In this document: in pieces, positions 1-64,000 of the stretch
Position numbering within the stretch: position 1 is the stretch's first letter
Layout of the letters: every line of letters begins with the position of its first letter
Source: Dehalococcoidia bacterium
Lineage (GTDB): Bacteria; Chloroflexota; Dehalococcoidia; SHYB01
Direction of reading: 5' to 3'
Assembly (NCBI GenBank): GCA_965248515.1
Contig: CBDFJU010000002.1
Span: forward strand, 878,847 to 942,846
DNA length: 64,000 nt
Made by a program: the position numbers and the translations under genes
Notes under the pieces: generated by a model
Databases searched by the model: none
Told to the model about the DNA's origin: nothing
What the model saw: only the letters and a program-made list of their open reading frames with translations

Positions 1-2
1 GG

Positions 3-689
3 CGCACTGCTGATATGAGCGACTATCCCGACAGTCTGGAGGCACAGGCTGAAGTCGTGTGGAACCAGAGGCTCGCGTCGGTAGCTCACGAAGCGGGGGT
101 GGACCTTGCCAAGGTCATCCGTGCCAGTGATTACATTCATCCGTCGTGTGTAGCGAAGTACAACGCAACAGAGCCGGTTCGTCGTCGCGCACTCAAAGGC
201 AACCGGCACGCACTGGCGACTCTCCCCATCCAGCGCTTGCTTGGCGGACGGGCAGTGATCGAGACCGAGGCGACCTGTTATCTTGGCTCAGACAAAGAGG
301 TCATCGACATTCCAGAGTGGGAAGCGACCTGGGGCAAGTCGGCGGCGGCTCCCGCTATCCGTTGTGGCAAGTATGTGTTCTGTTCGAGCCTGGGGCCCAT
401 CGACTACCGGACCGGGAAAGCCGTAGGGGCCGGCGACATGCAACTTCAGGTGGAAAAGACATATGACAATGTGGGTCGTGTACTCGATGCCGCCGGATGC
501 AGCTGGAACGACGTTGTGAGAGTTGTGGAATATGTCGACCCCCAAAACGCCTATCAAACGCCGATGTTGGACAAGAGAAGGCGAGCACAGTTTGAGGACG
601 GCCTTCCTCCATTGATAAGCGTGACAGCGAATCAGGGGACATGGGCGGGAACAAGCTTTAGCATGGAAGTGTGGGCAGTTCGTCCTTGA
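3..689 (+). CDS. RidA/YjgF-family protein with two tandem RidA-like domains; 5' end probably outside the window
   Basis: ORF 15..689 with the frame open back to nt 3. Residues 1-95 resemble the C-terminal half of a RidA fold; 100-224 form a full second RidA domain (GKYVFCSSLGPID...TGKAVGAGDMQLQVEKTYDNVGRVL). Confidence 0.55.
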   Translation, partial: RTADMSDYPDSLEAQAEVVWNQRLASVAHEAGVDLAKVIRASDYIHPSCVAKYNATEPVRRRALKGNRHALATLPIQRLLGGRAVIETEATCYLGSDKEVIDIPEWEATWGKSAAAPAIRCGKYVFCSSLGPIDYRTGKAVGAGDMQLQVEKTYDNVGRVLDAAGCSWNDVVRVVEYVDPQNAYQTPMLDKRRRAQFEDGLPPLISVTANQGTWAGTSFSMEVWAVRP

Positions 690-745
690 GCGCGGTCCGC
701 TACTGCAAACGCAGCACAGGTGGATGACGGTCTGAAATACGCAAG

Positions 746-1975
746 ATGGTTTACACAGGCACCGAAATGCAGACAAGCGTGAGTGGTGTTCTGGAAGGCG
801 TTCGCGTCATTGACATGGCCTCGATGTGGGCTGGACCGATGGCTGCCGTGTACCTTGCGGACCAGGGGGCTGACGTCATCAAAGTCGAGCCTCTCCGGGG
901 GGACGATAGCCGCCGAGTGTTCCTGGCACCGCCCATATCAGGCGGAGACAGCCGGACATTCTTGATGGTCAACCGGAACAAGCGTGGCGTTGCCATAGAC
1001 CTGCGTTCCCGGGAAGGGCGGGACATCATTCACCGGCTCGTCAAGGGTTCAGACGTCCTTATCCACAATATGCGGCCGGGCGCGGCGGAGAACCTGGGCT
1101 ACGATTACGAAACGCTTCGGACACTTAATAGCGAGCTCGTATATGCCCACATTACTCCATTTGGTCAGAACGGTCCCTATGCATCACGTCGTGGCTATGA
1201 TCGTCTGTTCCAAGCAATCAGCGGGATGATGGGACGTCGGACGTTGCCTGATGGCACACCACTTCCCGATCGGGTGTTCGCTGTCGACCTTTCAACCCCC
1301 TTGGCGGTTGCGTATGGGGTCAGTCTGGCGCTGCTCCAACGAACCCGGACCGGTGTCGGGCAACGGGTTGAGACGTCATTGCTGCACATGGCAATTGCCA
1401 TGCAGGCGGTGGACCTGATTCGCGTGGAGAATGAAGAACGCCAAGAGTCTCCCCCCGGTGCTGACCTTTTGAACCAAGCCGTGTATTCGCCTTACCGTTG
1501 CGCGGACGACAAGTGGTTGCTTATCACTATCATTCGTGGTGAGGAGTTCGCAGCTCTTTGCAGGGCGCTTGACCTGCAACACCTGAACACTGACCCGCGT
1601 TTCGGCTCTGTCTGGAACCGGATGCAGCATAACGATGAACTGTTCGCAGTGCTTGAGGGTGTGTTCGCCACATTGCCGCGTGATGAGTGGATCGAACGCC
1701 TGTGGCAAGAGGACGTGCCGTGCGCGCCAATCTTGGAACCGCAAGAAGTATTTGACCACCCGCACATTCGAGCGAATTCGATGCTGACGGAACAGAATCA
1801 TCCCCAAGCGGGCAAGGTTGAGTTCGTGAACATTCCAGTAAGCCTGTCCGCATGTCCTGGAGGTATCAGGCGACGGGCTCCTTTGATTGGTGAGCATACG
1901 GATGAGGTCCTTGAACAGCTGGGGTATCAGCCGGATGAACTCTCTGGACTCCGTGAGAGGAAGATCATCGCATGA
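746..1975 (+). CDS. Family III CoA-transferase (CaiB/BaiF type)
   Basis: GVRVIDMASMWAGPMAAVYLADQGADVIKVEP N-terminal Rossmann motif and overall family III architecture. Alternative start ATG 767. Confidence 0.85.
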   Translation: MVYTGTEMQTSVSGVLEGVRVIDMASMWAGPMAAVYLADQGADVIKVEPLRGDDSRRVFLAPPISGGDSRTFLMVNRNKRGVAIDLRSREGRDIIHRLVKGSDVLIHNMRPGAAENLGYDYETLRTLNSELVYAHITPFGQNGPYASRRGYDRLFQAISGMMGRRTLPDGTPLPDRVFAVDLSTPLAVAYGVSLALLQRTRTGVGQRVETSLLHMAIAMQAVDLIRVENEERQESPPGADLLNQAVYSPYRCADDKWLLITIIRGEEFAALCRALDLQHLNTDPRFGSVWNRMQHNDELFAVLEGVFATLPRDEWIERLWQEDVPCAPILEPQEVFDHPHIRANSMLTEQNHPQAGKVEFVNIPVSLSACPGGIRRRAPLIGEHTDEVLEQLGYQPDELSGLRERKIIA

Positions 1976-2111
1976 TGTGCGGGTTTCCCTGGGTGCTCCG
2001 TACTACCGCGGTGCGAAAGGCGTCGTTGATGTGAGTCAATGCATGTCCAGGCTGTTGGAGAGCATAGAGTCACTGATTCTGTGAGTGAAGTACATTCCAT
2101 GGAGGCAGGAC

Positions 2112-3290
2112 GTGGCAGGACGAGTAGGAATCGTGGCTACGGCTCAGACGAAGTACGAGGCCAGTAAGTCCCACCAGAACATATCGGAGATGGTGCTCGA
2201 GGTGGTCGAGCAAGTCCTCGAGACCACTGGCCTGACTTTTGCGGACGACGGTTCCGGCGTCGACGCGGCAGTGACCTGTTCGCAGGACCATTGGGATGGC
2301 CGATGTATTTCGAGCAACACGACGGTCGATGTCGTGGGTGGACACTTGCGTCCTGAGGAAAAGGTCGCAGGTGATGGTACTCAGGCCGTCTTCTACGCGA
2401 CTCTCCAGATCTTGGCAGGGCACTATGACACGGTATTGGTGACTGCCCACTGCCAGGAGTCTCAGACCGCCGGGCATATTGTGGAGAACGCAGGCTTTGA
2501 GCCCTTCGTCCATCGCCCGCTCGGCCTGGATTTTCTGGTAGCAGCGGCATTGCAGGCCAGGGCCTATATGCAACGCTACAACGTTACGTCCGAGCAGCTT
2601 GCCCAGGTGGTTGTCAAGAATCGAGCAAACGCAGCCCTGAACCAATTCGCCCAACTGCGCCAGCCGGTGAGCGTCGAAGAAGTCATGAATAGTGACCTCG
2701 TAGCGGATCCTTTGAGGTCGCTGGACATCAAACCAACATCCGACGGGGCATGCGCGATTCTCTTGGCTAGTGAAGATAGAGCGAAGAAGCTGACTCGGAA
2801 TCCCGTCTGGATTGCGGGCGGGGGCAGCTGTTACGACTCGGATCTTCTGGGTGACCGCGATCTGGCCAAGTGTGATGCTTTGGCAGAAGCGGCGAAGCGC
2901 GCCTACCGGATTGCGGGCGTTTCCAACCCTGCACGTGAGGTTGACGTAGCAGAGGTATCGGAGTTCTGTTCCTACCAGGAGTTGCTGTGGTCGGAGGGTC
3001 TGGGGCTGTGTGAACAGGGGGAAGGGGCACATTTAGCCGATTCAGGCAGGAGTGCGCTGCGGGGATCCTTGCCAATCAACCCGTCCGGAGGGGTGCTGGC
3101 AGGGAATCCTGTCACGGTGAGCGGTCTGACACGTGTGATAGAAGCGTCCAAACAGGTCGCCGGGCTAGCGGACGGTCACCAAGTGGATGGGGCTAGAGTA
3201 GCGGTGGCACAGGGGTTCGCGGGACCTTGCGGGCAGCTTCAGACGGTGTTGCTGCTTCGCGCGGATGATGGAGGGAAGTCTCGTGGCTAG
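2112..3290 (+). CDS. Thiolase-like protein (SCP-x/lipid-transfer-protein type, DUF35 partner)
   Basis: RVGIVATAQTKYEA N-terminus and thiolase-fold length. GTG 2112 is preceded by GGAGG (6 nt spacer); the track start at 2085 lacks an SD. Confidence 0.8.
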   Translation: MAGRVGIVATAQTKYEASKSHQNISEMVLEVVEQVLETTGLTFADDGSGVDAAVTCSQDHWDGRCISSNTTVDVVGGHLRPEEKVAGDGTQAVFYATLQILAGHYDTVLVTAHCQESQTAGHIVENAGFEPFVHRPLGLDFLVAAALQARAYMQRYNVTSEQLAQVVVKNRANAALNQFAQLRQPVSVEEVMNSDLVADPLRSLDIKPTSDGACAILLASEDRAKKLTRNPVWIAGGGSCYDSDLLGDRDLAKCDALAEAAKRAYRIAGVSNPAREVDVAEVSEFCSYQELLWSEGLGLCEQGEGAHLADSGRSALRGSLPINPSGGVLAGNPVTVSGLTRVIEASKQVAGLADGHQVDGARVAVAQGFAGPCGQLQTVLLLRADDGGKSRG

Positions 3291-4446
3291 AAGAGCTGCC
3301 ATCGTCGGCGTGGGACAGACGGCTCACAAGACTGCCCGACCTGACGTCAATGTCTCGGAGATGGTGAACGAGGCCGTCCAGGCTGCGCTCGGTGACGCAG
3401 GATTGACGCTGAAGGATGTGGATGCAGTGCTTGCGGGAAACATGGAGCTGTTCGAAGGACACTATCTGACCGATTGCATGGTCCTTGAGGGCACCGGAGC
3501 GTATTTGAAGCACGGGATGAAGTTGAACACCGGGGGCACTGTCGGGGCCACGATGGCGGCCGCCGCCTTCCACCACGTGCAGTCGGGATGGTTCGATACG
3601 GTCCTGACCATTGGCTTCAACAAGCTGGACGAGGGCAATACGACCGCTGGTATAACACTGTGTTTTGATGCGGTGTACAACCGCCCCTACGAATCCGGCG
3701 CGATCGGCGTTTTGGGCCTGCAGGCGCAGACTTACCTTAGGGAGTCAGGTTGCACAGAAGAGCATGCTGCCTTGGTTCGTGCCAAGGCAGGTCACAACGC
3801 TGCCCGAAATCCCTACGCCCACCGGAGGAGCGAATACTCAGTCGCCGAAATCCTCGGCTCGCGTGTTGTTGTCCATCCACTCCACGTGCTCGAGGTGTGT
3901 CCCGAAAGTAGCGGCGCCTGCGCGCTCGTTGTCGCGGCAGAGGGGCGGGCGGAAAAGATCACAAAGTCCCCGGTGTGGGTCAAGGATTGCGTCACCGTTC
4001 ATTCGGAAGCTTTCAAGCTGTCGATGGAACCCGATCCGCTGCCGACCAAGGAAAGCTATGAGCAGGCAGCCATCAAGCTGTTCAAGCGGAACGGTATCTC
4101 TCGGCCGAGGGAAGAGATTGACGTTGTCGAGTTGTACGAACCAACGAGCTGGTCGGAACTGTATTTCTCTGAGTTGGCCCATCTGTTTGAACCGGGAGAG
4201 GCCTGGAAAGCGGCGGAGAGAGGCGATACTAGTCTGAACGGCAGTTTCCCCATCAATCCGTCAGGCGGCGTGGTATGTACGAACCCCATTGGTGCGACGG
4301 CGATGATTCGCATTGCTGAGGCAACTCTGCAGGTGCGAGGCGATGCGGACGAGCGCCAGGTGGCACGAGAGGTTAACCAGGCTCTGGCAACAGGGTGGGG
4401 AGGACACAACTGGACGGTAATGACGTTGCTGACAAAGAGTCGCTGA
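3283..4446 (+). CDS. Thiolase-like protein (second paralogue, tandem)
   Basis: RRAAIVGVGQTAHK N-terminus with thiolase-like CxS/GG motifs. GTG 3283 follows GGAGGG; overlaps the upstream gene by 8 nt. Confidence 0.8.
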   Translation: MARRAAIVGVGQTAHKTARPDVNVSEMVNEAVQAALGDAGLTLKDVDAVLAGNMELFEGHYLTDCMVLEGTGAYLKHGMKLNTGGTVGATMAAAAFHHVQSGWFDTVLTIGFNKLDEGNTTAGITLCFDAVYNRPYESGAIGVLGLQAQTYLRESGCTEEHAALVRAKAGHNAARNPYAHRRSEYSVAEILGSRVVVHPLHVLEVCPESSGACALVVAAEGRAEKITKSPVWVKDCVTVHSEAFKLSMEPDPLPTKESYEQAAIKLFKRNGISRPREEIDVVELYEPTSWSELYFSELAHLFEPGEAWKAAERGDTSLNGSFPINPSGGVVCTNPIGATAMIRIAEATLQVRGDADERQVAREVNQALATGWGGHNWTVMTLLTKSR

Positions 4447-4462
4447 CATGCGAGGGTCATTC

Positions 4463-4978
4463 ATGGATAAGAAACGGGTTGAGTTCCCACCGGCAGAGGA
4501 TTTTCCCGAATACGTTGAAAGGTACACACGGATCCCGTACAAGTGGGCAGCCGGCGAATACGTAGGGCGGTTTCTGCAGGAGCTGCGAGACAACGGACTC
4601 ATATATGCGAACCGGTGCCCGAAGTGCGGTCGCTATCTCGTTCCCATGCGTCCTGTGTGTGGCCGTTGCCATGTGCGTATGGAAGGAATGTACACAGTGG
4701 GACCGCGGGGAACTGTGCTCGCCTATCAGTTTGTGGAGCAGCCTTTTCCCGACCCAAGTACCGGCGTTATGAGAGCAGTGCCCTACGCTACTGCGATTAT
4801 CGGACTGGATGGGGCGCCAGTAACCATTGATCATCTACTTGAGGAGAAAGACCACAATCGTATCCACGTTGGAATGCGTGTGGAAGCGGTCTTCAAGCCT
4901 CAATCTGAACGGACAGCACATATAACGGACATCAAATACTTCAAGACAATACCCGAGCAGACGGATGAAGTGAAATGA
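4463..4978 (+). CDS. DUF35 OB-fold / rubredoxin-like Zn-ribbon protein (thiolase-associated)
   Basis: CPKCGRYLVPMRPVCGRC zinc ribbon followed by an OB-fold, typical of the DUF35 family. ATG 4463 follows GAGGG. Confidence 0.8.
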   Translation: MDKKRVEFPPAEDFPEYVERYTRIPYKWAAGEYVGRFLQELRDNGLIYANRCPKCGRYLVPMRPVCGRCHVRMEGMYTVGPRGTVLAYQFVEQPFPDPSTGVMRAVPYATAIIGLDGAPVTIDHLLEEKDHNRIHVGMRVEAVFKPQSERTAHITDIKYFKTIPEQTDEVK

Positions 4979-5430
4979 ACAGCGGGCGGGCGACAGAGCC
5001 AATCATCGTTACCGGTCAGATAGACATGGCGCACCGCCAGTACACTGGCACGACGGTGGGGTCGTTTCTGGCTAACTTGAAGCAGGGGCGCATTGTGGGG
5101 TCGCGCTGCCCACAGTGCCCGCGTGTCTATGTGCCTCCCCGTTCTGTTTGCATTCGTTGCTTCACGAAATTGTCTGACATCACTGAAGTGGGACATGAGG
5201 GCTCGTTGCTCACTTATACCGTTGTGCGCTACCAGGAACCGATCCACGTCTATCAAGCCCCCTTCATGGTCGGACTGGTACAGCTGGATGGCGCAGATAC
5301 GGGTGTGCTCCACTACATCCGTGAAACGGACAAGGGAAAGGCTCGCATCGGAGCAAGAGTTCAAGCTGTCTTCCGGAATGTCCGAGAGGGAAGCATTCTG
5401 GATATTGAACATTTTGAGGTTATTGGATAG
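4975..5430 (+). CDS. DUF35 OB-fold / Zn-ribbon protein (second copy)
   Basis: CPQCPRVYVPPRSVCIRC zinc ribbon; ATGA stop/start overlap with the upstream DUF35 gene. Confidence 0.8.
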   Translation: MNSGRATEPIIVTGQIDMAHRQYTGTTVGSFLANLKQGRIVGSRCPQCPRVYVPPRSVCIRCFTKLSDITEVGHEGSLLTYTVVRYQEPIHVYQAPFMVGLVQLDGADTGVLHYIRETDKGKARIGARVQAVFRNVREGSILDIEHFEVIG

Positions 5431-5449
5431 CTGGCCATTGGGTTTCGCT

Positions 5450-6211
5450 GTGTCTGACAACAGAATCTTGTATCAAAGAAAGGATCACTTGGCTTGGGTG
5501 ACGATTAATCGGCCGCGCTCTCTGAACGCCATCGATCCGGAAATGAGCCGAGAGTTACGCCGTGTTTTCGAGGACTTCCGCGACACCGACGATGCGTGGG
5601 TTGCAGTTCTAACTGGTGTGGGACGTGCCTTTTCAACTGGAGCAGATTTGAAGGCGGCAGATGCTGCGGTGGCCGACGCCACACCATTCGGAGGCATCAC
5701 TCGGGATTTCCACACCTGGAAGCCAATCATCGCTGCTGTCAACGGGTACGCTTTGGGGGGTGGCCTGGAACTGGCGCTGTGCTGCGATATGCGGATTTGC
5801 TCCGAGGGCGCGCAGTTTGCTCTGCCCGAGGTTCGCTGGGGCATCATGGCCAACGCTGGTGGTACCACACGCTTACCTCGGGCGGTTCCCCCTGGTATCG
5901 CTCTGAAAGCTATTCTGACGGGTGATTACATAACGGCGGAAGAGGCGCTTCGGCACGGCCTCGTGAGCGACGTGGTCCCCGAAGATGAGCTACGGCCACG
6001 GGCTGAAAGCATTGCGGAAAGAATCTTGGCCAATGGCCCGGTGGCCGTGCGTGCCGCCAAACAGGCTGCTCTGCGGGGAATAGACATGGGTACTAATGAG
6101 TCCCTGGCGTTTTCATACTACCTGGGTCGATCCCTGTGGAATACGAAAGACGCATGGGAAGGCATCCGGGCTTTTGAGGAGAAGCGCCCACCTCGATTTG
6201 AGGGTCAATAG
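5450..6211 (+). CDS. Enoyl-CoA hydratase/isomerase (crotonase) family
   Basis: LAWVTINRPRSLNAID...GVGRAFSTGADL...LGGGLELALCCD crotonase motifs. The track N-terminal extension (5093) overlaps the DUF35 gene and is rejected; GTG 5450 chosen. Confidence 0.75.
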   Translation: MSDNRILYQRKDHLAWVTINRPRSLNAIDPEMSRELRRVFEDFRDTDDAWVAVLTGVGRAFSTGADLKAADAAVADATPFGGITRDFHTWKPIIAAVNGYALGGGLELALCCDMRICSEGAQFALPEVRWGIMANAGGTTRLPRAVPPGIALKAILTGDYITAEEALRHGLVSDVVPEDELRPRAESIAERILANGPVAVRAAKQAALRGIDMGTNESLAFSYYLGRSLWNTKDAWEGIRAFEEKRPPRFEGQ

Positions 6212-6347
6212 CCTGGACGGTCGGCGATTTGATCTCGCAAGCACCTCCGGGTGCGTTGGCCCGCCATCGTAGAGTCTTCCTAGACATTGGGCTCCCCGGA
6301 TTCATGACTGGGGCCTGATCTTGGGAGCAGGTCAGGGGAGTTACGCC

Positions 6348-7370
6348 ATGCCGTACTACGTGTATGCCACGAGTAAAGACGAAGACAAGGTTTCGATCTT
6401 CACGCTGGACGCTCAGAGTGGCGAGCTGGAGCGGGTGGATGATGTCGAAGTCAAGGGTGGCCCGGGCCCACTTGCGACACACCCCAAGTGGGACGTTCTC
6501 TATGTGGGACAGCGATACTCTTATGAGTTATCGACTTACAGCATAGATCGGCATGGGAGTATCTCCTGCATTGGCACAGTGTCGCTGGAGAGCGATCCCA
6601 ATTATCTGGTCACGGACAGGCGGGGTAATTTCCTTCTCTCCGCCTATTATCTCGCCGGGAAGGTGGCGGTACACCCCATTGCCAGTAATGGGGTTGCAAC
6701 CTCCCCGCCAACAGAGTGGCTGAGCACAGGCCTTGGAGCACATTCCGTCCAGACCGATAGGTCAAACCGGTACGTATTGGCCTCACACGTGGCTGGACCG
6801 GATCGTCCCAACGCGGTCTTCCAGTTCAGGTTCGATGAAAGCACAGGCCGCATCACTCCGCAAGTGCCGGCCAAGGTCACCGCGCTTGAGGGTGCAGGTC
6901 CACGGCATTTGTACTTTCACCCATCCAAGGACATCGTGTATTGCTCAAACGAGCAGGGATCTAGCGTATCGGCATTCAGCTTTGCCCCGTCACGGGGGAC
7001 TTTGAGCCCTATCGAGACCGTGGCGACGGTACCCGATGGCTATGAGGGCGAGAATATGTGTTCTGGAATAGAGGTCGCGCCCTCAGGGAAATTCCTCTAT
7101 GTAGGGAATCGTGGCTACAACAGCATCGCGTGTTTTTCCCTTGACACGATGACGGGGGGTCTGACGCTTATTGGGCAGGTTCCCACGGACCCCATACCGC
7201 ACGGATTTAGCCGTGACCCGGAAGGTAACTTCCTGCTTGTTACCAGCCTGGAAACCGGCCGTCTCTCGGTCTATCGAATCGATCAAGACAGGGGCGATCT
7301 GAAGCCCCTTGCGGTCTACCCTCTCGGTAAGTATCCGATGTGGGCAATAGTCGTGAGGGTTGGAGAGTAG
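6348..7370 (+). CDS. Lactonase, 7-bladed beta-propeller (6-phosphogluconolactonase/YbhE-like)
   Basis: MPYYVYATSKDEDKVSIF...PRHLYFHPSKDIVYCSNEQGSSVS repeated blade motifs. ATG 6348 follows GGGGAG. Confidence 0.7.
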   Translation: MPYYVYATSKDEDKVSIFTLDAQSGELERVDDVEVKGGPGPLATHPKWDVLYVGQRYSYELSTYSIDRHGSISCIGTVSLESDPNYLVTDRRGNFLLSAYYLAGKVAVHPIASNGVATSPPTEWLSTGLGAHSVQTDRSNRYVLASHVAGPDRPNAVFQFRFDESTGRITPQVPAKVTALEGAGPRHLYFHPSKDIVYCSNEQGSSVSAFSFAPSRGTLSPIETVATVPDGYEGENMCSGIEVAPSGKFLYVGNRGYNSIACFSLDTMTGGLTLIGQVPTDPIPHGFSRDPEGNFLLVTSLETGRLSVYRIDQDRGDLKPLAVYPLGKYPMWAIVVRVGE

Positions 7371-7376
7371 TCTCCC

Positions 7377-7784
7377 CTAGATCACTTTGAATTTCGGGAT
7401 GCTGATCTCGTTCGTGGCGTCCTCGAACGTCACCTCCACCGGCATGCCGATCTTCACGTGGTAGGGGTCCGAGCCGATGACGTTACTCAGCATCTGTACG
7501 CCCTCGTCCAGCGTGACGTAGGCCAGCACGTAGGGGCCCTCGTCCCTGAAGCCCGGTGACTTATTCTGGTGTACCACCGACAGGCTGTAGACGGTGCCCT
7601 TGCCCGAGGCCTTGGTCCATTCGAGGTCGGCGGAGTAGCAGGCCGGGCATGTGGCCTGGGGCGGAAAGAAGAGGTCGCCGCAATCGAGGCAGCGAGGGAT
7701 CAGCAACTCGTGATTCTTGCAGCCGTTCCAGTAGGGCTTGGTGTCCGGGTTCGGCGTCGGCAGCGGTTTGACGTACTCGGCCAC
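7377..7784 (-). CDS. DUF35 OB-fold / Zn-ribbon protein (third copy)
   Basis: CLDCGDLFFPPQATCPAC zinc ribbon; start sits 2 nt after the stop of the upstream thiolase-like gene, suggesting translational coupling. Confidence 0.8.
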   Translation of the reverse strand: MAEYVKPLPTPNPDTKPYWNGCKNHELLIPRCLDCGDLFFPPQATCPACYSADLEWTKASGKGTVYSLSVVHQNKSPGFRDEGPYVLAYVTLDEGVQMLSNVIGSDPYHVKIGMPVEVTFEDATNEISIPKFKVI

Positions 7785-7785
7785 G

Positions 7786-8955
7786 CTAGTCCTTCCCCAG
7801 GATGAGCGTCACGCCGGTGTGCCGGGAGCCGATGTTCCCGCCGGTGCCGTGGCAGAGCGATATCTTGCAGTCTTTCACCTGCCGGGGCATCCCGTCGAAG
7901 TCCCCCCGGAGCTGTTTGGTGGCCTCGATAACCAGAAAGATGCCGCGCATGCCCGGGTGATTGGACGATAGCCCGCCGCCGTCGGTATTCGTCGGCAGTT
8001 CGCCGTCGATGGCCAGCCGGCCGCCCTCGACGAAACTGCCGCCCTCGCCCTTCTTGCAGAAGCCGAGGCCCTCGAGGCTCGTCAACACCGTGATGGTGAA
8101 CGAGTCGTAGACCATAAGGTGGTCGATGTCCTTATGGGTCACGCCGGCCATCCCGAACGCCGTGGGCCCGGACTGGTACGGGGCCACGGCCATGAAGTCG
8201 CGGTGGCCCCCGCGCAGGTGCTCGTAGCCCTCGCCCACGCCCAGCACCCACACCGGTTTGGTCTTCGCGTCCCTGGCCCGCTCAGGGCTGGTCACCACCA
8301 ACGCACCTCCGCCGTCGGAGATGACGCAGCAGTCGAACAGGTGCAGGGGCCAGGCGATAGTCCGCGAGGCGAGCACGTCCTCGACGGTGATGGGGTCACG
8401 GTACATGGCGTTGGGGTTCACGCCAGCGTGGCGCCGCATCGCCACCGCGATCTCCGCCAGCTGCTCGTTCGTGGTCCCGAACTCGTACATGTGCCGGGAG
8501 GCTGCCGTGGCATAGAGGCCGGCGAGGATCGCGCCGTAAGGGGCCTCGAAGCTCTCGGGCCAGGGGCTGATGGCCCGGCGGCCTGTGCCCCCGGTGCCGA
8601 TGGCGCGGCCTGCCGACAATGAGGTGCTCCCGTAAGTGATGAGGACGACCTCGCACTGGCCCGCGGCGATGGCCGCCGTGGCCCGAGAGACGTGGGCCAG
8701 GAAGGAAGCGCCCCCAAGGTTCGTCGTGTCGACGAGCTTGGGGTGCAGGCCTAGGTACCCTGTCAAGAATACGGCGTCCTGCCCCGTGTCCCCGGGCGAC
8801 ATGAAGCCGTCGACGTCTCTTGGCTTCAGCCCTGCTTCGGCCAGCGCCTCCCGGGCGGACTCGGCTTGTATCTGCTGCGGGGACTTGTCCGGCATCTGCC
8901 GCCCGGGGTGCTCGTAGGCTCCGACGATGGCAGCTTTTCTGGTCAGGGTGCCCAT
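7786..8955 (-). CDS. Thiolase-like protein (SCP-x type, third paralogue)
   Basis: KAAIVGAYEHPGR...VDTTNLGGASF thiolase-fold motifs; paired with the downstream DUF35 gene. Confidence 0.8.
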   Translation of the reverse strand: MGTLTRKAAIVGAYEHPGRQMPDKSPQQIQAESAREALAEAGLKPRDVDGFMSPGDTGQDAVFLTGYLGLHPKLVDTTNLGGASFLAHVSRATAAIAAGQCEVVLITYGSTSLSAGRAIGTGGTGRRAISPWPESFEAPYGAILAGLYATAASRHMYEFGTTNEQLAEIAVAMRRHAGVNPNAMYRDPITVEDVLASRTIAWPLHLFDCCVISDGGGALVVTSPERARDAKTKPVWVLGVGEGYEHLRGGHRDFMAVAPYQSGPTAFGMAGVTHKDIDHLMVYDSFTITVLTSLEGLGFCKKGEGGSFVEGGRLAIDGELPTNTDGGGLSSNHPGMRGIFLVIEATKQLRGDFDGMPRQVKDCKISLCHGTGGNIGSRHTGVTLILGKD

Positions 8956-9062
8956 TGACCTTTCAGACTCCTTCTCGCTCCGTTAAGACCTTCACCGATC
9001 GCCCACTGCTGATCCACCCCTTGCTGTAGCGGAATCGACATCCGCTGGACCTCGGCGGGGGC

Positions 9063-10826
9063 CTACGCGCGCCTCAGAGTCGCTGACGCCCTACACTTAC
9101 GATTCCACGTGGAATTCAACTCTATCATCTTGCTGACCGGCGCGCCTTGATAGGCGTTATTCACATACCCACGCGACTGATTCCGATCTGGATCTCCGGC
9201 CACCACAATACCAATCCCGTCAGGTCGTATGAAAACGGGAACAGGTCTGTCAGGGTCGGCCGAGAGACCGTACTCCTTTGGCAACACGCCGTCTTTGGCC
9301 AGGGCATAGACGTTGAGAGCGGAGGACGATGCTTGCCGAGCATACCTTTCCACCACCCCGGCAGATACTCGGACGTTTTCATAGAAATAGCGTTTGACAT
9401 CGTCCTTATTGCGTCCCTGTGCCGCCAAGGTTTTCGCGATGCTTGGACCTATCACCAGAAGGGGATAGGATTCTCCGTGCAGCATCGCTGTAAACGACCA
9501 AGATGCGCAGGTCCCGTTTCCCCACACTTCAGCGATCGTCTGTAGATGCTCAGAGGCTGCTTGGCCTGCCGTATAGATAGGCGGGCTCGCTGCAACGACG
9601 CTCTGAACTGTGACAACGTTTTCACCGGGCTCAAAGCCACGATCAACTGAAAACGGTGTCCAGCCGATCTCCGCTATCGCATTTTCGTTTTCGGCGAGCA
9701 CGACGTTAAAGGTGCTGCCGATACTCCCCTTGTCGCCTGTCCCAGGGGGAATTCGTAGTCCGGCCACATTTCTCATGTAGAGTCGTAGAAATCGCCCGAC
9801 ACTTGTGTTGGCCTGCCTGCCTACGCGCATTACTCCCGCTTCAGAATTGAAGTCCAACTTGTCGATTATCGGGCCGTTCAGAATAATAAGCGGTTCCCAT
9901 CCCGGGGTGCTACCGGCATCTTCCAGCCGAAAACGCGGTTCTCCTATCGCCTGTACCACAGCCAGTAATATCGGCATGTATTCGGGCTTGCAGCCCCCCA
10001 TGACACCATTGACTGCAACGTTCCACACAGTCGCCTCGCGGTTTTCCGGAGGCAATGTGGCCACAACTTCGTTTGAAGGGCGATCCGTAAACTGAATGAA
10101 TGCTCTAACACGGTCAATGGTGGGCGGGATGATGGGAAGACCATCTGTCCACAGATTCTGATGGGAAAAGTCTTGGACTTGGTCTAACGTTCCCTTGAGC
10201 ACAATGTCCCTCGGACCGGGTTCCTCTAACCTTGGTCCAGCCTGCACAGATGTAGTCAAGCCCGCAACGATCTGCTCGACAAGATCGTTGCGGACCTTGT
10301 CCCCGAACTCCTCTTCGCTATCTTGCATAATGACGCCAGGGTATTCAGCAATTGCCAGATTATCCAGTCCGAGAGCAGCAGCTATCGCGCGGGCTTGGTC
10401 AACAAAGCCTCTCGCAATTATGGAAACGCTGCGAATACCGGCCTTCTCGGCCGCGACACTTGCCCGCACCACGGCGGGGGTGCAACTTCCTCAAGCTCCC
10501 ACAGCCGTGATTACTGCATTGCAGCCTCGCTGATGCAAACGCTCAGGTAACCGACCAATTACCTCGCGTTCATCATTCCCGTGGATGCCCCCAAACACAT
10601 CATGATCAATGAAGCGGAGCCTTGAGTATGTCTTCGCAAGTTCTTCTCGTATCATTCGGAACATTTCGTCGCCTTTGAAGCCCATACTCCACAGTTGCCC
10701 GAAAACTTTTCCGCTTAATGTCGGAAGAGCCTCACTGATCATTACCGGGTCTGTCGTCCGTCTCCCGCCGGGCCACACGACTTCATAGATTCCCGCAGCA
10801 TCCCGATTGGTCTGGTGATGCAGCAT
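9063..10826 (-). CDS. UGSC-motif protein, candidate selenoprotein; two track ORFs joined by an in-frame TGA at plus 10491-10493
   Basis: Minus-strand ORFs 10491..10826 and 9063..10472 share a frame, and the sequence reads ...ITAVGA-TGA-GSC..., giving a U-G-S-C motif. Strong SD GGGAGG lies 6 nt upstream of ATG 10826. Confidence 0.5.
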
Positions 10827-10905
10827 CTCAAGCCTCCCTGGAATACCTCATGTCGCGGTATGACCAACCTCAGACACCGCGAACCTGTCTTCACTTACTC
10901 GTATC

Positions 10906-11625
10906 CTATGTGCCTACATCGGTGATCGAGCGACTCACTGAGGGGTCCGAAGCGTCCGTTGCTCTCGTGGTAGCCCACAAGTCGGCCAACAGGTCTGAAC
11001 CTATTACATCCATACGTTGGCTCAGGTACTCGAGTGCGGTTTGGTGTCGCTCTCGAGAGTAGCTTGCAACACAGTCCTCTACCACAACTGAGTAGTAATC
11101 ATGGAACAGCGCGTCCATCGCGGTCGCCTGAACACACCCTTCGCTGGTAACACCCGTGCTCACCACGGACTTCACGCCTTGACTCCTAAGGACCTGATCG
11201 AGGCGAGTACGGAGGAAACCTGTGGGGCGCCCTTTCTTTATGATGACCTCGTTCGGCGCAGGGCGCAGATCCGCGACTATCTGATGGCCCCAGGTCCCGT
11301 CAAGGCAATAGTCAGGCTCTCGGAGGTCCCCATAAGCGCGACCACGTAGGCGGATCATTGGGGGAGAGTCGCCGATGCAACCCTTCATTAGCGTGTTCTG
11401 CAAATAGATCACCAACACCCCTGCAGCTCGCGCCGTTTCCAATAAACTGGCAGCCCGTGGAATGGCCATTTGCATATCGGAGATATCTGCCCACTGTTGG
11501 GTTTGCTTCAGGCCTTCTGGGTGGCAAAAGTCGTTCTGGAAATCTACCAGCACGAGCGCCGTGTGCTCTGGGCCAACGATCTCTCTCACCGTGGTCAATA
11601 TCTCTTTTCCGGCCACCTGCTTCAT
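10906..11625 (-). CDS. Isochorismatase-family cysteine hydrolase
   Basis: ALVLVDFQNDF...VVSTGVTSEGCVQATAMDA isochorismatase/YcaC-like motifs; GAGGTG SD. Confidence 0.8.
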   Translation of the reverse strand: MKQVAGKEILTTVREIVGPEHTALVLVDFQNDFCHPEGLKQTQQWADISDMQMAIPRAASLLETARAAGVLVIYLQNTLMKGCIGDSPPMIRLRGRAYGDLREPDYCLDGTWGHQIVADLRPAPNEVIIKKGRPTGFLRTRLDQVLRSQGVKSVVSTGVTSEGCVQATAMDALFHDYYSVVVEDCVASYSRERHQTALEYLSQRMDVIGSDLLADLWATTRATDASDPSVSRSITDVGT

Positions 11626-11817
11626 TTCATCACCTCAGACAGATCCCTTCCTTTGGCGCGATGCAACCACATGTCGAAAGAGCTGGCACAGCCAGGCGCC
11701 ATGAAAAAGCCTCAGCGCCTACCACTGTCACCGTACTGGCGTCTGCTCGATAAGAGGTGGTCTCGTTTGTCTGAACAGCGCTGCCCGGTTTGATAAGTGG
11801 AATCGCGCTGCCGTGCG

Positions 11818-12645
11818 TTAGGCCGCCGCGGACTCGGCAGGCGCTCTGTCAAAGAACTGGTCCGGCGTCATTCCCCCAAGGCTCGAATGGGGCCGTCCGG
11901 CATTGTAAAACTCGAAGTACCGCCCGAGTCCAGTTCTGGCTTCCGGGACCGATTCGTAGGCTCTCAGGTACACCTCCTCGTACTTGACGCTCTTCCACAG
12001 TCGTTCGACGAACACGTTATCCTTCCAGCCCCCCTTCCCGTCCATACTGATCTGGATCTCACTGGCTTTCAGCAGGCCGGTGAAGGCATCACTTGTGAAC
12101 TGGCTTCCCTGATCTGTGTTGAATATCTCCGGCGCGCCGTGGCGTCCCAGGGATTCTTCGAGCGCCTCCACGCAGAAGTCTGTGTCCATTGTGACCGATA
12201 CCCGCCAGGCCAGCACCTTGCGGCTATGCCAGTCCATCACTGCGGCTAGGTACACGAACCCCCTGGCCATCGGAATGTACGTGATATCCATTGCCCACAC
12301 CTGGTTGGGCCTGCTCACCTCAAGCCCGCGCAGCAGGTACGGATACACCGTATGGCCGGGCCGTCGCCGGCTGGTGTTGGGCTTGCGGTACAGCGCATCG
12401 ATGCCCATCCGCCGCATCAGTGTGGCGATGTGTCTACGCCCGGAGGAGAGTCCCTCCTGGCGGAGCAGGCCTCGCATCATCCTACTGCCTGCAAACGGAT
12501 ACTCAAGGTGCAGCTCATCGATGCGGCGCATCAGCCCGAGACCGGCTTCGCCCACCGGCCGTGGCCGGTAGTAGATGCTCCCGCGGCTGATGCCCACTGC
12601 CTTTGCCTGGCGGGCGAGAGGCAGCTTGTGATCGCGGTCGATCAT
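11818..12645 (-). CDS. IS3-family transposase OrfB (rve integrase core, DDE)
   Basis: YIPMARGFVYLAAVMDWHSRKVLAW...TDQGSQFTS...LWKSVKYEEVY integrase-core motifs. Confidence 0.85.
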   Translation of the reverse strand: MIDRDHKLPLARQAKAVGISRGSIYYRPRPVGEAGLGLMRRIDELHLEYPFAGSRMMRGLLRQEGLSSGRRHIATLMRRMGIDALYRKPNTSRRRPGHTVYPYLLRGLEVSRPNQVWAMDITYIPMARGFVYLAAVMDWHSRKVLAWRVSVTMDTDFCVEALEESLGRHGAPEIFNTDQGSQFTSDAFTGLLKASEIQISMDGKGGWKDNVFVERLWKSVKYEEVYLRAYESVPEARTGLGRYFEFYNAGRPHSSLGGMTPDQFFDRAPAESAAA

Positions 12646-12947
12646 CGCCTTGCGCCCGGCAATCCCGCCTTCGTGAGCGCGGCCTCTAAAAAATCGTTCT
12701 CCAACGCAAGCTCACCGATCTTAGCGTGAAGGACCTTCATATCTACCAGCTTTTCAGCCTGCCCTGTCCCGGCGCCAAATAACTGCGCCGCCCGATCCAG
12801 CAACTGGGTCTTCCATTGCGTGATCTGGTTCGGGTGCACATCGAACTGGCTTGCCAGCTCCGAAAGTGTCCGGTTGCCGCGTACTGCGGCAAGAGCCACC
12901 TTCGCCTTGAACTCTGCCGAGTGGTTACGGCGGGGTCGTCTGCTCAT
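12642..12947 (-). CDS. IS3-family transposase OrfA (HTH)
   Basis: MSRRPRRNHSAEFKAKVALAAV...leucine-zipper C-terminus, typical of IS3 OrfA; 4-nt overlap with orfB. Confidence 0.85.
   Translation of the reverse strand: MSRRPRRNHSAEFKAKVALAAVRGNRTLSELASQFDVHPNQITQWKTQLLDRAAQLFGAGTGQAEKLVDMKVLHAKIGELALENDFLEAALTKAGLPGARR
12687..12693 (-). promoter_or_regulatory. Putative programmed -1 ribosomal frameshift heptamer U_UUU_UUA fusing orfA to orfB
   Basis: The heptamer is in the orfA zero frame; a -1 slip yields ...ENDFL-RGRAHEGGIAGRK-MIDRDHKLP... in the orfB frame. Equivalent site in copy 2 at 24977-24983. Confidence 0.55.
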
Positions 12948-13081
12948 CTCTCGCTCCTGTCTCCGAGAGCACTATCATGCCCTCAATCAGGCAGCGATTC
13001 CACTTATCCCCCTGTTCAGATTTCTGGAGCCACTTCTATAACCCCTTCCAACACGAATTGGTAAGGACCGAAAGTGTGCAC

Positions 13082-13996
13082 CTATGTTGAATGCTCTAAG
13101 CGGGGATCTAAGCGGTCCCTCGTCCAGTCCCCCAAAAGATTCACGGCAAGCACTATCAATAGCATGGCAACGCCCGGTGGGATAATCATCCATGGCGCGT
13201 CCGCCACATATGCTCGACCCTCGCTCACCATGTTTCCCCACGATGGAGCAGGCGGGGGTATACCGACGCCCAGGAAGCTCAGAGTTGCTTCCAGCAGGAT
13301 GAGTTGGCCCAAGATCAGGCTTCCCAGCACTGCAATAGAACCTACGATGTTCGGCAAGACGTGCCGAACAAGAATGTGCGGCATTGTTGCTCCAATAGCC
13401 CGGCTTGCGAGAACGTAGTCCTGAGCCATGACCGCGAGGCCCTCGCCGCGTGCTTGTCGGGCAAATCTGCTCCAATACACTAGATTCATGACAATTATCA
13501 TGTTCCAGAGCCCTGCTCCTATCGCCACTGCCAGGGCCAAGGCCAACACGAGCGGTGGCAAGGCCAGTGAGACATCGACCGCTCCCATTATCAATGTGTC
13601 TAGCTTGCCCCGTGAGTATGCTGCTATCAGTCCCAAAAGCGTGCCCACAGCGGTTGACGTTACTACGCCTAACCCCGCGGTCATCAGGGTCAGACGAGAG
13701 CCGACTATCAATCGGCTCAGGACATCTCGTCCCAGGTAATCCGTACCCAACCAATAAGTGCGCTCAGACGCGTCATCCGCAATCGATCCGGGCGGTTGCA
13801 GTGAATCTGTAAGGTACCCAGCGGTAGAGGAATGAGGCGCTAGCCAAGGAGCAAAGACCGCAAGAAACAATGCCACACTCAGGACAATGACACCAAACCA
13901 GGGTAAGCGCCGCAGCGTGCGCGCAGACGGGACAAGCAGGCGCAGCCGTTTACGGTGTTTAGGGGTCTCAACTGCCGTTTCGCCAATACTCAACAT
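13082..13996 (-). CDS. ABC transporter permease (DppC/OppC type)
   Basis: Multi-pass membrane protein with the EAA-like loop of binding-protein-dependent permeases. Confidence 0.85.
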   Translation of the reverse strand: MLSIGETAVETPKHRKRLRLLVPSARTLRRLPWFGVIVLSVALFLAVFAPWLAPHSSTAGYLTDSLQPPGSIADDASERTYWLGTDYLGRDVLSRLIVGSRLTLMTAGLGVVTSTAVGTLLGLIAAYSRGKLDTLIMGAVDVSLALPPLVLALALAVAIGAGLWNMIIVMNLVYWSRFARQARGEGLAVMAQDYVLASRAIGATMPHILVRHVLPNIVGSIAVLGSLILGQLILLEATLSFLGVGIPPPAPSWGNMVSEGRAYVADAPWMIIPPGVAMLLIVLAVNLLGDWTRDRLDPRLEHST

Positions 13997-14147
13997 GCCA
14001 TTTTCAATTCACAATCTGTTGGCCACATACTTGCGTGTAGCCCGTCTGCCCCAAAGCTGCAAAGTCCCCGGCACTCAGGAACGAATCAAGGCCGAAGACA
14101 GGCGCCTGCATCCCGGGACGACGCCCACTTTACACAGAGCGCTACCT

Positions 14148-15071
14148 CTATGCGCTTCGTATCCTCGGATCGAGGAAGCCGTACAACATGTCTACCACGA
14201 AATTGGCCAGTGCAAACATGCTCGCAAAGATCAGCACCAGCCCCATCAATGTTGGAAAGTCTCGCTGTATTGCAGAATCGAACGCCAACTGCCCAATCCC
14301 TGGCCAGGCGAAGACCACCTCTATGACAAGGGATCCTGTTAGAAAGTAGGTAACTATGACAATCCCACTATATGTCACCACTGGAATCAGTGCATTTCTC
14401 AGCGCGTGTCGAATTATCACTATACGTTCATGAAGTCCCTTGGCTCTAGCGGTGCGAACATAATCTTGTCCCATCACCTCCAACATTCCTGAGCGCACGA
14501 AACGAATCACCCCAGCCATCGGAAACACAGCCAGGGATATCATCGGTAGAATCAGGTTACTTGGAGACTCCTTTCCAAAGAAAGGCAGCCAGCGTAGCCA
14601 CACTCCAAAGATCATCACAAGCAATATTGCCAACCAAAACGATGGTGTGGATTGGGCAAGTGCAGCAAACCCCCGCACTAACAGGTCTATCACGCTACCG
14701 CGGTACAGTGCGGCCAAGAGGCCCAGTGGCACCCCTAGTATGAAAGTAAATGCGATTCCGGCTCCGGCAAGCTGCAGGGTGGCAGGGAACCGGTCCAGGA
14801 ACATATCCGCCACCTTCTGATCCGTGACGTGTGATCGTCCCAAGTCTCCGCGTACAACGTCTCGCAAAAAGAGGCCATATTGGACGTGGAAAGGTCGGTC
14901 CAGACCTAGATCCTTCCTTAGGATCTCCACGGCTTCCGGTGGGGCATATGCTGGCACAAGCAACTCCGCCGGATCTCCTGTGACTCTTGCCAGCGAGAAA
15001 GTGAAGACCGTCACGACAAGCACAACGATGACGGTCCTGAATGCTCGCTGTAACGTGAGCCGCCCCATCAC
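14148..15071 (-). CDS. ABC transporter permease (DppB/OppB type)
   Basis: Six predicted TM segments and a permease signature; immediately upstream of the DppC-like gene. Confidence 0.85.
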   Translation of the reverse strand: MMGRLTLQRAFRTVIVVLVVTVFTFSLARVTGDPAELLVPAYAPPEAVEILRKDLGLDRPFHVQYGLFLRDVVRGDLGRSHVTDQKVADMFLDRFPATLQLAGAGIAFTFILGVPLGLLAALYRGSVIDLLVRGFAALAQSTPSFWLAILLVMIFGVWLRWLPFFGKESPSNLILPMISLAVFPMAGVIRFVRSGMLEVMGQDYVRTARAKGLHERIVIIRHALRNALIPVVTYSGIVIVTYFLTGSLVIEVVFAWPGIGQLAFDSAIQRDFPTLMGLVLIFASMFALANFVVDMLYGFLDPRIRSA

Positions 15072-15111
15072 GACATCTCCATCCTCATTCCACGAAGCCT
15101 AAGCCTGTGGA

Positions 15112-16011
15112 TTAAGAGCCAGGATCGCCAGATTGAAAGCTTCGAGGGTCACGGAAAAACGTCATTACCAACTTGCTGATTTCTTGTGCCCTCCAGTAAA
15201 GGTCGTATCTATCACCGCTCTCTATCATGACTGCCGTACACTCGGGAATGAGCAGCTTCACCGCCTGCGCACGCTGAGCGATAGGACGGTTCCACGCAGC
15301 CGTGGATTGCAGCAACAACGTCGGGGCTTTGATCAGTGGCAAGCGAACATCGGCGTTGTATGTGAACACCGCCTGGAAGGTGGCAGAAATACTACGGTGA
15401 GCTCTGAGTGCATCCATGAACAAGTCATTGACAAACTCCAAATCTTCATCCGACAAGTTTTCGTCTGGTATTGCGCCTTTGGCCTGCCACAAAAGCGTGA
15501 TAGCCCGCTGCCACAATCGCACATTGTGTGACCCATCAGTTTCCAGCCGCACCACTGGAAGAGTGCCTGGGCCACCCAATGCCCGGTGACCGAGTTTGAT
15601 ATGCTCCTCTCGCTCGTCGTCGCCAATCAGGTAAGGAAGACCGTGGAGAACTAGCGCCACAACCCGCTGTGGCTGACTGGCCGCGAGTTCCGCGCCTACC
15701 GCAGCACCCGTGTGTCGCCCCAGAACTCGCACGCTGTCGAGCTCAAGGCCGTCCAGGACATGGGCGAGACTTGTGGCCAAGTCCGCTACATCAAAAGGCT
15801 CCGGAAGGGGGTCGGAGTCGCCCAATCCAGGTAGATCCACGGCAATCACCTGGTACTGTGTTGCCAGCAAGGGCATCAGGCGACGGTAAACGCGCCAACT
15901 TCGCGGAGTCTGAGGAATCAACAGGACAGGCTCGCCTTGGCCCGCTATGACACAGTGGACCTGACCTGTTGGCGTGCGAACATAACTGCGCTTCACCAGA
16001 TTCCCGCCCAC
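15112..16011 (-). CDS. Alpha/beta-hydrolase fold protein
   Basis: VLLIPQTP...VIAVDLPGLGDS...GRHTGAAVG nucleophile-elbow-like region. Confidence 0.7.
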   Translation of the reverse strand: MGGNLVKRSYVRTPTGQVHCVIAGQGEPVLLIPQTPRSWRVYRRLMPLLATQYQVIAVDLPGLGDSDPLPEPFDVADLATSLAHVLDGLELDSVRVLGRHTGAAVGAELAASQPQRVVALVLHGLPYLIGDDEREEHIKLGHRALGGPGTLPVVRLETDGSHNVRLWQRAITLLWQAKGAIPDENLSDEDLEFVNDLFMDALRAHRSISATFQAVFTYNADVRLPLIKAPTLLLQSTAAWNRPIAQRAQAVKLLIPECTAVMIESGDRYDLYWRAQEISKLVMTFFRDPRSFQSGDPGS

Positions 16012-16121
16012 TCATTGAACCCGGTACTGTGGCCGGAGACTATTCATATGAATGCTTTTAGGGCCGATTTGTGTATCCCGCCTTTGGCAGAGGAACTGCG
16101 ATGGCCAACGCGCCCCATACT

Positions 16122-16718
16122 CTAATGCGACAACGTTTTGACAAAGTCTTTCGCCTGTATCACGGCTCCGTGACGCGAGAATACCTTCTCCATGAGCACA
16201 CGGTGAAACTCGTCGTCGGCCTCGAAACAACCATCTTCCACGACCACGAGTTCGTAGTCGGCGTCGAGGGCCGAGCAAAACGTATAGAGCACAGCTCCGC
16301 TGGTTGCTACGCCCATCAGAACAAGAACATCACGTCCAAGTGCCCGCAGCACGGTATGAAGGTCCGTGGTACCGAAGGCGCTTATTCGTCGTTTCAGGAT
16401 TACGACGTCGCCTTGCTCCGGGGCAACGATGGGGTGCATCTGCACGCCCTCTGTTCCCTCCCGCATCCCGTCGGCCTGCTTCGCGGCAGCAAACGCCTTG
16501 TTTCGAGGGTTGACCTCCGGGTGCCCCTCGCGAAATGCTACACCAACGAAAAGAACAGGTATTCCACTCTTCCGAGCGGCTTCGATCACATCCTGGGCAC
16601 GATAGAGAAACTGTGTCTGCTCGCCCACGTAGCTGCCAATGATGTCTTGTTGGCAATCCAGGACGAGCACGGCCGCACGTTCCACTAGGTCGGGCGGCAT
16701 CGAAGTGCTATCAGCCAT
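16122..16718 (-). CDS. Isochorismatase-family hydrolase
   Basis: AAVLVLDCQQDI...VLMGVATSGAVLYT isochorismatase-like motifs. Confidence 0.75.
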   Translation of the reverse strand: MADSTSMPPDLVERAAVLVLDCQQDIIGSYVGEQTQFLYRAQDVIEAARKSGIPVLFVGVAFREGHPEVNPRNKAFAAAKQADGMREGTEGVQMHPIVAPEQGDVVILKRRISAFGTTDLHTVLRALGRDVLVLMGVATSGAVLYTFCSALDADYELVVVEDGCFEADDEFHRVLMEKVFSRHGAVIQAKDFVKTLSH

Positions 16719-16816
16719 CGTCTCGTTGCCTCACCCGGGAACTCGTCCGCCAAGGCTGAGGCCATCCTGCAACAGCTCAGCAGCCACGAGAAGGTATCCG
16801 GCGCTCACAATCTCAA

Positions 16817-17677
16817 CTAGCCATGGGGCGTCTGGCCCTCCGCCCCCAGATTTGCATACTCCGGCTGTCTCTTTTCCACGAATGCTCTCTGGCCCTCGAC
16901 CTCCCTTGGCGGCCTTCTCCGTGGCTGGCCGCCGGCCTCCTTCCGGAGCTCCTCAGTGTCGTACACGACATCTACCGATCTCTGAAATTCGACATGCCCT
17001 TCTTTCGTCTTGGCGATAGCATCCGGACCAAGTCTGTCAATCTCGAGAACTTCACGTGCGTATTTCAGCGCCGTTGGCATCACATCCTTCGACGGAACCA
17101 CCTCGTTCACTATGCCCCATCGCAGGCAACTCTGGGCGTCGAGTCTCCCAGCGGTAAGCTGTACCCAATTTGCTATTGCATTGGGAAGGTAGTGGTACAA
17201 GTAAGGGGGAGGGGCCAGGTTTCTGCGTTGAGCATAGGTGCCAACCCACGCATGCTCAGCCATGATGCGCAAATCACACAGGAAGAACAGCTCCAACCCG
17301 CCGGCCACAGCCAACCCGTTGATCGCGCCTATCAAGGGCTTCTTGAGAGGGTAGTGATTCCCGGGACCTGCATACGCCGGGCTGGCGGGGTCGTCCACCC
17401 CGTGGAACCCATCCGGTCCAGTCCGCGCGACATATTCCTTCATGTCCTTGCCCGCGCAGAAGGCCTTATCTCCGGCACCTGTCACAATCGCTACCCGGAT
17501 TGACGGGTCATTGTTTACGGTCTCCCAGCACGACACCAACTCGACGAATAGTTTCTCGTTCAACGCATTTAACACTTCTGGCCTATTGAGCGTAACAACG
17601 GCTATCCCGTCGTCCCTCTTTTCGAAAATGCACGTTTCGTACTGAGTCGTCTCGCCCACTGTTCCGTCCTCCTTCAC
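16817..17677 (-). CDS. Enoyl-CoA hydratase/isomerase family
   Basis: IAVVTLNRPEVLNAL...VTGAGDKAFCAGKD...GLAVAGGLELFFLCD crotonase motifs. Confidence 0.8.
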   Translation of the reverse strand: MKEDGTVGETTQYETCIFEKRDDGIAVVTLNRPEVLNALNEKLFVELVSCWETVNNDPSIRVAIVTGAGDKAFCAGKDMKEYVARTGPDGFHGVDDPASPAYAGPGNHYPLKKPLIGAINGLAVAGGLELFFLCDLRIMAEHAWVGTYAQRRNLAPPPYLYHYLPNAIANWVQLTAGRLDAQSCLRWGIVNEVVPSKDVMPTALKYAREVLEIDRLGPDAIAKTKEGHVEFQRSVDVVYDTEELRKEAGGQPRRRPPREVEGQRAFVEKRQPEYANLGAEGQTPHG

Positions 17678-17776
17678 CCCTGCCAGATTAGCTACTCAAC
17701 CCTTTTCGGAAGTCTTTTTCGGCCCCCCACCGAATTGACAAAACCGACCATGCCCGCGATGCCGCACATCACTCTA

Positions 17777-17794
17777 AGTCCCGACATGTCGGGA
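17777..17794. promoter_or_regulatory. Perfect 18-bp palindrome GTCCCGACATGTCGGGAC, possible operator
   Basis: Seen directly; lies in the 285-bp intergenic region upstream of the minus-strand crotonase/hydrolase/permease genes. Confidence 0.3.
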
Positions 17795-17865
17795 CTCAGC
17801 GTGACGCCACAGAGAGTCGCCTTTGAAAAGACCTAGCCGTTCGTTGAACTCTCGAGACTCCCAAG

Positions 17866-17908
17866 AGGAGCGGATTACTCACGAATCGGTTTTCGAAGTA
17901 ATCCGCTC
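17866..17908. promoter_or_regulatory. 13-bp inverted repeat GGAGCGGATTACT / AGTAATCCGCTCC with 17-nt spacer
   Basis: Seen directly; sits downstream of the binding-protein gene and upstream of the crotonase gene; no U-tract follows. Confidence 0.3.
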
Positions 17909-17962
17909 CCCCTGATTCGACCCTCTACCGTTCCGAGAGCGCTACTATCGAGCAGACTATTG

Positions 17963-19672
17963 TCAGGAAGCCTTCACACGGATGAGATCGTACCGGGTAC
18001 CGTCATGATGCCCGAATCGATCCCACGACAATACGTTCTCCCCCAACGCGAACAGCATAGGCTTCACATAGAGGGGCACAAACAGGACATTGTCGTAGAA
18101 GTATTCCCCGAGTGAAGTCGCTACGGTGCTGAAGGCAGCATCATCCCCCGCGATGAAAGTATCGGTCACGTCGCCGAACAAAGCCGTTGACGTTTCGTCC
18201 GTCCAAGTCGTCGTCGACGCCTCTTCAGTCGACATGAGCCACTCGCGAAGAGGCTCGCCAACAAAAGTCGTCGTCGTAAACGCCCACATCATCCAGTCCG
18301 TATCACCGCTCACCCACTTGGGTTTCCAGTCACCCCAACCTACAACCTCGATCTTTGTATTTAGACCGATCGCTTCCAGCATAGTGGCCAGTGCTCTGTG
18401 CTCTTGGCCGGCCCGCTCCGCTCCTCCAATGGTTATGAGGGGCATCGTGATCTCCCGATCGAACGGGAAGCCAGCTTCATTCAGCAATCTCGTGGCTTCG
18501 GCCGGATCGTACCCGTACCTTGGCGCTTTCGTCATGCCAACGGTGGAGTAGATCGTATCGACCGTTCCGCCAAATCCCCCACCCACGGTCTCCTGCAACG
18601 CTTCCTCATCGATGGCCAGAGCAAGAGCTCGTCTCACGTTTACGTCTGTTACCCACGGCGCAGCCCCACGATTGTCCAGGGCCTGTACACCTCCAAACAC
18701 CAGACGCGCATTCCACCCTGGCTGTTGGACTATTCTCAAGCCAGCTGCCTGTGCCCTTCGGGCGTCAGCGGGTTCAACTCGATCCGCCAAGTCGGCCCGA
18801 CCAGCCTGGACCGCCGCCAGTCTGACGGCGCTTTCGGGCACATGCGAAATAACGAGGCGCTCCGATGTAGGCTGTATGCGCCAGTGGTTCGGCACTGCCT
18901 CATAACTCACACGGCCTGTCGTCATTCTTTCCAGCGTGTACGGCCCCGTGGTCCCTGGGCTCGGGTCCTCAGTCGCCCTCTCCATTCCGACAGTCTCGAC
19001 GAATTCTTGCACGGGCGGCACCAGGGTGCAGCAGTAGAGTATCCTCCACAGACTCCAACTCGGGTCGCCCGACGTGCTGACTAAGTCGAATTCGTATTTC
19101 CCAACTTTCCTTGCCTCAATACCGAATGGCTCAATGTACGATTTCCCAAGGTACTTAGGCCGATTGGGGTAGAATTCGTTGAACGCCCAAACCCCATCGT
19201 CCGCCGTGTACTCTCCCCACTGCGGGTCGTGCGGGAATATCCCCGGTGTGAGAGAGAACCTGAGAACCGTCGAATCATCGCGCCACTCCCATGATTGTGC
19301 CACCGACGGGAGAAACGCCAACGCCCCCGTCTCCCCTGTTCTAGTATCGTCAACTTCGAAAAAGTGGCTGTACAGGGGGCTCTTCGACTCTGACCTACCT
19401 GTCGCCTCACCCGCCATCAACGTGTCCATGAACCGGCTGATAACCACACGGACCTCCGGCGCATAAAACCCCGGCCGTACTGTTGGAGTAGGCACGGGCA
19501 TAGGAGTCGCCGTGGGCTGTGGGGTCGGCACAGGCGCGCCCGGCGCCGGTGTTGCCGTCGGCTGTGGCGTCGATGTGGCCCCGCCCCCTCCACACGCGGC
19601 TACGATCAAGGCTAAGACCACGGCCACCGGTACAAGCCTAACAACGAAGTAACGAACCTTTGTAGTCACCAT
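17963..19672 (-). CDS. ABC transporter substrate-binding lipoprotein, family 5 (peptide/nickel/opine type)
   Basis: Signal peptide with lipobox LIVAAC, a Pro/Thr-rich linker, then an SBP family 5 body. Strong SD AGGAGG. Confidence 0.85.
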   Translation of the reverse strand: MVTTKVRYFVVRLVPVAVVLALIVAACGGGGATSTPQPTATPAPGAPVPTPQPTATPMPVPTPTVRPGFYAPEVRVVISRFMDTLMAGEATGRSESKSPLYSHFFEVDDTRTGETGALAFLPSVAQSWEWRDDSTVLRFSLTPGIFPHDPQWGEYTADDGVWAFNEFYPNRPKYLGKSYIEPFGIEARKVGKYEFDLVSTSGDPSWSLWRILYCCTLVPPVQEFVETVGMERATEDPSPGTTGPYTLERMTTGRVSYEAVPNHWRIQPTSERLVISHVPESAVRLAAVQAGRADLADRVEPADARRAQAAGLRIVQQPGWNARLVFGGVQALDNRGAAPWVTDVNVRRALALAIDEEALQETVGGGFGGTVDTIYSTVGMTKAPRYGYDPAEATRLLNEAGFPFDREITMPLITIGGAERAGQEHRALATMLEAIGLNTKIEVVGWGDWKPKWVSGDTDWMMWAFTTTTFVGEPLREWLMSTEEASTTTWTDETSTALFGDVTDTFIAGDDAAFSTVATSLGEYFYDNVLFVPLYVKPMLFALGENVLSWDRFGHHDGTRYDLIRVKAS

Positions 19673-20142
19673 CTCCCCTCCTCCTTATCCTCCTCGGCCG
19701 GATCGTCCGGCTAGGCCTCTTCTGGCCACCAAGCCTGGAGGAGTCGCAGCGACACCAAACCCGATCTTTTCCGCCAAGACTTGGCTGAGTAGAGGTTTCG
19801 AGCACAAAATATCCGACGCCTAGGCTTCCTGTCAATAGGTCGTCGATTAAGAATCGTAATGAGAACATGGGCTGAGATCTGGCCAAGGCAGTCTCGCGAG
19901 CGCCGATTGTCCAGGACCCGCCCCCGGAGGGTGTACCAGGCAACGCAGGGTCTGCCGCGCAGACGAATGGACCAGCAACATCCGCGACGCATCCTCGGAG
20001 GCGACCGTGACCGTGAGCGAGAAGCCGCTCCGGCTCCCGATGGTCATGAAGGCCGGCCGCATAGCAGCCGAACTCGGGTTAGGCCCCGCCATACGGTCGC
20101 TACCCCTGTCGCCGGCTATGTCAAGGCGATACCAAGAGCTGG

Positions 20143-20771
20143 CTAGCGCCGAGTCCCACAAGCCCCGATGCGGGTTACAGCACACTGAACTCGGTGGGGC
20201 GGTCCCTGAACGCAAGAGGTGTGATAATCCCGAAGGTGAGGGCCAGGGCCACAGCCGACCGCTCCTACCTTCTGACGCGCCTGGTTCAGGTGGCTCTGTA
20301 TCGTGCGGGGACTGAGGCCCAGACGCGCCGCTATGGTGATATCGCTGCCCCTCTCGGCGGTGCCTTGAAGCACCAACTTCTCCCGGTTTGTCAGCGTGGG
20401 CACCTTTGTGTGGTTTCGCAATGAGACGGCGGCGGAGAGCACGGTGGGGACGTAGCGGCGCTGGACTACGGCGAAGTCCGCCTTGAGTGCCCGTAGGGCT
20501 ACCGGCAGGTCTGTCCCCTGCAGGTCTGTCCCCTGCAGGTCAGATGCGATAAAGGCCACGGGGGCATGGGCGAACAGGCACTCCAGGGCCGGACCTGGTC
20601 ATCGGAGTCGACCAGGAAAGCGAATGCCAGGTCCGGCTGGCTCCTCCGTAGCTCCAGCAGGTGCAGGGGGTCGTCCATGTCCTGGAGCGGTAGGGCTAGG
20701 ACCACTACGTCCGGCAAGTACTGCTCGACCGCGACCTTCTGCCGGGCATAGTCACGGACGCCTTCGGCCAA
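20143..20771 (-). pseudogene. NarL/FixJ-type response regulator remnant (REC and LuxR HTH in different frames, 5' truncated)
   Basis: REC-like segment is ORF 20499..20771 and LuxR HTH (LTNREKLVLQGTAERGSDITIAARLGLSPRTIQSHL) is ORF 20143..20559. A TAG sits immediately 5' of the REC segment, and tandem repeats lie at the frame junction. Confidence 0.5.
20506..20543. repeat. Tandem 15-bp repeat CAGGTCTGTCCCCTG x2.5
   Basis: Seen directly, inside the decayed response-regulator gene at the frame break. Confidence 0.8.
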
Positions 20772-20843
20772 GGCTATGCCCTCCTGGTCCCGAAGGAAGT
20801 CACGCCATGGACCTCAAAAGACTGGACCTATAGGGGGACGACC

Positions 20844-21905
20844 ATGCCAGACAGGGCACATACCGTTTTCAAGACCTTCCATAGAACGCCTCTAGGTCAG
20901 ATTGTTCACGGCGATAGTCTGGACGTCCTTGCCACGTACGACGACGATTCCGTGAATCTGATCATGACCAGCCCGCCATTTGGATTGGTCCGAAAGAAGG
21001 ACTACGGGAATGTTGAGGCCAACGAATATGTCGATTGGTTCAAACCTTTCGGCGCCGAGTTTCATCGTGTCCTGACTGATAACGGTAGTCTGGTCATTGA
21101 CATCGGGGGCGCATGGAACAGGGGCTACCCCACCCGCAACCTTTACCACTTCAAGTTGCTAATTATGCTTTGTGAGGAGATCGGCTTCCACCTTGCGCAG
21201 GACTTCTACTGGTGGAACCCTTCGAAGCTTCCAACACCTGCCGAGTGGGTTACAGTGCGACGCCTCCGGGTCAAGGATGCCATCAACACCGTTTGGTGGT
21301 TGTCTAAGACGCCCTGGCCTAAGGCAAGCAACCGGCGCGTCCTCCAACCTTACAGCGCGAGCATGGAGGAGCTGCTCGAAAGAGGGTACAAAGCCAAGAA
21401 GCGACCCTCTGGCCATGACATCAGTGAAAAGTTCAGCATCGACAATGGCGCGGCTATACCGCCGAACCTCGTTGCGATTCCCAACACCGAGAGCAATAGC
21501 TTCTATCTCCGCTACTGCGAGGAGCGGGGACTCAGACCGCATCCTGCCCGGTTCCCGGCGGAACTTCCTGAATACTTCGTCCGCATGCTGACAGAGCCGG
21601 GGGATTTTGTGGTTGATCCCTTTGGTGGCAGCTGCGTGACGGGTGAGGTTTGCGAGCGCACGAATCGCCGCTGGACATGCATAGAGCTACTTGACGAATA
21701 CTGTGAAGCTGCCCTCGGCCGCTTCATTCGCGACCCGGGAGAGGTCGCCAAGCCCGTTGCCAATCCCAAGGACCCCTCCAACTACTACCGCGTGCCCCGA
21801 CCTGGCATCCTGTGGAATGGGTATCACAACGACACTCTGCCCAGGGACGGTGGTAAGAAGCGCCGCCTGAAGGTCGACACGCAGCGTGGTTCGCCGGGTC
21901 AATAG
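20844..21905 (+). CDS. DNA methyltransferase, beta-class (N4-cytosine or N6-adenine; SPPF motif suggests m4C)
   Basis: TSPPFG (motif IV) precedes DPFGGSCVTG (motif I), the order of the N4/N6 methylase family. GC content is lower than the flanks. Confidence 0.8.
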   Translation: MPDRAHTVFKTFHRTPLGQIVHGDSLDVLATYDDDSVNLIMTSPPFGLVRKKDYGNVEANEYVDWFKPFGAEFHRVLTDNGSLVIDIGGAWNRGYPTRNLYHFKLLIMLCEEIGFHLAQDFYWWNPSKLPTPAEWVTVRRLRVKDAINTVWWLSKTPWPKASNRRVLQPYSASMEELLERGYKAKKRPSGHDISEKFSIDNGAAIPPNLVAIPNTESNSFYLRYCEERGLRPHPARFPAELPEYFVRMLTEPGDFVVDPFGGSCVTGEVCERTNRRWTCIELLDEYCEAALGRFIRDPGEVAKPVANPKDPSNYYRVPRPGILWNGYHNDTLPRDGGKKRRLKVDTQRGSPGQ

Positions 21906-22083
21906 GAACTCTGCCGCGGCATCTGTCCACAGGAAGAGACCGCGAAGCGCTCGGCTTTCCAAGCCGCCTGCCTCTCGAAAACAGGCATGGAGTCCGAATT
22001 TCGGCTGTTCAACATCAGCAAGCATTCTTGGACGCCCTTTAGATGGAATGAGAATGGACCTAGCGTTATTCGAGGAGGTGGCA

Positions 22084-22620
22084 ATGCATGGCATCGGATA
22101 CAGGGACTACTGGCCTAAGGAGTGGCCTGATTGGCCAGAGGACCCCAAGGGTAGGAAGGCGGTAGAGGGCTTGTATGAGATTGGCTTGTTTATTCTCAAT
22201 GCCCCGGCTTCCCTTCGGAAGTCCCGTCTGAAACAGGCAGACGACAAAGCCCAAGACTGCTTGTCTCAGATGACAGAGGAAGAACAAAAACAGGCTAGAG
22301 TCTTGGTTGCTCTCTGGGAACGGAACGCGCTGATACAACAGCATATCCGTTATGAGGAAGAGAAGAAGGGCCTGGATGCGGTCGAACACTTGTGGGCCGA
22401 ATGGGACTCTGCTGGGATGCAGATGCATAAGGCGGAAGAAGATGCGTCGCAACTAGGCCTTGAAGGCAACGAATACTTCAGAAGCCGTGTGGAACGCTTC
22501 TATATCTTGCAGGAGGAGAAGGACGAAGTCGGGCGATACCATAACTTCCCAGATCACAGCGAATTGCGAGAACAATGGTACTCGCGAAAGCCGATCACGG
22601 CTCCGCTACCTTGGGCTTGA
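22084..22620 (+). CDS. Hypothetical protein (179 aa) in the low-GC methyltransferase islet
   Basis: ATG 22084 is preceded by GAGGAGG (5 nt spacer); acidic and charged composition; no motif I recognise. Confidence 0.5.
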   Translation: MHGIGYRDYWPKEWPDWPEDPKGRKAVEGLYEIGLFILNAPASLRKSRLKQADDKAQDCLSQMTEEEQKQARVLVALWERNALIQQHIRYEEEKKGLDAVEHLWAEWDSAGMQMHKAEEDASQLGLEGNEYFRSRVERFYILQEEKDEVGRYHNFPDHSELREQWYSRKPITAPLPWA

Positions 22621-22788
22621 GACCGAATGCTCGCGCTTTGCAAGCGATTCGAGGTCAGCAGGCATAGGGCCAAGAGGCCACCGGCTGGTCGCAAGCTCGC
22701 AAAAGCCGGCATCGTCCTCACCGTTGCGTTTGGAGTAGCTGGGATCACTGTGGCTGTTATTTTGGACAGATTCTAGCCACTTGAGGGG

Positions 22789-23664
22789 ATGAGGGCGCTT
22801 GACCATTGTGAATTGATGGAATCACCTGCCGTACCCTACATAGCTGTCTACAGCGCGGCCATCGAGCCTCCTAATAACCCCTTTACGGTTCAAGAGGCTG
22901 ATCTCTGCTTGACCTTTACGGCTGGTCCCTTGGCCTTCGCCTATTCAGTGCCGTTGAAGTCCTTTGGACCAGGAAGCGTCGCCGTGATCCTCGGCGAGCG
23001 TCAGTTTAGTCTGCCAAGAGGGTCCTATATCGTGATCGAGATGTTGGCGAACGTCAGCAAGGAATCTGAGCGGGAACGTTTGGCACTCAGAGTGGCCGAT
23101 GTCGCCAGTCTGCTGGCACTGCGTCACTCACATGTCCTCGACGAGAAACTCTTCGAAGGCGTTGTAAACGCCGCAGACAAGGCTTTGATGTGGCGTGAGG
23201 GGCCTATGACCTTCACGGCAGCACCCGCCGTGTCACCCGAGGAAGTGGCTGACGGCTTTGCAAGCGACTTCGCTTCCATTCAACAACTGGATGCGGAGAG
23301 GCATCGACGTCTCCAATTGGCCTCTAGGTGGTTCCGCCGAGGACACGAAGCGATAAACCAAGTGGACAAATTCCTGTTCTGGTGGACAGTACTGGAAATC
23401 TATCCTGGAAAGGGAGAGAGCAACATAGTCAGAAACGTCACACAGGTGCTAAGGAATGGAGTGTGTCCTGAATTGGAACCTCAAATCTTGCAAGAGAAGC
23501 TTAGGATTGGTCGCATATACGGCGAACGCAAGAGAATAGTCCACGATGGGAGAGCGTTTGTCGCCTTCGACGATGAGTACTTTCAAGGCTGCCTGGAGAG
23601 GCTACGTGCTATCGCGACGGTAAGTCTACGTCTGTTGGGTGGTCTCCCGGTCGGCACGACCTAA
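22789..23664 (+). CDS. Hypothetical protein (291 aa) in the methyltransferase islet; possible restriction/defence partner
   Basis: Clean ORF with low local GC; alternative start 22816. No confident domain assignment. Confidence 0.5.
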   Translation: MRALDHCELMESPAVPYIAVYSAAIEPPNNPFTVQEADLCLTFTAGPLAFAYSVPLKSFGPGSVAVILGERQFSLPRGSYIVIEMLANVSKESERERLALRVADVASLLALRHSHVLDEKLFEGVVNAADKALMWREGPMTFTAAPAVSPEEVADGFASDFASIQQLDAERHRRLQLASRWFRRGHEAINQVDKFLFWWTVLEIYPGKGESNIVRNVTQVLRNGVCPELEPQILQEKLRIGRIYGERKRIVHDGRAFVAFDDEYFQGCLERLRAIATVSLRLLGGLPVGTT

Positions 23665-23778
23665 AGCAGTATGTTGAAGGGGACGTAGATCGAAACTAGA
23701 CGGTTCATGTGACGAGACCAACACCGATGCTGACATGGACGACTGCCCATCAGGACTCTCTTTTGCTACTCTCGACAC

Positions 23779-24234
23779 ATGGCTCTCTCCGACCGACAAC
23801 TACTCGACTCCCTCAGCCGAATGCCGTTCAGCGACTCGGCAGAGCTAGCAGGCATCCTGGGCGAGCCTCACGCGACAGTCCACCGCGCTTTGACCGGCCT
23901 GTTGGCCGACGGCAACGCGGGGCGGGTCAGCCACGGCACCGCCCACCTGCCTTCGAGCCAAAGGTACTACCTGACGACCAAGGGCATCAGACAGGCCACA
24001 GGCCTCCTCGACTTTGAGACGCCCTCGGACTTCGTGCGAGCCTACCCGCTGTCCGGGGAGTGGCTGGCGCTGCTCATCCGCCGGATGGACGCGGTGGCCG
24101 CCGTCTACCGACTCGCCGCCTTGATGTCTCCCGGGACCCGCTCCCGCCGGTCGCACGTGGTGTTAGCAGAGTTTATGCCCATCGAGGCATATAGGAACGG
24201 CGTGGGCCGACGGACACCACGACGAAGTCCCTGA
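23779..24234 (+). CDS. Hypothetical protein with a probable winged-helix DNA-binding N-terminus
   Basis: AELAGILGEPHATVHRALTGLLADG is HTH-like; weak SD. Confidence 0.35.
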   Translation: MALSDRQLLDSLSRMPFSDSAELAGILGEPHATVHRALTGLLADGNAGRVSHGTAHLPSSQRYYLTTKGIRQATGLLDFETPSDFVRAYPLSGEWLALLIRRMDAVAAVYRLAALMSPGTRSRRSHVVLAEFMPIEAYRNGVGRRTPRRSP

Positions 24235-24408
24235 GAGCGAGCAGTCGCTCTTTTGCTGGGCCGAGTTCATGGCGGAGGAATCGCCAGAGAAGCCATCCAG
24301 AAGGAACGGCAAGCCGAAGCCTGAGACCCTACGGTGTTCCAGCGGGCGCTTGCGCTGGAGCAGGCACAGGAAGGGGAAGCGGGGCACAGTAAGCTGACTC
24401 GCAAGTAT

Positions 24409-24446
24409 GAGGGGCAGCCATCGCCTAAGAACGATGGCTGCCCCTC
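24409..24446. terminator. 15-bp perfect inverted repeat hairpin (GAGGGGCAGCCATCG / CGATGGCTGCCCCTC), possible terminator
   Basis: Seen directly; a T-run lies about 20 nt downstream, so intrinsic-terminator status is uncertain. Confidence 0.35.
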
Positions 24447-24722
24447 GGTATCCATATGTGAGGGCCTTTTTTGTTGCCCGCAGAAGTCACCCATTCGAGA
24501 CCCGCGACTTGGCTCCATCGATCCTGGCTAGAGCTCGTCGCAGTTTCGGAAGCTTGAAAGCTCGGCCAATATTCCAGGGAACGATTCGGGCGGCGGAGGC
24601 GTATATATATGAGATTGCCGACAGACTCGAACAGAAGTGGCTCCGGAAATCTGAACAGGGGGATAAGTGGAATCGCTGCCTGATTGAGGGCATGATAGTG
24701 CTCTCGGAGACAGGAGCGAGAG

Positions 24723-25028
24723 ATGAGCAGACGACCCCGCCGTAACCACTCGGCAGAGTTCAAGGCGAAGGTGGCTCTTGCCGCAGTACGCGGCGACCGG
24801 ACACTTTCGGAGCTGGCAAGCCAGTTCGATGTGCACCCGAACCAGATCACGCAATGGAAGACCCAGTTGCTGGATCGGGCGGCGCAGTTATTTGGCGCCG
24901 GGACAGGGCAGGCTGAAAAGCTGGTAGATATGAAGGTCCTTCACGCTAAGATCGGTGAGCTTGCGTTGGAGAACGATTTTTTAGAGGCCGCGCTCACGAA
25001 GGCGGGATTGCCGGGCGCAAGGCGATGA
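24723..25028 (+). CDS. IS3-family transposase OrfA (copy 2)
   Basis: Protein differs from copy 1 OrfA at one residue; frameshift heptamer TTTTTTA at 24977-24983. Confidence 0.85.
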   Translation: MSRRPRRNHSAEFKAKVALAAVRGDRTLSELASQFDVHPNQITQWKTQLLDRAAQLFGAGTGQAEKLVDMKVLHAKIGELALENDFLEAALTKAGLPGARR

Positions 25029-25535
25029 TCGACCGCGATCACAAGCTGCCTCTCGCCCGCCAGGCAAAGGCAGTGGGCATCAGCCGCGGGAGCATCTACT
25101 ACCGGCCACGGCCGGTGGGCGAAGCCGGTCTCGGGCTGATGCGCCGCATCGATGAGCTGCACCTTGAGTATCCGTTTGCAGGCAGTAGGATGATGCGAGG
25201 CCTGCTCCGCCAGGAGGGACTCTCCTCCGGGCGTAGACACATCGCCACACTGATGCGGCGGATGGGCATCGAGGCGCTGTACCGCAAGCCCAACACCAGC
25301 CGGCGACGGCCCGGCCATACGGTGTATCCGTACCTGCTGCGCGGGCTTGAGGTGAGCAGGCCCAACCAGGTGTGGGCAATGGATATCACGTACATTCCGA
25401 TGGCCAGGGGGTTCGTGTACCTAGCCGCAGTGATGGACTGGCATAGCCGCAAGGTGCTGGCCTGGCGGGTATCGGTCACAATGGACACAGACTTCTGCGT
25501 GGAGGCGCTCGAAGAATCCCTGGGACGCCACGGCG
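25025..25535 (+). pseudogene. IS3-family OrfB, 3' truncated by insertion of or rearrangement at the IS481-like element
   Basis: Matches copy 1 OrfB through ...EESLGRHG, then reads into foreign sequence. Confidence 0.7.
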
Positions 25536-27164
25536 TGTCGATGTCCAGCGATTATGTCCGCCTAAGTGGTCAGGGAAAATGTCCATCTAGGCCGCTGTCA
25601 TACCATCGGACTGTGATACGCGGGACCTGCCCCTGGTGCGCATCATGGGCGGGCTCTTGGCTTCGGCGTACTTGCGGACCATGTTCCTGTGGATGCCCAA
25701 CTCCCTGGCGATTGCCCGAATGGCGAGGCCCCGAAGCTTAGCCTGCTGCACGGCCTTCCACCGGACCCTCTGTCGCGGCGTGGGTTTCCTGCGTGGCGAT
25801 GCCGGAGGCTTGCAAACTCTGCCGCCGCCGTTCAATGTGGCGCTGTCGGCCTCGATGGCGTCGAGGGATGCCAAGCTCTCCTTGGAGTGGCTGCCCACGC
25901 CGTTGACCCTACGCTCAAGGCCGGGGCCATATCGGAGAGGACCATTGGAGGCACGGAGAACTCCAGGGCGCGGCGGCGCCTCCTGTGTGGGGATCGTGCG
26001 TCCCCGGTACTGCACGAGGAGCTGACCGTCCAGGCCCTCATGGACCTCCAGCTGCGCTCCGGCGTAGCTAGGCCGCTCCTTACCAGGCAGCAGCTGCAAG
26101 GTACGCCAGTTGTACTTGACGGTGTTGTCCCTGGCCACCTTGCGGCGGTGCTTGAAGCAGAGTATCTGGTCCAGGGACACCGATGACTCCATAGAGCGGT
26201 AAGCAACGCTTGAGTGCTCTGCCGGAACCCCGAACTTCTCGTTGAAGCGCGGCAGGAAGCGGTGCAGGACTTCATTGGCCTCGTCGATGGTGGTGACGCC
26301 CGCCAAGCGCAGCTCGGTCACCAGCCGGTCCTGGAATGTCCCCGCCGTCCGCTCGACCCGGCCCTTCGCCTGCGGTGACCTGGCGAATATCTGGCGTATC
26401 CCCAGCTCCTCCATGGCGCGGGCGAACTGGGTTGGCCCGGCCGGCTTCTGGCGAGGCTCTCCAGTATGCTTGAAGACCGCGTGTCGGTCGCTGTAGACGG
26501 CCAGCGGTATCCCGCATTGCCGGATCAACCCCTCCATGAGAAGGAAGTAGCCGCGGGTGTCCTCCTCCTGGCTGAACAGAGCGTCAGGCACAGTGCCGGT
26601 GGCGTCGTCCACGGCCAACAGCAGGACGAACCGGGGTCCTTGTTCCCCCAGCCACCGATGGTGGCTCCCATCTATCTGCAGCAGCATCCCTTCTTGGGCC
26701 ATGCGTTTGCGCCGGACACGGTGTCTGGGCGGCCGGCGGCGGCGGGGGCTGTCCACGCCGGCGCTGACCAGGATGCGGCGCACCGTAGAGCGGCTCAGGT
26801 CGATCCCCTCCCGTTCCATCAACAACTCGGTCAGATGCGTATGGTTCGTTCCAGCGTAGCGAGTGCGGGCCAGCTGCACCACGTAAGTCATCTTGGTCTC
26901 CGTCGTGGTGTTGGCCGGTCGGCGGCCACGATTCCCGTGGGCGAGTGCGGCGGCGCCCTCCTTCCTCTAGGCCGCCAGAATACGCCTCATGTGGCGTTCG
27001 CTCACTCCCAGGACCTCGGCCGCCTGACATACCGGCACCTGATCTGCCAGAACGCTGTTGAGCACCTGAAGTCTCGTCTGCTCCTTCTGCGTCAATGTCA
27101 CTCCTTCCATGGGATGACATTTTCGCTGACCAGTTAGCTACTGACATAATCGTAGAACAACGAC
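25536..27164 (-). mobile_element. IS481-like/ISNCY-like DDE element (~1.63 kb) with 23-bp imperfect terminal inverted repeats
   Basis: Left IR TGTCGATGTCCAGCGATTATGTC at 25536; right IR reverse complement TGTCGTTGTTCTACGATTATGTC ending at 27164. The two flanks differ and no target duplication is seen. Confidence 0.6.
25587..27109 (-). pseudogene. DDE transposase (HTH + rve core) interrupted by an in-frame TAG at plus 26966-26968
   Basis: Reads MEGVTLTQKEQTRLQVLNSVLADQVPVCQAAEVLGVSERHMRRILAA-TAG-RKEGAAALAHGNRGRRPANTT...; homologues as I recall have Tyr at the stop position. The downstream part is track ORF 25587..26891. Confidence 0.6.
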
Positions 27165-28707
27165 ATTCAATGGCCAGCACTTCTGTACCATGTCCGCCAA
27201 TCGTATAGTGGTGTGATAGCCCCTGTTCTTCAATGGCATGACGCAGGCTCCGGGACCCGCTGGTCACATAAGGCGGATTCGTGAGGATGAGATCATAAGG
27301 GGCATCGTTCACCCGTGCGAAAGTCCCCAAATTGGACCGCAGCAGCCGGAAGACGTTGTTAAGCGCGCCAGCTGAGAACGCCTGCAGGTGTTCCGGCGAG
27401 TGGTATTTCGTCAACAGGTCCGATAGGTAGATAAGCATATTGGCCTTGGCCAGGATAATCGTCCGCTCATCCTCTTTTTCGTCGCTGCCCTTGTCGTAAC
27501 CGACCATTGTGATGGACGGTGCCACCACTCCATCGACAGGCTCAAACCCGCGCAATAGATGAGGGTTCGCAGATATACACTCAAGGATGAACCCGCCCAC
27601 GCCACAAAACGGGTCGCATATCCTGGCTCCATCCCTCAACTGCTTGGCGTCCGACATCTCCACCATCGCTCTCACTACGTTGCGGGGAGTGAAGTATTGC
27701 CCGAGGAACTTGATTCCTGCGTTCTGGCGTAGGAACGCTTCGTATAGCCGGGTCTTGAACTCCTTATTGATGTATCTGAGCGACCCAAAGCGACTGTCGT
27801 AGTCCTGCAAGTGCCGTAGCACTTCACCGAACAGATTGGCTTGTGCCGTGTTCGGCTGCCCGTTTTCATTTACGAAAATGGTGCCGTTTATGATGGTCGT
27901 GCCGTCGTCGCTTTTCGGGAATAGCGCCTGGACCTCTTTGCGACAGATGTTGGCGTAGTAGGTCAGTGCGGCGGCGGCCGATACAGCGTGGAGGCGTTCG
28001 CAAACGGAGTTGAAGTTGTTGTGGGATTGCAACACACCTATGTCGCTTAGAAACTTGAATACAAACAACTCGACGACGTTATAGAGACACTTTTCAGGCT
28101 CTTTGCCGGTATTGACCCATATTTTCTGCCACATCGTCTTGGCCAGCGCGGACGGGTCTAGGACTTCCGGCATCGATAACTGGTCGTTGGTGTCACTCAG
28201 GGAATGGTCGATCTTGTCAACAAGAAGTTCCAAGTCTGTCGCGGCTTCTGCCGAAATAGAACCGTCTTCTATTGGCCTCACATCGAAGATGCGCGTGAGT
28301 ACGTCCCCTTCCTCTGTCCGAATCCGGTTCCCGGTCAGGGCGTTGATCCAGTAAGTGGTGTTGCCAGAGGTCACTATCAATAGCTTGCATAGCTGCCTGG
28401 CCACTGCAAGTTCCTGGTCAATTGCTACCTGAACTTGCTCTGGAGTTCTGAGTTCGGATGGTGACTTGTATTCAACAATGGCCTTGACTCCACCACCGAG
28501 GAGCACCACAACCCCGTCGGGCTTCTTGTTGGCGATGTTCTGAGTAAAGGAACCTTTGACCACACCGGCATTTCTGGGTTGCCGGAGCGTAGAACTGCCA
28601 AGTCGATAAAAGAGGTATCTCCCAAGAGGCTTAGGTGCCGTCTGTAACAGTTCCTCACTCATCGCGGCCACGCTGGGTCTTCGAGTACCGCCGTTTCTTG
28701 GGAACAC
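27165..28707 (-). pseudogene. Type IIG-like restriction-modification enzyme, 3' truncated by the IS481-like element
   Basis: N-terminal PD-(D/E)xK-like motif (PDGVVVLLGGGVKAIVEYK), then gamma-class N6-adenine methyltransferase motifs (DPFCGVGGF ... LTNPPY). The frame runs into the IS inverted repeat at 27164, and the remaining track ORF sequence is IS-derived. Confidence 0.6.
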
Positions 28708-28885
28708 GCTGCCGTTGGAGCAACCGGTCCAGGTGCTCTATGGTCGACTTCCGGTTCGCTGGTGTCCGGTCGCCGGCGACCCACTTCTCGACGGCGTTCT
28801 TGGTGACCCCCAGCTCGTCCGCTATCGCCGCCCAGGTCCATCCCTTCTCACGGAGCTTGGCAAGGCACGTCTGCACTTCGTTCAT
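28655..28885 (-). CDS. Small XRE/Cro-type HTH protein (controller-like) immediately upstream of the RM gene
   Basis: GWTWAAIADELGVTKNAVEKWVAGDRTP helix-turn-helix; ATG 28885. The rest of track ORF 28655..29914 is antisense to the transposase gene and rejected. Confidence 0.55.
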   Translation of the reverse strand: MNEVQTCLAKLREKGWTWAAIADELGVTKNAVEKWVAGDRTPANRKSTIEHLDRLLQRQRVPKKRRYSKTQRGRDE

Positions 28886-28927
28886 GGTGGCACAATACCA
28901 ATAGGAACGGTTCGCAGAGGTAAGAAC

Positions 28928-30212
28928 ATGATCGCGCAGACCATCACAGCCCTCGGCCCCAACGACCCCGATGACGGCGACCCCGGACGGCAACAACGCG
29001 GCTTGGCCATCGCCGCCACCGTGCCGATTCGCAAGAACAAGCTGGGCTACCAGATTGCCTCGCAGTCCGGTAACGGCTCCTACGTGATTAACTTGGATGA
29101 CGGGATTTTCTGCTCCTGCCCGGACTTCGAGAAACGACAGGAGCCTTGCAAGCACGTCTACGCCGTGGAGTTCACCGTCCAGCGTGAAGCGGACGCTCCC
29201 ACCGGCGAACCCGAAACTGTCCGAGTGTCCCTCGGCCCCTCTTGGACGGCCTACAACCTGGCCCAGACCAACGAGCAGGAGTTGTTCGGAACCCTGTTGC
29301 GGGAACTGTGCGCCGACGCTCCCCAGCCGCCGCAGGGCAAGGGGCGGCCCCGCCTCCCCGTACCCGATATGCTCTTCGCCATCGGCCTCAAGGTCTACGG
29401 CACAATGTCCGGACGGCGAGCCATGACGGACTTCAGGAACGCCCAAGCCGACGGCCTGCTCTCCACCTGCCCGTCGTTCAGCGCCGCTTTCCGGTACATG
29501 GAGAACCCCGCCGTCACGTCGGTCCTGAAGTCCCTGATCGAGCAGAGCGCCCTGCCTCTGAGGGCCGTTGAAGTCGACTTCGCCGCCGATGCCAGCGGCT
29601 TTTCCACCAGCGTCTACGACCGCTGGTTCGACCACAAATGGGGCAAGGAAAAAAAGCAGGCCCGGTTCCTCAAAGCCCATATCATGTGCGGGGTGAACAC
29701 CAAGATCGTGACGGCTGTGGAAGTCACCGAGGCCAATGTCCACGACTCCCCGCCGTTCGCGGGTTTGGTGGCGAAGACGGCGGAGAGCTTCAACATGAAC
29801 GAAGTGTCGGCTGACCGGGCGTACCTGGCGAGGAAAAACTTGAAGGCCGTCGTGGACGCCGGGGCTGTCCCCTTCATTCCATTCAAGATCAATTCCAAGC
29901 AGGAACACACCCACGGCGACTCGTTGTGGGCGAACGACCTACCACTACTTCAGCCTGTTCCGCGAGGAATTCATGGATCACTACCACAAGCGTTCCAACG
30001 TGGAAACCGCCTTCTCGATGATCAAGGCCAAGTTCGGGAGCGCGGTGCGCTCCAAGACGCCGGTCGCCCAGATGAACGAGGTTCTGGTTAAGATTCTCTG
30101 CCATAATATCTGCGTGTTGATTCAAGCGATGTGCGTCCTGGGGGTTGAGCCAGATTTCCGACGCGAAAAGACTTTTGCATCAACCAGGACTTTTGATGCA
30201 AAAGTCAGCTAA
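28928..30212 (+). pseudogene. SWIM zinc-finger + DDE (IS4/IS5-type) transposase with a +1 frameshift near 29935
   Basis: CSCPDFEKRQEPCKHVY SWIM motif; the C-terminal ...MDHYHKRSNVETAFSMIKAKFG continues in another frame (ORF 29973..30212); the expected ...LWA-TYHYFSLFREEF join implies a 1-nt insertion in AACGACC. Confidence 0.65.
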
Positions 30213-30236
30213 ATTTCAGGCTTTTGGTGCAAAGCC
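30170..30236. repeat. Two hairpins at the 3' end of the SWIM-DDE element (14-bp perfect IR GACTTTTGCATCAA/TTGATGCAAAAGTC; then GGCTTT..AAAGCC)
   Basis: Seen directly; they overlap the transposase stop codon and probably mark the element terminus abutting the RHS gene. Confidence 0.5.
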
Positions 30237-33200
30237 CCTTCACGTATGGAGCCACCTCCGGCGGGACCGTCAAGGCCGGAACGACGACCCTTGTGTCGAT
30301 GGCACAGGTCGGCGCCGATGGCGTCTCCGCCTTAGCTACAACCACGTTCACCTATCAGGACCACACCGTTTATTACGAAGACTCGGGAGGAGTCCAATTC
30401 GATGAGGATTGGCCGTTCCTCACGAAGATCGAGAACGGCTACGGCGCCTCGGTGACGATGACCTATACCAGCATCCCAACGGGGACGCCCAAAAGTATTT
30501 GGACCCGAACGGCCGTGACCGAGCGAGTCGTTGACCCGGGCGTTGGCCCCACGGCCAGCACCTCGATTGCGTATACCGGATCGCCGACTTATTACAGCTA
30601 CGGCGATTACACGGTACACGAGTTCCGAGGCTTTGCCACCGTAACGAGAACGGACGCCGCGGGGCATTACTCCCAGCACGGCTTCTACACGACCGGGAGT
30701 GACGACGAAGACAAGCTCACTGGTCGCGAAAAGGAGGTGAAGCGCTACGATAGTGCGGACAACCTCCTGACCTCGACTGTGAACACCTGGGGTTGGGATT
30801 ACACGTGCTGCGATAGTCCAGACGCGACCGTGACCTATTACATTCACCTCGACCAGGTAGATCAGACCACCGGCTCTAAAACCAGCCGCACCCGGTACAG
30901 CTATGGCGCCCATGGCAACCTCGACCGGGAGAACCACGACGGTGACACGAGCACGACGTCCGACGACTGGACGCTGTTCCGGGACTTCAACGTCAATACC
31001 ACCGAGCACATCTTGAGCACAGTTGCGTCCACTTCTGTCTTCGAGGGCGACAAGACCGTCGACACCGGCTCCGGCAAAATGGCCGAAACCTTCTTCTTCT
31101 ACGACGGCAACAACCTCGATGCCGATCACCAGGACGATCCGTCCATAGGCAACGTCACACGGGTCAGGACGATGATCGACGGCTCGAACTATGCCAACAC
31201 CTACGCCACCTACGACACCTATGGCAACCGCTTGACGGCCACGGATGCCAATAACGCCACGACCACGTGGGTCTACGACTCCTACTATCACTCATTGCCG
31301 ACCAAGGAGACGTACTCTGCAGTCGGCACAAGCCCCGCCATGGAGGAGGAGGCTACCTGGGACTTCGGCACCGCCAACATGGCGTCGTTGGAGCGACGCG
31401 AATGGCGAGACCACCACCTACGAGTACGACACGTTCGGCAGGATTACCAAGGTCGTCAGGCCCGGCGACACGTCGGCCAGCGCGACGGTCGTGTACAACT
31501 ACAACTCTTTTGGCACGATCGAACAGCAGAACCTGGAGACCGTCGCTCGGATCGACGATGCCAGCACAACTTGGTCCAAAGCGTACTTCGATGGACTAGG
31601 ACGAACCGTGCAGGTCCATTCCGAGGGCGACACGGAGGGGACGACCACGTACGTCATTGTCAGCGGCACGACGGACTTCAACGACCTTGGTCTGGTGGAC
31701 AAGGGATACCTGCCCCAACGGCTGGGCTCCACGACGCTAAATGGTTTCGAGGCGCCTGGGGCCGGCTGGGAGGCCACCACTTACGCCTACGACGGCTTGG
31801 CGCGGGTATCTTCGACGGCGGCGCCGGACGGGACAGTGGTCACCCACGACTACAGCACGGCTTGGCGGGACACCGTCACTGACGCCAAGGGCTACAAGAC
31901 GCGCTACATCAACGACGCCTTCGGGCGGCTCGTTCAGGTCGACGACTACGACGCCTCTGGGACGACGGTCTACGCCAGCACGACCTATGTCTACGACGTG
32001 ATGGGGAACCTCACCCAGGTCACCGACCCGTCGAACAACGACACGACGATGACCTACGACATGCTGAGTCGCAAGGTCGTGATGGACGACCCCGACATGG
32101 GGGTCTGGCGCTACACCTATGACGACAACGGCAACTTGACGGCCCAGAACGATGCCAAGAATGCTACTATCACGCTCACGTACGACGAGTTGAACCGCCT
32201 CACAGCGAAGACCTATCCGTCCGGCTCGAGCACCACCGACGTGACCTTCGCTTACGACGCCACGACCGCCAGCAACAAGGGACTGGGCCGCCGCACTGGC
32301 ATGACGGGAGATGCCACCGCGACATGGGTCTACGACAGCCGCGGGCGAGTTGCGACGGAGACTATCACGATCAATGGCGACGCCCAGACCTTCGGCTACA
32401 CCTACGACGGCGCCGATCGCCTCACCGTCGTCACGTACCCCGGCGGCGAGGTCGTGACCCAGACCTATAACGACCGTGGTCTCCCCTCGACACTCACCGT
32501 CGATGCCTGGGCCATCGGTCCGGCGGGCTACAATCGCCTGGGCCAGTTGACGAGTCTCAGTCTGCCCGGCCAAAAAATCGAGATCACTAACGACTACTGG
32601 GGCTTGGAGCACAACCCCTCGTCCGACACCAACTTCGGCCGTCTCTACCAGACCAAGGCCCTCAGATTAGGGAGTACGCGTCAGGACCTGACGCATCAGT
32701 GGGACGCAGCCGGCAACCTGACCAGCCGAACCGACAGCCTCGGCTCCGTCGAGACCGAGGACTTCACCTACGACTTCCTCGACCGGCTCACGGGGGCGAG
32801 CAACGCCTACTCGCGCTCTTATGCCTACGACGAGATCGGGAACATCACCGACTTCGACGGGTCGTCTTACACCTACGGCTCTCAGCCACACGCCGTGACT
32901 ACCGCCGGAAGCACCACCTACGCCTACGATGCGAACGGCAACATGACCTCTCGAGGTTTTCAAGACCTCACCTGGGACGACGAGAACCGACTTACGCGAG
33001 TGGGGCTAACGAATGGCCTAATCGGGCGGTGGGGTCTCGACGAGGGATCGGGTTCGACGGCGTCCGACACGAGCGACAACTCGAACGATGGCACCCTCAC
33101 TAATGGTCCTACCTGGACCACAGGCCAACATGCCAACGCGTTGGATTTCGACGGCACAGACGACTACGTCAACATCGGCGACCCGGCGGGCCTTGACTCG

Positions 33201-34829
33201 GGTACGTCAGACTTCACCCTTTCCGCTTGGGTCTATGTCGATGACTTTACGGGCATTATCTTCAGCAAGGGAAGAGCGACCGGAGGCACCCAAGGGTGGG
33301 AGCTTGGGATGGAGGCAACGGGCAAATTCAGGTTCTCATTCCTCGATTCCGACTCCGACGGGACCGAGGGCGACAAATGCGCGGCCATGGATAGCGGGTT
33401 CGCCACTGGAACCTGGTACCACGTCGGCGGCGTGAGAAGCGGCGGTAACGGTACTCTGTATGTCGACGGCGTTCAGGAGGCCACCTGCTCCAACTCAGAG
33501 AGCGCGGGAAGCATCGACAACAACAAACAAGCGCGGATCGCCTTCATTGACGGCGGCTCGAGCAGCCAGGCCTTCGATGGCATCGTCGACGAGGTCCGGA
33601 TTTACCACAGCGCCTTGACAGCTTCAGAGGTCCAGGCTCTCTACGAAGACGGGGCGCTCTACGCCACCTACACTTACGACCCCTACGGTCGAAGGGTCAC
33701 CGCTATCGAGGGCGGCGAGACAATCGCGTACTACAACAAATACCTCGAGAAGAACCTGACGACCGGCGTCGTGACAAGGTACTTTTATTTCGGCGGGATG
33801 CTGCTGGCGCGAAGGAACACGTCCACGCAAATCTACCACAAGGACCACTTGACGGGAATCAACACCATGACCGACGCCGCGGGCGGGCTGGTCGGCTCCA
33901 TCTACTACTACCCTTACGGGGACACGCGCTCGACGTCGGGGTCGATCGACACCGAAAAGCGCTTCACCGGCCAGCGCCAGAGCTCGGCGACGGGCCTGTA
34001 CTACTACAACGCACGTTGGTACGACCCAACGATTGGGCGGTTTATCAGCGCGGACACGATTGTGCCAAACCTAAGCTCCCAAAGTCTTAACAGGTACTCG
34101 TACGTTGACAATAATCCACTGAGATTCAGGGATCCGACGGGCAGATGCGGAATGGAAACCGCATTCTTTGCCTGCAGCTTCGATGATTACGTGAGTTTCG
34201 GTTCATCTGGTGGCGGATTTACAGTCAATGCGGATCTGACCGGGATTGAGTACGGCGGGTTGGTTGCCGATGTGGGCGTTGGTGCCGGCGGTAGTATCTC
34301 AAAGGGAGCGGCAGCACAGAGGCGCGGCGGCAGCCTCCCCCCGGGTGAAAGGCAGAGAGGGAATCAGCTACCCCTTGAGGTATCCTCCCCGGTCGGCTCC
34401 ACGAATATCGAGGTCGCGGTTGACGTCACCAGACTTGGAAGCGGTGCATTTGAGATCGATGTGATGGCGACCGCGCAAGGAGCCTCTGTATACTCCGACT
34501 TGATCGAGAATGGCGAGTTCTTCGTGTCGCCACAACCTGGGCGTGGCGACCAGGTGAGTGGCTACTTCTTGCCCAAACACATTGACCAAGAAGGGTTCAC
34601 CAGAACCGCAAGAAAGAGTCTGACGGTGGAAGCTGAGCCGGAAAGGCTGTTTTTCAAGTTTGGAAACTCTATGGAGCCGACTCATTTGGTCGGTGATTGG
34701 CCTACAACCCAGCCGTTCACTGGTATCCTGATAGATGCCAGGACAGGCGCCGCTATACTAGCGACTGCAGTAGATGAATCGGGTTGGTCCAGTCGGGACT
34801 GGGATGAGTTTCTGGGACCAGCTGTCTAA
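30224..34829 (+). pseudogene. RHS/YD-repeat polymorphic toxin gene: 5' end displaced by the transposon, internal frameshift near 31390
   Basis: YD repeats throughout (..YEYDTFGRITKV.., ..YTYDELNRLTAKTY..). RHS core end motif ..NRYSYVDNNPLRFRDPTGR.. is followed by a ~240-aa unassigned C-terminal domain. LamG/ConA-like insert at ~33000-33650. Frames 30224..31882 and 31245..34829 join with a 1-nt deletion. Confidence 0.75.
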
Positions 34830-36471
34830 TTCAATTCGGTGGCAGACGTGCAGGGCATTCCGCCGAAGCCTCCTCGCGCCGTTTCTGTTTCTCGCTGTCG
34901 CTGCTGCTTGTTCCGGTGGCGACGAGGCGAAGGCTCGGGACTCTTCGATAAATGACTATCCATTTTTCGAAGTATTCGGTAACAGGTTCTTCACCAACAA
35001 CCTTCCGGATGCTCAACACTACGTGCGTTTCCAGTTGAAGCTGCCGACTGTGATCCCGGCAGCCCTCAAGGATTCACCGCTCATCGAGGGGTTCGTTCCT
35101 CCGTCCTCTGTTAGGTCTGCAAGCAGCATCGAGATTACGTATAACTCGACCATCATGAATAAGACTCTCAAGATGTGGCAGATCGTGTCCCTTCGGTCTG
35201 ACCGGCCGATCGAGCTAAGTATCGAGGGGTACAGGGTCGTCACCATAGCGGGCCGAACCGTGCACCTATACGACGATGACGAGAACCGAATTCTACGACT
35301 TGCGGATAACCCGAGTTATTGGGTGGTAGCCCAAGGCAACGATCGATTCAAGGGAAATGAGGCATTGGGACACCCAGGGACCGATGCCTGGTGGGAAGAA
35401 GACGGCGTCTTTTACATCTTGACCGGCAACGGATTCACTGCTCAAGATCTGATCGGGACGATAAGCTCGATCATCAACCAAACACCAACGTCCACAAATG
35501 AGGACCGACCCCAGGCTGAGTTCGACGATGAAACCTTTATGGTCAACTTTGGTTCGTCCTTCCCAGCCCCGCCAACCGTAATCCACCGCACTCACAACGC
35601 TGTAGCCAATCTGTCCGTGAATCAAGAGGCAATCTTCTGGCGAGAGGTGTCGCCCCAGCTCCCAGAAGGCACACTTTGGCGCAAGGAGTCGGGAGACAAG
35701 CCTGAAATCGTCGCGAAGGACATCGCTCCTGGCCACTTCTGGCTGATGGCGGACGGGCGGATCATCACCGCTACCTGTGACGGCAGTCCGGATAGGCCCC
35801 TGGCCTTCTATCAGGTGAACGCTGACTCGAGCCGAACCGACATAACCGACGGCCTGTTCAACGACATCCCTTTGGGCTGTCTGGTGGAATCATATGTCGA
35901 CAGAGCCGGCGTCGCCTATGCTTCGAGGAAAGACGAGGGTACGGTGTGGAGATCTGCGAGTGATGCTCCGGAGTCGATCGTGGAATGGGATGAGATACGT
36001 ACCTTTCTAGAATCCTACGGGAGATACACCGCTATCTTTAGCGTGGTGGGCGCAGGCGAGACCAGTGTATATTTAGCTGAACGAGTGCAGCCGTTCGGGC
36101 GTTTCGTTCGTGTCCTGAAGGCCCCGATTCGAGGGTCTATCGCCGCCCCGATTATAAGCATCGGAGATCGTCCTGCTTTCTTGGGACCAGACTTCCGGCT
36201 CTTTGACGTCGCGGTTAGCCCGAGCGACGATATCTTTGCAGCACTTACCTACCGGAAACCCTCGGACCCAGAGGGCTTTGCACGATTCGGGATCCTTCAC
36301 GTTGACCCTGAAGGAGTAGCTGAACTCGTGTTGAAGGACCTCATCGATTGGACCATTCAGGAACTGGAGTACGACGACAATGGCAATATGTTCGCGATCG
36401 CCGAGACTTCGTCAATGGATGTTGAGCCAATGAGATTGATCCTATCGTACCCCGCTTTAGACAGTGGTTGA
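34804..36471 (+). CDS. Large hypothetical lipoprotein downstream of the RHS toxin gene (candidate immunity or accessory protein)
   Basis: Signal peptide with lipobox FLAVAAAC; start ATG 34804 or 34774, overlapping the RHS stop; 555-565 aa. Confidence 0.5.
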   Translation: MSFWDQLSNSIRWQTCRAFRRSLLAPFLFLAVAAACSGGDEAKARDSSINDYPFFEVFGNRFFTNNLPDAQHYVRFQLKLPTVIPAALKDSPLIEGFVPPSSVRSASSIEITYNSTIMNKTLKMWQIVSLRSDRPIELSIEGYRVVTIAGRTVHLYDDDENRILRLADNPSYWVVAQGNDRFKGNEALGHPGTDAWWEEDGVFYILTGNGFTAQDLIGTISSIINQTPTSTNEDRPQAEFDDETFMVNFGSSFPAPPTVIHRTHNAVANLSVNQEAIFWREVSPQLPEGTLWRKESGDKPEIVAKDIAPGHFWLMADGRIITATCDGSPDRPLAFYQVNADSSRTDITDGLFNDIPLGCLVESYVDRAGVAYASRKDEGTVWRSASDAPESIVEWDEIRTFLESYGRYTAIFSVVGAGETSVYLAERVQPFGRFVRVLKAPIRGSIAAPIISIGDRPAFLGPDFRLFDVAVSPSDDIFAALTYRKPSDPEGFARFGILHVDPEGVAELVLKDLIDWTIQELEYDDNGNMFAIAETSSMDVEPMRLILSYPALDSG

Positions 36472-36771
36472 GAACAAGCCCTCCTTGAACTTCCCGAGGG
36501 ACGTCGCGATGAGGTATGTCTTCCTAGCGGTTGGGTTAGCCTTTCTGGTGGTCGCTTGCAGCGGTGCGGACAGCGCACCATCTGTCAGTCCGACAACCAC
36601 TCCCGCAGTTGATGCCATCATGGATTTGGTCTAGGCTGCGCTTGTGCTCAGGCCAAACGGGGTGTTGCGGAGAGGGCAATCGCGTCGTTATCTTCGTAGG
36701 GGATTCAGTCGATGACTCGGCTAATGGACCTGAATTGAACCTGGCGTTTGACCTATTCACGATCGCGTTTG

Positions 36772-37182
36772 TGTAGACCGTCAGCGATAATGGGACACGT
36801 GAGAGGGGTAGAAAACCCGAGAGTCTGAGAGTGGTGTGAGCTCCTGAAGTGAGGGTAGAGTACCTCATGAAAGGAGCAGCGATGTCCCAGTCAGACGTCA
36901 GCAAGGCCGAGGCCGCCGATCAGCGGTCGGAGCAGACTAGGTCCTTCGTTCGACGAGTTAGAGCGGCTACCCGGCGCAAATACACGCCGGAAGAGAAGAT
37001 CCGTATCGTGCTGGAGGGCTTCCGCCGCGAGGTCACCGTGAACGACCTGTGCCGGCGGGAGGGTATCAAGCCCCACTCCTACTACTCGTGGACCAAGGAG
37101 TTCATGGAGGCGGGCAGGGAGCGGCTGTCCCGTGACACGGTGCGCGATGCCACCCGGCAGGAGATCCAGGATCTCAAGCGGG
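36772..37182 (+). mobile_element. 5' fragment (411 bp) of a second IS3-family element, abutting the full copy in inverted orientation
   Basis: Begins with the same IR TGTAGACCGTCAGCGATAATGGGACAC as the full copy. Homology stops at ...CTCAAGCGGG, directly adjacent to the full copy's other IR at 37183. Confidence 0.65.
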
Positions 37183-37214
37183 TGTTGGCAACCAGCGAAA
37201 GTGGGACACTTTGA
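36882..37214 (+). pseudogene. IS3-family OrfA from the partial copy (3' end replaced by junction sequence)
   Basis: AAAGGAG SD before ATG 36882; KYTPEEKIRIVLEGFRREVTVNDLCRREGI HTH; diverges from the full copy after ...QDLKR. Confidence 0.5.
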
Positions 37215-37225
37215 GACCCGAGAGA

Positions 37226-38215
37226 TTAGAGATCGGGAGAGGGCTTGGTGAGCACCCTGAGGGTCTTGTTGTAGCGCCTTCGCCGTTCTAACGTCTGGAC
37301 CTGCACCTCCTTTCTCCGTTGGAGGATCTGCTCCCGCCTTCCGTTGAGCATGTCTGCGGGCGTCACGTTGCCCAGCGCCTTGTGATAGCGTCGGTAGTTG
37401 TAGTAGGCCACGAAGGCGGCGATTGCTGCTTCCAGGGCAGAAGGCATCTCGTAGGGGACCTGTTTGACGTCCCGCTTGATACTCTGGTGATAGCGCTCGA
37501 GCTTGCCATTGGTCTGAGGGTGGAACGGCGCGGCCAGAATGTGCTTGATTCCCACCAGGTGCAGGTAGTCTCTGAAGCCACGGGACACATAACCTGAGCC
37601 GTTATCGCTCAGCAGGCTGGTCCGGTCGGCCACTGGGACCTCAGTCATGCCGGTCTTGTCCACGGCCTCTTGGACCACCTCGATGAGAGAGTCGGTGGTC
37701 ATGTCCCGCTGGAGCTTGTGGGCCAGTATGAAGCGGGAGTAGTCGTCCATCACGGTGACCAGGTAGTAGTAGCCCCAACCGATCACCTTGAAGTAGGAGG
37801 CGTCGGTAGCCCACATCTGGTGAGGGCCGCTGGTCTTGCGATGGTACTCTTTGCCGGCCTTGAGCTGCATCTCGGGTGACTTCACAAGACCTTCTCTGCA
37901 CAGGATGCGATACACAGTGGACTCGGATACAGCGAAGGCCAGGTTGTCTGTAGACCACGCTGCCAACTGGCGGCTACTTAGCTCCGGCATCTCCCTGGCC
38001 GCTTCCAGGATCGACCGTTCCTCCTGAGGTCTAAGGCGGTTCCACGGTGGAGCGCTGGCTCCAGGTCGGTCCTCGAGACCTTGTTGATGTTGTTGTCGCA
38101 TCAACCACCGATAGTAGGTGCTCTTGGGAACACCCAGGTCTCTGAGCACCCGACGCTTGGCCAGCGGTGATGCGGCTACACTGGCCAGGACCGTCGCCTT
38201 CTCAACGGCGCTCAT
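37226..38215 (-). CDS. IS3-family transposase OrfB (rve integrase core)
   Basis: HQMWATDASYFKVIGWGYYYLVTVMDDYSR...SDNGSGYVS...YNYRRYHKALG integrase-core motifs. Confidence 0.85.
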   Translation of the reverse strand: MSAVEKATVLASVAASPLAKRRVLRDLGVPKSTYYRWLMRQQHQQGLEDRPGASAPPWNRLRPQEERSILEAAREMPELSSRQLAAWSTDNLAFAVSESTVYRILCREGLVKSPEMQLKAGKEYHRKTSGPHQMWATDASYFKVIGWGYYYLVTVMDDYSRFILAHKLQRDMTTDSLIEVVQEAVDKTGMTEVPVADRTSLLSDNGSGYVSRGFRDYLHLVGIKHILAAPFHPQTNGKLERYHQSIKRDVKQVPYEMPSALEAAIAAFVAYYNYRRYHKALGNVTPADMLNGRREQILQRRKEVQVQTLERRRRYNKTLRVLTKPSPDL

Positions 38216-38620
38216 CCGCTGGTACCGACGCCGTTCTGGGGCATTGGTATGGCCGTTTTTTTCAGACGGTAGACCTCGAGGGATAGCTCGGCTACCAGCT
38301 GCTTGAGCTCGCCGTTCTCCCGCTTGAGATCCTGGATCTCCTGCCGGGTGGCATCGCGCACCGTGTCACGGTGACAGCCGCTCCCTGCCCGCCTCCATGA
38401 ACTCCTTGGTCCACGAGTAGTAGGAGTGGGGCTTGATACCCTCCCGCCGGCACAGGTCGTTCACGGTGACCTCGCGGCGGAAGCCCTCCAGCACGATACG
38501 GATCTTCTCTTCCGGCGTGTATTTGCGCCGGGTAGCCGCTCTAACTCGTCGAACGAAGGACCTAGTCTGCTCCGACCGCTGATCGGCGGCCTCGGCCTTG
38601 CTGACGTCTGACTGGGACAT
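38212..38620 (-). pseudogene. IS3-family OrfA of the full copy, disrupted by a 1-nt insertion (TCACCG vs TCCCG in the partial copy)
   Basis: Track ORF 38366..38653 stops at ...RERLSP; removing one base restores ...RERLSRDTVRDATRQEIQDLKRENGELKQLVAELSLEVYRLKK... through the frameshift site. Confidence 0.6.
38256..38262 (-). promoter_or_regulatory. A7 slippery run (A_AAA_AAA) for -1 frameshifting into orfB
   Basis: The -1 frame after CUGAAAAAAACG reads ...NGHTNAPERRRYQR-MSAVEKATVLASV..., which is OrfB. Confidence 0.5.

Positions 38621-64000: not shown

What the first reader, a model, noticed from the sequence alone, without database searches (positions are those of the whole stretch)
27165..28885. 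Truncated Type IIG-like RM enzyme with an upstream controller-like HTH gene, cut by an IS
The minus-strand ORF starting at 28707 has an N-terminal PD-(D/E)xK-like motif (D...EYK), then gamma-class amino-methyltransferase motifs (DPFCGVGGF, NPPY). That combination marks single-chain Type IIG/MmeI-like restriction-modification enzymes. The frame runs straight into the inverted repeat of the IS481-like element at 27164, so the target-recognition C-terminus is gone. A small XRE-type HTH gene (28655-28885) overlaps its start, like a C-protein controller. This is a disarmed defence gene next to the mobile-element nest.
Basis: partly seen in the sequence, partly recalled or inferred. Interest (0 to 1): 0.5.

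Follow-up and report, generated by a model that had tools for sequence, protein, structure and literature searches.

The report
Decayed transposon carrying a restriction-modification gene
The flagged gene is a dead, IS-truncated single-chain restriction-modification enzyme, ordinary in itself, but it and its small regulator gene are cargo of a poorly known transposon family that carries different DNA-methylase and restriction genes between microbes.

Summary
A minus-strand gene (true ATG 28662) encodes a PD-(D/E)xK nuclease domain, an HsdM-like helical domain and the first half of a gamma-class N6-adenine methyltransferase. It breaks at codon 499, where an insertion sequence begins (27164/27165). 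Intact relatives are 680-690 aa with a separate S-like partner, or 855-880 aa with one fused HsdS-type domain. A 96% identical intact copy has 874 aa. About 375 residues are missing: half the methylase fold as well as the specificity domain.

Three points need correcting. The enzyme is of the BcgI/HaeIV (Type IIB/IIG) kind, not MmeI-like. The IS is ISNCY, not IS481. The HTH gene is not a conserved partner of this enzyme family.

The HTH gene belongs to a transposon with a SWIM-plus-DDE transposase, GGGCTTTGC... terminal repeats and 7-bp target duplications. In relatives, a palindrome (CCATAC-N3-4-GTATGG) sits in two back-to-back promoters, and varied methylase or RM cargo follows the HTH gene.

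The window copy has four lesions: RM gene cut, cargo-side terminal repeat lost, 57 nt of promoter and operator deleted, and transposase frameshifted. The pseudogene is ordinary; the transposon family is moderately interesting.

The parts
27166..28662 (-). Truncated RM gene, codons 1-499 of an ~874-codon single-chain nuclease-methylase-specificity enzyme
   Evidence: It is 96% identical to residues 1-499 of P0001 (874 aa). The frame then reads on into the IS.
28267..28662 (-). N-terminal PD-(D/E)xK nuclease domain (aa 1-~132). Catalytic D49, E64 and K66 lie at 28465-28518.
27763..28170 (-). HsdM-type N-terminal helical domain (aa ~165-300)
27166..27762 (-). First half of the gamma-class N6-adenine methyltransferase domain. 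Motif I DPFCGVGGF is at 27589-27615 and motif IV NPPY at 27268-27279. The second half is missing.
   Evidence: Pfam N6_Mtase covers profile positions 8-138 of 311. The intact P0001 covers 8-279.
28655..28885 (-). Cro/XRE-like HTH gene (76 aa). Its stop overlaps the RM start by 8 nt.
   Evidence: It has 44 protein homologues and 80 metagenome loci.
28886..28927 (.). Residual intergenic region. A 57-nt deletion relative to L001 removed both back-to-back promoters and both palindromic operators. Only TGGTATTGT (the -10 of the HTH promoter) remains.
   Evidence: and the alignment. The promoter scan finds 2 sites in L001 and 0 in the window.
28928..30212 (+). SWIM zinc-finger plus DDE_Tnp_1 transposase, a pseudogene. 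A +1 frameshift near 29935 puts the C-terminal segment YHKRSNVETAFSMIKAKFG (29973-30212) out of frame.
   Evidence: Pfam SWIM and DDE_Tnp_1. The DNA alignment to the intact 428-aa L001 gene shows a 1-nt insertion.
30221..30237 (-). Transposase-side terminal inverted repeat GGGCTTTGCACCAAAAG. It is the only one in the window.
   Evidence: The same repeat bounds complete elements with 7-bp target duplications in L001, L089, L113, L114, L121, L126 and L159.
25536..27165 (-). ISNCY-family insertion sequence (1630 bp) that ends the RM gene. The transposase ORF is 26891-25587, plus an N-terminal fragment at 27110-26967 cut off by an in-frame TAG.
   Evidence: NF033594 E 2.5e-102. IRs at 25536-25558 and 27143-27165. 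There is no target duplication; the flanks are an IS3 fragment and the RM gene.
24633..25535 (+). Truncated IS3-family element abutting the other end of the ISNCY element
   Evidence: Pfam HTH_Tnp_1, HTH_21 and rve. It is 99.7% identical to a second copy at 13037-12135, and the match stops exactly at the ISNCY end.

Best explanation
Window 27166-30237 is the wreck of a ~4.3-kb transposon. When intact, as in the relative L001, the element reads: terminal repeat, SWIM-DDE transposase (leftward), back-to-back promoters, Cro-like HTH gene, single-chain RM gene (rightward), terminal repeat.

The RM cargo was an 874-aa enzyme. It had an N-terminal PD-(D/E)xK nuclease, an HsdM-like helical domain, a gamma-class N6-adenine methyltransferase and one HsdS-type specificity domain. 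This is the HaeIV form of the BcgI-like Type IIB/IIG enzymes. Such an enzyme would be expected to act as a homodimer on a symmetric bipartite site, methylating it or cutting nearby (inferred from family knowledge, not tested).

The HTH protein most likely binds the palindrome CCATAC-N3-4-GTATGG. This palindrome lies in the spacer of both promoters, so binding would repress its own and the cargo transcript together with the transposase transcript (inferred from conserved cis-elements). Its mRNA is probably leaderless.

In the window every part is broken:
- The RM gene stops at codon 499 at an ISNCY element.
- The downstream 375 codons and the cargo-side terminal repeat are absent from all 64 kb.
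- 57 nt holding both promoters' -35 boxes and both operators are deleted.
- The transposase is frameshifted.

It is therefore a dead relic, neither an active defence gene nor an active transposon.
For: RM identity and truncation:
- The intact homologue is 96% identical and has 874 aa.
- Homologues fall into length classes of 680-690 and 855-880 aa, and none ends near 499.
- The E. coli form has an overlapping 370-aa S-like partner and no HsdR.
- Nuclease fold and invariant D...ExK.
- The full-length model matches Type I MTases, BpuSI, DrdV and BsaXI.
- The three architectural forms match the published BcgI, AloI and HaeIV scheme (PMC4081073).

Transposon:
- Terminal repeats with perfect 7-bp target duplications in 7 loci, enclosing transposase, HTH gene and cargo.
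- The HTH gene is next to this transposase in 33 of 62 loci with enough upstream sequence.
- The cargo after the HTH gene varies: N6_Mtase, Eco57I, Type_ISP_C with MmeI_Mtase, N6_N4_Mtase, MT-A70 with ParB_N, EcoRI methylase, HNH, GmrSD.

Regulation:
- A mirrored TTGACA-18-TGnTATTAT promoter pair with an embedded palindrome is conserved.

Decay in the window.
Against: - No enzymatic activity, recognition site or DNA binding was measured.
- PADLOC's Type IIG model matches only weakly (E 4.8e-6).
- 29 of 62 HTH loci lack this transposase upstream, so the HTH gene with its promoter also exists outside recognisable elements.
- Repression, rather than activation, is inferred only from the operator's position.
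- The order of the four lesions is unknown.
Confidence: 0.78

Rival explanations
1. The HTH protein is a classical C-protein controller dedicated to the RM gene. It would delay or tune nuclease expression after entry into a new host, and the transposase next door would be an unrelated insertion.
For: The gene order and 8-nt overlap with the RM gene match C-R operons. The same overlap with a downstream methylase or RM gene is seen in L089, L121, L126, L159 and L168. A palindromic operator close to a probably leaderless start is typical of C genes (PMC2632904). Some HTH-methylase pairs lack the transposase (L168/L169).
Against: There is no sequence match to solved C proteins. Only 1 of 88 loci of this RM family has the HTH gene. 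The transposase promoter carries a mirror-image copy of the same operator. The terminal repeats and target duplications enclose the transposase, HTH gene and cargo as one unit. A single-chain RM enzyme has no separate methylase to be expressed first, so the usual reason for a C-protein delay is absent.
Confidence: 0.25
2. The protein is only a Type I-like HsdM methyltransferase with a non-catalytic N-terminal extension, as RefSeq annotates it, so no restriction gene was lost.
For: RefSeq and UniRef names are 'HsdM family class I SAM-dependent methyltransferase' or 'N-6 DNA methylase'. The best PADLOC and PDB matches are Type I M subunits.
Against: The first ~130 residues fold as a restriction-endonuclease-like domain with an invariant D-X14-E-X-K. 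No HsdR gene accompanies the gene in E. coli or in the other loci read. Single genes inserted alone between housekeeping genes (L006) fit a self-contained RM enzyme.
Confidence: 0.1
3. The truncated gene is still expressed and useful, for example as a nuclease-only or decoy protein driven from the neighbouring IS.
For: The reading frame stays open for 692 codons from ATG 28662. The 96% DNA identity to an intact copy suggests the break is recent.
Against: The native promoter and operator are deleted and no sigma-70-like promoter is found nearby. Half the methylase fold and the whole specificity domain are missing. The last 193 codons are out-of-context IS sequence. A nuclease without methylation would be harmful if it were active.
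Confidence: 0.05

Closest known systems
Type IIB / IIG combined RM enzymes of the BcgI, HaeIV and AloI forms
   Same: Both have an N-terminal PD-(D/E)xK nuclease, a gamma-class NPPY adenine methyltransferase and HsdS-type specificity. The family occurs as RM with a separate S subunit (686 + 370 aa in E. coli), as RM with one fused TRD (855-880 aa, as here), and rarely in ~1080-aa forms. This matches the three published forms (PMC4081073).
BpuSI (Type IIG, PDB 3s1s) and DrdV (Type IIL, PDB 7lo5)
   Same: These are the best whole-chain structural matches. They share the same order of nuclease, helical, methylase and specificity domains.
   Different: Sequence identity is 11-12%. Their specificity domains differ from the HsdS-type TRD found here. 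The MmeI-family Pfam domains do not match.
Type I HsdM subunits (EcoKI, StySJI, M.PacII)
   Same: They are the closest relatives of the helical and methylase core by sequence and fold.
   Different: HsdM proteins lack the N-terminal nuclease domain and work with a separate HsdR motor-nuclease. No HsdR is present in the loci examined.
C (controller) proteins of Type II RM systems (C.PvuII, C.AhdI, C.Esp1396I)
   Same: Both are small HTH genes directly upstream of and overlapping the nuclease-encoding gene. Both have a palindromic operator at their own promoter and a probably leaderless mRNA. C-protein homologues have also been reported next to mobile-element genes (PMC2632904).
   Different: There is no sequence match to solved C proteins; the weak best hits are Cro proteins. 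There is a single palindrome inside the promoter spacer, not the double C-box. The operator is duplicated on a divergent transposase promoter. The cargo enzyme has no separate methylase.
IS elements with passenger genes, and IS5-family transposases
   Same: The element has a DDE_Tnp_1 transposase, short terminal inverted repeats, fixed-length (7-bp) target duplications, and passenger genes inside the repeats.
   Different: The transposase has an N-terminal SWIM zinc finger. It scores below every NCBIfam IS cut-off (best IS5_2, 64.5 bits against 140). It is only 24-27% identical to IS5-family genes on plasmids. The element also carries a dedicated HTH gene with mirrored operator-promoters and interchangeable methylase or RM cargo.

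Membership tests
Type IIG/IIC combined RM enzyme | PD-(D/E)xK endonuclease domain in the same chain as the methylase | tested here: met
Type IIG/IIC combined RM enzyme | Gamma-class N6-adenine methyltransferase, with motif I (FxGxG) before motif IV (NPPY) | tested here: met
   DPFCGVGGF at aa 350-358 and NPPY at aa 462-465. Pfam N6_Mtase E 5e-11 for the fragment and 5e-23 for the intact P0001.
Type IIG/IIC combined RM enzyme | Specificity module fused to the chain or present as a separate S subunit | tested here: met
   Met in intact relatives: a fused HsdS-like TRD (PF01420 in precomputed hits; weak E 0.02 in P0001), or a separate 370-aa S-like protein (PADLOC Specificity_I). It is absent from the window copy.
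Type IIG/IIC combined RM enzyme | AdoMet-dependent site-specific cleavage and methylation | not testable with these tools
   This needs biochemistry on an intact homologue.
Type IIB (BcgI-like) | Cuts on both sides of a bipartite recognition site | not testable with these tools
   Only the architecture could be compared.
Type IIB (BcgI-like) | Structural similarity to a solved Type IIB enzyme (BsaXI) | tested here: inconclusive
MmeI-like Type IIL | MmeI_N, MmeI_hel, MmeI_Mtase or MmeI_TRD domains | tested here: not met
   No MmeI Pfam family matched the fragment or P0001 at E <= 0.05. MmeI is only a weak structural hit.
   Homologues are 680-880 aa, have a nuclease-fold N-terminus, and have no HsdR neighbour.
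C-protein controllers | Small HTH gene directly upstream of and co-oriented with the nuclease gene | tested here: met
   The HTH gene is at 28885-28655 with an 8-nt overlap. The same arrangement occurs in L001 and L089.
C-protein controllers | Sequence relationship to characterised C proteins | tested here: not met
   Neither the single sequence nor a 40-sequence profile finds any C protein among PDB chains at E <= 10. The best natural matches are Cro proteins at E 0.06-0.26.
C-protein controllers | Conserved palindromic operator at its own promoter, close to the start codon | tested here: met
   Met in relatives: CCATAC-N3-4-GTATGG lies between TTGACA and TGnTATTAT, and the -10 ends ~6-10 nt before the ATG. 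It is deleted in the window copy. Binding was not tested.
C-protein controllers | Consistent association with RM genes | tested here: inconclusive
   About 25 of 59 HTH loci with enough downstream sequence have a DNA methylase or RM gene next. Only 1 of 88 loci of this RM family has the HTH gene.
IS-type transposon with passenger genes | Terminal inverted repeats plus fixed-length target-site duplication around the transposase and cargo | tested here: met
   GGGCTTTGC... repeats with perfect 7-bp duplications occur in L001, L089, L113, L114, L121, L126 and L159. The window keeps one repeat only.
IS-type transposon with passenger genes | Intact DDE transposase | tested here: not met
   The window copy has a +1 frameshift near 29935. 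Relatives encode 428-436 aa.
ISNCY family (the interrupting IS) | Transposase above the NCBIfam cut-off, with terminal inverted repeats | tested here: met
   NF033594 scores 342.8 bits against a cut-off of 250. IS481 scores 90 bits against 224. IRs of 23 nt match at 18 of 23 positions.

The most novel reading that the evidence does not exclude
The SWIM-DDE transposase, Cro-like HTH gene and mirrored operator-promoters form a dedicated delivery vehicle for DNA-methylase and RM genes. One repressor would couple transposase and cargo expression. Both would then fire in a burst when the element enters a repressor-free cell and shut down together afterwards. This would be a transposon-level analogue of C-protein control, and it could explain how single-gene RM enzymes spread across bacteria and archaea.
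Probability: 0.3. Interest if true: 0.6.

Novelty: new variant of a known kind. Interest (0 to 1): 0.4.

Why it matters
For this genome the result is modest. The flagged gene is a pseudogene inside a pile of insertion sequences and does nothing now. Two wider points emerge.

1. A very widespread RM family is annotated only as "HsdM family methyltransferase". It has 2460 homologues and keeps 45-70% identity from E. coli to archaea. It carries an unannotated, invariant nuclease domain, so defence-system surveys probably undercount it.

2. The HTH gene reveals a transposon family with clear ends and target duplications that carries interchangeable methylase and RM cargo behind a conserved regulator and operator. 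Well-defined transposable units for RM genes are few. This one gives a concrete, testable route for RM mobility and for coupled control of transposition and cargo expression.

Tried and rejected
- I looked for the missing 3' part of the RM gene elsewhere in the window by tblastn with P0001. None was found.
- I looked for a second ISNCY copy that could explain a recombination. None was found.
- I looked for a target duplication around the ISNCY element. None exists; its flanks are unrelated (an IS3 fragment and the RM gene).
- I tested whether the HTH gene is a conserved partner of the RM family. Only L001 of 88 loci has it.
- I tested MmeI-family membership with Pfam. There is no match.
- I tested the MADS MAD2 lead from NCBIfam and PADLOC. 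It scores 40.7 bits against a cut-off of 720 and covers only methylase motifs, so I rejected it.
- I tested known C-protein membership against PDB sequences with a single sequence and with a profile. There is no hit.
- An apparent inverted repeat between 28886-28905 and the transposase-distal end was a chance resemblance. The true cargo-side repeat lies beyond the RM gene, as L001 shows.
- Two literature searches for a described SWIM-DDE element with RM cargo, or for C-box regulators of this kind, found nothing specific.
- A plasmid search with the transposase found only distant IS5-family genes.

Full report
**Observation**

The minus-strand ORF listed from GTG 28707 to 26584 really begins at ATG 28662 (MSEELLQ...). 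This N-terminus is shared by every homologue.
- D49...E64-Y65-K66, in the context KKPDG...VKAIVEYK
- DPFCGVGGF at residues 350-358
- NPPY at residues 462-465

Pfam finds N6_Mtase over residues 305-468, but this covers only profile positions 8-138 of 311. The HTH gene at 28885-28655 encodes 76 aa (Pfam HTH_3, HTH_23). Its stop overlaps the RM start codon by 8 nt (ATGAGTGA).

Homology to the closest relative ends at window 27164. An IS terminal repeat, TGTCGTTGTTCTACGATTATGTC, begins there. The last 193 codons of the listed ORF are read-through into that IS.

**What the gene was**

A protein search gave 2460 homologues.
- The best, P0001, is 96% identical over all 499 residues and is 874 aa long.
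- Among 88 loci, intact family members fall into two main length classes: 680-690 aa and 855-880 aa. A few are about 1080 aa. None ends near residue 499.
- The long form adds one HsdS-type target-recognition domain (PF01420 in precomputed annotations; weak in P0001).
- The short form in E. coli O55:H7 is followed, with an 8-nt overlap, by a 370-aa protein. That protein matches Type I specificity-subunit and Type IIG C-terminal models. No HsdR gene is nearby.

Foldseek ranks BpuSI, DrdV, BsaXI and EcoR124I HsdR first, although with weak E-values. D49, E64, Y65 and K66 are invariant in 61 sequences. They sit on the adjacent beta-strands where the PD-(D/E)xK motif normally lies.

The full-length P0001 model (pLDDT 88.6) matches Type I methylases best. 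It aligns over its whole length to BpuSI and DrdV, and partly to BsaXI.

The family is therefore a single-chain nuclease-methylase with HsdS-type specificity. Its three architectures match the BcgI, HaeIV and AloI forms described for Type IIB/IIG enzymes (PMC4081073). No MmeI-family domain matches. The window gene was of the HaeIV form, with one fused specificity domain.

**What was lost**

The missing 375 residues include the second half of the methylase fold, the C-terminal helices and the specificity domain. They are nowhere in the 64-kb window.

The interrupting element spans 25536-27165. It is an ISNCY-family IS, not IS481 proper: NF033594 scores 343 bits against a cut-off of 250, whereas IS481 scores 90 bits against 224. 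Its other flank is a truncated IS3 copy. The match of that copy to a second IS3 at 13037-12135 stops exactly at the ISNCY end. There is no target duplication. A rearrangement or adjacent deletion therefore removed the 3' part of the RM gene, not a simple insertion.

**The HTH gene**

Among 88 loci that encode relatives of the RM enzyme, only L001 has a homologue of the HTH protein. It is not a family partner of this enzyme.

The HTH family itself comprises 44 proteins and 80 metagenome loci. It shows three regularities.

1. *Link to a transposase.* In 33 of 62 loci with more than 700 nt upstream, the HTH gene lies near a SWIM zinc-finger plus DDE_Tnp_1 transposase. In 30 of these the two genes are adjacent and divergent. 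This is the same transposase that lies upstream in the window and in L001.

2. *Variable cargo.* The gene after the HTH, often overlapping it by 4-8 nt, varies widely. Examples are:
   - N6_Mtase proteins of 597-897 aa
   - an Eco57I-type protein of 1107 aa
   - a protein with Type_ISP_C and MmeI_Mtase domains (1036 aa)
   - N6_N4_Mtase proteins of 813-822 aa
   - MT-A70 with ParB_N
   - an EcoRI-type methylase
   - HNH and GmrSD proteins

   About 25 of 59 loci with enough downstream sequence have a DNA methylase or RM gene there.

3. *Defined ends.* Terminal inverted repeats beginning GGGCTTTGC enclose the transposase, the HTH gene and the cargo. They are flanked by perfect 7-bp direct repeats in L001, L089, L113, L114, L121, L126 and L159. 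In L001 the element spans 2233-6551 with duplication TGCTAAT.

The HTH gene and the RM gene are therefore passengers of a transposon. Its transposase is only distantly related to IS5-family genes. It scores below all NCBIfam IS cut-offs and is 24-27% identical to plasmid IS5 genes, with the SWIM region unmatched.

**Regulatory region**

An alignment of the region upstream of the HTH gene from 22 loci shows two mirror-image promoters. Each reads TTGACA, an 18-nt spacer, then TGnTATTAT, and each contains the palindrome CCATAC-N3-4-GTATGG in its spacer.

The HTH-side promoter and palindrome are also present in 20 of 21 loci that lack the transposase. A consensus scan of L001 finds exactly these two promoters, against 0.1 expected by chance. 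The -10 ends 6 nt before the HTH ATG, so the mRNA is probably leaderless.

I infer that the HTH protein binds the palindromes. It would then control its own and the cargo transcript together with the transposase transcript, most likely by repression, given the operator's position inside the spacer. This resembles C-protein circuits, which use a palindromic operator, a leaderless mRNA and an overlap with the nuclease gene (PMC2632904). However, neither the HTH sequence nor a 40-sequence profile matches any solved C protein. The weak best matches are Cro proteins. A single-chain RM enzyme also lacks the separate methylase that motivates the C-protein delay.

**State of the window copy**

- Relative to L001, 57 nt between two TGGTAT repeats are missing. 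This removes both -35 boxes and both palindromes. No promoter-like site remains.
- The transposase has a 1-nt insertion near 29935. This puts its C-terminal segment YHKRSNVETAFSMIKAKFG out of frame.
- Only the transposase-side terminal repeat survives, at 30221-30237.
- The RM gene is truncated as described above.
- The cargo region has 52-55% G+C, against 60-65% in the flanks. This is consistent with foreign origin.

**Verdict**

The subtype, the IS family, the extent of the loss and the nature of the HTH gene need correction.

The pseudogene itself is ordinary. The transposon family it reveals is a new variant of known kinds (IS elements with passenger genes, and C-like regulators). It is moderately interesting and readily testable.

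Noticed in passing
window 25587-27110 (-): The ISNCY transposase is itself interrupted. An in-frame TAG at 26967-26969 separates a 47-aa N-terminal HTH fragment from the 434-aa ORF. Its C-terminal ~50 residues also match the N-terminal HTH of IS21 transposases (NF033546, aa 387-424), an unusual extension beyond the ISNCY profile.
   Followed up: partly
window 24633-25535 and 12135-13037: There are two copies of an IS3-family element, 99.7% identical and in inverted orientation. The copy at 24633-25535 is cut off exactly at the ISNCY end, which suggests IS-mediated rearrangement in this region.
   Followed up: partly
L007 5027-8616; L008 5075-8619: In two metagenome contigs, an 871-872-aa relative of the RM enzyme is directly preceded by an IS1595-family transposase gene on the same strand. 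The genes abut in L007 and overlap in L008. This is a second, independent association of this RM family with a transposase.
   Followed up: no
L002-L005 (E. coli O55:H7 and relatives); NC_017656.1 5116766-5119931: The E. coli member (686 aa plus a 370-aa S-like protein) sits in an integrase-bounded island next to Kiwa (KwaA/KwaB) and an HNH/ScoMcrA-like gene. It occurs in only 4 of 5426 complete genomes. It is annotated as an HsdM-family methyltransferase plus a hypothetical protein, with no mention of a nuclease.
   Followed up: partly
L009-L088: The RM family keeps 45-70% identity across very distant hosts: Enterobacteria, Actinomycetes, Chloroflexota, Bacteroidota, and Nitrosopumilus, Bathyarchaeia, Woesearchaeota and Methanosarcinales archaea. 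In L006 it is a lone gene inserted between enoyl-CoA hydratase and CoA-transferase genes. This points to frequent horizontal transfer as a single-gene unit.
   Followed up: no
window 30224-34829 (+): Directly beyond the transposon's terminal repeat lie large ORFs rich in YD/Rhs-type repeats (30224-31882 and 31245-34829), in two overlapping frames. The gene may be frameshifted, and its 5' end may have been displaced by the transposon insertion.
   Followed up: no
L090 6024-8263; L091 6168-6797: Two elements of the HTH/SWIM-transposase family both carry a 209-aa protein with no Pfam match (their relatedness was not shown; they did not cluster). In L090 this gene is followed by a 531-aa N6_N4 methylase with a faint NA-iREase1 hit.
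   Followed up: no
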